The position numbers and the translations under genes are program-made. 64,000 nt of DNA from NCBI GenBank assembly GCA_044892525.1, contig CM097887.1, forward strand, positions 101,720,397 through 101,784,396, read 5' to 3'. The notes beneath the pieces are model-generated. The model worked only from the letters and a program-made list of their open reading frames with translations. It made no database searches and was not told where the DNA came from. The DNA is from Schmidtea polychroa (Eukaryota). Within the stretch, counting starts at the first letter, position 1; each line of letters starts with the position of its first letter. This document shows, piece after piece, positions 1-64,000 of this stretch.

Positions 1-480
1 CATTGGTGCTGTACTATCTCAGTTTCAAAATGGCTTCGAAAAGGTAATATGGATCGAAATGTCAGATCGAAATCACAGTGTAAGTATTACATCACTCGAA
101 AGGAACTTCTGGCCATTTATGCGTTTGTTCTCAAATAAAAAACATTATCTGTGAAGCAGGAAGTTTATTATACGAACAGAGCATTAGGCAATTAAGTGGT
201 TATTAAAATGGGATTCTCCAAATACATCACAATTCTGCATGTGGTAGGCAGAATTAGAAATATATGATATGGAGATTCAATAGCGAATGGGTAAAGATCG
301 CACAACTGCTGATACACTTTCAAGACTTCCAAGATGTGGACAATGTCAACTACAACATAAAGAACCACAGAAGAGATGTAATGCTAAGGTGTATGATAGA
401 CTAGACTCCAAATCCGAAACAAGTTCGGAAAGGGTATTGTGTGCCGTAAATAAACAAAACATCGAGATTAATGGATACAT
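1..480 (+). mobile_element. Gypsy-type LTR retrotransposon RNase H remnant (degraded)
   Basis: Piecewise translation gives IGAVLSQ...YYITRKELLAIY...KFIIRTEH...WLL...ELEIYDMEIQ*RMGKDRTTADTLSRLP, the RNase H-like region of Gypsy pol, with stops and frameshifts. Confidence 0.8.
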
Positions 481-1209
481 TTACTATTACTTTTTTTTAT
501 AATATAAGTGGAAAAATACATTTACTAGCAAAGTGACGTAATTTCTAATCTCTTCGATCAAACTTACAAATCTGAATTAAATGATCAACTTTTATATACG
601 GCATCACCCCATGGATCATTGCTATAGATTTCTTTTTTTCTCGGGTTTATTAAATAAACCACCAGATTAATTATAAGTAATCCTTTGTTTGACATTTTAA
701 ATCAATCCCTTGTCAAAAAATAAATTTTGTTTTCTACTTTGTAATTAGTTATTATTTTGAATTTAAACCTCCAAAAGACTCCAAATCAATTTGAAAACAT
801 TTGATATGTATTTAATTCGAGATATAATTTAATTATTACATTTTAATTTATTTTTGATTAATTCTCAGCATTTTTTAAGTAACCTTTTATTTGAATTTTG
901 CTTTTAAAATTATGTATCATTTATCATTGAGTTTTTTTAAAGTCCCAAAGCTAGGCAATTTTGTATAACCAAAATTTAGTAAAAAGTAAAAACATTTTAT
1001 TGTTTAAATTGGAAATATAAAAAATAATTTTTAGGTTGATTTTTACAAATATTTTTTACCTTGATTATACACGAATACCTCGATTTATGTCGTTAATCGG
1101 ATCCAGAAAAGCATGACGCAAATTGAAATAATATTTTCTATATATTTGTAAAAATTTATTATTAATTGATGCTTGAGTACAATATTTGTAAAAAATCCTA
1201 ATTATTATT

Positions 1210-2100
1210 AACAGAGATGCAAACCCGTCAAAATTCGAGTTCGGTTCAGGTTCAATGTCAAAAAAATATTATGGATTCAGGTTCGGTCCGGTTTCAAAAT
1301 ATTATTTAAAATTAAAATTTAAGTAAAATTCTATGAAATTCATCATCTTTTATTATTAAATATTATTTTCATCCTTTTTTCATTTTTTATTGAAAAAATT
1401 TTCATTCAATTCTACAAATAAAATATTTTTAAGTGACTCCTCACTTATTGCAGATCTTTGAGGTGATAAAATAATTTTCAACGCTGAAAAGAATCTTTCA
1501 ACACGAAATTGTGTTGCTGGAACAGCTAGAACAATTGAGCAGCTTTATATAATAATGGATATTGAAGTTTATATTTCCCGAAAATCCTATTGCACATTTT
1601 GCCTTTGATAAACTCGAAAGCTTTTCATATATATTCATTACATTTATTATAGTGTTTATAATATTATTTGTGTTGTCCCGGTCATTGGAAGAAAAGTTTT
1701 TTCTTTACTTTATAGAAGTTACTCCAATATATCTATTCTTTATTGTTATCACTATTTTAGAAATGTGTTTTCGTACAAAAATTAATTTTCATTTCGTCAT
1801 TGTCGTGTTGAATATTTTGTAAAATCTTCATTGTGGTAAATATCTGCAATTTAGCGCCATCAATGTTATCATTTTTCAGCTTTAATCTGAACCGTAGGTT
1901 GAGATATTTTGCAGGCTTCAACAGTTTATTATTAATAAATTCTTAAAGAACATTATTAATAAATTGTTATTAAATAAATGTTTTAATTTAATTGGTTTTT
2001 TTACAATTTTTTTCGGAAAATGATTTAAATGATTTAAAATGATTTTAATAAAGGAGAAATTAAAAGAATTTTTTCAGTTGAACTCGAACCGAACTGAGTG
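1210..2100 (-). mobile_element. Degraded hAT DNA transposon fragment (C-terminal dimerisation domain)
   Basis: Minus strand ~1415-1545 reads CSIVLAVPATQFRVERFFSALKIILSPQRSAISEESLKNILF, a hAT dimerisation motif. It is flanked by roughly inverted GAGTTCGGTTC (~1238-1290) and GAACTCGAACCGAAC (~2080-2095) motifs. Ends are approximate. Confidence 0.65.
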
Positions 2101-2417
2101 CGCATACAGACGCGAGTAGTTGGATGTTTCTGGTTATTATTTTAAAATCTTCGTTTTTTGCAATTTGGAATCGTTTTGGAATTACTTTGTGTTTATTTTA
2201 AAAGTCGGATTTAAGAATATTTTTGAATAAAGAACATTTTTCTAGTTTCTGTCCTAAATTTATGAATATGTCTATGATTATGCTAGATATAAGTCCATCA
2301 GATAATTATGTTAGTGATGAGACTCTGTCTAAGAGAGATTCCAGTGATGATATAACACAAACATTCTTTTATTTACAAATGATTTGTTTCACCTCATGCT
2401 ATTGGTAAAATTGAATA

Positions 2418-2730
2418 GGCAAAAGAGAAATTGTTCGAGATATTAAAAAAAATTTGTGTTATATTGCTTTTAAATTTCAACAAGAAATACTTTTTCATCG
2501 TTATTTGAAGAGTTATGAACTACCAGATAATCAAGTTATTACTATTGAAAATGAAAGATTCAGATGTGCAGAAACTTTGTTCCAGTCATCATTCTTGGGA
2601 ATGGAAACTGCAGGTATTCATGAGACAACTTATAACAGTATGGTGAAATGCGATGTGGTTATTTTTAAAGATTTATATAGCCATACAAATTTATCAGCTA
2701 GTTCCCAACGGATCATGGAATTGCTGACCC
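2418..2730 (+). pseudogene. Actin gene fragment (pseudogene)
   Basis: [22 protein letters not shown]...[50 protein letters not shown] matches central actin ([15 protein letters not shown]...[32 protein letters not shown]). In-frame stop at 2412 just upstream, frameshift before the GIAD motif, and no N- or C-terminal actin sequence. Confidence 0.9.
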
Positions 2731-3064
2731 ATTGGTTATATATTGCAACAAAATCTTTATTTTTACTATTTTTCGTGATTGATTAATAAGATAAAAAAAT
2801 AATCAGAAATAAAATTACATATATTAAATGTACAAAAAAAAATCTTTTAAACTAAAATTCCAGTAATAACTTTTAAAACTAACTATTAAAATTATTTAAA
2901 ATTTAACTAGAGTAATAATTTCTTTTTTTAAAAGTTTATTTAAAAATTTGACTAACTGAAATAAATGGGATAAATAATTTTAATATAATTTTGATATAAT
3001 TTTAAGAAACACAAATAAAAATATTAACGACACAAACCGAGGTTTTGGAGTATATGGAAGCTGT

Positions 3065-3065
<1 letters not shown>

Positions 3066-3107
<42 letters not shown>
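3066..3107. repeat. (AAT)n microsatellite
   Basis: Run of taa/aat triplets read directly; similar imperfect runs at ~4590-4645. Confidence 0.9.
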
Positions 3108-3110
<3 letters not shown>

Positions 3111-3813
3111 AAATAATAAATTAAAAAATATTAATTAAAAATCAAAGAAAAAATTAAAAATGAATATTTTCCGGGGGAAACTGGTATCGGCGGATGCTAA
3201 ATAATGAGACAAGTTCAATTATAATAAAATAAAATCAATGTGGGGGGGGGGGAGTCCCTCGAAGGAATAAATTACAAAAATAGGCAATGTCTTTTTGAAA
3301 TAACATATGTTTCGTTGTCTGATAGGTTTCCATTGTGATATTGTTTTCTTCGAAAATTATTTTCATTTGTGTTAAATATATTATTCGTAGTAAAGGCTTA
3401 AANNNNNNNNNNNNNNNNNNNNNNNNNNNNNNNNNNNNNNNNNNNNNNNNNNNNNNNNNNNNNNNNNNNNNNNNNNNNNNNNNNNNNNNNNNNNNNNNNN
3501 NNNNNNNNNNNNNNNNNNNNNNNNNNNNNNNNNNNNNNNNNNNNNNNNNNNNNNNNNNNNNNNNNNNNNNNNNNNNNNNNNNNNNNNNNNNNNNNNNNNN
3601 NNNNNNNNNNNNNNNNNNNNNNNNNNNNNNNNNNNNNNNNNNNNNNNNNNNNNNNNNNNNNNNNNNNNNNNNNNNNNNNNNNNNNNNNNNNNNNNNNNNN
3701 NNNNNNNNNNNNNNNNNNNNNNNNNNNNNNNNNNNNNNNNNNNTTTACGGAGTAGATTGATGGTAAGAAAGTCCAAACAAATGAATAAAATTTAATTATA
3801 TTTAAAATCTTAC

Positions 3814-4575
3814 GTTCATACAAATAACTGCTCCTTTATGGCCTTCAAAAATATGCAGTGATTCTCCAGTCGCAATTGACCATGATCGAACTGTAAAATC
3901 AGTACTACCAGTTACGAGATATCTTGCAACTGCATCAGTTCCCATGCATGTAATCGCACCTTGATGTCCTTTGAATGTAAATAGACATCTACCAGTATCC
4001 AAAGACCAAAGTTTTGCAGTAAAGTCTGCGGATCCTGAGAGTAACAAACTTCTAGAAGCATATATAGTTGATCTATCATAGCCATTCGACGATTTTGCAT
4101 CACTAGAAATAAAAATCATTGGATATACGCCTCTAGAATGTCCACGAAATTCTCTAATAAAACTTCCATTGACAAAACTCCAAAGTCTTATTGTTCTATC
4201 ATAAGACGATGAGAAAATATATTCGTCAGACAGAATAAGTCGATTGACTAATGAAGAATGACCTTTCAATAAAGCAACTTCTTCAAACGACGTTACGTCC
4301 CATATTCTTATTGTCTTATCTGCTGATCCACTGACAATATAGTTATCCTGCATTGCAATACAATTAACATAATCTTCGTGACCAATACATATTCCTAAAC
4401 ATTCACCATAATCTACAGTAGACCACACTCGTATTGTTCGATCTTCCGATCCAGTAACTATAACTGAATGGTCTGATGATGTACAAATACAATTTATACC
4501 ACTGGCATGATCATATTTAATTGAAATAAGATATTTATCATCTTCCTCGTCAATTTTAGATGAACAACATCCCAT
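3814..4575 (-). CDS. WDR86: WD repeat-containing protein 86-like, first coding exon (remainder in or beyond the gap)
   Basis: ORF with about six WD40 repeats (TGSEDRTIRVW, GHEDYV, SGSADKTIRIWD, GHSSLVNRL, FSSSYDRTIRLW, REFRGH, TGSTDFTVRSW), colinear with WDR86 as remembered. GTAAGA donor after ATG AAC at 3813; next exons probably in gap 3403-3743. Confidence 0.85.
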
Positions 4576-4652
4576 TTTTTCGTTGCCAATCTAAAATAAT
4601 AATAAAAATAATAATAGTAATAATAATAATAATAACAATAATAATTATAATA

Positions 4653-4839
4653 TTAAACAATTAAATGATAATTTAAGTCTTTTGCTGCGAATAATATATT
4701 TAATACAAATGAAAAGTTTTTCGACTATAAGATAGTCATTTTCAGTTTGAAAAGGGTTATCTTATAGTCGAAAATATTTTCATTGGTATTAGATGTATTA
4801 TTCACAGAAAAAGTCTTTAATTATCATTTAATTGTTTAA
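4653..4839. mobile_element. Fold-back MITE (187 bp hairpin), TTAA at both ends
   Basis: Arms ttaaacaattaaatgataatttaag...gaataatatatttaatacaaatgaaaa...cgactataagata are mirrored at 4757-4839. Related ends occur at 3350-3402, 41461-41518, 58432-58480 and 59300-59363. Confidence 0.8.
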
Positions 4840-5038
4840 AATTTAATTAATGCTGATACCAAGAAATCATCACTTAATAATTATAATAATAATGTTGTAT
4901 TTATAAGATTTTTTTCGATTTTTTCGATATATCGATGTTTTTTTATATTCATGAATTTTTGGCACAGTCTTTTTTAAGTGAAAAGAAATCAGAGGTGAAA
5001 ATTGAAAAGACGTTCTTATAATAATAATAATAATATTA

Positions 5039-5533
5039 CTAATAGTGTTTAATTGTCCTTTGAAGCTTGGTTCTTAGTATAATCGTCCGCGTTTCTCGAC
5101 GGAGCAACTCGTACACTTCATCGGCCACCTCATAACCTGACAGACAACTGAAACCTGTATCCTTAGCTGCGGTGATTTTCTTGACTTGTAATTTCTCAAT
5201 ATCTGCCTCATTTGCTAGTGGAGGACCATTTTGTTCAAATTGATTCTTAATACTCGTTACACACTTGTCAAAACTTTGATCTGAACATATATAATCTGAC
5301 GAGTCGGATCTAAAATCCTGCGGCAGCAATCCACCAAATAAATTTGATATTAGTTGGCCAAAAACACTATTAAAGTTATCTGGATCTCTTTGAGTCATAA
5401 AAAAGGAACCATCAGTTTCGTTTGTAGTACTTCCAACAGGAACATGACGAATAATATGAGAAACATTCAAGGCATCATCATTATTTTCCATTGAGTTATA
5501 ACGCATAATATCAAAATTCATATATTTTCCCAA
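5039..5533 (-). pseudogene. RNF115/RNF126-like E3 ligase fragment with truncated RING
   Basis: SDYICSDQSFDKCVTSIKNQFEQNGPPLANEADIEKL aligns by eye with RNF126 (DYAWG..GLD.IITQLLNQFENTGPPPA.KEKI..L). The following FSCLSGYEVADEVYELL keeps only one RING cysteine and lacks the PC-H-FH-C core. In-frame stop just upstream of the ORF. Confidence 0.6.
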
Positions 5534-8188
5534 CAGGACAGGAATTCAAAAATTCGAAAACAACTCGAAACCAAAATTCAACTCGATCGAAACTCCTTTT
5601 TAAAAACCATCTAAAACCGATACAATCCAGAAATCGATCCAAAAAAATCCAACTCGAAAACAAAAATCACAATTCGAAAACCTCCAACCAAAATTCAAAA
5701 TAAATCATAATCATATTCACAATTCTCCGCGTCTGTGTGCGCACACAAAAACCTCCAAAACCAGTACAAAGCGCACACAGACGCGAGCATCGACAATTAA
5801 TCAAATAGAAAAAAGAAAAATACATGATAATTAGTAAAATAACCTTTTACATTAAAATATTGGCAGATCTAATCAATTATATTTTTTGTAAGTCAAAATT
5901 ATTATTAAAAATAAGAACATATGACGGTAGTTACAAAGAGTATTATTTTTTCATTTGCCAAAATGACTTGTGTAAAAGTAAATATAAAATATTGTTGTCA
6001 TTTCCCTCGCAATATTTAACAAATATAAAATATTCAGAGATCAACTGTTTTTGATGTCAAATCAAAAANNNNNNNNNNNNNNNNNNNNNNNNNNNNNNNN
6101 NNNNNNNNNNNNNNNNNNNNNNNNNNNNNNNNNNNNNNNNNNNNNNNNNNNNNNNNNNNNNNNNNNNNNNNNNNNNNNNNNNNNNNNNNNNNNNNNNNNN
6201 NNNNNNNNNATGCATGATTTTGTACTAATACATTTATTGAAAAGAACAACAACAATAGATAGCTACTCTCAGAGTAATTACAAATTAATTTTCCTTATTA
6301 AAAATATAATCAATTGTAGTGTTGATGTTAGTATTAAAACCTGAAAAAATATATAAGGAAAGTATAACAAATATTAAAATCAACAAAAAACTCCAAATAA
6401 TTATCTTTCATACCGGGACTATATATATAGTGCATTTTTTGTAAAATTAGGTGCCTGTAATAATTTGAGGTCATTCATTTTTCGAAATTCAATACAGAAG
6501 TGATTTTGCAATGAAACTATTTCATATCACTCGTTAAGTTAAATAACAACTTCAAGAAAAAAAACAATCATATTTTTAAAATTACTTTAATAAAATTGTG
6601 TTGCATTGTTATACCGTATAGTATACAACTGTAAGATTTAACTAATGACTTATTCTTAGATTACTTATCAAAATGTATATAGTTTTCTTTCTTTTTTTAC
6701 AAAAACCCCTGTGAAAGGTGAAAATGAAATAGAAAATGATGTGAAAAAATTCATAATAAACCCCAAAGTTTGACCAAGTTCTCGCTTGACACACGTTCCC
6801 GACTGCGTTCTTTGCTATTGGTATTTATGTTCGAGTATCTGCCACTAAGCAACCACGAATCAACATATCATGTGGGATCAAAACTTATCAAAACTTATCT
6901 TATAAATAAAAGCGATAGCAGCAGATGATCCAAGAACTCTATCTGAAGGCATTATTTTCCAAAATCGAAAAGAAATCAAAAATCTTCTTCATTTTCAAAG
7001 TGAGATAATATAATTATATACTAACTATTTAATTATAAATTTTAATTTTTAAACTTGTTTTCAAATCTTCTATTCATAACGTTTAAAAACAGCGTGGCCG
7101 GAAATGAGTTATCAATTAATGATGTCATATTAAGAGTGTGTTTATAAATTGTGGCTACCTGGACTCGTTTCAGGTTGCAGGTGCTCGTTTTCTATGTGAA
7201 AATATAATTTTAATTGACGGTACAATAGCGCGCTTGCATCGTGTTAATTACAAACATTACCTTATCTGAATTATACGCAATTGCGCACTAATCTGCACAA
7301 TGCGTATACAATTAATATACTAAGTTAGAACATTTTTGCTATTCGTATTTAAGTGTTAACTTATAGATAAAAATGTAAAATTTAAAATTCTTTTTAATAG
7401 TATAATAAAATATAATAAAAGTTTAAAACACTTAAAATAATTTTTATTTTTTATAAGTTGGAAAAGGTACCGGTACGACGTACCGGTGCGTACCGTCACA
7501 AAAAAAGCACTGTATATATAATTACCTAGCCACTGAAGATTCAGATTATTAATAAAATTCAAATTTATCAAATGGTAACTCCTCATACTTGATTTTAGGT
7601 TCGCGATCATTGGATATGATTGACGCTAATAAGTAACGCAAATATATATGTTAAAATATTCCAGCTTGGAAATCCAAAATTAACAGAATCCCTCTTATGT
7701 TTTGTTTCTTCAAAAAAAAGTTATTTTATTTTTGAATATCATATATGTAACGTAGCAGTTTACCTTTCAAGAGTCATCTGACCTTTTTACTTTAAAGTAA
7801 GTGGATGTGATCCTAATTCTTATCAACACAAATTTCTTAAAATCAGTAAAAGATCAGTGGTCCGCTTTATTATAATTTATCATTTGAACAACCCAGTTCC
7901 ATTTTTATTTTATTTTTAGTGTTTTATAAAAGCTCCATTCTATGTAAAAACAATGACTAAGTATGGTATTAGGAGTTTGCTGTTGTATGATAGACACGAA
8001 ACCTTTAATGGAGCTTACCATAAAGGGTAAATTGAAATTGAATTATGGTTCTGACCTGTAAAAATATATAAGAGTGTATTAAATAATGTTTTCTTCACAG
8101 TATATTTTAGGTAAATAGTTGCTCAGAGACCATTGTTAAAATGAAAACTTATGTCGCAATTATTTTAGTCAAATCCTTAATGAAGCAG

Positions 8189-8903
8189 CAGAACCGTAGC
8201 TAGGGAAAATGGCGCCCGGGCGAGATTAAAATTTGGCGCCCCTGGTGCTAAAAGAATCCACCACTCCCATTAATTATGTACTTACAGAAATGGAATTGGT
8301 CTTGAAGAGTAAAATTAAGATGCAAAGCTATGCAATGCTTAACCAAACTTATATTATAACGAAAACAGATTAATTATAAATATTTATTATACATATAGCT
8401 TCATCTCCCATATCAGCGGGTGGCCGAGTTTGCAAGACATGAGTTGCATTGTTTCACAAAATTTCCCTTATTATAAAAAAATAATTCTGATTCTTTTCTC
8501 AATATTGAATAGGCTATTCTTCTTTTCTCGTTTTTATATATAGACTACTGTATCGGGCATATCGATATCTATAACCATTATCATCAATTGTCCTTCCTTC
8601 CTTAAAACGATTTGCAAGATCTTTCCAGGCTAAGTAGCATTTTCTCTGCTCAAAACTGTTTTCATGATCAGCCACCTTCGGATTTAGTCGCCCGTTTGCA
8701 AAAACCTTTAGATAGACCAGCAAAACAGTTTTGTTTTAGTTTAACTTTTGAAAACAATAAACATAGAAAGCAGAATATAAAAATTTAATATGAAAAAAAA
8801 AGAAAAGCAAAAAAAATTTAAATGATCATCTCACAGTTTTGGCGCCCTTCGACTCGGCGTCGGGGGCGGTCGCCCAATTCGCCACCCCTTAGCTACGGCT
8901 CTG
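8189..8903. mobile_element. Non-autonomous hAT element (715 bp) with TIRs and 8-bp TSD
   Basis: TIRs CAGAACCGTAGCTAGGG / CCCTTAGCTACGGCTCTG; identical TGAAGCAG at 8181-8188 and 8904-8911. Confidence 0.9.
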
Positions 8904-10944
8904 TGAAGCAGTCTACAGTTTTGGCTGGTAGAGGTTTCATATAATTCCATAATCCTTTGAAACAGTGGTTTAAATTTTAAAGAAAAACTTGATAAAAGAA
9001 TTGTTCACTTTTCAGAAAGTAACAAAGTAATATATGATAATAAAGTTTGGAAGCTCTTGGGAAATTTAGGATTATAGTGTTATATCTGGTGTTCTGCAAA
9101 TTGCATTTGAAATAAAATAATAAAAATTATTTTAAAAGCTTTAATTATAATATAAATTGAAAAATAAACAATTATTTAAATTAAATTTCAAAAATGTTTT
9201 TAATAAAATTAATTAATAAAGTTTGTTTATAAAATCTATATTATCAATATCTTTTTTTATCCTATCTGATAATGACATGAAACTGTCGAAATAAATCGTA
9301 AAACATATGTTTGAGTGGAGTGTACTTATAATAATTATTAATTTTCATATTTTCAATAAATTTTAAAATATAATTATAACAGTTAGTTCTTTAACACAAT
9401 TTATCGTAATATTATCGGACTTGGTAAATAAGATTTCATCGGCGTTCAAATGAAAAATATTCTATGAAATTGCATATGAAATTGATAAGTAGATAAAAAT
9501 TGATAAGCAATAATCTCTCAAATATATTAAAAAATTAAAATAAATTTAAAAAATTTGAATATAAAAAGATATTTTTTAAAAATCAACAAACGAAATAAAA
9601 TATGCATATTTTCTTCTGCCGCCATTTAAAACTTTAAACTATAATTACTTATATTATAAATTATTATACTGAAACACGAATAGGACAAATTTTTTAACGT
9701 TAAATAAAATTCTCATAATCATTCAAACAATTTCATATTCTTAAAATTAAGTCATTGAAAAAAGAATTCAAAAAGTGTTTAATTTTTACTGAAATTAAAA
9801 TTGTAAAATAAATTGATTTTACAAACGATTATTTTAAGAAGCAATAAAGAAATAAGCAGCTAAACAAATTAATAAAACCTAAATTTAATTAAAAATAAAA
9901 ATCTAATAAAAAATCTTTCGTAAATAAACAAGAAAATAATAAATAAATTTTAACTCACATTTTTGAGAATTTGTATCAATGAATAAATAAATTGTGGAAT
10001 AACAGAATTTATTTACAAACTCCTGAAAACCAATTTTGTCAATTTTTTATTGGTGGCCTACAAATTGTTTGAATGGATAGAAACTATTCCATTATTATTT
10101 CCCAGCATCAAATATACACTGACTATTTCGTAGCAACAATATATTCAGTATATTTGTTGATTTGATAAATACATCTTTAAACTTAATTTAGCGGTCTATT
10201 TAAATATAAACAATAAAACAATTCTGTTTTTATTTGTAACATTAAACAAATTGTGACTATTGTTCAATTTCGTTTCCGTCATCTACATCAGAGAGGGTTT
10301 TTAATTAAGTGAAAATATATTAAAAGACAATATTGTGAATAATAATTTTTGAATCATTTTGTAAAGGTTTTGAAATTTTTGATTTTTCTCAAAATTTATC
10401 CTGAAATAAAAAATTTGGTTCGAAAGAGACAATTGAAAAAACAAATATACAACAATTAACGTTAAATTGTCTGGATTATATAATTGTTTATTAATTAATT
10501 ATTGCGATTAAAAAAATAATATTTTGATAAACAAAAGAGAAATAGAGATTACAATAGTAAATTGAGTTATTTTTTTTCAGGAAACTCAAGGAAAAGGATT
10601 AAACTGCGATGATCAATAAAAACTAATTGATATATTGTTTAAATTAATCGACAAAAGCGGATATTCCAAGTAGTGAAACTGTTCATAATTTGTTTAATAA
10701 GTGGGATTTGATTGATGACGCAATGTCAACTTGTGTTGATTGGTTGAATTTTCATGAGCATATTCTTCTGATTATTAAAAAAAGTGTTAAAATGGGAATG
10801 ATTGGTGCTTTTTAATTAAATCCTCCTATCTTTAAAAGCAGTAAAATCTTTTAGTTTCTTGTTCACCTTTGACCAGTTTTTATTTTCTTATTTAACATTT
10901 CATTTATTTACATCTTGACAAAAACACAAAAATAATCATTTATA

Positions 10945-11611
10945 ATACCGGTATTTCGCTACTGAAAAAATTCGATACCGATATAATACCGGTATTGATT
11001 TTTTAATGTGATTAAAAATTTTAATTTTAAATCTCAATAAAAAGTAAACCTTTTAATTTGATATCAAAATTACAGGCTTTTTTCAATTTGCGCTTTTTCC
11101 CATTATAAAATAAAAAGCAAAAGTCATTCAGAGTTTTTTATTCAAGAGATGATTGTAATTTGGTGACAAAGTTGCCACTTGCTGAAAATCCACGCTCCGA
11201 TTCAAAACTGGTTGGCTCAAGTATTCGTAAGGGCTTTGCAAATATTTCCCACGAGTTCCTTCTTCTACAAAAATTACAATCTCCTTGCGGATTGTTTTTG
11301 ATAAATCTTTCGAAACGTTCAATCTTCCTTTGTTCGAAATTGCTAGTGTCAAGCTTTTTTTCAATGACAAGTTTGCAGTGCTGTTAACAGAATCGTTGTC
11401 CGATGAAACGTTGGCGGAAGAAAGATGTTTCATTCATACGAACAATGGCATTTATAATGGCTGATTTGCTAAGGTGCTCAAACGAATAATAACAACAACT
11501 CTCCTTTAATATTAATGTTACTGTTGAATTTATATTTTTAGCAGAAATACCGGAAGTACCGGTATTTCGGTACCTCAAAAAAGTTCGGTACTACCGGTAT
11601 TGGAAGCACTA
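10945..11611 (-). mobile_element. hAT transposon fragment with one terminus and dimerisation-domain remnant
   Basis: Minus strand EPTSFESERGFSASGNFVTKLQSSL (~11150-11225); multiple TACCGG subterminal motifs; TAGTGCTTCCAATACCGG-type end at 11611. Confidence 0.7.
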
Positions 11612-11623
11612 CACATAATATTA

Positions 11624-11864
11624 CAGTAAAAGTCCTCTAAGATGAACACCCTAAGTGAATGATTCTCTTTAATTATGAACATTTTGTAATTTCTACAAAT
11701 TTTTAATTTTAAACAAAATAAAATTGATTTTTTCTATTTGATGCCTAAACATATAGCCGCTTATTTTTTAAATGACGATTAAAATATTTTCTATATTCAT
11801 TTCCTATAAGGTGAACGTTGTATGTTGAAAAAATGTTGGTGTTCAAATTAAACAACTTTTACTG
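11624..11864. mobile_element. pogo/Tigger-like MITE
   Basis: TA|CAGTAAAAGT...GAACACC and GGTGTTC...ACTTTTACTG|TA: inverted ends with a TA target duplication. Confidence 0.8.
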
Positions 11865-11989
11865 TACATGGAATAAAATTTATCCATAGTCGAATTGAAA
11901 ATAAATGAAGTTTTAAAAGAAAATAATGCCATATTTCATGAAATAAATAAAATTGACTTTTTTATGTTTCTGAGAAAATACAGAAATAA

Positions 11990-12754
11990 AGTAGTATGAT
12001 ATGTCACCGCCCGGCCACACATACCCCCCCCCGGGAAAAAAAAAATTTTTTTTAAATAAAAGGTCAAGGTCAAGGTCATTTATTTTTTTTTATTTAATTT
12101 TTTGTTTTAATTAAGTGGTCTGGCGGGCTCCTACTTTTTCCCATCCCAAAAATTAATGTTTCCGCCAACAGATTTTATTGGACGATAGCTCATCTTAAAG
12201 CCCTATGCAAGACCTTTCGAATGAGCCATAGAAGGTATCATCATCATTAATATTGACAAAGTTATTAACATTTTACCAAAAATCATTTTCAAGGTCATAT
12301 AATTATTAAGTGGTCTGGCGGGCCCCTACTTTTTTCCATCCCAAATGTTATCGTTCCCATTATCCGAATTTATTAATCGATAGCTTATTTTGAAGCTTAG
12401 TGCAAGATCTAACTACTGATATATAAATATTATTAATATAATTATTATTGGCAAAATTATTAACGTTTTCCCGAGACCATTTTCAAGGTCATTTATTTTT
12501 CAAAATATTATTATTTCCAAGGTCATTTATTTTTTCAAGGTCATTTATTTTTTCAAGGTCATTTATTTTTTCAAGGTCATTCCCAAGGTCATTTATTTTT
12601 CAAGGTCATTTATTTTTTCAAAGTCGCGTGACTCATAAAGGTCATTTTTTTTTAATGTCATTTTTTAATTTAATTTTTTGTTTTAATTAAGTGATCATTA
12701 AATTTTTCAAGGTCATTTATTTTTTCAAAATATTATTTTTTCAAGGTCATTTAT
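11990..12754 (+). repeat. AGTAGT-initiated segment with tandem (TTTTCAAGGTCATTTATTT)n array; possible Polinton terminal inverted repeat
   Basis: Begins AGTAGT at 11990, followed by a C-run and AAGGTCAAGGTCAAGGTCA. A ~19-20-bp CAAGGTCA-containing unit repeats about ten times from 12481 into the gap. The repeat is directly seen; the Polinton assignment is inference. Confidence 0.55.
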
Positions 12755-14837
12755 NNNNNNNNNNNNNNNNNNNNNNNNNNNNNNNNNNNNNNNNNNNNNN
12801 NNNNNNNNNNNNNNNNNNNNNNNNNNNNNNNNNNNNNNNNNNNNNNNNNNNNNNNNNNNNNNNNNNNNNNNNNNNNNNNNNNNNNNNNNNCACACGCAGG
12901 TATTATTATTATTATTGAAAAACCTAAAATATTTTTTTACACACACAAACACACACAACCCATTAAACTTTATTATTATTATTATTAAAATAATTTTTAC
13001 ACACTAGGTTATGGGGTAGAGAATTATTATATGTTTGCAGTATTCTGTATTTGCCTTTACATGAAATTTTCAATAAGGAGCGATAATTTTACACATACAT
13101 TCTATATACACATACCTTGTTTAACATGGGTGTATATACTCCTAGTCTATCCGACAAGATATTCTGTCCCCCTATGGGTATTGCTAGCAAGGGTACTGGT
13201 CACATTCAACATATCGCAAGGGTATATTAATTAAGGTTAGTAAATAAAACTTATCACACACACTATTTAAACGATAAAAATCAAGACAAGAGAGGACAAG
13301 GCAAAGTTTATGCATTTAGTATTGCCAGGTCTAATGAGCAGTGACCAAATATCTGTGCCTGAAAGACACGGTGGATATTTGTTCGCGTCCACAAGGGTCG
13401 TCTGTGCCTCCCCCAAGTGGGGTCAGAAGAACCTGGGCATTATAGCTTTCCGTACGGAACATTACGCCTAGCATGGGTAGTCAACTACCAGCACATTCGA
13501 AACGTATAATTTCAAAATACATGCGTCATTGGCACTATAACCAAATTAATTAATGTTTTCACTAACACAAATATATATTTACAGAGGCCTCCCACTAGTT
13601 GGATTACAACCGCCCACCACGACGATCAGCTTGTAAATATATATTAATTAAGGGATAAAGAGGACCCACCCAACCCTATTATATTTAATTTACAAATTTT
13701 TCTCACTCTTCTGTTGGTATTCTATCTCAAAATTATCATCTCCATCGGGCCATTTGGAATACATCTTGCAAATTGGACGTATTTCTTAGTCTCTGATGCG
13801 GCGTCAACTATCATTGCTAAAATTTATATTGATTTAAAAGCAATTAACTTACATTATCTAGCATTTTATCGTCACAGGCTTGATAAATTAGGCAACTGTT
13901 ATTTGTGGTATACTTTTTCAATGTCATTTCCCACCATAAAACACAGATACCTAAATATAATATATATATTTTAAAGAATTAATTCATGTCTTACATTAAT
14001 AATAATATTCTTCAGGTAGTACTTTACAATATCCAATTGCTAAAACATCGGTTTTTCCCATTTTTCTTGACATTCGTTGAAAGTTTACATAATTTAAGTC
14101 TGATAATTCATGTTGAAGGACACCCACAATCAGCTAATTCATTTAAGAAATCCAGAAAATAGCAATCTTTCACCATTTTGTCTGGTTCATTTTCTTCTAT
14201 AATTCATGTTTTAATAAGAAATTTCTAAATCCAGAACATAAGTCATTTAGTGTTTCACCATTTTATCTGGTTCATCTTCTTCATAATTATATAATTCATT
14301 TTCTTCATTACTAAGTAAAATAATTAAAATATTGTAGTAAATTCTTTATTTACTTACTTTATGGATACTAAAACGAAAGAAATAAAGTTATATCAAAAGT
14401 ATATTTAAATAATTTAAATTTAAATAATTTAAATTTAGTTATTTAAAAATATTTAAACAATTTAGTTATTTAAGCATATTTAAACATTAACATTATTATA
14501 TAGTATAATTTTATGTATTCTAAATTTATTAATAAATATAGTATAATTTTATATAATTTTATGTACACTTATATATCCTTTATTTAATTTTTTAAATTCA
14601 AATATTTATAATGAAGATTCTTTGAATTAAAAAAAAAATATTCTGTTAGTATTTCCAGGCAGAAAACAACGAATTCAATAATTAAAATCTTAATTTTCAT
14701 GTTGTTAGGGTTGTGGCCAGAATTTAATCGCCATCTAATCGTTTGTCCTCAATTTCGCTCATTTTTGTTCAAAACATTCAGGTGAGTTGTTATCTGGAAA
14801 GTTTCTTTGAGCTCAGTTTTGTTAAAACACTCACGGT

Positions 14838-17800
14838 ATTTTTGAGGGACGTGACACTGGAAATAAATTAACAATGGGTGGTCATCCATACATGTTGGTG
14901 GTCTGAGCGGTCGATTTATTTAGAAATAGGTATAGTAAAAACATTTACGGTATCATTCAGTAAAATATTATAGTATTTTTGAGTATGTTTTAGTTAATTT
15001 ATAAATAACAATATTTTGATATATCAATAAAGACCATATACTCCGAGTTTATCCGGCAAGATATTCTGTCCCCCTATGGGTAATGGTAGCAAGGGTACTG
15101 GTCACACTCAACATGTCGCAATATTAATCATTTAGAAATTCTTAGGTAAGATAATCAGAAATTTGTGAATATTTTAAATGTAACTTTACACTTATGTCGA
15201 GCGACTAATTTATTGGTTAACTTTTTAGACATTTAAAGCAAAAGGTAATTTATTCATCTAATGTTCGTTACAATAGTTAATAATATGAGAAAAACATGGT
15301 CTTTATTCATTGATAATTTTAAATTCTTTATCATTTGGAGTAAATTTGTTTGAGGCAAAAATAATTAAAGGAGTCATAATAGAAATATGGTTATCATTTA
15401 TCCAATTAAGGAAATTATTAGTTAGAAATATATATTATAAAGTAACAATTATTTTCTAATTTAATTAGATGATCATTAGACGTAATATATCTTTGCGAGA
15501 AATTTAAGATGCTTGAGTAAACAAAACATGGATATTTTGTGCGATAAATTTATGAATATTGGTTAATTTTGTTATTTTTAGTCATTTAAAATAATATTTA
15601 GCAAAGGTAATTTAGCAAAATATCATTGAAAGATTTATCCATCCGATAATAATATTCCTTCAATAGATTTTACCTTTAATATTCAACCGATTTAATTTCT
15701 AGAAATCTAATTAAAATCATAAAATTCCTTCAATAAAGATCAATTTTCTTTAGCCGTTGTCGATTTCCCACAATGAATAAAATAACTTCTTAAGTAAATA
15801 ATTTAAAGCAATAACCTTTGATATCAATCCCAATTAATTCTAAAGATTTCAAATATTTCATTGTGAAAACCAAGTAAATTGATCATTAACCCTAAACGAC
15901 TTAATAAAACAGTGGATAATTAATAAACAAAAAACTGGTTCTAAAACATAAATCTAAATTACTGTGCAATAACATTCATCACAACCTAATAAACCTCTAA
16001 AACGATATAATTTCACAGGAACTATTATTAATTCATAGCTAAATACTGACTATTTCCCTTTAAAATTTACCAATAAGAACATTGTCGATTTAAATAGAGA
16101 TTTCAAACATTTCCACCAAATATTTCTATCATTTTAAACACCTTAAAAAACATCTATTACCATCTTAACCAACCGACTTTAATATATCAGACCTTTAATA
16201 TATCAATTCTCTTAAAATCCATAGAAAATTCTTCAAAATATGAATTTTATTTATTTGTTACAGACATCCTTCCATTGAAATAATTTAGTATCTAAATTCA
16301 TGTAGTAAGAGCCCATTAAAAAAATCAAAATTTACTAAAATCAATATTTTCTACAAATATTTCACCACATTTACCATCAAATACCTAACTAGAAATGAAA
16401 TATATCGATTGATCATAATTCTTCATCGATTCAGCTAATTATATAGCAATTATAACGTGATATATCTTTCAAAATCAAAACTTTCAGTATATTTTACAAT
16501 AATTTTTACAAAAATTAAATAATAATAACTTGATTATTGTAAAAACTCTAATTATTAACCTAACTGTCATTAAAAATATTATTATTTAAAAGTAAATTTA
16601 AAAACAAGTCAATAAAATATAGCAAATTATCAAGAAATTAATTAAATTTGTCTTAGAATTAACACTAAAACGTTAAATTTCAAAATATTCTTTCAATTAT
16701 TCACAAAAAGGTTAGTAATAATGTTAGTAAAATCCCGCTAACTCTAAAAATTACCAACGAATTTAATGCTAAATAATAACCAAAAATTTGCCTAAATAAA
16801 ACACACCAGTACCTTTACGACCAGTACCCTTACGAGCAGTACCAATTGTGAACAGTACCCATAGAGGGAGAAAATATCTTGTCGGATAAACTCAGAGTAT
16901 ATATAGTAAAACGAATTAACAATAACTCCATCAAATTGAATCAGTCAAATTAACACAAATTTTGATAAAAAATCTTATTCTAAAATGATAAGAAGCGTAA
17001 AGTCGAAAGATAATTTTAATAACACCGAGATAAATTAACAATATTATTCTCAGGTGGTAAGAATCTTCATTAAAGTTAGGAAATTATTTATTATTCTGTG
17101 ATAAATTAATAATAAACTTCAAAGGGGTTAAAATAAGTGTTAGAATAATTCATTATTGGATTATGGAAGGTTAATGAAAATATACTGAGAAGTGGCATGG
17201 ATATATATTAATTGTATTTATTTAAAATTATTTCATAAAATTCATAAATTTCATAAAAATTCATAAAAAACGTTCACTTTAATAAAAAAATATTTAATAC
17301 AATTTTAAAAGAAATATTTGCCGGGAGAATATAAATGATAATAATTAGTAAGAAATCGAGAGTCGGCGGCTATAAGTGATGAGGATATATAAAATTATTT
17401 CTATTATATGAGCTACTAACGAATTAAAATATTTTAATAATGTGATAAACTTTTATTTAATAAAGTATTTAATCCCCAAATGATTATTTTATTACATAAG
17501 AAACCGTGAATTGTATTTGACAGAGTAATTATGATAAATTCATATTTTAAATTATTCTTTAAGTCCTTTAATATTAACAATTTATTATTAAATTTACTAT
17601 TTTACACTAATTATTTCATTTTCAAAAACAAATATTCCAAAAGATAATTTAAGATACATTACTCTTTTTAATGAAAATGAGCACTGAAAGTTAAAAGGTA
17701 CACTCGAAAACTCACTCAAATATAACCGAAAGTTATAAAACAACAAAACTAAATTCGTTTAAATATTTTATAGCAATTGGTTGTTCTTATAATTTCCTAA

Positions 17801-20061
17801 CTTTAATGAAGATTCTTACCACCTGAGAATAATATTGTTAATTTATCTCGGTGTTATTAAAATTATCTTTCGACTTTACGCTTCTTACCATTTTAGAATA
17901 AGATTTTTTATCAAAATTTGTGTTAATTTGACTGATTCAATTTGATGGAGTTATTGTTAATTCGTTTTATTATATATACTCTGAGTTTATCCGACAAGAT
18001 ATTTTCTCCCTCTATGGGTACTGTTCACAATTGGTACTGCTCGTAAGGGTACTGGTCGTAAAGGTACTGGTGTGTTTTATTTAGGCAAATTTTTGGTTAT
18101 TATTTAGCATTAAATTCGTTGGTAATTTTTAGAGTTAGCGGGATTTTACTAACATTATTACTAACCTTTTTGTGAATAATTGAAAGAATATTTTGAAATT
18201 TAACGTTTTAGTGTTAATTCTAAGACAAATTTAATTAATTTCTTGATAATTTGCTATATTTTATTGACTTGTTTTTAAATTTACTTTTAAATAATAATAT
18301 TTTTAATGACAGTTAGGTTAATAATTAGAGTTTTTACAATAATCAAGTTATTATTATTTAATTTTTGTAAAAATTATTGTAAAATATACTGAAATTTGTG
18401 ATTTTGATAGATATATCACGTTATAATTGATGAAGAATTATGATCAATCGATATATTTCATTTCTAGTTAGGTATTTGATGGTAAATGTGGTGAAATATT
18501 TGTAGAAAATATTGATTTTAGTAAATTTTGATTTTTTTAATGGGCTCTTACTACATGAATTTAGATACTAAATTATTTCAATGAAAGGATGTCTGTAACA
18601 AATAAATAAAATTCATATTTTGAAGAATTTTCTATGGATTTTAAGAGAATTGATATATTAAAGGTCTGATATATTAAAGTCGGTTGGTTAAGATGGTAAT
18701 AGATGTTTTTTAAGGTGTTTAAAATGATAGAAATATTTGGTGGAAATGTTTGAAATCTCTATTTAAATCGACAATGTTCTTATTGGTAAATTTTAAAGGG
18801 AAATAGTCAGTATTTAGCTATGAATTAATAATAGTTCCTGTGAAATTATATCGTTTTAGAGGTTTATTAGGTTGTGATGAATGTTATTGCACAGTAATTT
18901 AGATTTATGTTTTAGAACCAGTTTTTTGTTTATTAATTATCCACTGGTTTATTAAGTCGTTTAGGGTTAATGATCAATTTACTTGGTTTTCACAATGAAA
19001 TATTTGAAATCTTTAGAATTAATTGGGATTGATATCAAAGGTTATTGCTTTAAATTATTTACTTAAGAAGTTATTTTATTCATTGTGGGGACATCAGTGA
19101 CAAAACTTGAGAAATATTGACTTAAAAGTTGGAAATCGACAACGGCTAAAGAAAATTGATCTTTATTGAAGGAATTTTATGATTTTAATTAGATTTCTAG
19201 AAATTAAATCGGTTGAATATTAAAGGTAAAATCTATTGAAGGAATATTATTATCGGATGGATAAATCTTTCAATGATATTTTGCTAAATTACCTTTGCTA
19301 AATATTATTTTAAATGACTAAAAATAACAAAATTAACCAATATTCATAAATTTATCGCACAAAATATCCATGTTTTGTTTACTCAAGCATCTTAAATTTC
19401 TCGCAAAGATATATTACGTCTAATGATCATCTAATTAAATTAGAAAATAATTGTTACTTTATAATATATATTTCTAACTAATAATTTCCTTAATTGGATA
19501 AATGATAACCATATTTCTATTATGACTCCTTTAATTATTTTTGCCTCAAACAAATTTACTCCAAATGATAAAGAATTTAAAATTATCAATGAATAAAGAC
19601 CATGTTTTTCTCATATTATTAACTATTGTAACGAACATTAGATGAATAAATTACCTTTTGCTTTAAATGTCTAAAAAGTTAACCAATAAATTAGTCGCTC
19701 GACATAAGTGTAAAGTTACATTTAAAATATTCACAAATTTCTGATTATCTTACCTAAGAATTTCTAAATGATTAATATTGCGACATGTTGAGTGTGACCA
19801 GTACCCTTGCTACCATTACCCATAGGGGGACAGAATATCTTGCCGGATAAACTCGGAGTATATGGTCTTTATTGATATATCAAAATATTGTTATTTATAA
19901 ATTAACTAAAACATACTCAAAAATACTATAATATTTTACTTAATGATACCGTAAATGTTTTTACTATACCTATTTCTAAATAAATCGACCGCTCAGACCA
20001 CCAACATGTATGGATGACCACCCATTGTTAATTTATTTCCAGTGTCACGTCCCTCAAAAAT
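14838..20061. repeat. Large inverted duplication: arms 14838-17087 and 17789-20061, ~700 bp spacer
   Basis: Arms are reverse complements along their length (e.g. ATTTTTGAGGGACGTGACACTGG at 14838 and its complement ending at 20061). They differ by a 20-nt indel (~16418), a ~43-nt indel (~19089) and scattered substitutions. Confidence 0.95.
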
Positions 20062-20317
20062 TAATTTTTCATTTCTTAAACAATTTTGGACTTTGAAGAA
20101 TTTTCACAAGTCATTTTAATGAAAATGAAAAAACTAAATTATTGCAGATGCTGAATTATTTCAGTCACTCTTTATGAAGATTTTAAAATATTCATTTTAA
20201 AAATTTTGAAAATATTAATTTTAAAGCTTTTTCTAAGTGTTATAGAATTTGTGATATGCTTAATTTTTTATTTGTGACGCTTCTTGATATATGTCATGAT
20301 TTTGTATATCGCATTAC

Positions 20318-23043
20318 CAGTGCCGGATTAACCATATTGCAAATGTTTCAATTGAAACGGGCCCACTCGTAACTTAACAAGTTAAGGAACCTACTATGAA
20401 ATTAATAAATTTACCATATTTGTCGGCTAAAATAAAATAGAACAAAAACATATGGTTCTTATTATTTTATGTAAGATGATATACTTTCTTTTAACCGCAT
20501 TCATTCATGCTTTCCTAGATTAGAGATTTTTTTACATATTTTGAGTGGCCGTTGGAGGGTCTATAAGACTAAAATTCGAATATAAGTTAAATATGACCGT
20601 TACACAAAATTACATAATAGTATATTATAATTATTTTTAAAAACATTAATATCAATAATATTATTATTAACACTAATATTAACAATAATTGACATTTACT
20701 ATTAAACCATGAAAAAATTTAAATCTGGCGCACAAAATATCATCCAACCCGAATCAATCGTAAATACGCTAACTTTTTTTGACACTGCTAAACATGATAT
20801 TATTTCTGTGACTGATTCAGCCTTGTGGATGTACTGGATATTAATCTTGTGAATTATTGGCTCCACGCTGGGCCCAATGCGTGTGCAAACCGCGATGGAG
20901 TTTATGCAAATTCGTTAAGGAAATATGCCAATTGTAACAGAAAACTGAACGATTCAGTTTTTATTCACAATCTCACAATGGAGAAAAAAATCAAAGGCAT
21001 TGGCTTTTGTATTCACCATCATCTGGATGCATTTTTTGTTTTGTATGTAAACTTTTTTCGATAAACAGATCGTCTGCTCTTGCGACTACGTGATTTGACA
21101 GCTGGAGTACCATAAATCGACTTGAACAACACGAAAAATGAGCTTATCACAGATACGCTCTAACCACTTATGCAACGCGTATATCCAATGTTCAGACTTT
21201 GGACAAATTAATTTGGGAGCACGATGATAAGCAAAAAAATTATTGGAGAGAAGTCTTAAAGAGAGTTGTTTCAACAATAAAATTCCTCACATCGCGTGGA
21301 TTATCACTCAGAGGATCTTCAGAAACCTTTGGAAGTGCAGATAATGGACACTTTTTGGGTTGTTTGGAGTACTTAGCCAAATATGATTAATTTATTGCGG
21401 GACATATTGACACATATGGAAATGCTGGACGTGGCATCACATCATACCTATCATCCACCACTTATGAAGAATTTGTGGGTCTAATGGCCAGAAAAGTCAC
21501 CAAAGCTAATGGCCAACCTGTTGAATGCTTTCTAAAATTTGTTCAAATTTCGTCACACACCGGTCTGCATCTCTTTGATACAATTGCTGAAACTTTTCGC
21601 GATCATGATATTGATTTAAATGACTGCAGAGGTCAGACATACGACAATGCCAGCAATATGTCTGGACAATATTCTGGTGTACAGGCACGTATAATTGAAA
21701 TCATAAAAGCGGCATCCTATATTCTTTGTATGACACACTCACTGAATCTGTCTGGGGTTGCAACTGTTGACGCTTGCACTGAGGCAGTTGCATTTTTCGG
21801 ATTTGTTCTGAAAATTTATGTTTTCTTGTCTGATTCGACATATAGATGGAGTCTTGTCAAAGATGTTGTCAGCCGAAAGGTAATCGGAACGGATAAGTCA
21901 AAGTCTGCACTACTTCCAAAACGGTTGAGTGACACGCGGTGGTCTGCTCATGCTGTTGCACTACGAAGTATGTATCAGCACTATAAAACCTACCAATCTG
22001 TTTTTCAAGAAATTGGCAGCAACAGTTTGCAAAAGAAAGAAACGAGATCAGAAGCAACAAATTTAGCGAATGTCATGGATAAGTTGGAAACAGTGTTCTT
22101 GGTGTGTTTTTGGAATACCATTCTGGAACGCATAAATGATATAAGCCAGCTGTTGCAATCAGAAAAAATGGATCTGTGCACTGCAGTAAGACTACTGAAG
22201 TCATTATCGGAATTTCTAGCATCTCAGAGGAATACGTTTGAATTTTATCGAAATAGCGCGGCAGAATTGTGCTCTGAAAAGAAATTCAAAACAAGACGCG
22301 AATGTCAACCAAAACGCAGAGCGGACGATAGCAAAGAGTCAGCTGTTGTTTTAACGGGTGAAGAGAAGTTCAAAGTTGATACCTATTATGTTATAATTGA
22401 TTCACTTGTTACCGATCTTAACCGTAGAATTGCAGCACATAAAGCAATCGACGATCGTTGTTATTTTTTATATGCGGATGATGAAAACAGCACTGCAACA
22501 AGGGAATCTTTGAAATTGTTTGTGGAATTCTACTCTGATGATGTCATTGATGAACTCTGCGATGAGTGGATTCAGTGGAGAACTTTTCTAAAAGAAATGC
22601 GATCATTACCGACAAAGAAAACACCACTTGAAATGTTGAAACTTTTGAATGAATTGAATCTTCAGACAGGATTTGCAAATGTATATGTCCTTTGCGCATC
22701 TATCTAACGTTGCCGGTTTCTAACTGCAGTTTCTAACTGCAGTCATCTCAAACGCATTAAAGATGCTGTGAGATCAACCCTGACTCAAGAAAGATTAAGC
22801 TGATGGATATTGAATACGAAATCGTCCAAAGCCTTGACTTTCAGGATATCATTGACTCTTTCTCAGCAATTAAGTCGCGTCGTCGAGATTTTTAACATTA
22901 TGCACAACATATGACGGGTAAGTGTAGTCTAGTATGCGCCACAATTGAATGTTAATTAAAATTGAATTATATGTTTCTGCAAGCATCTAAAGGGCCTACA
23001 CTATAGTTCTGAAACAGACCTACAAACGTTTAATCCGGCTCTG
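20318..23043 (+). mobile_element. hAT transposon (ZMYM1/DUF4371-like transposase), full-length ends, disrupted ORF
   Basis: TIRs CAGTGCCGGATTAA / TTAATCCGGCTCTG; TSD CGCATTAC at 20310-20317 and 23044-23051. Motifs RGLSLRG, GQTYDNASNMSG, CMTHSLNL, DTRWS and a C-terminal dimerisation region, spread over several ORFs by stops and frameshifts. Confidence 0.93.
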
Positions 23044-26000
23044 CGCATTACTTGTAATGGGTTTAATCTTACATAAATTGGAGATAATGCCAGTCATGAG
23101 AGCGCATCCGATTAAGTGAAAACAGTAGTATATTTGAATAGAATAAGAGAAGCAAATTGACGATAGTCAAAGAATATTGGGAACGTATTACCAATGAGAC
23201 TTTGATGATAAATCAGTTACCGCTAAAATAAATATTCTAAAGCAATCTCCAAGCTTAACTTGTGTGTTTAAAAGTAAACAAAAAGAAAAATTTCTATGTT
23301 TGAATAATGTTAAAAATATTTTAAAAATTATTTAAAATTATGTGTATTATATTTAAAAAAAATAAAAATTTATAATTTGTAAAATTTGAATTTATTTCAT
23401 TATACTAAAAATATATAAATATAAAAGAATATTTCGAGTAGTACTTCGATGCATTTTGTTTAAATTTTTAAGGCATTTTTCATATTATTAAATTATATTT
23501 TGATTAATATTTATGTGAATTCAACCATTTTTCAAAATACTATGTTGAAGTAGTAGTATTATTGCACAAAAAAATTATAAGTGTAGACATCTATGGGCCA
23601 GGAATATATGACATTTGACTCATTACAAAAGTAGAAACGCCGATTTTCAAATCCTCAAAATTTGTAATGAGGGATCAAACTAAATGGTTTTCGTAAACAC
23701 AGTTCGCTTCATTTACTATTGTGAACAAGGCTTATTGAAAATCGTGTTACACTTTTATTGTATTTGTTGACATATGAGAAACTTGTTGAGAAACTTTCAA
23801 TAGGAACATGAATTGCATTGATGTTGTATCGACATATAAAAAATTAATTTGAATCTTGAACTTTGTATTATTATGTATCTTTGTTAGTGACCAACTGTTA
23901 AATAACAGAGCTATGAAATGTCATGGAAGCCTATGATCCCAAGGTCCGTAAGTTCTAACAACCAATCGTTTGTGCACATTACCAACATTGTTTAATAATG
24001 GGTACAAGCTCAAAGTTATGTGACAACAACGAGTAAACACAGTGGATGTAGAGATACCGTTTAAGACTCTGGGTGGTTAACAGAAGGTGCACACTTCATA
24101 TCATAATTTTCGAAATTTGAAATTTGAAAAATATTAAATATTGTTTATAGAGGATTTGTTAATTTACCCTTATCCAAAGATTTATTTGATTGAAGTGTTA
24201 ACTTAGGGTTATGTTAGTTAATAAGTGCTGTGTGTAGTCAGATTAAAGCTCTTATATTGTCCAAATATACAAACTCGGAGTATAAAAATGAAAGTTAAAT
24301 AAAATCATTAGAAAACCAGAACACCGACGTTAAATAAATAAAAGTAACTTTCATACTTTGAGCTAATTATTCAAATAGTAAACGGTTTGGACTTTTGGTA
24401 ATTATAAAGACTTAATAATCAAAGTTTTTAATTGTTTGATGTAAGTATGAATGTGTGTGTTGTTACATGTATGAACTTTTGATAAATCAAGTCATATGTT
24501 TCATAATCCTGATTGTGTAATAGTCTTTTATATTATAAATTATAATATATAAAGTTATAATATGGTTGCATATGGCTATATCGATAGTAAGGAAGCTAGA
24601 TTACTTTTGTTTCGGAATAAAGTTCAATGACGAAGCCATGGAAACCAAAACTAATTATCAGCCCGGAACAAAAAATCATTTTAAAATTCTCAACTATTTT
24701 CACAATTACTGTTATTTAAAATAAAAACAAAGCTATTAAGTTCTATTTCATAGCTACTTAATAATTCGTATTAATATCTAACTTTTAACCCATTTTTCGG
24801 AAAGGATTTTGTATTTTTTGAAAATTCGGTAGCGTCCTCCCATGTTTACGGTTTTAGTTATTCATATTATTATTACTTTCCTAGAAGTCATCAACATAAA
24901 TCCTAATTTATCTCAGTTGATTTTATACTATCTGAAATATGTCAGAGCCTCAGGTGTCTTCATTAACCAACTTAAAATTTGCACGAAGACCAGTGGACGG
25001 CAAACCGGACCCTTATTCCTACAATCGATCCTGCAATGAGTCAATCAGATGACCTTTTCCAACCTCAAAGCCGTTCATCGTTCCAACTTCTTCTCAAATA
25101 TTTTGGGTTGCTAGAGCAAATATTTGAATCTAGACAAATCAGTAATGAAAAAAGAAAGTAAAGAAAACAAATTGAGCATTAAAATTTATTACATACAAAT
25201 GATTACCATTCAATTACTATAAAATTACAGTGGCTCATATATAACGAATTATTTAATAGTTTTAAATAACTAAATAATTAATTTCTTTTAATTTTATATT
25301 ATTTATCTAATCATTTTACAATTTAATGGCAATTTTTACATAATTTCCATATGAATAGTTTTTATCATTTTTCATATTGGATTTTGTCATTTTGTCATAG
25401 TTTATTCGTGTGTAAATACAAGTTAATAACTTTTGTAATTAATTTGATTATGACTCTTCTTCTGCAAACACGACAAATATTCATTCTAAATTTTGGATAT
25501 TAGAAAGAATTATCATATTCTATTCATTTTCTTTTTAACTTCCAAGATTCTTGATTGAATTGAGTCATATCAATTATACATGTTTACTGATCTTCAATTT
25601 TATACAGTTTATCTTTGTTTTATTTGGTGTCTCTTTATATAATTTATTTCAAGTTGATGCGATTGCCTGCCTATATTTTTTCGACGAGTTACAACAAATT
25701 CTAAAATATCCAGTTCTACCACAACAAATGTTTTAATGGTTTGTTCAAATTTTAACCTATTTGAAATTATTGTAGTCCACATACGGAAATAAAAAGAATT
25801 CAAATTATTTTATTTATTATTTACAATTATTCGATAATTTTTTAATCATAATTTGATTAAAAATTTCTAATTACAGATGTTTTAATAAATGAGAATTATA
25901 CATTCAAATCATAGAACTTTAAAAATTTGAAGTGAAATATTTTTTAAGTTTTTACCAACGACATTTGATTGAAGTAACAGTGTTGGATGGTTTGTAATTT

Positions 26001-26121
26001 TCTTAAAAATGTTCATGTTAAAATATTTCATTAATAACAGAAATTTAAGTAAAATTTTGCTAAATTAAATTATATATTCATTAAATTATTTTCAAAGATT
26101 AGAGAATATCTTAATTGAAAT

Positions 26122-26739
26122 ATGGATTGTTCAAATTATTATCTACCGATGAAATGTATAAGTAGAAATTCCAAGTGGAATGATTCTAATGAAGAAGTAT
26201 TAGGAATTTTTAATATGAAAACAATATCAGAATGCAATATTAATATTGAAACCGTTGAGTGTACTGATGACATAAATTTAAATCTACTTCCTTTATATAT
26301 TGATCAATTACCGAAAGAAAAATTATTAATATTAACAACTATCATATTGTTAGAAAACAATAATTTGTTGATTATGCAAATAAAACATTTTACAAATGAC
26401 CTAAATAGAAGTTCAGAAAATTTTCCAAAATATGCTGTGAAAGATTTAACAAATATTAAACCAACTTTAAAGAAATTGGTTGATTGGCGTAGGTCGTTGG
26501 AGACAAAATTTTGTTGTGAAACTGTTACTGAATTTAATTCTAAATCAGATTTTAATTTTGCCAACATATTTAATTGTTTTGGCATTTTTAAATTCATCAG
26601 TGAAAAATCTGTAGGAAATCATCCTGTTACTATTTGCGGTTCCCACCAAAAGCGACTAAAATATTTCCATTCTGGAGTAAAGATTTATGACGAGTCAGTT
26701 AGTCCACTGAATGATAAAACGTCTGGCAAAAATCAATCG
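26122..26739 (+). CDS. CTD small phosphatase gene, predicted first coding exon (non-conserved N-terminal region)
   Basis: Long ORF with an in-frame upstream stop (26116) and a phase-0 GTATTA donor at 26740. It joins in frame via a 50-nt intron to 26790-26861 and then to the catalytic exons. The linkage is inferred from phase compatibility only. Confidence 0.55.
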
Positions 26740-26789
26740 GTATTACAAAATTTGGAACGTTATGCTTAATATCCATTACAAATTTCTAG

Positions 26790-26861
26790 AATCAGTGTCA
26801 ACAAATGAATATACATTTGGAGAAAGAGAATGAAAATCTGTTGTATGTCGCCGACAGATCT
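26790..26861 (+). CDS. CTD small phosphatase gene, predicted exon 2
   Basis: ttctag acceptor, 72 nt open (NQCQQMNIHLEKENENLLYVADRS), GTGAGT donor, phase 0-0. Confidence 0.55.
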
Positions 26862-27559
26862 GTGAGTCGATTTACATATTATTTATCTTTATACATCATT
26901 TACTTATTTTAGTTAATTATTTTAAACTTTTAAAAACATTTCTCAATGAAATACAAAGTGCCACTCCCACCGAAACCCAGCGACACATTATTGATTTTTG
27001 GTTTTATATTTAAAGCCAGGATAAAATTAATTTTACATTTAAACTTTTTTGTATATTTTGACTAGTTATTAATGGCGTGTTTTATTTGAGTTTATTTATG
27101 CGAGAACTTTTAGACCAGTGAACGGACGGACGCTCTTCTATTCAACCACCAATTGCAGTTGAATGATGAATTTTAATTAAGTCTAAGTTCTATATGTTCT
27201 ATATGTGATATAAAAATGATCGAATTCTATGTTGCTTAAGTATTATACTAAGGCTTTGTTACTGCGACTTTAATCAATAAATATCGACAAACATTTTCTA
27301 AGTGCCATTTCTTTTTTCTAAACTATCTTCCTTTAACTTTTTTATTATCCTAGCATTATTTAAAATGAAATAATACAAGCAAAAGTCATATTTAGTTGAT
27401 CTTGACGGGTGATGATAAATGTAACATTATAGTCTCTTTCGGGTGGTCTGATTTGACAGGAAAAATTATCTTAACTTCAGGAAGAAGATTATCCAGTTTT
27501 GAAGGTAACATTTTGATGAACCAACCGTTGAGTAGCAGATACAAGCTTATTGATGTCGA

Positions 27560-28541
27560 TGTCATAGCTTAATAAATATTACTTGAGTTTGTTGTATATG
27601 TCTTCACTTCATCCATCCTCAACCCTTGTAGTGAACAACCAAAATCATCTGAGCGTATTCTTCAGTCTGTGAGACGAATTGTTGAGTGTGATCATCGTAC
27701 AACAGCTGCTATATCTGTGTCTACTGCACAGCGTTATTTGAAGAGGTTGGGTTACAATGGCTACAAGACGAAAACCACTTCTGACACCCAAAAATATTAC
27801 CAATCGATTTCCCTGGACAAATATTACTTCATTACATCTGGGAACGTGTTATCTTTAGGAGTGAGAGTTCCTTTCAACAGTTCTCCACCAGTGGCCGTGT
27901 TTGAGAGTAGCGTGGACCGGATCAAGAATACGACAACACTTGTCTCTAATCCACTGTGAAAAGCAGCATATTTGTCACAATGTAGGGAGTCATTTGGTTC
28001 AATGGAAAATCAAAACTACAGCATTGCCAAGTGTATGTCACCTCCACAGTTTACCGTAAAATACTTTATGTAACCCCCTCCGCCTTCCTATCTATGAAAA
28101 CGGTAACATATCAAGAGAAAATTCCCATTTTATGCAAGATGGTGCACCTTGCCACACTGCACGAGCAACGATTACCTGGTTAGAGGACCATGGGATTTCC
28201 TGCCTCAAATGGAGTGGACAATCTACAGACACGAATCACATTAAAAATGTTTGTTTTCTCTTAGATAAGGCCTTAAGAAAGTGACAATGCAAGACAAAAT
28301 CAGCTGCAAGTCTATTGGTCGCCCTTCAAGAAGAATGGGAAGCAACCCTCCAAGAAACTATCAATATACTTATGCATTCAATGCCGCAATGTGTAACTGC
28401 TATTTTTAATGCTAATGGAAAATCTACCAGATATTAGAGAGCGAAATATAATCGTCTTTCATGGATAAGGCTCAGGTTTTTTCACAAGTGTTAACAATTA
28501 TAATTTTTCTCTTGTGTCAATTTACTTATGACAATGCACTG
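27560..28541 (+). mobile_element. Tc1-like transposon remnant
   Basis: VSTAQRYLKRLGY (HTH region), FMQDGAPCHTAR and W..QSTDTNHIKN (DDE motifs), with a right TIR ...ATGACAATGCACTG|TA at 28541. The left TIR was not found. Confidence 0.8.
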
Positions 28542-29924
28542 TATATTACTGCATATAAATTCAATTCGTTTTGCAATAAACTGGTGAGATAACCGTAGAT
28601 CTGATATTTACTTCTTGATTTCAGTTTTATTCTTTAACTCAATAAGTATGGAATCTGCACAATTTTACTGTTTCGACACCTGAATATGGTTTCTGTTTTT
28701 TACTAACTTTCTACACCAAACTCCACTTAGAACCGTTTCCTATAATATAACAAAAAAATCAATAATCTTACATTATAGAAACATACATTACTTTCATTTC
28801 ACGTTGATGTTCTCATTTATAGCTCAGTGAGATACATCTTATACTATAGAAATCTGAAATGTGGAAGAAAAATTAAAAACTACACACAAGTGCAACACAT
28901 AATACTAAAAATACATACAAACTTTTGATTCGTAGAAATGCACCGCTGAGATACGTTTCTATAATAACTTTATTTTAGACAATTTTTAGAAAAAAAGATC
29001 GCTGAAAATTTTTAAAAATATATTTTTAATGAAAATATCAAGAACAGATGAATTTGGTTCAATGTCTTTTCCATCCAGATTTGATTTCCTGAAAGAAGCC
29101 CTTCATATTACAAAAATTAAAAAAATCATTTTATTTATATTCGGCAATTCCTCCTCCTCCAGCAATGGATATTATTTCCGACTGTTTGTCTTTCACCGCT
29201 TGAATACATCCCTTAGACACATCAAATTATTTAGCCGTTTCTCTTACTTTTTTTCCTTTGTAGATTGTTTTTGTACCTTTAAGAGAGGTGTACATTTTAG
29301 TGGGTATACTTTATATGGGGGTTTTACTGTATATTTAAAGATTTATTTAAAAATATTTTTTTATAATATATAATATATTTTTTCAACATTATCTGTTTAT
29401 TTATTTATTTGTGATTCTGGAACGTTCAAAGTTTATTTTGATTTTTTTCTCAATTCAATATTTTTTACAATTTTTTAATGGAGCATTTTTGAAGACCATT
29501 TACCATGAATATACATCAATTATAATTTCCACACTTTCCGATGTTAGTATACCTGCGTGACATGCTTAAGTGACATACACAAGAATATTAATTTTTCTTG
29601 GTTAAAGTTATCATATATATCAATCACTTTTTCAATGTGAAAATTTATTCAAACATACAAAGTTCAAAAAATCAATCTTACAAGAAAATATAATAAAATT
29701 CAGTAAGTATCTGCTCAAATTCCATTGGAACTGAACTTGAAAAAATTAATTTTTTCATCAGATCATTATCATCACCATATATTATATCAATCATCATAAA
29801 GAAAAGTTAAATTCTCCAATTTTAAATCCAGCATTGAGTACTTACTTGAAGGTAAGAAAAACGAGAATATTCACAAGAAATACAACAAAATCTTTAGTTT
29901 AAAAGTAATCCAGTAACATAAAAC

Positions 29925-30425
29925 GGTACTTGTTCATTATCGGGAAAAAATAATAATAATTAAACTTTGAAAATAACTTACGACATGTTGAGTGTGACCA
30001 GTACCCTTGTGAGCAATATCCATAGGGGGACAAAATATTCTGTTGGATAAACTCAGAGTATTCCTTTTGTTTGATATACATATTATAAAAGGTTTGAAAA
30101 ATTTGAAAATAATGTTTGAAAAGTTCCCGCCAATGGATTTTATTGAACGTTGGTTCATTCAAAAGATAATTTAGAGGTAATTTTTAGTCAGACCCTCAAA
30201 GGTTTATGGTGGGTCAATAACCTTTAAAGGGTTAAAACCCTTCGAATTTTTCAAACCTTATATGTATATGAAACAAAAGGTATACTCTGAGTTTATCCAA
30301 CAAGATATTTTGTCCCTCTATGGGTATTGCTCACAAGGGTACTGGTCACACTCAACATGTCGTAAGTTATTTTCAAAATTTAATTATTTATTTTTTTACT
30401 GGGGGTCCCAATAATGAACAAGTAT
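29925..30425. repeat. ~500-bp fold-back with ~185-bp arms containing the 84-bp GAGTTTATCC...CATGTCG repeat
   Basis: 29925-30110 is an imperfect reverse complement of 30243-30425; core copies at 29977-30060 (-) and 30283-30366 (+). Confidence 0.85.
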
Positions 30426-31097
30426 CCAAAAAACTCTTTTTATTCAATTATTTTATGAAACGGATAAAAGCAAAAAAATTGGCGCCTTAGAACAACATAG
30501 TTTTCAAACAATATAAATAAAAAAAATAAAATTATTTAACTTATTAATTTAATAAATTTGAAAAAATCAAAAATCCACATGCCCTCAATTTATAACTATC
30601 TATTAATGAAACCAAATGTTTACGTAATTTTATGCAATAAACAATGCTTTACACATATATTCCTATTATTATAAACAAATTTTAAACTAAATTTTGCTAC
30701 AGTCCTTATTGTGAAAAGCTAGGAACACTTGTGTTTTGAATTTTTTAAATAGTTTATTAAATTGAGTACTTGTTATTTTATTTAATTTTTTATAGATTGT
30801 CTGTTAAAATTATAATAAAATGTTTTAGAAATTTTATAATGTAGTATAAGTTGAAAAATAATTGACTTTTAATTAAACTATCAAAAATTAATAAAGATTG
30901 TGTAATTTGTTTATTAAATCTATAATATCTAATTTTGTGTATCCTACCTGACGATGACAGGAACATTGTCGAAATATATTGTGACACGGATGTTTGAGTA
31001 ACGCCTTTTAATAATTTTAAATAATACATATCATATGAGCGAATCATTTTTATAATATCTCTTAATCCTCTTAATTTAAAATACTTTTAATTTTAAG

Positions 31098-31196
31098 CAT
31101 TCGAAGTATCTTTTGGGACCGGCGAAAATGGAAGATAGATCAAAAAAATGCTGTGTCATAGATCTCGATGAAACACTTGTTCATAGTTCTTTTAAG
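31098..31196 (+). CDS. CTDSP: CTD small phosphatase (SCP/CTDSP family), exon carrying the DxDxT catalytic motif
   Basis: ttttaag|[33 protein letters not shown]|gtaata; 99 nt, phase 0-0. Confidence 0.92.
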
Positions 31197-31559
31197 GTAA
31201 TACATATTGAATAAATAGTCATCAATTCCTTTTAAAGTTTTTGGGAAATCCAATTAATTTATGACTACTATTTAATTTATACATATTTCAATTATTTATT
31301 TATTATTTATTTCATTTTCTTGGACTAGAATTGAAAAGACTTGTCTGAATACTGCGACAACAATAAACACAATTCACTATTAAAAACATTTAACCTAAAA
31401 GTATTCTTAGACCCCAATTAAATATTGATAACGACTATATAATAAGGAAAATAAATTAACAAGTATAATTCAGGAAAAGAGAGTTCGAGATTTTTTTTAA
31501 TATTTATTTTACAAGTCTAAATATTGATTTAAAAGTGCAAAATAATGCAATTGAGTGCA

Positions 31560-34360
31560 AATGATGTTTGCATGTTGTATTATTGAGACTTTTGACGAAA
31601 CTTAACAACTGTCACACCATCGTATTGATTTTATGTGCATTTTTGATTTTGAGTGAACAAGTATTCAATCAAGTGCAAAAATGTGTAAAAATATTATTTT
31701 TAAAAGCAAATATGCGTATAAGTCTCCCAAAAATCATTTCTGACGGGGACTTACCTTCAAAGTCAGCAGATATCTGATGATAGAATATCATCTTTTGAAG
31801 AAACTCGTCAAATTCAGTATTGTATTGACTTACCTTCCAACATTTTATACCCCTCTTGATGGTTTGAACTGCACGTTCGTCTCTGCCATTTGCTTTTGGT
31901 AAGTATGGCCGGGATTCCATTTTACAAGCTCCTTGGTTCCCTAACCAAGACATCAATTCGTTTGATGTGAACTCCGGTGCGTTATCTGTTACGATACATT
32001 CAGGGATACCGTATTGCGTAAACACTTTAATCAGACATTTGATAATGCCGGATGTAGTCCTCTCTTTCGTTCTAAAGGCTTCGATCCAAACTGAACCCGA
32101 GCCAACTATAATTAGAATGTTGCCAACCTCCTTGGGGTATGTCCAGTCAATATGTACTCAGTCGAACGACTTAGCATAGGTCCATCGATGGACTGTTTTG
32201 ATTAAATTTGGTCGGATTCTCGAGCACATTGAACAATTACCTACAAGTTTCTCAATGTTGTTTGTCATACCTGGATAACATGTAATCGAGCTCAACATTC
32301 TGTATGGAGTTTACACTACATTGTGTGTTTCCTTGTGAATTAAATTAAAAGCTTTTTTACGAAGTCTCTCGTGAATGAACACTCTATTGCCATTATACAG
32401 CATTTTTGTTGTCGATTGTGAGACTTTTATATATTTTTTAAAACTGTACTTCAAATTGACTGCATTTGGACCTTCTTCCGCTTATCACTCGTTGCAGAAT
32501 TCCTTTCAACCGTTCATCTTATAACAGTTCATTTATAATTTCTTTTGGATCTAAAACATTACAAAATGTGACGCTGTAAATGTTTGGCGCATTCATCGTG
32601 TCGAAATCAACATTTTCCTTGTCTGCATCTTTTAATTAATCTTCCCGGAATATATGTTATATCATAGTCGTATTTCATCAGTTGTATTTTATATTTGGTT
32701 ACTCGTGCTGAGGCTTGTTCTGGGATGGCCCTGTCACTTCCAAATAAATATTTCAACGGACAATAATCGGTCTGAAATGACTCAACCTGGTTACAAACCA
32801 TACAACCGCTAAAGCTTCTCTTTCTATGTTTGAATAATTACGTTCTGCTTGGTTCAGAGTTCGGGAAACATAAATAACTGGGTAACCTTCCTGAGTTAGA
32901 ACTGCTCTCACGGCGTTCAAGGATGCGTCTGTCGTTAGAGTCATTTCATTTTCAAGGGCGTACGGTTTCACTACCGAATGATCGGATAATTATTTCTTTA
33001 GTTGGTCGATTTAATTGATCTACCTTTTAACATTTCTCCGTCCAAACAAATACTATCTTTCTCAGGTTGTTCAAATATGTAATTTTTTCCGAGTATTTGG
33101 GAATGAGTCTACCAAAATAATTTGTTAGTCCGATATAGTTTTCTACTTCTTGCGTATTCGTAGGAACAATGATGTCTTGTAATTTTCTTACTAACTTATT
33201 ATTCGACTGAATACCTCGACTAGACTATTGAATCCTAAAAACATAATTTCATCGACGTACTCAATTGACTTTTCTCTTTTCTTTGTTTACATTGATTTTC
33301 TTTTCTTTTAGGCTTTGCTTGACTGCGTCTAACCAGGACCTCATCTTGGTATATCAGGATACCTTTTATATATGATAAAATTTCCTCCATGGTTCTTTGA
33401 AATATCGCCGAAGCATTTTTCATGCCCATCTGCAGGCGATTTACATAGTATAAACCTTTTGATGTATTAATAAAATGACAGCTCGATTTGGCAATAGGCT
33501 GATTTTTAGTCTACTTTGGCAAAAAGTTTTGAATTTTTCATGCGCCCGAATATAGTTTCTATCTTGGTTAGAGGATATGATTCCGTTATGATTTTCTTGT
33601 TTATATGGACTTTGAAATCCACACACATCCTTAAATCTCCATTCTTTTTTTATCCATACCACAGGAGAACAATCCATTACTGGATCTTTGCAATGTGATA
33701 TGACTCCCATTTCCTCAAGACGTGATAATTTCTCATTTTATTCTTGTTTCAATTGCCTAAGTTATGGTTCTTGCTTTACAGAATACATTCCTGGCCTCTT
33801 TCATTGGTATAATTGTGGCTTGAATTCCTTTGATTGTGGGAAGAAATGTACTCTTCATCGTAGTATTGTAATTGCTGCTTCTAAATGATTTCTGCCTAAA
33901 AGACCATATGTTTTATCTGATTCAATAACCGTTAATGTTATGATTTAATGCTTGCTTTTAGTTTCTACAACAAGAAACTGATCTCGGCACATCATCGTAT
34001 GCTGACAATTTAACTTGCGAATGGGTTAAATCCGGTTTACTTATATTTTCCCACATCCTGGACGATATTACGGACACATCTGCACCCGTGTTAACCTACA
34101 TAATCACCTCGTGCGAGTTTATTCGGCAATTTACTAGCTCCTTTCTACACGAATTAATTATGATGATTGTTCCTATATCTGAGTTTATGCTTTCTTGGTC
34201 CATAACGTAAATACTCGGTTTATTTGATCTACTTGATGTATATACTCTGTCCATTGGTTTATTCTAATTATTGCATTGAATGCGTGTAACACGTTTCGCA
34301 TTGGTCTGCAATTGTGAAGTCCGTAGGTGGTATTCCCGCTCGTGATGCCATTAACGTAAA
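31560..34360 (-). mobile_element. Degraded Gypsy LTR retrotransposon (PR-RT-RH-IN) in a CTDSP intron
   Basis: Minus strand in order: NTGADVSVIS (protease, ~34075); MGMKNASAIFQRTM...IYQDE (RT); TDASLNAVRAVL...NYSNIEREALAV (RNase H); YGIPECIVTDNAPEFTS...NGRDERAVQTIK (integrase). Many stops. Confidence 0.9.
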
Positions 34361-34919
34361 TTGATGTAAATTCTATTCTTTAAAAACATCCGTTAATATA
34401 AACAATTTTATTAATATTAATTTCTTAATATTATTTCATTATCATAATTATATTTTGATTTTACCTTTTATCTTTTATTTAATTCAATAATTTTCATATT
34501 ACTGTTTGTAAGACTAGATTCAAAACAATATATAAGGTACACGATATTTCAGCACAGATATTATCAAGTATGTATTTAAATAGTGGTTCTTAATATATCG
34601 AGCATGAATCAATAATTGTGCCAAGGTAGTAAAATCTGTTGATTCATCGAGTTGTAATGCAAAGATTGTGAATATATATCTATAAAAAAACTATCTAAAA
34701 ATTATTCAGATTTGACTGGAAATAGAATAAATAAATTTAAATTAAATAAATTATAAAATTTTTAAATATAAATTACTGCAGTCTGGTTTGAATTAAAAAT
34801 AAATTTTAAACAAATAACAATGCAACGCGAGAATAAAAGAATTGATATTTTAATACTAAATTAAGATAGAATGAATTAATCAATTTTTATAATTTTATTT
34901 GTAAAAAGCAATGACTTTG

Positions 34920-35960
34920 CGATCCCTAGGTGGAGAACATGTGCTTTAGATAAACTTATTAAGTCGTAGAAAGGCAGGGAAATGTTTAATTTTTATATAG
35001 GGGATATTCATGGTGGTTTGGGATTTCTTAATAAGCATCACATGATACAAAGTTATTCTATATCAACATCAATAACATACATGATTGAGTTTTAACTCAA
35101 AGTTTAAGTTTTGGACATTTTAGTTGGATTTATGATAACCTTGATAGTATTTTAGAAGATTGTGAGAATTCGCACTTAGAATCGCTTTCTTATGAATATA
35201 CTGTGAAAGTTAATTTGGAAATACCGAATGAACTTCATTACTCATCGAATAATTTTCCAGTGGCTGCAGAAAAGAAGTCCGTATCAAAATGGAAATAATT
35301 ATTTTAGGCACAATATAATAAAGAAAAATTATTTAGTACATTGGCGATTAGTCAAAATATATCTATCATTAGGGGTGTAAGTTGTTAGTATTCATCGAGC
35401 TATCAAATTTAAATAAGATTATTTTTTCAAAAGTTTTTTTGACACTAACAGTTTTAGATTTATCTTAACTTCGATTATATGAGCTCCAATATGTGGAATT
35501 AATATATCGGAGTCAATTTAATTGTATTATTACGGGTGGCACATATACCTTATTCCTAGCAATTAGAATTGTAAATTTGAGATTCTTTTACTTGCAATGA
35601 TCAATGATAATCTTTTGGATACATCTAACTCTAATTTAACTCTCCTATTTTGCAACAAAAAATAAGACTCTGTGATTGGAAAATTTAAAAATGAGAGTAA
35701 GGGTACTGGGTACAAAGAGTGGATATTTCTGCGACCAAAATGTTGTAGTTTACTAGGTAATACGAATACGTTATAAGCGAAAGTTGTAAGATTGAAAGAT
35801 AGTCTTATCTGGTTTGTTACAATGGATTAGAAATACCTAAGTTGTCCCAATTTAGAATAGGTGCTAGTAACCATCGATTGTCTAATTTTCAAACTACTTA
35901 AGTCACACTCACAAATAAGGATGATATAAGAGTTTAAAATGGGAATAATTGAAAGTCGGG
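34920..35960 (+). mobile_element. Decayed Polinton/Maverick-type protein-primed DNA polymerase B fragment
   Basis: Frameshifted pieces read LFYININNIHD*VLTQK, VNLEIPNELH...FPVAAEK, YLVHWRLVKIYLSLGV*VVSIHRAIKF, LDTSN, VIGKFKNE...EWIFLRPKCCS and NKDDIR. These follow the order of Polinton pPolB motifs (YLDANNLYG.AM.Q.LP, YV.HY..L...L..G....IHR.L.F, FDTSNY, GKFKDE...EF..LR.K.YS, DDKR). Confidence 0.7.
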
Positions 35961-36412
35961 CATGTGATCATTATATGATAGAGAATAGTGGGAAATTTGC
36001 AGAATAATCATCAAATTGTTCATTAAACTGCTCGTCAAAATCCTCATCAAATTACTTATTTTATGACCAAAATCCTTTGTTTTAATCTAGAATGTAAAGT
36101 ACCTGTAGAAAATATTGAAACCCAATAATTCGGAGACTAAAAAAGCCTGACCAAAAAAACAAAGTATTAAACAAGTATTAAAACAAAGTATTTTTCAAAA
36201 ACATACGCCCCCTAAAAAAAATTTCGTGTATTTGGAAGTCTTCGTCTAGAATCTTAGTTTTCCGGGATTTTTGACTGGGACACACTCATCATTTCCCACC
36301 TCTTACCAAAATAATTTGTTCAAGGTTAGAATAGGTTATTAAAAACTTTTCATCCGTTGAATATATTTATTTAATTCAAATTTTGATTTAATAATGCTAA
36401 TAGTTTTTTTAG

Positions 36413-36562
36413 GAACTGATGAAATATGATTTTAAAATTTCTGTGGAAATCGATGGAGTAATGCATGAAATATTTATTTTGAAACGGCCGTACGTTGATT
36501 TATTTCTCACAAAAATGAATTCACTATTCGAATGTGTTCTATTTACTGCAAGTCTTGCAAAA
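36413..36562 (+). CDS. CTDSP: CTD small phosphatase exon
   Basis: tttttag|[50 protein letters not shown]|gtaatt; 150 nt, phase 0-0. Confidence 0.93.
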
Positions 36563-38444
36563 GTAATTTTATATTATATTTTATAATTTTCCATCAGTAA
36601 CAAAGTTTTTGCAAGGTTAAAATATTTTGTAAAGATTATTTTTTTATCCTGAGCAATCATTGGTTAATGATTGGTTAAAGTCATGTCCTAACCTGCTACT
36701 ATAAATTAAACACATTTTGTTAACGGGTGCGGAGGCAAAATCTTGAATATTTTTGATTAAATGTAGTGTACACCTAATTCCGAAATTTAGTAACTTCTAT
36801 AATCTAAAAAAAATCAATAAATTTATAGTATGAATTCTGAGGTGAAAATCGAGCAATCCCTGAAATATTCCTTAATGCCGCTCTATATAGAATTTTGGGG
36901 TCAACTCTAAGCAAGTGTATGACAAAGCCTCGGAAGCAACTTCCATTCATCAAATGCAACGGGAAATATAAATTGAGCTGAAATCAATTATTCAAGGGGA
37001 GCTGCAAGATGATTTTCTGACTATCCGGAAACGCTTGATAGCTGTTAATCGAAATTTTCCAATTTCCATTGCTTAATGGTTCGCATTTATTGTTATGACC
37101 ATGGGTAAATAAAATATACTATTCGTTTTGGTTTGGCCTTTTTTGCCTCATAGTGTTACATTGAAACTTACTCCAGATTTTGCTCCCTTACCTGTTATTT
37201 TTAAAATCTAAATATTCATTTTGAGGCCTGTTGCAAATTATAGAAATTTTATATCTTGTGTTGGCAGTATTTACATACAAAATAAATGATAAATTACTAA
37301 TAAATTATTGCCTGATAATTTCTGTGGATTTTAATGGAATAGTTATTTTTAATTATTAAATTGATTAAATAATTAAATTAATATTATCAATATTTAAAAA
37401 TTGAATACGGTCAAAATGAATTGCAAGAATTTAACAACAATTATAAGTAATAAATAATTCAAAATCATTCGTTGTTTTCGTTATCGAGTACTAGTCTCAG
37501 AAATCTTTTTTAAGTTCGTTTTTAAAAGAATTGTTTGCTCTAAATGGTTATCTTCTACCAGATGTAAGTTATCGCTGTTTGCATGGTTACTTTATTATAG
37601 AAATTACGTTTCATTTAAGTTTTCTATCCTACCTTTAAGCTTACATTTGTTTGGATGAAATAATAACATCTATAATATTAAAAAACCGATATATTATAGA
37701 AGTACCCACACTTATATGTTAAATTTTAATGTTGCATGGAATAACATCATTTAAATTCAGAAAAAGATAGAACAAATAAACAAACACAACTTTTGATAAA
37801 AACTTTCGATATATAAAAAGACTATGTTGAGAATATTCGTTATTTTCGTCCAAAATACATAATTTAGATGAAAATATGTGCCGAAATATTTAAAAATATT
37901 AAATTTAAGTTCAAAATAACTAAAACTCACATGAAATTGTAAAAAAATATACAAGAAAAAACCAAATTTTGTAAACTCATAATTTGATAAAAATAATTCC
38001 TGACAAATAATGATTTATCTATTGATTCGCGCACAAACCTGTGTTATAGAGTCTAAATCATTTGCTTTCATGCTTTCATTGGACAGCACCAAACCACAAA
38101 TGATACATTGGTTTGGGACAACTTGCATCTGATCCAGGCCAAGAAATAAATCCAAATCTTAAAAAAGTAATGTTGTATTTGCGAACAAAACTTGACCTCT
38201 TCTTTTTTTGTCGGGTGGACATTGAACTTCTTCTTCATCATTGTTTTCAACAGCTGTTGAATTGTTATTGTTAACCTTTATAACAAAATTGTTTAATATT
38301 GCTTGTCTTTTTTTACTTTTCATTTTAGGATTGGAAAAAGTTTAGGATTATTAAAAACTTGATTAATTTTTAGCAATTTTTAAATTATATTTATTGATTA
38401 ATTGTAAAAAATTAGCATTAAATAAAACTTTTTTCAAATTTGCT

Positions 38445-38487
38445 CACGACCCGGTAACGGGTCGCGACAGGCGGTTGACAATCGCTG
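38445..38487 (-). mobile_element. Isolated hAT/Charlie-like terminus
   Basis: Reverse strand CAGCGATTGTCAACC...GTCGCGACCCG, with a CGACCCG-GTAA-CGGGTCG hairpin; resembles Charlie/MER-type ends. Confidence 0.45.
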
Positions 38488-39672
38488 TTATAGACGAAAT
38501 TCCACACAAACAGTTTTATAATAAATTGATAGATATAACTGATACTGAATTTTCAACATACGAGTTATTTTGTATGTTTTGTATAATATAATTTATTTAT
38601 TATTTTTTATATTAAATGCGGTTTTTATCAATTGAAATGAGATTTATGCAAATCAATATTGTTTATAAAACACCAAAGAAGATACATCTTCAATTTCTGT
38701 CCGAAGAGAAAGATCAGATATACATAATTTATATTGCACAAATAAAATTAGAGATTGATCTTTTTGGTTACTTATTAGCAAATATTGACTAAATCTAATC
38801 ATTTTTAACTTTTAAAAATATTCTATGAGAACTGTTATAATTGTGCTAGTTATGAATATTTTGTTATATGTGATTTGTGTTAGGAATAATTGTAGGACCC
38901 GATAGAGTCTCTGATAAAAAATAGGTGGCGGGACAATCGGGTGCGTGTGTGTTGTCAAAAAGTATTTTCTATTAGTGGGTATACAACACCTAACCAAAAA
39001 TAATTAATAATAAACTATAATCAACAATAAACTTTTATTCAACTACAAAGATAAATACTTTATAGAACCGGATCGAATATCGCCGGATAGTTAGATGAAA
39101 TTGTTAAATTCAAAGAATTTTCGACTGTAGCTTTCTAGAGAATGGGATTGAATATCACTAGTTAGTTAGATGAAATTGTTAAATTCGAAGAATTCCCGAC
39201 CATTTAATTAAGTCGTTAACCCAGTCATGAACGAATTTTCATTTTGTAAAATGTAGAAGATTAAAAAAGCTAATTTAAAATTGCAAAAAATTTATATTTT
39301 CTAGGATTAGATTTCTTTCTTAAAATATATTAATAGTTATTCTACATCTTTTTAGTTTTTGTTGAGGTTATGTAAATTAGTGTAAATAACTTTTGAAAGC
39401 ACAAAATTTGAATGTAAAAATAATTAAAATTCTGCAAAATCATTGAAACTACAAATTTAAAGAAGAAATTCATATACGATAAATTAGAAATTTGGAAAAT
39501 CGAAAAAAAAATTTCATTTTTATTGAAATAAAACATAATTGTTTTGGATGTTGTTGCTTTGAATCGAAACACATGGAGCCATATTCTTAATAAATTTCTG
39601 ACAAAACAGTTCAAAACTCAAAATTTTTCATAAGTTTATGGTTTCATTTTGTTATATTGATATATTTTTCAG

Positions 39673-39858
39673 TATGCAAATCCCGTAGCAGATTTATTAG
39701 ATAAAAGCGAAGTATTTCGGTATCGCTTATTCCGAGAATCGTGCATTTTTATGAAAGGAGGATTTGTGAAAGATTTATCAATGCTTGGAAGGACATTAGA
39801 TCAAATTGTTATAATTGATAATTCTCCTATGTCATTTATGCTTCATCCACAGAATGCA
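39673..39858 (+). CDS. CTDSP: CTD small phosphatase exon
   Basis: tttcag|[62 protein letters not shown]|gtaaat; 186 nt, phase 0-0. Confidence 0.95.
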
Positions 39859-40550
39859 GTAAATATTTTTCATTTTTTAATATCATTCCAATGAAAATTC
39901 ATCTTAATAACTTCAGTAAACAATACGACATTCAAAATATCAAGATCTCTCTCTCTCTCTAGCTCTTATATTTATTTTTTTCATCGCCAATTCATCATTA
40001 AATTTTGTTAATATAGCAACATAATACTCCCCTGTGATAGCTTTTCCTTTTACCAAGTAGTCGATCAATACGATACCTCGTGAATCCCAGAAAACAGAGG
40101 TCTTCATTTTCCTCACTGACAGTATTTTATTTACATATTTTGGAGCACACTAATCGAGTATAACTCACTGTTTTGATTGTTCTATTGTTTCTGGTGTGTA
40201 ATGACGAATCCATGTTTCATTAACAGTCACGAATATCCACAGAAACTATTTTAGATTGCGCTGATATTTGACCAAACATCGTTGAGATCAAATCACTCGA
40301 TTCTATTTTTGTTACACAGTAAGCAAGTTTTCACAGCGTTTATCTGACATATTTACCATCTAAACTATATTTTGAACCTTCACTATGCGGTCTANNNNNN
40401 NNNNNNNNNNNNNNNNNNNNNNNNNNNNNNNNNNNNNNNNNNNNNNNNNNNNNNNNNNNNNNNNNNNNNNNNNNNNNNNNNNNNNNNNNNNNNNNNNNNN
40501 NNNNNNNNNNNNNNNNNNNNNNNNNNNNNNNNNNNNNNNNNNNNNNNNNN

Positions 40551-40870
<320 letters not shown>

Positions 40871-41559
40871 TTACGACCTTTTTTCGTTGGGATTTGTATA
40901 TAATTTTTATGTTTAAATTATTTACATTTTATTTTGTTTTATTGATTTAATCGTGCTTTTCATAAATTTTTATTTCTTGAATGATTAAATTATTTTTACA
41001 ACTATTTTGGATCAGGTATAAATAAATTTTATTTCAATAAAAATTTGCTCCGAAGAGACAAGTCGGTCCTTTTAACGGGACGATCTTCGGCCAGTGGCCA
41101 AAACTAAGCCATCTTAGTTTAACTCATCTTAATCCTGCACTGATTTATGGATCAGGGCTATTTCATATCTTTGTCATTGTTCTTCGTGGTCAGAGTAATT
41201 TCACTGTTTAAATGGTAGTTTAATTGTTAACATTGTAAGAGTTTCTTGAGTTTGAGTATCATCTTTGATTTTGGTTGGTGTTCCAAAGTTGTTATTATCA
41301 GAGTAGTCGGAGTAGTTTCCATCTTTGATTTTAGTCGGTGTTCTGATGTTATTTTCAGAGTAGTCGGAGTAGTTTTAATTATATTTGAACAAGATTAAAA
41401 AAAGTTCTTTTCAATTTCCTCACAAATTAAAAAGAACTATTTTATTGTTGAAAATTCTTTCATTTTATTGAATATATACTTCGCAGCAAAAGGCTTAAAT
41501 TATCATTTAATTGTTTCAATTAAAATAAACAATAATAACAAAAGAAATGCCATACCTAA

Positions 41560-42240
41560 CATAATTCATTCATCTTTTCAGCTCTGCAAAAAAGAATCTA
41601 GATTTCCTTAATGTATGGTCTTTATGTTTATTATGCAAATTTGCTGATAACTGTCAATTAATATGTTACAACAATGCTTTACACCATACTAACTCCTAAT
41701 TTTCGTCATTTTATTCTAACAATACCATGCATTAATTGTGATGAAGGATAAACTCTTCAATAGAACGAAAACAGGTTCCTAGATGTCATTTTGTTGGGAC
41801 AGTGTGGAAGTCCATTTCCTGCAATACCTGGAAAGGCTAATAGCCTAATCTTTTCGATGATATTTTAAAAATCATAGTCATGTGATCTTCAACAATTTCT
41901 CTGAGTAACCTCTTCAAAATATCATTCATATACGGCTGAGTGACTTCATTCAACGCGTCTTCGACGTTTTTGATAGCTTTCACAATATTAGATTGTTTCC
42001 ACCAAACCCACATGACATATCTACCACCTCCATCAGTTTCTTCAATGAGTTGGCGTATCGTTTTTCTTAAATAATAGGCTTTGGGCCTTGATCCATTGAC
42101 TGTAAAATGGAATTGGTATTCGGAGGTAGAAATACAACTTCAACGAGAAAATTAGTACACAGAGCAAAGAGTTCCAGATAGTGTCCATGCTCATTGTTCA
42201 ACATCTAAAGAGATCGAGGTTCAACTTCGATATACCCGCA
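41560..42240 (-). mobile_element. pogo/Tigger DDE transposase remnant
   Basis: Minus strand EVVFLPPNTNSILQSMDQG (~42085-42140), the LPPNTTS..QP.DQG motif of pogo/Tigger transposases. Confidence 0.75.
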
Positions 42241-42406
42241 ATAATTCTTTATTGGCAGATTAAATATAATAAATCAGCGAAAAGTTATTTTAAAAATTTT
42301 AAGAATTTAAAAAAAATATTAATTGGGGAATTATCAATTCGCGTAATTTTAAAATTTATTGGCTGAATTTAAAAATACTTATCTATTGTGGAATGTTGGT
42401 TTAAAT

Positions 42407-44379
42407 CAGGCCTGGGCAACATAAAGCGAGCCAATTTTAAAAAATATCGAAAGAGCCGCAAAAACCTTTGACATTTAAAAATGTATATAACAAAATTAAT
42501 ATATATTTAATTTTTTATTTATATGCCGTTTTAAAATATTAAAAATAAAATAAAGCAGTAATTTTGATCTATAATTATAATTTTTATATATTGGTCAAAA
42601 TATATAAAATAATCTTAAATAATTTAATTTTTATTTTTTTTTAATTCTTCAAAATTAATTAAAAATTTTTTTATTTATATAAAAACTCAATTCTTCTTTT
42701 TTTCCTACAAAATTCTTTATATAATTCCTTATATAAAAACAATTTATTTCCCACCAAGCACTCCCACACAACCTCAAAAATTTCCTTTTCTTGTGTTGTA
42801 TTTTTCAGACTTTTTAAACTTAATAGTTCTTCAGTTATTGAAAAATGTTCATCCATTTCCCGAATAAATATTGCTACTTGCGCAGTATCGCTTAAATCGG
42901 TACTCTCGTCTAAGCATATGGAATATGCAACAAAATCTTTTATTTTTTCTTTTAAAACCGTGACAGTGTGTTCGGCGATATCACAATAACAAGACAATGA
43001 CAAATTTTCAAATAATTTCTTTTTTTCGGGTCAAAATTTCAGCTACTGATACAAAACATTCTTTTATAAACTCACCTTCTGAAAATGTTTTCATTTTTTT
43101 TGCTATTGCATGTGATATTACATAAATGGCTTTAACGATATTATAATTTTTTTCAATTGCATTTCTCATACAGTTTTGCTGAATATTCAGAGCATTCTTG
43201 AGCCATGTATATTCCAACAAATTTCTGATATTCAAAATGTTAAATTAAAAAACAATCGAAAAGCAATGGTATTTGCTGATTGAAAAACAGATTTAAATTT
43301 AAATGTTAATTTTAGTATTGTAGTTAGTAAAAATACTACCATACTCGGGATACGGATTGAAAAAAATAAGATCTTGGTATTACCCGGGAACCGGGAATTT
43401 TTTTATATTAAAAATTTTACATTTGTACTATAATTCATTATTTTTATTTACAAAAAACATACAATAATAAAAATAAAAAAGTTTAATGCCTGGTATATTT
43501 TTTAAACTTATTCGAGCTTTTTAAAATATTTTTTTAAAAAACATCAATTGAATGATCTGTCAAACACACTCGTTTTTTGTTACAATTGTTCCAGAAATTG
43601 AAAAAACTCGCTCCGATTCGATTGATGTTGGTTTGATCGTCATTACTGAATTATAAATTTTTTTAAGAGAGTGTGTCATTGTTCCTGATGCCGCATATAA
43701 TCTCTTATTTTTTGTATATTTGTTGTTTTGTCAGGTTTTACTATCCCCATAGTTTTCTTTGATTTACTTATTGCACTTGCCAAAGACTTCTTCAACGAAT
43801 CGTTTGTAGTTGATGGTGATGGTAAAGTAGTATTGCTTGTTGTTGGTACATCAATTATCTCGCATAAATCTGAATCATTATCGATGGCTATCTCCCGATC
43901 ATCAGAAAAATATTGGATTACCAAATCTTTTGCTAATTTAGATACTGCTGAAATTGATGATACAACAAAAAACTGTCCATAACTATTCAAGTCACAGTTT
44001 TTTGTATCAGATTAAAAATTTTCTGGATTTTGCTGAAACTCTTTGTAGTTAGGGTGGAAAAAAATTCTTGAACTTTTTCTAACAATCTGTCATTTTCATG
44101 TATTTTTAAAAAAGGAATCATAATCAACTTAAGAGTTACTGGTAAAAAAGATTACAAAAAATGTAGTGATATCTAGTGGCATTAAGGTTAAACCTTTTTT
44201 TATGTCGAAGCCTTTTGAGAGAATTAAGTTAAATATAAAATGAAAAAAATCAAAGAAACAATTTAATTTAAGTGTTGACTCATAAGTTCAGTTAGCTACT
44301 AGCAGTCTATCAAAATTGTTCTTCGAGCTGCTGTTTATTAAAAAAAATTATTTCCCGAGTCGCATTTTTCCCAGGCCTG
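42407..44379 (-). mobile_element. Charlie-type hAT element (GTF2IRD2/EPM2AIP1-like transposase fragments) with TIRs and TSD
   Basis: TIRs CAGGCCTGGGCAA / TTTCCCAGGCCTG; TSD GTTTAAAT at 42399-42406 and 44380-44387. ORFs KASYVIS-like KAIYVISHAIAKKMKTFSEGEFIKEC and YSICLDESTDLSDTAQVAIFIR. Confidence 0.92.
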
Positions 44380-44912
44380 GTTTAAATAATACTGAATTAA
44401 AAAGTCAGTAATTATATATTGGATATTGTGAAATAAACTTTATTATTGATTCAGTTTTTATGGACATGAAAGTTTAAATATTATCGAAACTAATAACTAT
44501 ATTAATATTTTTTTATAATCAAATTTCAGGCACTATAGGGTAAAGAAATTTATAACTGAATTTCGATGTCAACTAACAAAACATTTTTTAAATTGTGATT
44601 TCTCACAATCGTTAATAAAATATTAAAATACATTATTTCCAAATTGAACCTGCTATAAACGGGGAATTTGTACATCATAACCACATGACATATTTTTATG
44701 GCTAGGGACTATTAAATTAAAATTGTGTGCTCATTTGTGATTTGAAGGATGTAGACAGAATCGGATGTTTTTACATTTTCCCATGATTTTGAGTGCATAT
44801 CACTAAAACGTATGTGTGGATTTATCTGATAGTGTACACATTTGTCTGCTTATAGCAGATTGAATATGTAAATGATATATATTAATTTTACTTAATGACA
44901 TTTAAATTTTAG

Positions 44913-45635
44913 ATTCAAATCACTAGTTGGTTCGATGATTTAAAAGACAGAGCATTACTCGATCTTATTCCATATTTACAGAAACTTGCTCAGACAACAT
45001 CTGTCACCAACCACTTGAAGTTAGATCCACCTCCTATTACAGCTGCTTTTCCTACTTCAGTTGCTCCAAGATTATCGAGCAAATCATTTTATTCCAATAT
45101 GTATGCACCTAACATACCTAGTCAAATAGTTAAAAATAATCCCATTACAAATCTTAACCAAATAGAACCATTGACTTTTAAAAAAACCAGTTCATCGTCT
45201 ACGACTTCATTAAAAAAATCTGTAATGCAAGGTTTTCCATCATTAAGGAATCTTTTTAGTAAAACATTTACCGGGAATTCGACTGATAAAACTAATTTTA
45301 CAAACCCCAACATGGTGTCAAAATACGTTGTAACTTCAAATATTCGTAATGCTAAAGATTTTCCTTTAAATATAAATAGAGAATTGAATATAAGAAATCC
45401 TCAACAAGAGAAAAACTTGGAAAATCCATCATCGTCATCACTACCGTTTAGTCCTGTTATTAAACAAAATTTAAATTCTGCATCAGAAATATTTTCTCCC
45501 AGATATTATCATATTAAATATTCAAAATTGATTTCTTCCGAAAAAACTGGAAAAAGCTCTTCATTGTATAAAAATCGATTTAGACATTTTCTTAAGATTA
45601 ATAATAAAAAAAGAAAAAATATTGAAAAAATATGA
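44913..45635 (+). CDS. CTDSP: CTD small phosphatase, last exon with long Ser/Asn/Lys-rich C-terminal extension
   Basis: ttttag|IQITSWFDDLKDRALLDLIPYLQKL completes the SCP domain, in frame with the ORF-track 45015-45635 ORF. Confidence 0.88.
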   Translation: MQITSWFDDLKDRALLDLIPYLQKLAQTTSVTNHLKLDPPPITAAFPTSVAPRLSSKSFYSNMYAPNIPSQIVKNNPITNLNQIEPLTFKKTSSSSTTSLKKSVMQGFPSLRNLFSKTFTGNSTDKTNFTNPNMVSKYVVTSNIRNAKDFPLNINRELNIRNPQQEKNLENPSSSSLPFSPVIKQNLNSASEIFSPRYYHIKYSKLISSEKTGKSSSLYKNRFRHFLKINNKKRKNIEKI

Positions 45636-48349
45636 AAATTATTATTTTGAAAGATTTACAATTTACAATCCTTCATTTGCAAGTTTAAATGAATTTTTTC
45701 TTTAATTTAATTGATAATTCTGAAATTATTTTTTAATTTTGCTTTTTACTTCAATTTCAATTTTTAACTTGTTTAATAAATTAGAAGTGTTTATGATTTG
45801 CTTAGTAAGTAGTTTTAATTTAGAAATTAATTTTGTTGAAATGCTTAAAAACGAAATTATATAGTTGAGCAAAAAATAATTCTTTTATAATTCATTAGTA
45901 GGTAGTGGGTGGGGGTAATTGTTCCAGTGATGCCCTAACTACCTACTTTCATTAATCAAATTGTTGGGTTTTATTTTTAAATTCAGTTTTCTCTCTGACT
46001 CCTCGTGTTCTTATTCAAGCAAATAAGTCGATACCAAACACAGAATAACTTTATTCAATTTCAATCAAATTACAATTTGCATTATATTTGTTACTTTCGC
46101 TCAATATAATTATTACTCAATAAGGTAAATAACCCATAGGGCAAACGCCGTTTCTGATGCGAGATTTAAGTCTTTTCGATTTACTATAAATCTTTTTTTG
46201 ATCACTGATCGCCTGATTCTCTAAGTTTCTCTTTGTTTTTTGAACCAACTGGCTGCTTGTCTGTTTCTGAGATCTATTTTTATACTATTTCTGAGAGGGC
46301 AATTATCTACAGAATTGCAATTAATTATCTCTCAGGAATCCTAATTAAAAATTTGAGGGTTTCCAAATTATTTTAATTTGTTTGTTCTAGATTGTCTCTC
46401 GAAATATTCCCTCTCTTATCTGATCGCTCGGGTCTTACTGCGCATCGGGTTTTTCATTACAGATTAATTCATTTTAATTAATGTTTTTTCGCATTAACTT
46501 TCCCTGTGAACACCTTATTAAATTTTCATAATTTCTGAACTCGTTTATCAATTTGGAGTTCAACCATACCCGATATCCCTCGTTCAATATTGATATTTAG
46601 TAAATTTTAATTAATTTTGCACTTATTGATTTTAACAATATTTGTTATGTCTTCCTTTTATATAATTTATTTTTTGTTTTTTGTACTAACCCTAACAAAA
46701 TCTCCAAATTAAACAATTCTTTGTTTTAAACACGTATGCCACATTATTGTTTAAAAAATTTTCCAATTTTTGAATATGATGAAAATTAAATGTTTATCTG
46801 AATTTTTAAAGCCATATAAGGGTTAATTTGATTCTTAAGTGGGTCAAAATATTATAAATTATAAAAATTTTTATGTGGGGCATAGAATAAAAATGTCTGG
46901 AAACACAGATTTAAAATGTTCGTAAATTTTTAAATTTCAGATTAATAATGAGAAAATTTTAAATAATGTGACTTATAATTGTTTGACTTCTCAAATTTTT
47001 ATAATAAAAAAATGAGTGTATTTTCCAATCTATTGACTCTGCAACTTCGAATTCCATTGAAGTGACTGTCAAAAATATCCGTTTACTTCAAGAAGTTCAA
47101 AGTTTTTGATTCAAGGTCCACTTTAAAAGATTAATAATTCATCAAGGGCAGTAAAATTTTTTTGTTTGACATGTCTGTTATGCTACATTCAATGAAACCT
47201 CTGTGGAGCCTTCCTCTAGTCGTATCACTTAATAGATTATTGTAACATAAAAGTAAACCTGGAAAAACCAAAATTAGTTAACATTAACTTTAAATATAGA
47301 TAAAAAATATCCTATTTTAGACACTTGATTATTAAATTAACCTGAAAGTTGTTGGGATGGAACTCAATATTTCCTGAGTTTGTTTTAACGCATTAAAACC
47401 CAATTTATTTAAAATAATAATAACACATTTATTAAATTGGAAATATTTCAAGTTACAAAAATCAACATGTGTGAACAATAAAATATTAGAAAGCGTGTAA
47501 AACGCGTCATAAAAGCAAGATGGTGGCCCAAAAACAAAATGGAGATTGCTAGATAAATATTAATTAACAAAAAGAAAAAAAATCAAAAGAAGAGCAAAAT
47601 CGTTCAATAAGAAATAAAATATCGAAAAGAATTGAAAGCATGAGTGAATTAGATTTGATTATATACTTGGCGTTAAAAAAGATGAAATAAATTTTCTTAC
47701 AGAATTTCATCGATAAATTCCGTTACTTCCCCATGACCCAGACAACGGTGCCAGACGAAAAAATCCAGTCAACATTGGTCTGTTACAGTGCTTGCGTGTT
47801 TTTGGCTTTCGTGCAATTTTTCTAATAGGAAAGGTGTGTTGTATACTTCAAGAAGACCAATTGATTTTGATAATAATTATCAGATAATTCATACTAAATA
47901 TAATTTTTATTCCTGTCGTTCAAGGTTATCGTTGCTGGTTGAAATCTGGGACTTTCAAATCGAAAGAATGCAGTGATAGTAGCAATAAAAAGCAAGGAAA
48001 ACTCGAAAGTACAGCAAAAAATATCCTAAATTTAGATTCTTATGGACTGGAAATGTAAAAAGCCTATTCCACTGCGTCATTTGTTCTGAAAATCTGAAAA
48101 AACGCATGAAATCATTTTGTGATAAACCGCAATCAGTAAAAAGATAAATCAATCGATATTTTGTAAAGAAACCTATAGATTTAAATCAGTCTAAAAAAAT
48201 AATGCGAAGTTTACAGGATGTGACATCTGCAAAGTTCTAGAATCATCGTACTGCGTATGGCTTTAAATTGCGAAATATAGTGGAGCGAAGACAGTTGGCG
48301 AAACTATAATCAGCTAAGACAGAAGTATTGATAGGAGCTAACACAAAAT

Positions 48350-51300
48350 AAATCTTTTTGGTATTTTATCGTATTCTAGGGAGCAAAGATTGTTTTAATC
48401 TGGAAAAGTTGACCATGATGTGGTTGTTGTTGACTAATTTCGCTGTATTTTTCATAGTGGGAAATGGACCTTTGAATCCGTATTTAAGGTTAGAAAAGTC
48501 GATTGTTCACATCCATGCGTGGGTTGCCGAGGAAAGTGACTGTGGTATATAGGGTTTGTACGAAGTGGAATATAAGAAATTCGGATTAGTGTCTAAGCTC
48601 AAAAATTGTTTGCCCGTGAGATTGATGTTGTTTAATGGTGAGTCATTGTAAAGATCGATGACATCTTTGGGTATGAAAGTGTTGGATCCAATCAAATGTT
48701 GTGAAGGGACACGCCGCTTAAACGATTATGTGTGTTGTGCCATCCTTGTAACACAAATGGTAACGCTCTGAAACATGAAGTTGATGTTGAAAATATTCTG
48801 AGGGATGCTTTCAAAGTTGGATGTATACGATCAACGAGACCATTTGTCTGCGGGAGATAGGAACTGGTTCTTAAGTGTTTGATGCCGAGATTGGCTGTAA
48901 CATGTTCAAAAAGACTTGATTCGAATTGTGCTCTTTGGTCTATGGTGATAGCAATTGAGATTCCATAATGTGAAAACCAGGTGGCTACTAAAGCATGTGC
49001 GAACGTGTGTGTGGTGATGCCATAAACAGCAACCGCCTCGAACCAGCGTGTTTTCCGATTATTCATCTTCAGAATGTAACAGAATCCGTTGTCTGATAAA
49101 GTTTCCCTATAAGGTTAATGTGGAGTGTGTTGTATCTCAAACCTGTTGGCATAGGGTGATTGTTGGTTTAGAGTGTCTCTTCACTTTGTTTGGTTGGCAG
49201 CCTTCACATTCGAACACCCACTGTTTTACATCTTTGAATAATGCGAAACGTATAACTTTTTGGCGTAGTAGGTGGTATGTAGATTTCCTGAGTAGTGCAA
49301 GTTTTAGATTGTGAGAAATCCTTCTTTCTGAAGCGAATAGTTTTTTGTCATAATATATACTATTTATTGCCTTATACGATTCTTTTGAAGCGGACGAGAT
49401 CTTCTTGGGTTGGAGGATATCTTGATTAAGGACCGGGGTTGATGGAATAAATGCTAAAATGTTTCTAGAAAGATAGTCAGCGATCGCTTTATCTTTGTCA
49501 GAGACATGGACGAACTTAATATCGACAGATGATTGGTAAGTTATTTGACTATGTACCCTGTTTGATGGGTCTTTCATGGTGAGGTAGTGGATAAGAGGTT
49601 TGAGAATTGTCTACTTTTTAAAATGTGACCGAAGCGTTTAACAGCTTGAGAAATTCCGAGTAATTCTCTGTTGAATGCGTTGAATGTGCCGATGAAAATT
49701 TTCTAGAGAAAAATTCTATTCAGAGTGAAAAATATTATCTTTAATTTGATGAAGGACTGCGCTTGAGGCGATATTTGATGCGCCTGTTGTGAGGGCGAAT
49801 TGGAAATCATGACGCGGGTAGTGAGGAGTTTTATTTCTGGTTAGAGATTCTTTGATTTAGTTAATGTTGGAATTCTTTTTCCTGTGTTCAGTGCTGAAAG
49901 AGGTGTCGTGTTGTATGATTCGTTTTTTATGAATCTGTGACAGAAATTGACGATGCCCAAAAAGCTATATAGTGTGTGACGGTGGTGGGTAGTGGAAAGC
50001 TACAGATTATGTCAACCGTTTGGGAAAAGGTTAGCAACCCGTATCTATGATTATATGTGGCCAAGGAATCTAACGCGTTTTTGAAAGAAAGTGCATTTAT
50101 ATACATTGATCTGTAAATTATGACGATTCAATATGTCGATAACAATGTTAAAATCTTTAGTACGAGTGTCGAGGTCAGGTGATGGTACGATTATATCATC
50201 AAGGTAAGTAAAAGCGTGGGGAACGTCACTGAAATTTGTTTTCATGTGGTTTTGTAAGAATTGAGCTGCATTTCTGAGGTCGAACGGCATGCACATGTAT
50301 TCGAATTATCCAAATAGTGTGGTGACGGCAATTTTGAGAACATCGCCGATGTGGATGTGAAACGGATGATGAGCTTTAGAGAGGTCTATAGTTGAGAATA
50401 TGGTGTATTGTGAAAAGCTTGTTATTAGATCTTTGATATGTGACATTGAGTATGCGTCGTGAACATTGAGTTGACAGTAGTCACCAAATGGCCTTAGTGA
50501 ACTGTCTTTCTTTGTGACTACATGTATTGGTGATGCCCATGGTGATGAAGAACGGTATATAATGCTTCCATTCTCTGGGCTTATAAATTTGGCTTTATCG
50601 GTGTCGAGTTTGATAGGTGGGAGAGGTCTGGCTCGGTTGTGTTGTGTTATGCATGGTAATGTGGGGATATAATGAGTCTACAATGTTGTAGGTGGTATGG
50701 TAGCGGATTCTGTGATGAGGTTTGGGTACGTGGTTGAGATTATTTCTATCATGTCGTACATTGCCTCTGGATTAGCTGAGTGCTCAATATCCGACATGTG
50801 TCTATTGCTTTCCGTCATAGTAGTCGATTGGATAGAGCTAAATTATTTTGTTGGAGATGTTTGATTGGAGATTGATGTTATGTATGATGATAAATTTGTA
50901 GGTATAGGCTTGAGGTGCAGATTTATAGTGAATAGTCGTCGGTTTTTGCAGTCTACCATTAGAGATTGTTCGAAAGGAAGTCGGAGCCTAGTATTGGATG
51001 AATCGTATCTGCTATGTGGAAGGTGTGAATGAAAGTTGAGTTCAGTGTCGGTATCGTGAGTGAAAGTTTTTTCGTTCCCAACAATTGAATTATGGATTGT
51101 TGTCTCCCAAGATTGTTAAAGGAGATTGGATGTCTTAAGTTATAGTTGTTGTAAGGATCGAAAGTGATGAGCCAGAGTCAACTAAAAAGTGAATTGATGA
51201 GCTGGTATAGGAAGCTGTCTCAATGGTAATGATGGTTTTGATTGCAAAGGCGTCTCCTGAAAATCCAGGATTGACTTAGTTGACTTAGGGTTAGTTTTTT

Positions 51301-51772
51301 TGTGGGAATTTGGGTAGTGATTGTCGTATTGTTTTTAGGTCTTTCATGAAATCTGAAGTTCCACGGACATGATGTAGGTTGTTGTGGCAGACAGTGATCT
51401 TAACCGTTTTGTTATTTATTTGGGTTTTTGTGTTTTTGAAAGAGGGGAGATAAAATGATATTAAAATAATAATTAAACGTTACAAATACATTACATATAA
51501 TTTATAAACTTGAAAAATATATAATTATCTTTAGGACAACTATGGTTATAATTAGTTATTTTTAAAGAAAACAGAAGATTTAACTTCATCAGTTCTGATA
51601 CCAATTGTAGGAACACAATGCCAATATTCAAAATATATTCGTACGTAAAACTGATAATTCGATTAAGTCAGCTTCGGAAACTGAGAACACCGGAATATAT
51701 AAAAAAACAGAAAGAGTGATGTCGATTAAATAATACGTCTGGTATAGAGATGAAGTTGTGCCATGTTCAACA
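48350..51772 (-). mobile_element. Degraded Gypsy LTR retrotransposon with probable 5' LTR and tRNA-Met PBS
   Basis: RT (MPFDLRNAAQFLQ...FTYLDDIIV), RNase H and integrase (ITIDQRAQFES...YLPQTNGLVDRIH) in minus orientation. TG...CA-bounded 51606-51772 is followed by TGGTATCAG at 51603. No matching 3' LTR was recognised. Confidence 0.88.
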
Positions 51773-52664
51773 AACCGCTCTATTGATTTTTGTAATATTG
51801 ACTTTTGGAAATGACATATCTTCGGATTGAATTATAGGTCACATAGAATTGGTATAAATCCATACCAGACTTTCCAAACATTTTTGCAATTCCAGATTTG
51901 TGAGCACATTTTTTAAATAAAAATGATGGAGATGTTCGAAAAAAGTAAGTATACATGCATATTAAAACAACGTATTTTAATTTAATTCAATAATGTATTT
52001 GCAATTTAATTATTTTTAGTAATATATTTATTAATTGGAAAGTCAAAGGCATTACAAAGATAATTACAATATTACAAAATAACAATAATGATTTTTGTTG
52101 GTTTGGCGTGGATCCGTAATGATATATTATACTCTTATGAGACTTTTGGCTCAAATAGTACACAAAATTCTTCTCATAAATATTTGTTAAATAGATGTTT
52201 CATTTTAATGAGTCGGAGTTGTTATATTTTTTCTTACTCCAACTGAATTGACAAGAATTTCGTCTGAACTCCAACTTTGAAGCCTTGCTTTGCCCACATG
52301 TCTCTAAATTTAAATTGTATTTCTCCCAATTTATACAATTCCAACATAAATATTAAAAATACGCAAAATAAATAAATTTTGAGAAATATTATTATTCAAC
52401 TCACAACTAATACTTGAAATAAAATTTCATTAAACAGCTATCTAAGTTTCAAAATTGGGCTTTTGTTTAAAATAGCTAATTATTTAAACAAAAATATAAA
52501 TGAACAAGTCGTTGATCATAATTTATTAATGATACTAAAGCAGTAATAATTTAAAAAATTTTAAATAAATGAAAGAAACGTAAATTTCTAAACTAAAATG
52601 AAAATTCTGAAAGCAAAATAATTTAAATCAACTGTGAAGATTCAAACTGAAAGTAGTACGGTTC

Positions 52665-53594
52665 TTAACTAATAACTGATCCCATTTGTTGATCCATTGG
52701 CCATTCACCAACTAATTTGCAATCCTTAGGCTTCTGTACTTTAAGACGTCGATTCTGTCCCATGTCAGTTAACCATGATTCCCATGGCACAATAATTTGC
52801 TTAGGAGGCACTAAAATTTTGAGTTTTTCATTAAGATCTCGTGGATACCAAATTAAGCTCTGAGCCGCATTACAATGAGGTGGACTTAATGCAGATAATG
52901 GTAGAGGTTTACAAGTTTCCAATACGTATGGAGTTTCTTCTTGAACATCATACAATTTCTTTAATCGTTGACCAATTGGCTTATTCGGATCAAATATCAT
53001 GTGTAAATTATATCTCCATCTCATTGTTCGTAAAACATGTACATGATCATAACGTGGATCGAAAAGTGATAGTTCTTCATTTTTCTTTTTGCCTCGTCTT
53101 ATAACAACAAGCCAAACCCAAAAGTCTTGCTTTCTTATAACGTCAGTTAATTTCGTTCCACCACAATATGGTAATTCCCAAGCCACTGTTGGATAAAAAT
53201 GATCCTCATAATGAAGCGACACAATTGATTCATGGACAAGTCCTTTTTTCAATTCAAATTTACTACTTGTTAAACTATAAAATGGATACTGCCTACCATC
53301 ACTATCATTTACCATTGTATGACGGCCACTCTTTAAAGGATGAAATTCCCAATATGAACTTCCAATGTCACCGTATCGGTTTTCTAAATACATTCGATCA
53401 CAGGCTTGAACCAGCCCAATACTCCAATTCCTATCGGTTTCACCGGATCCAATCGCCAATTTCACTTTGCATCTGAAATGTTGACTTTCATATTGAAGTA
53501 AATTTGAAGTCTCATTAGTTTTTGTTGACGTCTTTTCATCGTAATAAACTCTCACAGAATTGACTTGAATGTTATTAAGGCCAAATTTTGTCAT
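52665..53594 (-). CDS. FAM78: FAM78-family protein, single coding exon, 309 aa
   Basis: Intact ORF with W.IGLVQACD.M...N.YG..G.S.WE and NDSDGRQYPFY motifs, resembling FAM78A/B (WIQAC...FYN.YG..GMSSWE...SDSDGV.YPWY). In-frame stop directly before the ATG. Confidence 0.85.
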   Translation of the reverse strand: MTKFGLNNIQVNSVRVYYDEKTSTKTNETSNLLQYESQHFRCKVKLAIGSGETDRNWSIGLVQACDRMYLENRYGDIGSSYWEFHPLKSGRHTMVNDSDGRQYPFYSLTSSKFELKKGLVHESIVSLHYEDHFYPTVAWELPYCGGTKLTDVIRKQDFWVWLVVIRRGKKKNEELSLFDPRYDHVHVLRTMRWRYNLHMIFDPNKPIGQRLKKLYDVQEETPYVLETCKPLPLSALSPPHCNAAQSLIWYPRDLNEKLKILVPPKQIIVPWESWLTDMGQNRRLKVQKPKDCKLVGEWPMDQQMGSVIS

Positions 53595-56013
53595 TTATTC
53601 TTCTTGATGTTTCGTTAGGTCTGTTAATAAGTATCCTAAGGATTGCTATTGGTGACTGAAGAACTGAATTATTATCACAAGTTAAACATTTTGATAAACA
53701 TTATCGCTAAGCTTTTATTGATTTATTAGAAACATTTGATTTTATGAATTCAAATTATGGAAATCATTATGAAATATTTTATGTTAAATCTGTTTGATAG
53801 TGTAAGTTTTTCTATCACCTCAACTGAGAGAAATTCCATATAGGAGTTCTGAAATTGTTAAGTTAACATCAAACATCGCCCCAAAATTTTATTTCAAATT
53901 CTTCAAAATTATTTGATTTGTTCACAACCCGTAAAAAATATCATCATTGAAATGCGATTGTAAATATCTTTCCAACAGTTTGATTTTCATGACTTTCAGC
54001 CACGTAATATTTATATAAATTATTCAAAATTTGGTTTTAAAAAAGTTAGTTTATTTTAGTAAATTAAAACAAAGTTATTATTCAAGTAAATTATAACAAA
54101 GAAACAAATTATTTAATTTATTACCATGAAAATAATTAATCAAGTAGGCTGTCTTTAGCGCAATTTATTTGAATAATTAATTTTTGTTACGTCTTCAGGA
54201 TATTAAACTGATTTTAACATAAGTACAAAAGACCAATTGTGTGATAATTTTAGAAATTTTGATGGACTGATCTCTAAATTGCAGAAGTCAATCGTTCTGT
54301 TTATTTTTTTAAAGATGTTTCTATTACTATAAGTAATCTAATAATTAAATTACCTAATCAATACTTACCGTGAATGTTTGGATGCGTGTGTGTATGTTAT
54401 TGCATGTCTAAAACATGTCTCATATTTCATGTTAATTATTACATAATAGTCTTTGATCATAAACAGATAAATACTTTATTATGTCATAACTATTATGTCA
54501 TAAAATAGATTTTAGAAAATACCAAATGACCCGCTGTGGTAGATAATAGTATTCAACAAGTATTACTCAACATAAACAAAACAAAAAAATATAAAAAATA
54601 CTATATTAACTGTAGATTAATTATTTCGAAAGTCATGAAGTCAAATGTGCAAAAGCAATAAAATAACACGTGCATTTTCAATGCAAAAGTTCAAAATGGG
54701 TCATTTGACCCGTTATGGTAAGTCTTGTGTTAAAATATTTACCAATTACAATACTCAAAAAGAGCAACTACGACAGATCCATTTCAAAGATTTTGTTAAA
54801 GAATAGTTTATGCAATTTCTTGAAAATTTTAAGAAGATGATAAATTCCAGTTTGTGTAATAGCATCAAAAAGACTGTTTATATAATTCTGTATGGCAAAA
54901 ATTATGCCTGTAGATTTATTTTTTAGATGTTTTTTCGTATCGGTAACACAATAATGTAAACAAACAACAAATAAAACTAGAAAACAAAATATTAAGTTTA
55001 CATGAAAAAGAAAATCATAACAAAATATTTAATACGACAAATAAAATAACCTATTAATAAAAGCACCAACTATCCCAAAATATAAATTCAAAAATTAATG
55101 ACCTGATCACAAAGCGTACCTTGGTTGACAACAATAATTCATTACATTCAATACAAACTTTTATTGATAAGCACAATTGATTAAAATTTTAAAACGACAC
55201 AAAATGATTCAATATTATAACAGTAGTTATTGAGTCCGTATTACAATCCTCCGGAAAAATTGCACTATTATTTAGGACTTCGAATTTATGACCACCCAGT
55301 TATTATTTTTGGTTTTGATAATAGATAGAATACTTCTAGTTGCTTTCCATATTTTAACTTGAGCATACTAGATATTCGAGAAAAATAGCTTTAATTTTTT
55401 TATTCGGAATGTTTTCTGACTTGGCAGCACTTTTATTTAATGATTTTCTATGATATTTTGCTTTCGCTTTTTCTCTTTTCTCGTGTCGTTTACTTTGTTT
55501 CACTTTTATACTTTGTTATTCATTGTCACTTACAAATTATTTACTGTGGCTTCCAATTTTCCAATTTTGGTACATAAGCAAACTTTCAACTTCTCTCGAA
55601 CTTTTGCCTACTAAAGACAATTTTTATGATTTAGTAATTAAAGAATTTTGTAGAAAAACAAGAAGAATTGAGGTTTTATTTAAATAAATTTTTTTTTGAA
55701 TTTTTATTATTGCTTTCACAAAATGTTTGAGTACGAGACGCCGCTAGATTGTTCAGATAAAATAATTATGACCAGACAAAAAATCTGCAATTTTCTTCAT
55801 TTAATGTTTAGTCTCTTTCGACAACATGAGCAAAATAAAGCTTTCCTCAAACAAAAATCGATTAGACAAATATTAAAAATATCAAAATTCATAAACTTTT
55901 TTATTTAGATAATTCAAAGAAACAAATAACTTTTCATGACAAAAAATAAAATACATAAGGACAAAAACTTCCGAAATCATTTATTTCCCATAATTATTTA
56001 TTACCATCCTTCA

Positions 56014-59000
56014 TCACATTATTTCATGCCTATAAATATAAGCTATTATAATTAAAAGTATTAAAATTAATAATCCGATGATTAAATACATTGTCAATCT
56101 GCTTTTTTCAATATCTGAAATATATTTAATTAACTTATTTTTCCGAAACAATTAGGTTTTACCAACTAATCTGTAACATTTAGAATTATTCATATTAGCC
56201 TTATTTCCACAAATCACGCATATATTTCGATTTGTAAGAGTTTTATCGGGATTAATTGTGATAACGAGATCACTGCTTAATTTATAGGACTCTTTTGGTA
56301 TTCCTATAACTACAAAACTCACTCTTGAATATATAACATATTTCGGTTCAAATCGGCACATTATGCCATGTTGTTTAAAAAAATATAGTTCGAAGGTATT
56401 TGGAGTTATTGTAACGTTCACATCTCCATCTAAATAATACAATTTATAATTTTCGTTTTTTCTTTATTCTTAGGCAATTTAGTTGGACATATATTGCAAA
56501 TTAAAGTAATATTTCACGAATACTTTGTAAAAAAATACGGCTATTGTAATATTTATTAAATAAATCAGTAATATATCGATGTTTTTGATATATAACTGAT
56601 TTATAGTCTTCAAGCTCTTCTTAATAAATATATATATATAAATATTTATTAAGAAGAGCTTGAAGACTATAAATCAGTTATATATCAAAAACATCGATAT
56701 ATTACTGATTTATTCAAGCTCTTTTTAAAATAAATACAATGGGAAAAAAAATCAGTGGTGAAATTGGAAAATAAATTTCTTATAATAATATATTAGAAGC
56801 TTTTTTCAAATTTCACCACTGATTTCTTTTCAATTGACATTCTATTTATTAAAAAGCTTGACTATGAATCTGTAAATATATCGATGTGTTTTTGATATTC
56901 ACAAATTTTTGGCACTGCCTTTTTCAAGCGATTTTTATATGGTTGTCATTATTATTTTATTATTATTATTTATTAATTATTATTATATGAATCTTTTATG
57001 TTTACTATTCAACATTTCTAACGGCATCTGAAAAATTATATATACACGGAATTCATCAAATTAGTATTAAGTATCAAGGAGAAATATCTAAAAATGATTT
57101 TTAAAAAAAGTTAATTAAAAAATAAATATGAATATGAATTCAAAACAAATTGATAGCAGCCGAGAGAATTAAATGATTATTTGACAACTTTATTTGCAAA
57201 AATCTTTGGAGGAGATTGATAAGAATAAAAGTTAATTGTTTTCGTTTTAGAAATTAAGTAAAACATTTTAGGAAGTATTTTCTAGTAGAGATTTGTAGAG
57301 GCGATTGTTGCGAATCGAATGAGCTCTAAATCTTTGAGATATGTCGAGAAGATTTCTATGAAATCAAAGAATGGTGGGTAAAATATTTTGTAAAGGGGGG
57401 CTGCATTTTCTCTCTTGGGTGTTACGGGCTCACAATATACTACTTCAATAAAACAAAAATAAAAAACAATGGTAAATTTCTAGTTTTTTAGTTCTATCAA
57501 ATTGAAGACATTTTAATTTGAAAAATATTAGCCCTTGCTGTCTATGAACGTTTTTGAGACTGGAAACCATTCAAGAAACTGTGATAGTTTAAAGTTAAAA
57601 AACTACCGTAAATATCTGTGTATTGTTTAATATTTATAATTATTTAAATTTTACAATGTTTCGATTTATTTTAATGAATACCAAAAAACAAAAATATAAT
57701 TTTACCATATGGTGTATAACATTTGATAGTTTCTGCCGGAATCTCAGGATGGCCGCAAGTCGCACAAATACTATCATTTGTATTATTTCCTCCTCCCAAA
57801 ATAATCACACTCCTGTTATATCTTTTTATATCAGTTGAATTAATATTTGTAAACCGAATATCAGGATAATAATCATAAATAGTAATAGGAAGAGCTGAAC
57901 AAGTAACTTCCATTTGATCATGTATTAAATAATGCTTTGATTCATTTGGGAATATTTGAAATTTTACAATATCAGCTATCACATTAATAAATTAATTAAT
58001 TCACATTAAGTTACTTACAAAATACGTCTATTGATAAAGTAAAATCTTCTCGTAATATATTTAATTTACATGAGAAAATGTAGGTCCCATTTGTAACATT
58101 TTTATTAATAATTATTTGACTTGGTTGAAAACTGAAATTTGATGCTTTATCTATTTTGCACATTACAATATAATGTCTGTCTGGTTTGTAATTATCGGTT
58201 AAAATTACGTTTAAAGTTGTATTTGTCCATGAGAAATATATTTTTTGAACGGGAGAATGCTGTAGNNNNNNNNNNNNNNNNNNNNNNNNNNNNNNNNNNN
58301 NNNNNNNNNNNNNNNNNNNNNNNNNNNNNNNNNNNNNNNNNNNNNNNNNNNNNNNNNNNNNNNNNNNNNNNNNNNNNNNNNNNNNNNNNNNNNNNNNNNN
58401 NNNNNNNNNNNNNNNNNNNNNNNNNNNNNNNTTTAAGCCTTTTACTACGAATAATATATTTAACACAAATGAAAATAATTTTCGAAGAAAACAATATCAC
58501 AATGGAAACCTGTCAGACAACGAAACATATGTTATTTCAAAAAAACATTGCCTATTGCATCACGTGCAATGTACGCAAAGAGATATACACTGGAAGTACA
58601 TTCAGGAGTTAAACAGTTAAAGAACAGTTAAAAATATTTCAATCGAAATCTTAGCCAATGGAAACATCCAAAAAATGTGAGATTTAAAAAAACAATTTTC
58701 ATCATAAACAGACGGCAAACAATGAACACTAAAGAAGAGATCAATGAGATAGATCGTCAGTTTGATTTGTTGTTATTGACCTTGAGAAGAACTTTTAAAA
58801 AAATTAAATTAAAAATTAAAAAATAATAATTTAAAATAATATAGAAAAATAGATCAAATTTTAAGGAAATATACTTTTAAAAGATCTTTAAGAATAAAAA
58901 TTAAAATAGAAACAATTTTTTTATATATTTAAATTACGTATATAAATAGTTATTGGAAATTATATTTTATAAATATTTTAAGATATTATTTATTAAAGGA

Positions 59001-62000
59001 TGTCTTTATGAGCTATTTAAGAGTTAACTTCGTGTTTATTAGTGGATTTCAATTCTTACTTAGATGGTGTTCGGATCTTGGTTATGAATATTTATGTCAT
59101 GGATGCTTGGAATGATTGGAATGATTGTCCGCCCTCTCCGTTTTCAAGTTCCTGATCACTATCGACTGAAGGAATTGATTAATATTAGTTAACACAATTT
59201 TGTGAAAAATTTATTAAGATGTTGTTTGATTTCAACTTTTGTGAGATTTACAAGTTTGAATTGAAAAAAGAAGAAACTAAATTCCAGGAAATTGAAAAGG
59301 TCTATCTTATAGTCGAAATTTTTTTCATTTGTATTAAATATATTATTCGCAGCAAAAGGCTTANNNNNNNNNNNNNNNNNNNNNNNNNNNNNNNNNNNNN
59401 NNNNNNNNNNNNNNNNNNNNNNNNNNNNNNNNNNNNNNNNNNNNNNNNNNNNNNNNNNNNNNNNNNNNNNNNNNNNNNNNNNNNNNNNNNNNNNNNNNNN
59501 NNNNNNNNNNNNNNNNNNNNNNATTTCTTTTCAACAATTGTATATGGACCAGTACATGTAAAACACAGACATCTTCCATGAAAAATTATCGAGTTTGATA
59601 TATTAACCTCGGTAGAGTTTTTATTTATAATATAATATTCTGAAGAGGAAAAATATAGAAAAAGTAATTTTACATAAACTGGATTTACATCGCATTTGAT
59701 AATTACATATCTACCGATTGTTAACACCCGAGCTATGGGGGTTATATCCAGCCGAACTGCATGAACTACATTATAAATCTACATGATAAATCGTCATCAT
59801 AATTATAAAATTTATATTAAACCTTAAGAAAAATATTTAAATAAACATAAATAATTATTTGCATATTTTAAATTACAACTTTATGACCATAGGGGATTCT
59901 AAACAGAAAATAATTTTGGGCCTCATTTTATATTATAAAAATTTGAAAATTATTGATAGAGGTAAATAATACATAAATTTACTTTTTTGGATTTATTTTA
60001 TGAAAATTTGTTTATATTTCATCTTAAATAATTCTTTTTGTTGTTTTTTCTTCTACGCACCTAAAAACGAGATTTATCAGTCCTGGTCTCCAGAATATTT
60101 AAGTAGCTTTTAATTTTTCAACACCAAAAACGATTTCTGAGTTGTATAATTAGATACTGAAATTAAACAGAAATTTTTCAAAAACATTTTAAACACAGAA
60201 GCTAAACTTTACTAAGTTTTACTAAGAATAAATTAATTGCTAATGGAAATAATTTGTTTCTTTGAAATGAAAGAGTAAAAGTTCGGCAAATTTTGCTGAA
60301 TTAAAAATTGGTGATTAATAAAAAGATTTTGCGTTTGCTAACGATATATTTACATATATAAATAATATAAATAACAAACTACAAGAAAAGAGGACAATGC
60401 TTGAAATCTTTAAAATCTAAGTTTATTTTCATATGAAATTTACCTAACAGCGAGCTTCAGTATTTTTCTCAACTGCAACTGCGATAAAACAAAATATTTT
60501 AAAAAAGTATTTTAATTTGTTATATATTTCGAAGCAGCATATCAACATAAAAACAAAAATAAGAGAAGAAAGATTCGATTAGATGGGAAGAGAAAGAAAT
60601 GGAATAAAAAAGACCTATTTTAGGTAAAAAGAAATTGTCAAAATGAATTACCTTTTTACCTTTTAACTTTTTATTTAAATTATATTTTTATAAATAATTT
60701 CGTGACTAGTGTTATCCTTTCACCATTATCATATATTAGTTGAAAAATTAATGTTTTATAAATAAAAAAGTTGTACGTCAATTTGTATCAATTGTACAAC
60801 CACTTATTAGTTGGTTCAAAAAATTATTCATTGGGAAAACGCTTGTCCAACAAATGAAAATAGGAATGGAAAATGAAAATAATATTTGAGAAACTGCCAA
60901 GGTCAAGGTGGTAGTATTATGATATGAACACGGACTGCAAAGTGGATCATTACCGTTGGAAATTATTACTTAGAAAATGGTCTTGGATAAAATATATTAT
61001 TGAAGAAGCTTTCAATGAAAATAATAATGGAATTATCGAAAGCAATTAAAAAAATTAATAATACATGGCCATACATTTTGGTATTTTAAGCAATGTTCTC
61101 TCTAATTTTTCGTTTGCCTTTGTCCAAAATTTTAAAGTCGTATCGTGTCATTAAAAAAACGTGTACTGCGAATGATGAACTATTTTCAAAGAATAGAATT
61201 GTATATTTACGTAGTTTTAATTCTCAAAGTTTTAACATTTATAGAAATTATTTATTCATTTGTTATAATTATTAAATTTAAACCAAATAATATTAATAAT
61301 TACAAACTATTTACTTTGTGTTTTAAATTATGTTAAAAACAATTTTTAATATAAACAACACTTATTCATTTTCTTTTTAAAAAACAAATATAAAAAAAAG
61401 TTGAAAAGATTATAAACNNNNNNNNNNNNNNNNNNNNNNNNNNNNNNNNNNNNNNNNNNNNNNNNNNNNNNNNNNNNNNNNNNNNNNNNNNNNNNNNNNN
61501 NNNNNNNNNNNNNNNNNNNNNNNNNNNNNNNNNNNNNNNNNNNNNNNNNNNNNCTAAAACATTTTAAATTATAAAAAATAAATTATTAAGTACATGGGTG
61601 CTTGAAAATACTGACTGACTGTAAGCTAAAAATCGAGCATAAAAATTACCTACAAAAGTCAGAAAGCTGCCCCAGATCTCACATGTACACACTAAAATAT
61701 AAATATTGTTAATTTATGAATTTATTTATTTTTGTTATTAAATAAAAGTTTATTAATCGACATTATTTTTGTTATTTATATAAAATCAAGTTGAGGTTTT
61801 GTAACTTTAACAGTAATACTTTATTATCACTTATTTTATTTCAAAATTTATAGATTAAACACGATAGAATAAAGTCAAAATAAAAACAAACAAATTTAAA
61901 TGAATTATATTACCATAAACATTTATCTCAAATATTTCTGATCTGCTTGAATAAAGTATAAAACATTGAAATTTATATGCGCCATCCAAAGCATTAACAT

Positions 62001-62099
62001 CAATGGTGATAAATTTCCCAGAAATAGCCACCACGGATGGACCCGACTTCAATGTACAGGTAGATAGAATAGAAATCTTACTATTTTCAAGAGTAAATA
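56014..62099 (-). CDS. Multi-exon type I membrane protein with repeated ~90-aa Cys-containing (possibly Ig-like) domains; 5' end not found
   Basis: Exons 62099-61914, 59765-(gap 59522), (gap 58266)-58019, 57975-57706, 56429-56163 and 56114-56014. Every visible junction is GT-AG and phase 1. The last exon encodes DIEKSRLTMYLIIGLLILILLIIIAYIYRHEIM* (transmembrane helix and 5-aa tail). Confidence 0.7.
56559..56714. repeat. Perfect 73-bp inverted repeat with 10-nt AT loop
   Basis: 56559-56631 is the exact reverse complement of 56642-56714. An imperfect second hairpin follows (~56715-56865). Confidence 0.95.
58432..59363. mobile_element. ~930-bp TIR-bounded element of the 4653-4839 MITE family, both ends at assembly gaps
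   Basis: TTTAAGCCTTTTACTACGAATAATATATTTAACACAAATGAAAA at the left and TTTTTCATTTGTATTAAATATATTATTCGCAGCAAAAGGCTTA at the right are inverted. 58432-58560 is the reverse complement of 3285-3402. Confidence 0.8.
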
Positions 62100-62404
62100 C
62101 TGTTTCAATGATAAATGATTCATAAAAGGTTAAATAATAAGGCAATTTTGGAGAATAATCAAAGTCTATAAGAGCTAAATTATATATTCAAATAAAAAGT
62201 CTTTTCTCTAATATCAAAAATATTTTGAAATAGTAAATGTTGGAGAAAGGAGAAAAAATAAATTCTCAAAGAGTTTTAAACTTAAAATTATAAAAAATTC
62301 CTCGATTTGTAATCGCTCCATCAAGGTTCAATTAAGGCTTTTTAGATAACATAGGATAACATGCATGGGATGTTTTTGGTAATTATATTATGTTTTCTAA
62401 TCTG

Positions 62405-62490
62405 CTGAATCTTTAATATCTTTAAATGCTCCATGTTCAATTACTGCTTGGGGAGAAGGTCTATCGAAAAGACATAATTATGATTTAGCG
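62405..62490 (-). pseudogene. Possible N-terminus of a Polinton major capsid protein (truncated)
   Basis: AKS*LCLFDRPSPQAVIEHGAFKDI resembles the remembered Polinton MCP start (KSELDLF..PP.Q..IE.G). It lies directly downstream of the A32 ATPase. Confidence 0.5.
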
Positions 62491-62555
62491 CTAATCATTT
62501 TTCAAAGATCGTACCATATCCTCTCATTCTTTTTTTCTTAATTAAATTTTAAATG

Positions 62556-63182
62556 TTTTCAGTTTTGTTTATAAATCGTAACAACGTTTATATTAAAAAT
62601 ATCTTTTCTAATACGCATATCATCAGCACATTATTGTGTAAAATCAAAAAATAAATATCCATGGGGAATTTTTGTCGCATTTTGGAATGATTATATTAAA
62701 AATTTTCTATTATTAGGATAAGCTTGTCTTGCAATAAAATCAATTATTGTTTGATCTCTAGGATTTTTGAAAATAATCAAATATTGAACATTTAAATTAA
62801 GTGTTCTATGACTTCCACCTTGACGAAAAAGATATTGTGTTATGAAAATAACTGTAACTCCACAATGTCTACTAATTTTTGTAAATAAATTATTAAAATC
62901 ATTTTCTTTATTTGCTTCCTGATACAAATCATCGATAATAATAACATCACCTTGACATAATCTAGATGACCAATTTTTATCAAATCCTTTAATTATTGTC
63001 ATTTTTAACTTACAGAAACTGTTTTGAGTCAATCCATGCTCTTCATCTGTGCCTCGATGCCAATATATTTTATTAAATTTGGATTTAAAAATGTTTGATT
63101 GTAATAAATTACATACAAATAAAGTTTTCCCACTTCCACTAGGTCCTACAATTTGATATACCGCATCATTTATTAATTTCAT
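62556..63182 (-). pseudogene. A32/FtsK-HerA packaging ATPase of Polinton/adintovirus type (premature stop)
   Basis: Walker A GPSGSGKT, Walker B VIIIDD, ISRH, IFITQ and QYLIIFKNPRD. After the stop at 62691 the frame continues SFQNATKIPHGYLFFDL, the usual C-terminal motif. Confidence 0.88.
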
Positions 63183-63231
63183 TTTAATTAAATTATTTTA
63201 TTTAATTTGTTTATAATTAGAATAATCAAAC

Positions 63232-63707
63232 ATGATAAGAAACATCAAGTATAGAAGAAGATGCTTAGTGGATGGAATAAAGTTCCCATCAAGTAAACCT
63301 CAACATATTGTGGACAGAAGCGGAAAATATCCAATTTTTTTCTTCAAGAGTGGGAAATGCAGGATAATGGGATGTGAGAAACCTTTACAAGAAGGTGATC
63401 TCAAACATCTGATTCAAGACTTGCAAATACAATCAATTACATAACTTTAGATATTGGTACTTGCATTGATTTAAATGCATTGTCAATGAAAACCAATAGT
63501 TACTACGAACCTGAAATATTTCCATCTTAACGAATTCTCAAGTATAACTCTCTATGCGTCAATGTTTTTTCAAGAGGTAAAGTGGTTTTATTAGGAATTC
63601 AAACTTTTGACAATTTTAATCAAATTCAAGAAATTCAGAATTTCATGAAATCATTGACCATAAATATTACAACAAATGAAGAAATGTTGGAATATTTATT
63701 AAGTTAA
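63232..63707 (+). pseudogene. TATA-binding-protein-like gene (two TBP repeats), frameshift and stop
   Basis: Repeat 1 PIFFFKSGKCRIMG. After a 1-nt frameshift at ~63441: TLDIGTCIDLNAL...YYEPEIFPS*RILKYNSLCVNVFSRGKVVLLG, matching TBP repeat 2 (YEPELFPGL.Y.......IF.SGKVVLTG). Confidence 0.75.
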
Positions 63708-63718
63708 TTCAATAAATT

Positions 63719-63934
63719 GTGTTTAAATCAATTGATTATCTACAAAAACATAAATTCAAAAAAATGAATGACGAGAAGCAAGCGTATATATTCCAAAAAA
63801 TATTAACAAAGATGGAAGAAATGTTCCCTAATATAAAGAATCGACTTTCATATTGTGCTCCTGAATTATTAGCTTATAGAATCAAGCAATTAACGGGAAT
63901 CAATATAGAGGAAATTATACGAATGCATTACTAA
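63719..63934 (+). CDS. Small hypothetical ORF, probably part of the same Polinton-like relic
   Basis: Co-oriented and tightly packed after the TBP-like gene, intronless; no recognisable motif. Confidence 0.35.
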   Translation: MFKSIDYLQKHKFKKMNDEKQAYIFQKILTKMEEMFPNIKNRLSYCAPELLAYRIKQLTGINIEEIIRMHY

Positions 63935-64000
63935 TCTATGCAGGAATCAAGATTTAAATGCCAAGACGATTGTGAGGTCTGTATAGATCCGATGAAATTA

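Follow-up and report, generated by a model that had tools for sequence, protein, structure and literature searches.

A candidate late transcription switch in Polintons that carry their own minimal TBP

Polintons/Mavericks (adintoviruses, Starrett et al. 2021) are characterised, in the parts of PMC8502044 used here, by pPolB, an rve integrase, an A32-type ATPase, an adenain-like protease, capsid genes, a pX-like core gene, terminal inverted repeats and a 6-bp target duplication. The element analysed here has all of these in common with them, but unlike the Polintons described in that material it has a TBP that forms a separate clade, together with a shared YATAAACA box. The legend of Fig. 5 of the same paper carries the label 'TBP' for at least one MELD virus or related element, without analysis in section 3.4, and TBP is not mentioned in one of its supplement files. 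TBP terms were also absent from the text of the 2026 PLV framework preprint, the coral polintovirus paper and the cryptophyte PLV paper, and in the portion of the Cymbomonas paper used here TBP was given only for mirusvirus-like elements. Polintons are transcribed and piRNA-repressed in one animal, according to the part of PMC8532177 used here.

Cellular TBP (PF00352) shares with the element protein the saddle fold (145 residues), a complete C-terminal repeat, three intercalating Phe and an acidic stirrup, whereas the element TBPs have lost F99, carry eight changes on the DNA face and form a long-branch clade, and those of the derived subgroup have no N-lobe helices H1 and H2. A TBP fold encoded by the virus is also common to the TBP-like proteins of nucleocytoviruses and mirusviruses (best BFVD match E 1.5e-8), but these are only 8-21% identical in the BFVD matches, and such viruses mostly pair TBP with an RNA polymerase of their own. 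Beta- and gamma-herpesviruses have a vTBP (KSHV ORF24, EBV BcRF1), which is a TBP mimic working with a non-canonical TATT box for late genes (parts of PMC12529657 and PMC4893493). The vTBP and the element TBP have a polar DNA face in common, and V122, T124, V161 and L205 are altered in both. However, ORF24 as described in the same part of PMC12529657 is a multi-domain protein of 752 aa with direct binding to Pol II; it acts as part of a multi-protein complex and is without the acidic TFIIB residues, whereas the Polinton TBP is a bare 158-aa core with the acidic residues, and the function that has been shown for ORF24 is proposed here for the Polinton protein.

The relic and the Polinton family to which it belongs

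The window, which is the whole stretch of 64,000 nucleotides analysed here, comes from a eukaryotic host assembly of 781 Mb. Its segment at 62.4-64.0 kb is a dead, internally deleted piece of a true Polinton/Maverick (Table 1). The preliminary description had read this segment as a Polinton-like relic with a TBP-like gene divergently paired with a packaging ATPase and a capsid start, and much of what it listed was found again. The ATPase gene, whose minus-strand ATG is at 63182, has the motifs GPSGSGKT, IIIDD, RH, TQ and FKNPRD and passes the Pfam cut-off for Pox_A32 (E 5.6e-6), the TBP-like motifs FKSGKCRIMG, YEPEIFPS and VFSRGKVVLLG are present on the plus strand (ATG at 63232; two frames, one in-frame stop), and the two ATGs, which had been put about 50 bp apart, are separated by 49 bp. 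The capsid-like N-terminus is real, and the copy is dead as stated, with stops and a frameshift in comparison with the natural copy.

Table 1 Features of the Polinton relic in the window (window-extended positions continue past position 64000)
Feature	Position	Strand	Evidence or remark
Start of the major capsid protein (MCP) gene, first 28 codons, one stop, remainder absent	62415..62498	-	tblastn match of 89% to MCP residues 1-28 of the natural copy (407 aa in full)
Putative core-protein gene (132 aa), last 12 codons, overlapping the MCP start	62498..62533	-	tblastn
Junction of the internal deletion, about 4.1 kb	62536..62545	.	blastn against the natural copy: element position 3208 jumps to 7329
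A32/FtsK-type packaging ATPase, 207 codons, two in-frame stops	62562..63182	-	Pox_A32; 92% to the natural protein
TATAAACA box within the 3' end of the ATPase gene, reading YKQ	62566..62573	-	sequence
Second box, TATAAACG	62585-62592	-	sequence
TATAAACA box, putative late promoter, 32 bp 5' of the ATPase ATG	63208..63215	-	sequence
Reduced TBP gene, one frameshift near 63441, one in-frame stop at 63528-63530	63232..63707	+	tblastn 83-84%, two frames
Small Cys-rich helical ORF, continuing to window-extended 64108, two stops	63764..64000	+	115 aa in other copies
Decayed subterminal repeats past the window end	window-extended 64312-64789		comparison with the natural copy

The capsid start adjoins the ATPase end in the window because of the internal deletion, in which the pX-like gene, the integrase, both putative minor capsid genes and the greater part of the core gene were lost. 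In whole copies, the box that falls within the 3' end of the ATPase gene precedes the next gene. Element similarity starts at 62418, so the ORFs left of this position are not part of the element; at the other end it dies away about 0.8 kb beyond the window end, in subterminal repeats that are themselves decayed. The ORF from 63764 encodes a small helical Cys-rich protein, at low confidence. The main block is 87.7% identical to the natural copy compared, which means that the insertion is old and dead. It had been suggested that pPolB, integrase and a terminal inverted repeat be looked for beyond 64000. Decayed subterminal repeats were indeed found there, but the three features themselves occur only in natural copies: pPolB is absent from the window copy, its integrase is deleted, and a search of this copy for the terminal motif gave 0 matches, with no terminus present.

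The fragment is not a lone relic: it comes from a complete Polinton family in which at least 150 copies have an open TBP gene. Searches of the genome gave at least 150 matches for the ATPase (149 of those listed at 93-94% identity; 4691 candidates) and at least 150 for the TBP, all those listed being at 98-100% identity without a stop. The copies examined were the best-scoring ones and not a random sample, and an open 158-aa TBP was present in 28 of the 30 ATPase loci fetched from them. Four loci were read in 40-kb context. One natural copy is about 17.9 kb long and has the gene order terminal repeat, Cys-rich ORF and TBP (leftward), ATPase, pX-like core gene (Adeno_PX in Pfam), integrase, two putative minor capsid genes, a 132-aa gene, MCP, protease, RING gene, pPolB and the other repeat. 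Terminal inverted repeats whose ends begin AGTAG were found in 4/4 loci read, and 6-bp target duplications were clear in three of them, the fourth being located in a microsatellite.

The pPolB of the natural copy is an ORF of 1432 aa with PolB motifs seen directly and an endonuclease VII insert; it has itself no PF03175 match, and five of eight aligned relatives do match (best E 7.4e-24). Matches above cut-off were obtained for the integrase (PF00665, E 1.2e-8), the ATPase (PF04665) and an adenain-like protease (PF00770, E 7.1e-6) encoded directly 3' of the MCP gene. As this protease was found by tblastn and Pfam, an initial reading of family 1 as having no protease was overturned. The MCP (407 aa) scored 0.98 in the ESM Atlas to clusters in which 24-30% of members carry PF21738 (DJR-like), and a relative matched Capsid_N weakly (E 0.007), which gives a double jelly-roll identity moderate support at the sequence level. 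PDB sequence searches with MCP and pPolB returned nothing significant. At the place expected for minor capsid genes lie two paralogues (341 and 338 aa) that had no Pfam or PHROG match and take their label from position. The element is therefore a Polinton by every feature testable save the minor capsid fold. At least four TBP-carrying Polinton families and one TBP-less lineage were found in this genome. The locus itself is an ordinary dead Polinton fragment; what is distinctive is the family, whose minimal TBP forms a separate clade and whose virion genes are preceded by a non-canonical box that matches it.

Fold, DNA face and relatives of the element TBP

The preliminary description had proposed a PF00352 comparison, and the result depended on the copy used: the second-repeat pieces of the window gene stayed below cut-off (E 0.0025 and 0.028) and its N-terminal piece had no match, but the natural open copy (P0001, 158 aa) matched PF00352 at E 3.4e-16, and 35 TBP sequences were matched in PDB. 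An AF2 model built from a 113-sequence alignment had a mean pLDDT of 95.1. The best Foldseek matches were all TBP (E 6.7e-9), and comparison by VIA with TBP gave Z 13.1 and rmsd 2.4 over 145 aligned residues, against Z 6.8 for the best non-TBP structure; identity to cellular TBP in structural alignment was 22-28%. The strands of both repeats are present in the model, and DSSP assigns helices only at 81-87 and 129-157, so the first repeat is predicted to be helix-free. Its segments have median lengths of 37 and 21 residues, compared with 47 and 34 in yeast numbering, and most members are 144-170 aa long. The label 'two-repeat' was thus right for the second repeat, which is complete, and only partly right for the first, since both of its helices are missing. 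In the same way the protein is minimal, as had been said, but its reduction goes further than the absence of an N-terminal extension, because the N-lobe helices are also gone. A basal subgroup keeps, by alignment, helix H1 and part of H2, yet already uses the ATAAAC box, which means that helix loss would postdate the change of target.

For residue numbers we use yeast TBP. The acidic C-terminal stirrup is kept in the element TBP: the equivalent of E186, presumably an acidic residue of the TFIIB stirrup, is present as its own E93 in 106 of 113 members, and E188, a TFIIB contact in the part of PMC12529657 used here, as its own E95 in 113/113. By sequence alignment, the stirrup that in cellular TBP contacts TFIIB is thus retained. 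The DNA contacts were taken from the yeast list in that source (Table 1 of PMC12529657) and transferred by sequence alignment, with the numbering between anchors counted by hand. Three of the intercalating Phe are kept (equivalents of F116 in 113/113, F190 in 112/113 and F207 in 113/113) and the fourth is lost; the F99 equivalent in the alignment is K22 or P23, and Phe is not among the commonest residues of the 113 members at either candidate position. On the DNA face, V71 is replaced by N in 108 members, V122 by R in 111 and T124 by M in 113; further replacements are N159 to S (108), V161 to T (99), I194 to R (107), V203 to C (110) and L205 to N (113). Eight positions aligned with DNA-facing residues therefore carry conserved, mostly polar residues. 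Three of these positions (I194, V203, L205) are also those of TBPm3, a mutant with altered specificity (part of PMC1636458). As a measure of selection among four families of this genome, dN was 0.28-0.38 and dS 1.13-2.23 in five of six pairs, and the sixth pair was saturated.

Relatives of this TBP, which in the preliminary description might already sit unannotated in other invertebrate assemblies, proved common in metagenome and sequence searches. A single-sequence search gave 123 TBP relatives, a representative library gave 114 clusters at E 1e-10 or better (ordinary TBPs counted in), and a profile search gave 296 at E 1e-20. The best 80 of 153 confirmed metagenomic stretches were fetched via the TBP gene. 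A Polinton core gene was found in 35 of the 80 loci, in 27/34 of those of at least 3 kb and in 12/14 of those of at least 5 kb. TBP and ATPase were no more than 1.7 kb apart in 26 of the 27 loci holding both, and their similarities to the window family were correlated (Spearman 0.63, n=27, loci related). The proposal of an endogenous Polinton lineage with its own minimal TBP is thus supported by linkage of TBP to Polinton genes in other loci. The divergent ATPase-TBP pairing seen in the window, by contrast, is family-specific: with a divergent order in 2/27 of these loci and a co-oriented one in 24/27, a head-to-head layout as a conserved unit was rejected.

In a quick tree of 95 rows, 58 assigned rows and one unassigned row (P0174) formed a long-branch clade with SH-aLRT 99; P0174, which had beforehand been labelled 'two-repeat', thus fell inside the Polinton clade. 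A second tree used a subset of 38 of these rows, with 57 left out including P0174, and here 12/12 Polinton rows formed one clade (100/100) and the six host rows were placed elsewhere. The sister group of the Polinton clade differed between the two trees, and one row of known viral-contig origin was included. Joining the clade to the two most canonical TBPs of the host was rejected with p-AU 0.0285 (LG+G4, with long branches in play), so the TBP phylogeny that had been proposed as a check gave no grouping with host TBP. The host has at least six TBP-family genes, some of which are apparently intronless in the core. It also has a divergent TFIIB gene without introns (301-310 aa open), which is present in at least 13 copies at C3:38.2-39.1 Mb and C1:23.8-24.2 Mb, and in the three such loci read no Polinton ORFs were seen around the copies.

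The YATAAACA box and the proposed late switch

Upstream sequences were compared at -110..-13 in non-redundant metagenomic sets, with starts picked by alignment. Against mononucleotide shuffles (these and the redundancy filter are coarse for such counts, and the loci are kin), ATAAAC was found upstream of 73 of 75 virion/packaging genes versus 5.7 in shuffles, and it was the top 6-mer in an unbiased count. By gene, it preceded the ATPase in 23/23, pX-like genes in 8/8 and 10/10, the putative minor capsid genes in 6/7 and 7/7, the core gene in 6/6, the MCP in 9/9 and the protease in 4/5. In this genome it was present within 100 bp 5' of the ATPase in 29 of 30 loci. The box is mostly located at -31 to -49 before the ATPase, and up to 106 bp from the ATG where genes overlap. 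TBP genes themselves gave another picture: ATAAAC preceded 4/51 of them, which is chance level (2.9 shuffled), and the full YATAAACA was found before 61/75 virion genes versus 0/51 TBP genes. TATAWAW was found before 29/51 TBP genes versus 11.0 in shuffles, and the other 22/51 were without it in the region tested. The 49-bp intergenic region of the window family shows no clear early TATA on the TBP strand. For CCAAT boxes there was no clear enrichment (13/51 TBP genes versus 8.2), and p53-type half sites were found in 0/51 TBP and 4/75 virion upstream regions.

The box also precedes the PLA2-like gene (8/9), a putative exonuclease gene (11/14) and the integrase gene (6/9), and it was absent before pPolB at both available starts. 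In six structural cassettes YATAAACA occurred 43 times in 37.2 kb, and once in 22.7 kb of pPolB; on the reverse strand the count was 0. Inside genes it falls in two reading frames, and a terminal YK[QH] is written with TAT-AAA codons in 21/24 cases versus 11/28 for YK in pPolB. An explanation of the box by conserved amino acids only is thus ruled out by its non-coding location before most ATPases, the two frames elsewhere and the codon bias. In the TBP-less Polinton lineage of the same genome, in which TBP was undetected (best E 0.08), ATAAAC was upstream of 0/25 genes checked (one lineage, three element copies). This lineage has a PLA2-integrase fusion, and in several of its genes the ATG is closely preceded by CATTTT in place of the ATAAAC box. 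Further TBP-less controls sought in viral contigs with ATPase, MCP and pPolB queries gave none, and a TBP scan of viral contigs gave one giant-virus-like contig.

The eukaryotic TATA consensus YWTAWADN excludes C at position 7 (part of PMC1935006), TBP can accommodate C-G pairs through Hoogsteen pairing, which avoids a clash (part of PMC4402545), and by the title of PDB entry 1qn3 a host-type TBP can bind C at position 7. The remodelled DNA face of the Polinton TBP and the C at position 7 of the Polinton box would therefore suit each other, and since elements that carry their own shrunken TBP have TATAAAC before nearly all particle genes, the protein likely switches those genes on, in analogy to the herpesviral vTBP and its TATT box. 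We thus propose, at a probability of about 0.7, that the element TBP binds YATAAACA and recruits host TFIIB and Pol II as the element's own early-to-late transcription switch. The TBP gene would be transcribed first by the host machinery from an ordinary TATA promoter, and the small TBP would then read YATAAACA, which host TBP would disfavour. TFIIA, TAF1, Mot1 and Brf1 presumably dock on the convex-face helices, and loss of these helices may free the small TBP from such host cofactors. Host TFIIB and Pol II would then transcribe the ATPase, core, capsid and protease genes. As the C-terminal TBP repeat is taken to read the 5' half of the box rather than position 7, and the TBPm3-equivalent changes lie in that repeat, the binding orientation could be either way. 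Counted against the switch are that the control is one lineage, that 22/51 TBP genes are without TATAWAW, that the box also precedes some non-structural genes and can lie far from the ATG where genes overlap, that host TBP can bind C at position 7 and that at least six host TBP-family genes could read the box; TBP-less close relatives keeping the box could not appear in the metagenomic set, because its loci were fetched through TBP.

The strongest alternative has a host factor as the reader of the box (TBP/TFIID, a paralogue of host TBP, or a forkhead protein) and gives the element TBP another job. YATAAACA differs from TATAAAAG at two positions only and fits what we take to be the forkhead consensus RYAAAYA, and the host does have its several TBP-family genes and the multi-copy intronless TFIIB paralogue. 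However, the box is one-stranded and at TATA distance, it is kept across elements with ATPases 34-75% identical to that of the window family, and the TBP-less Polinton of the same host does not use it. A forkhead site is further disfavoured because other sites of this type are rare before virion genes, with GTAAACA at 3/75 and ATAAATA at 5/75 (shuffled 1.0 and 4.4) compared with 61/75 for YATAAACA. A host reader is thus considered unlikely. The preliminary description had suggested that the TBP redirects host transcription, and this is kept as a rival in which the protein would act as a decoy or repressor, by sequestering TFIIB or by sitting on host promoters, and would redirect or dampen host transcription. 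A kept acidic TFIIB stirrup with the N-lobe helices gone is what a dominant-negative design would be expected to look like, but the DNA face is conserved and changed, not decayed, as would suit a new target site; there is a matching box specific to the element, and it goes with the presence of TBP in the one control lineage; and at least 150 open copies persist in the genome. The evidence therefore favours the switching on of the element's own virion genes through a private box, and we hold the decoy to be quite improbable. That the box is the late promoter of an unseen, virophage-like helper virus, with the TBP as an accessory or as a binder of the terminal repeats in replication, is very improbable indeed: virophages and some Polinton-like viruses are reported to share promoters with giant viruses, but no helper was seen, the TBP genes of the clade often have ordinary TATA boxes, which suit host Pol II, and no third party is needed to account for the box once the element has a TBP of its own.

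If the element TBP is a late switch, wider readings can be offered, with somewhat less confidence though still with the balance in their favour. A widespread Polinton clade would run an autonomous two-stage nuclear programme from a TBP of about 150 residues without regulatory surface, a private YATAAACA box and host TFIIB and Pol II. With the same reserve, such a system would have arisen independently of the late-gene machinery of herpesviruses as its much simpler counterpart, and its TBP and promoter would form an orthogonal pair. A dedicated late box with its own factor would suit a virus with a real particle stage, and together they make testable how Polintons time their capsid genes and whether those in animal genomes behave as viruses. 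The element TBP is also a natural experiment, which shows which TBP surfaces can go and has changes at the three residues altered in the laboratory mutant TBPm3. Since at least 150 copies are open, host genes that carry the box by chance could be affected as well if the element were de-repressed.

Other element genes and the surroundings of the relic

Neither an RNA polymerase nor a TFIIB gene was seen in these elements of 15-20 kb. The Cys-rich ORF after TBP had no Pfam, PHROG, Atlas or fold match and no BFVD match under E 1.3, only two near-identical homologues were found, and its model had a pLDDT of 60. On the same negative searches and the same pLDDT, a TFIIB/VLTF3-like partner was rejected for it. 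In most copies read, the integrase frame of family 1 is about 167 aa long and has a common end point, which could be due to an intron, recoding or a shared defect; the family 2 version is 358 aa long with a chromodomain. Some TBP-carrying elements encode an LRR-like protein with a probable signal peptide, and others have KilA-N-like, DEDD-exonuclease-like or SSB-like ORFs (all labels by eye). Several elements are palindromic deletion derivatives (C3:106.26-106.27 Mb, C2:167.12-167.13 Mb and C3:134.88-134.91 Mb) in which the same end is duplicated in inverted orientation and both termini are kept; pPolB is gone in two of them, and one has a clear target duplication.

The relic is flanked on both sides by ten exon-like frames of about 100 residues with a C-x(1-2)-C-G...C-Y/F motif, all on the minus strand (minus 10, plus 0). 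They include window positions 56155-56463 and 57674-57991 (minus) and reach extended coordinate 90718, and the ones scanned had no Pfam match. These repeated-domain frames probably belong to a host gene with the Polinton fragment in its intron. A 309-aa open frame at window positions 52665-53594 (minus), with no Pfam match, is probably a host exon.
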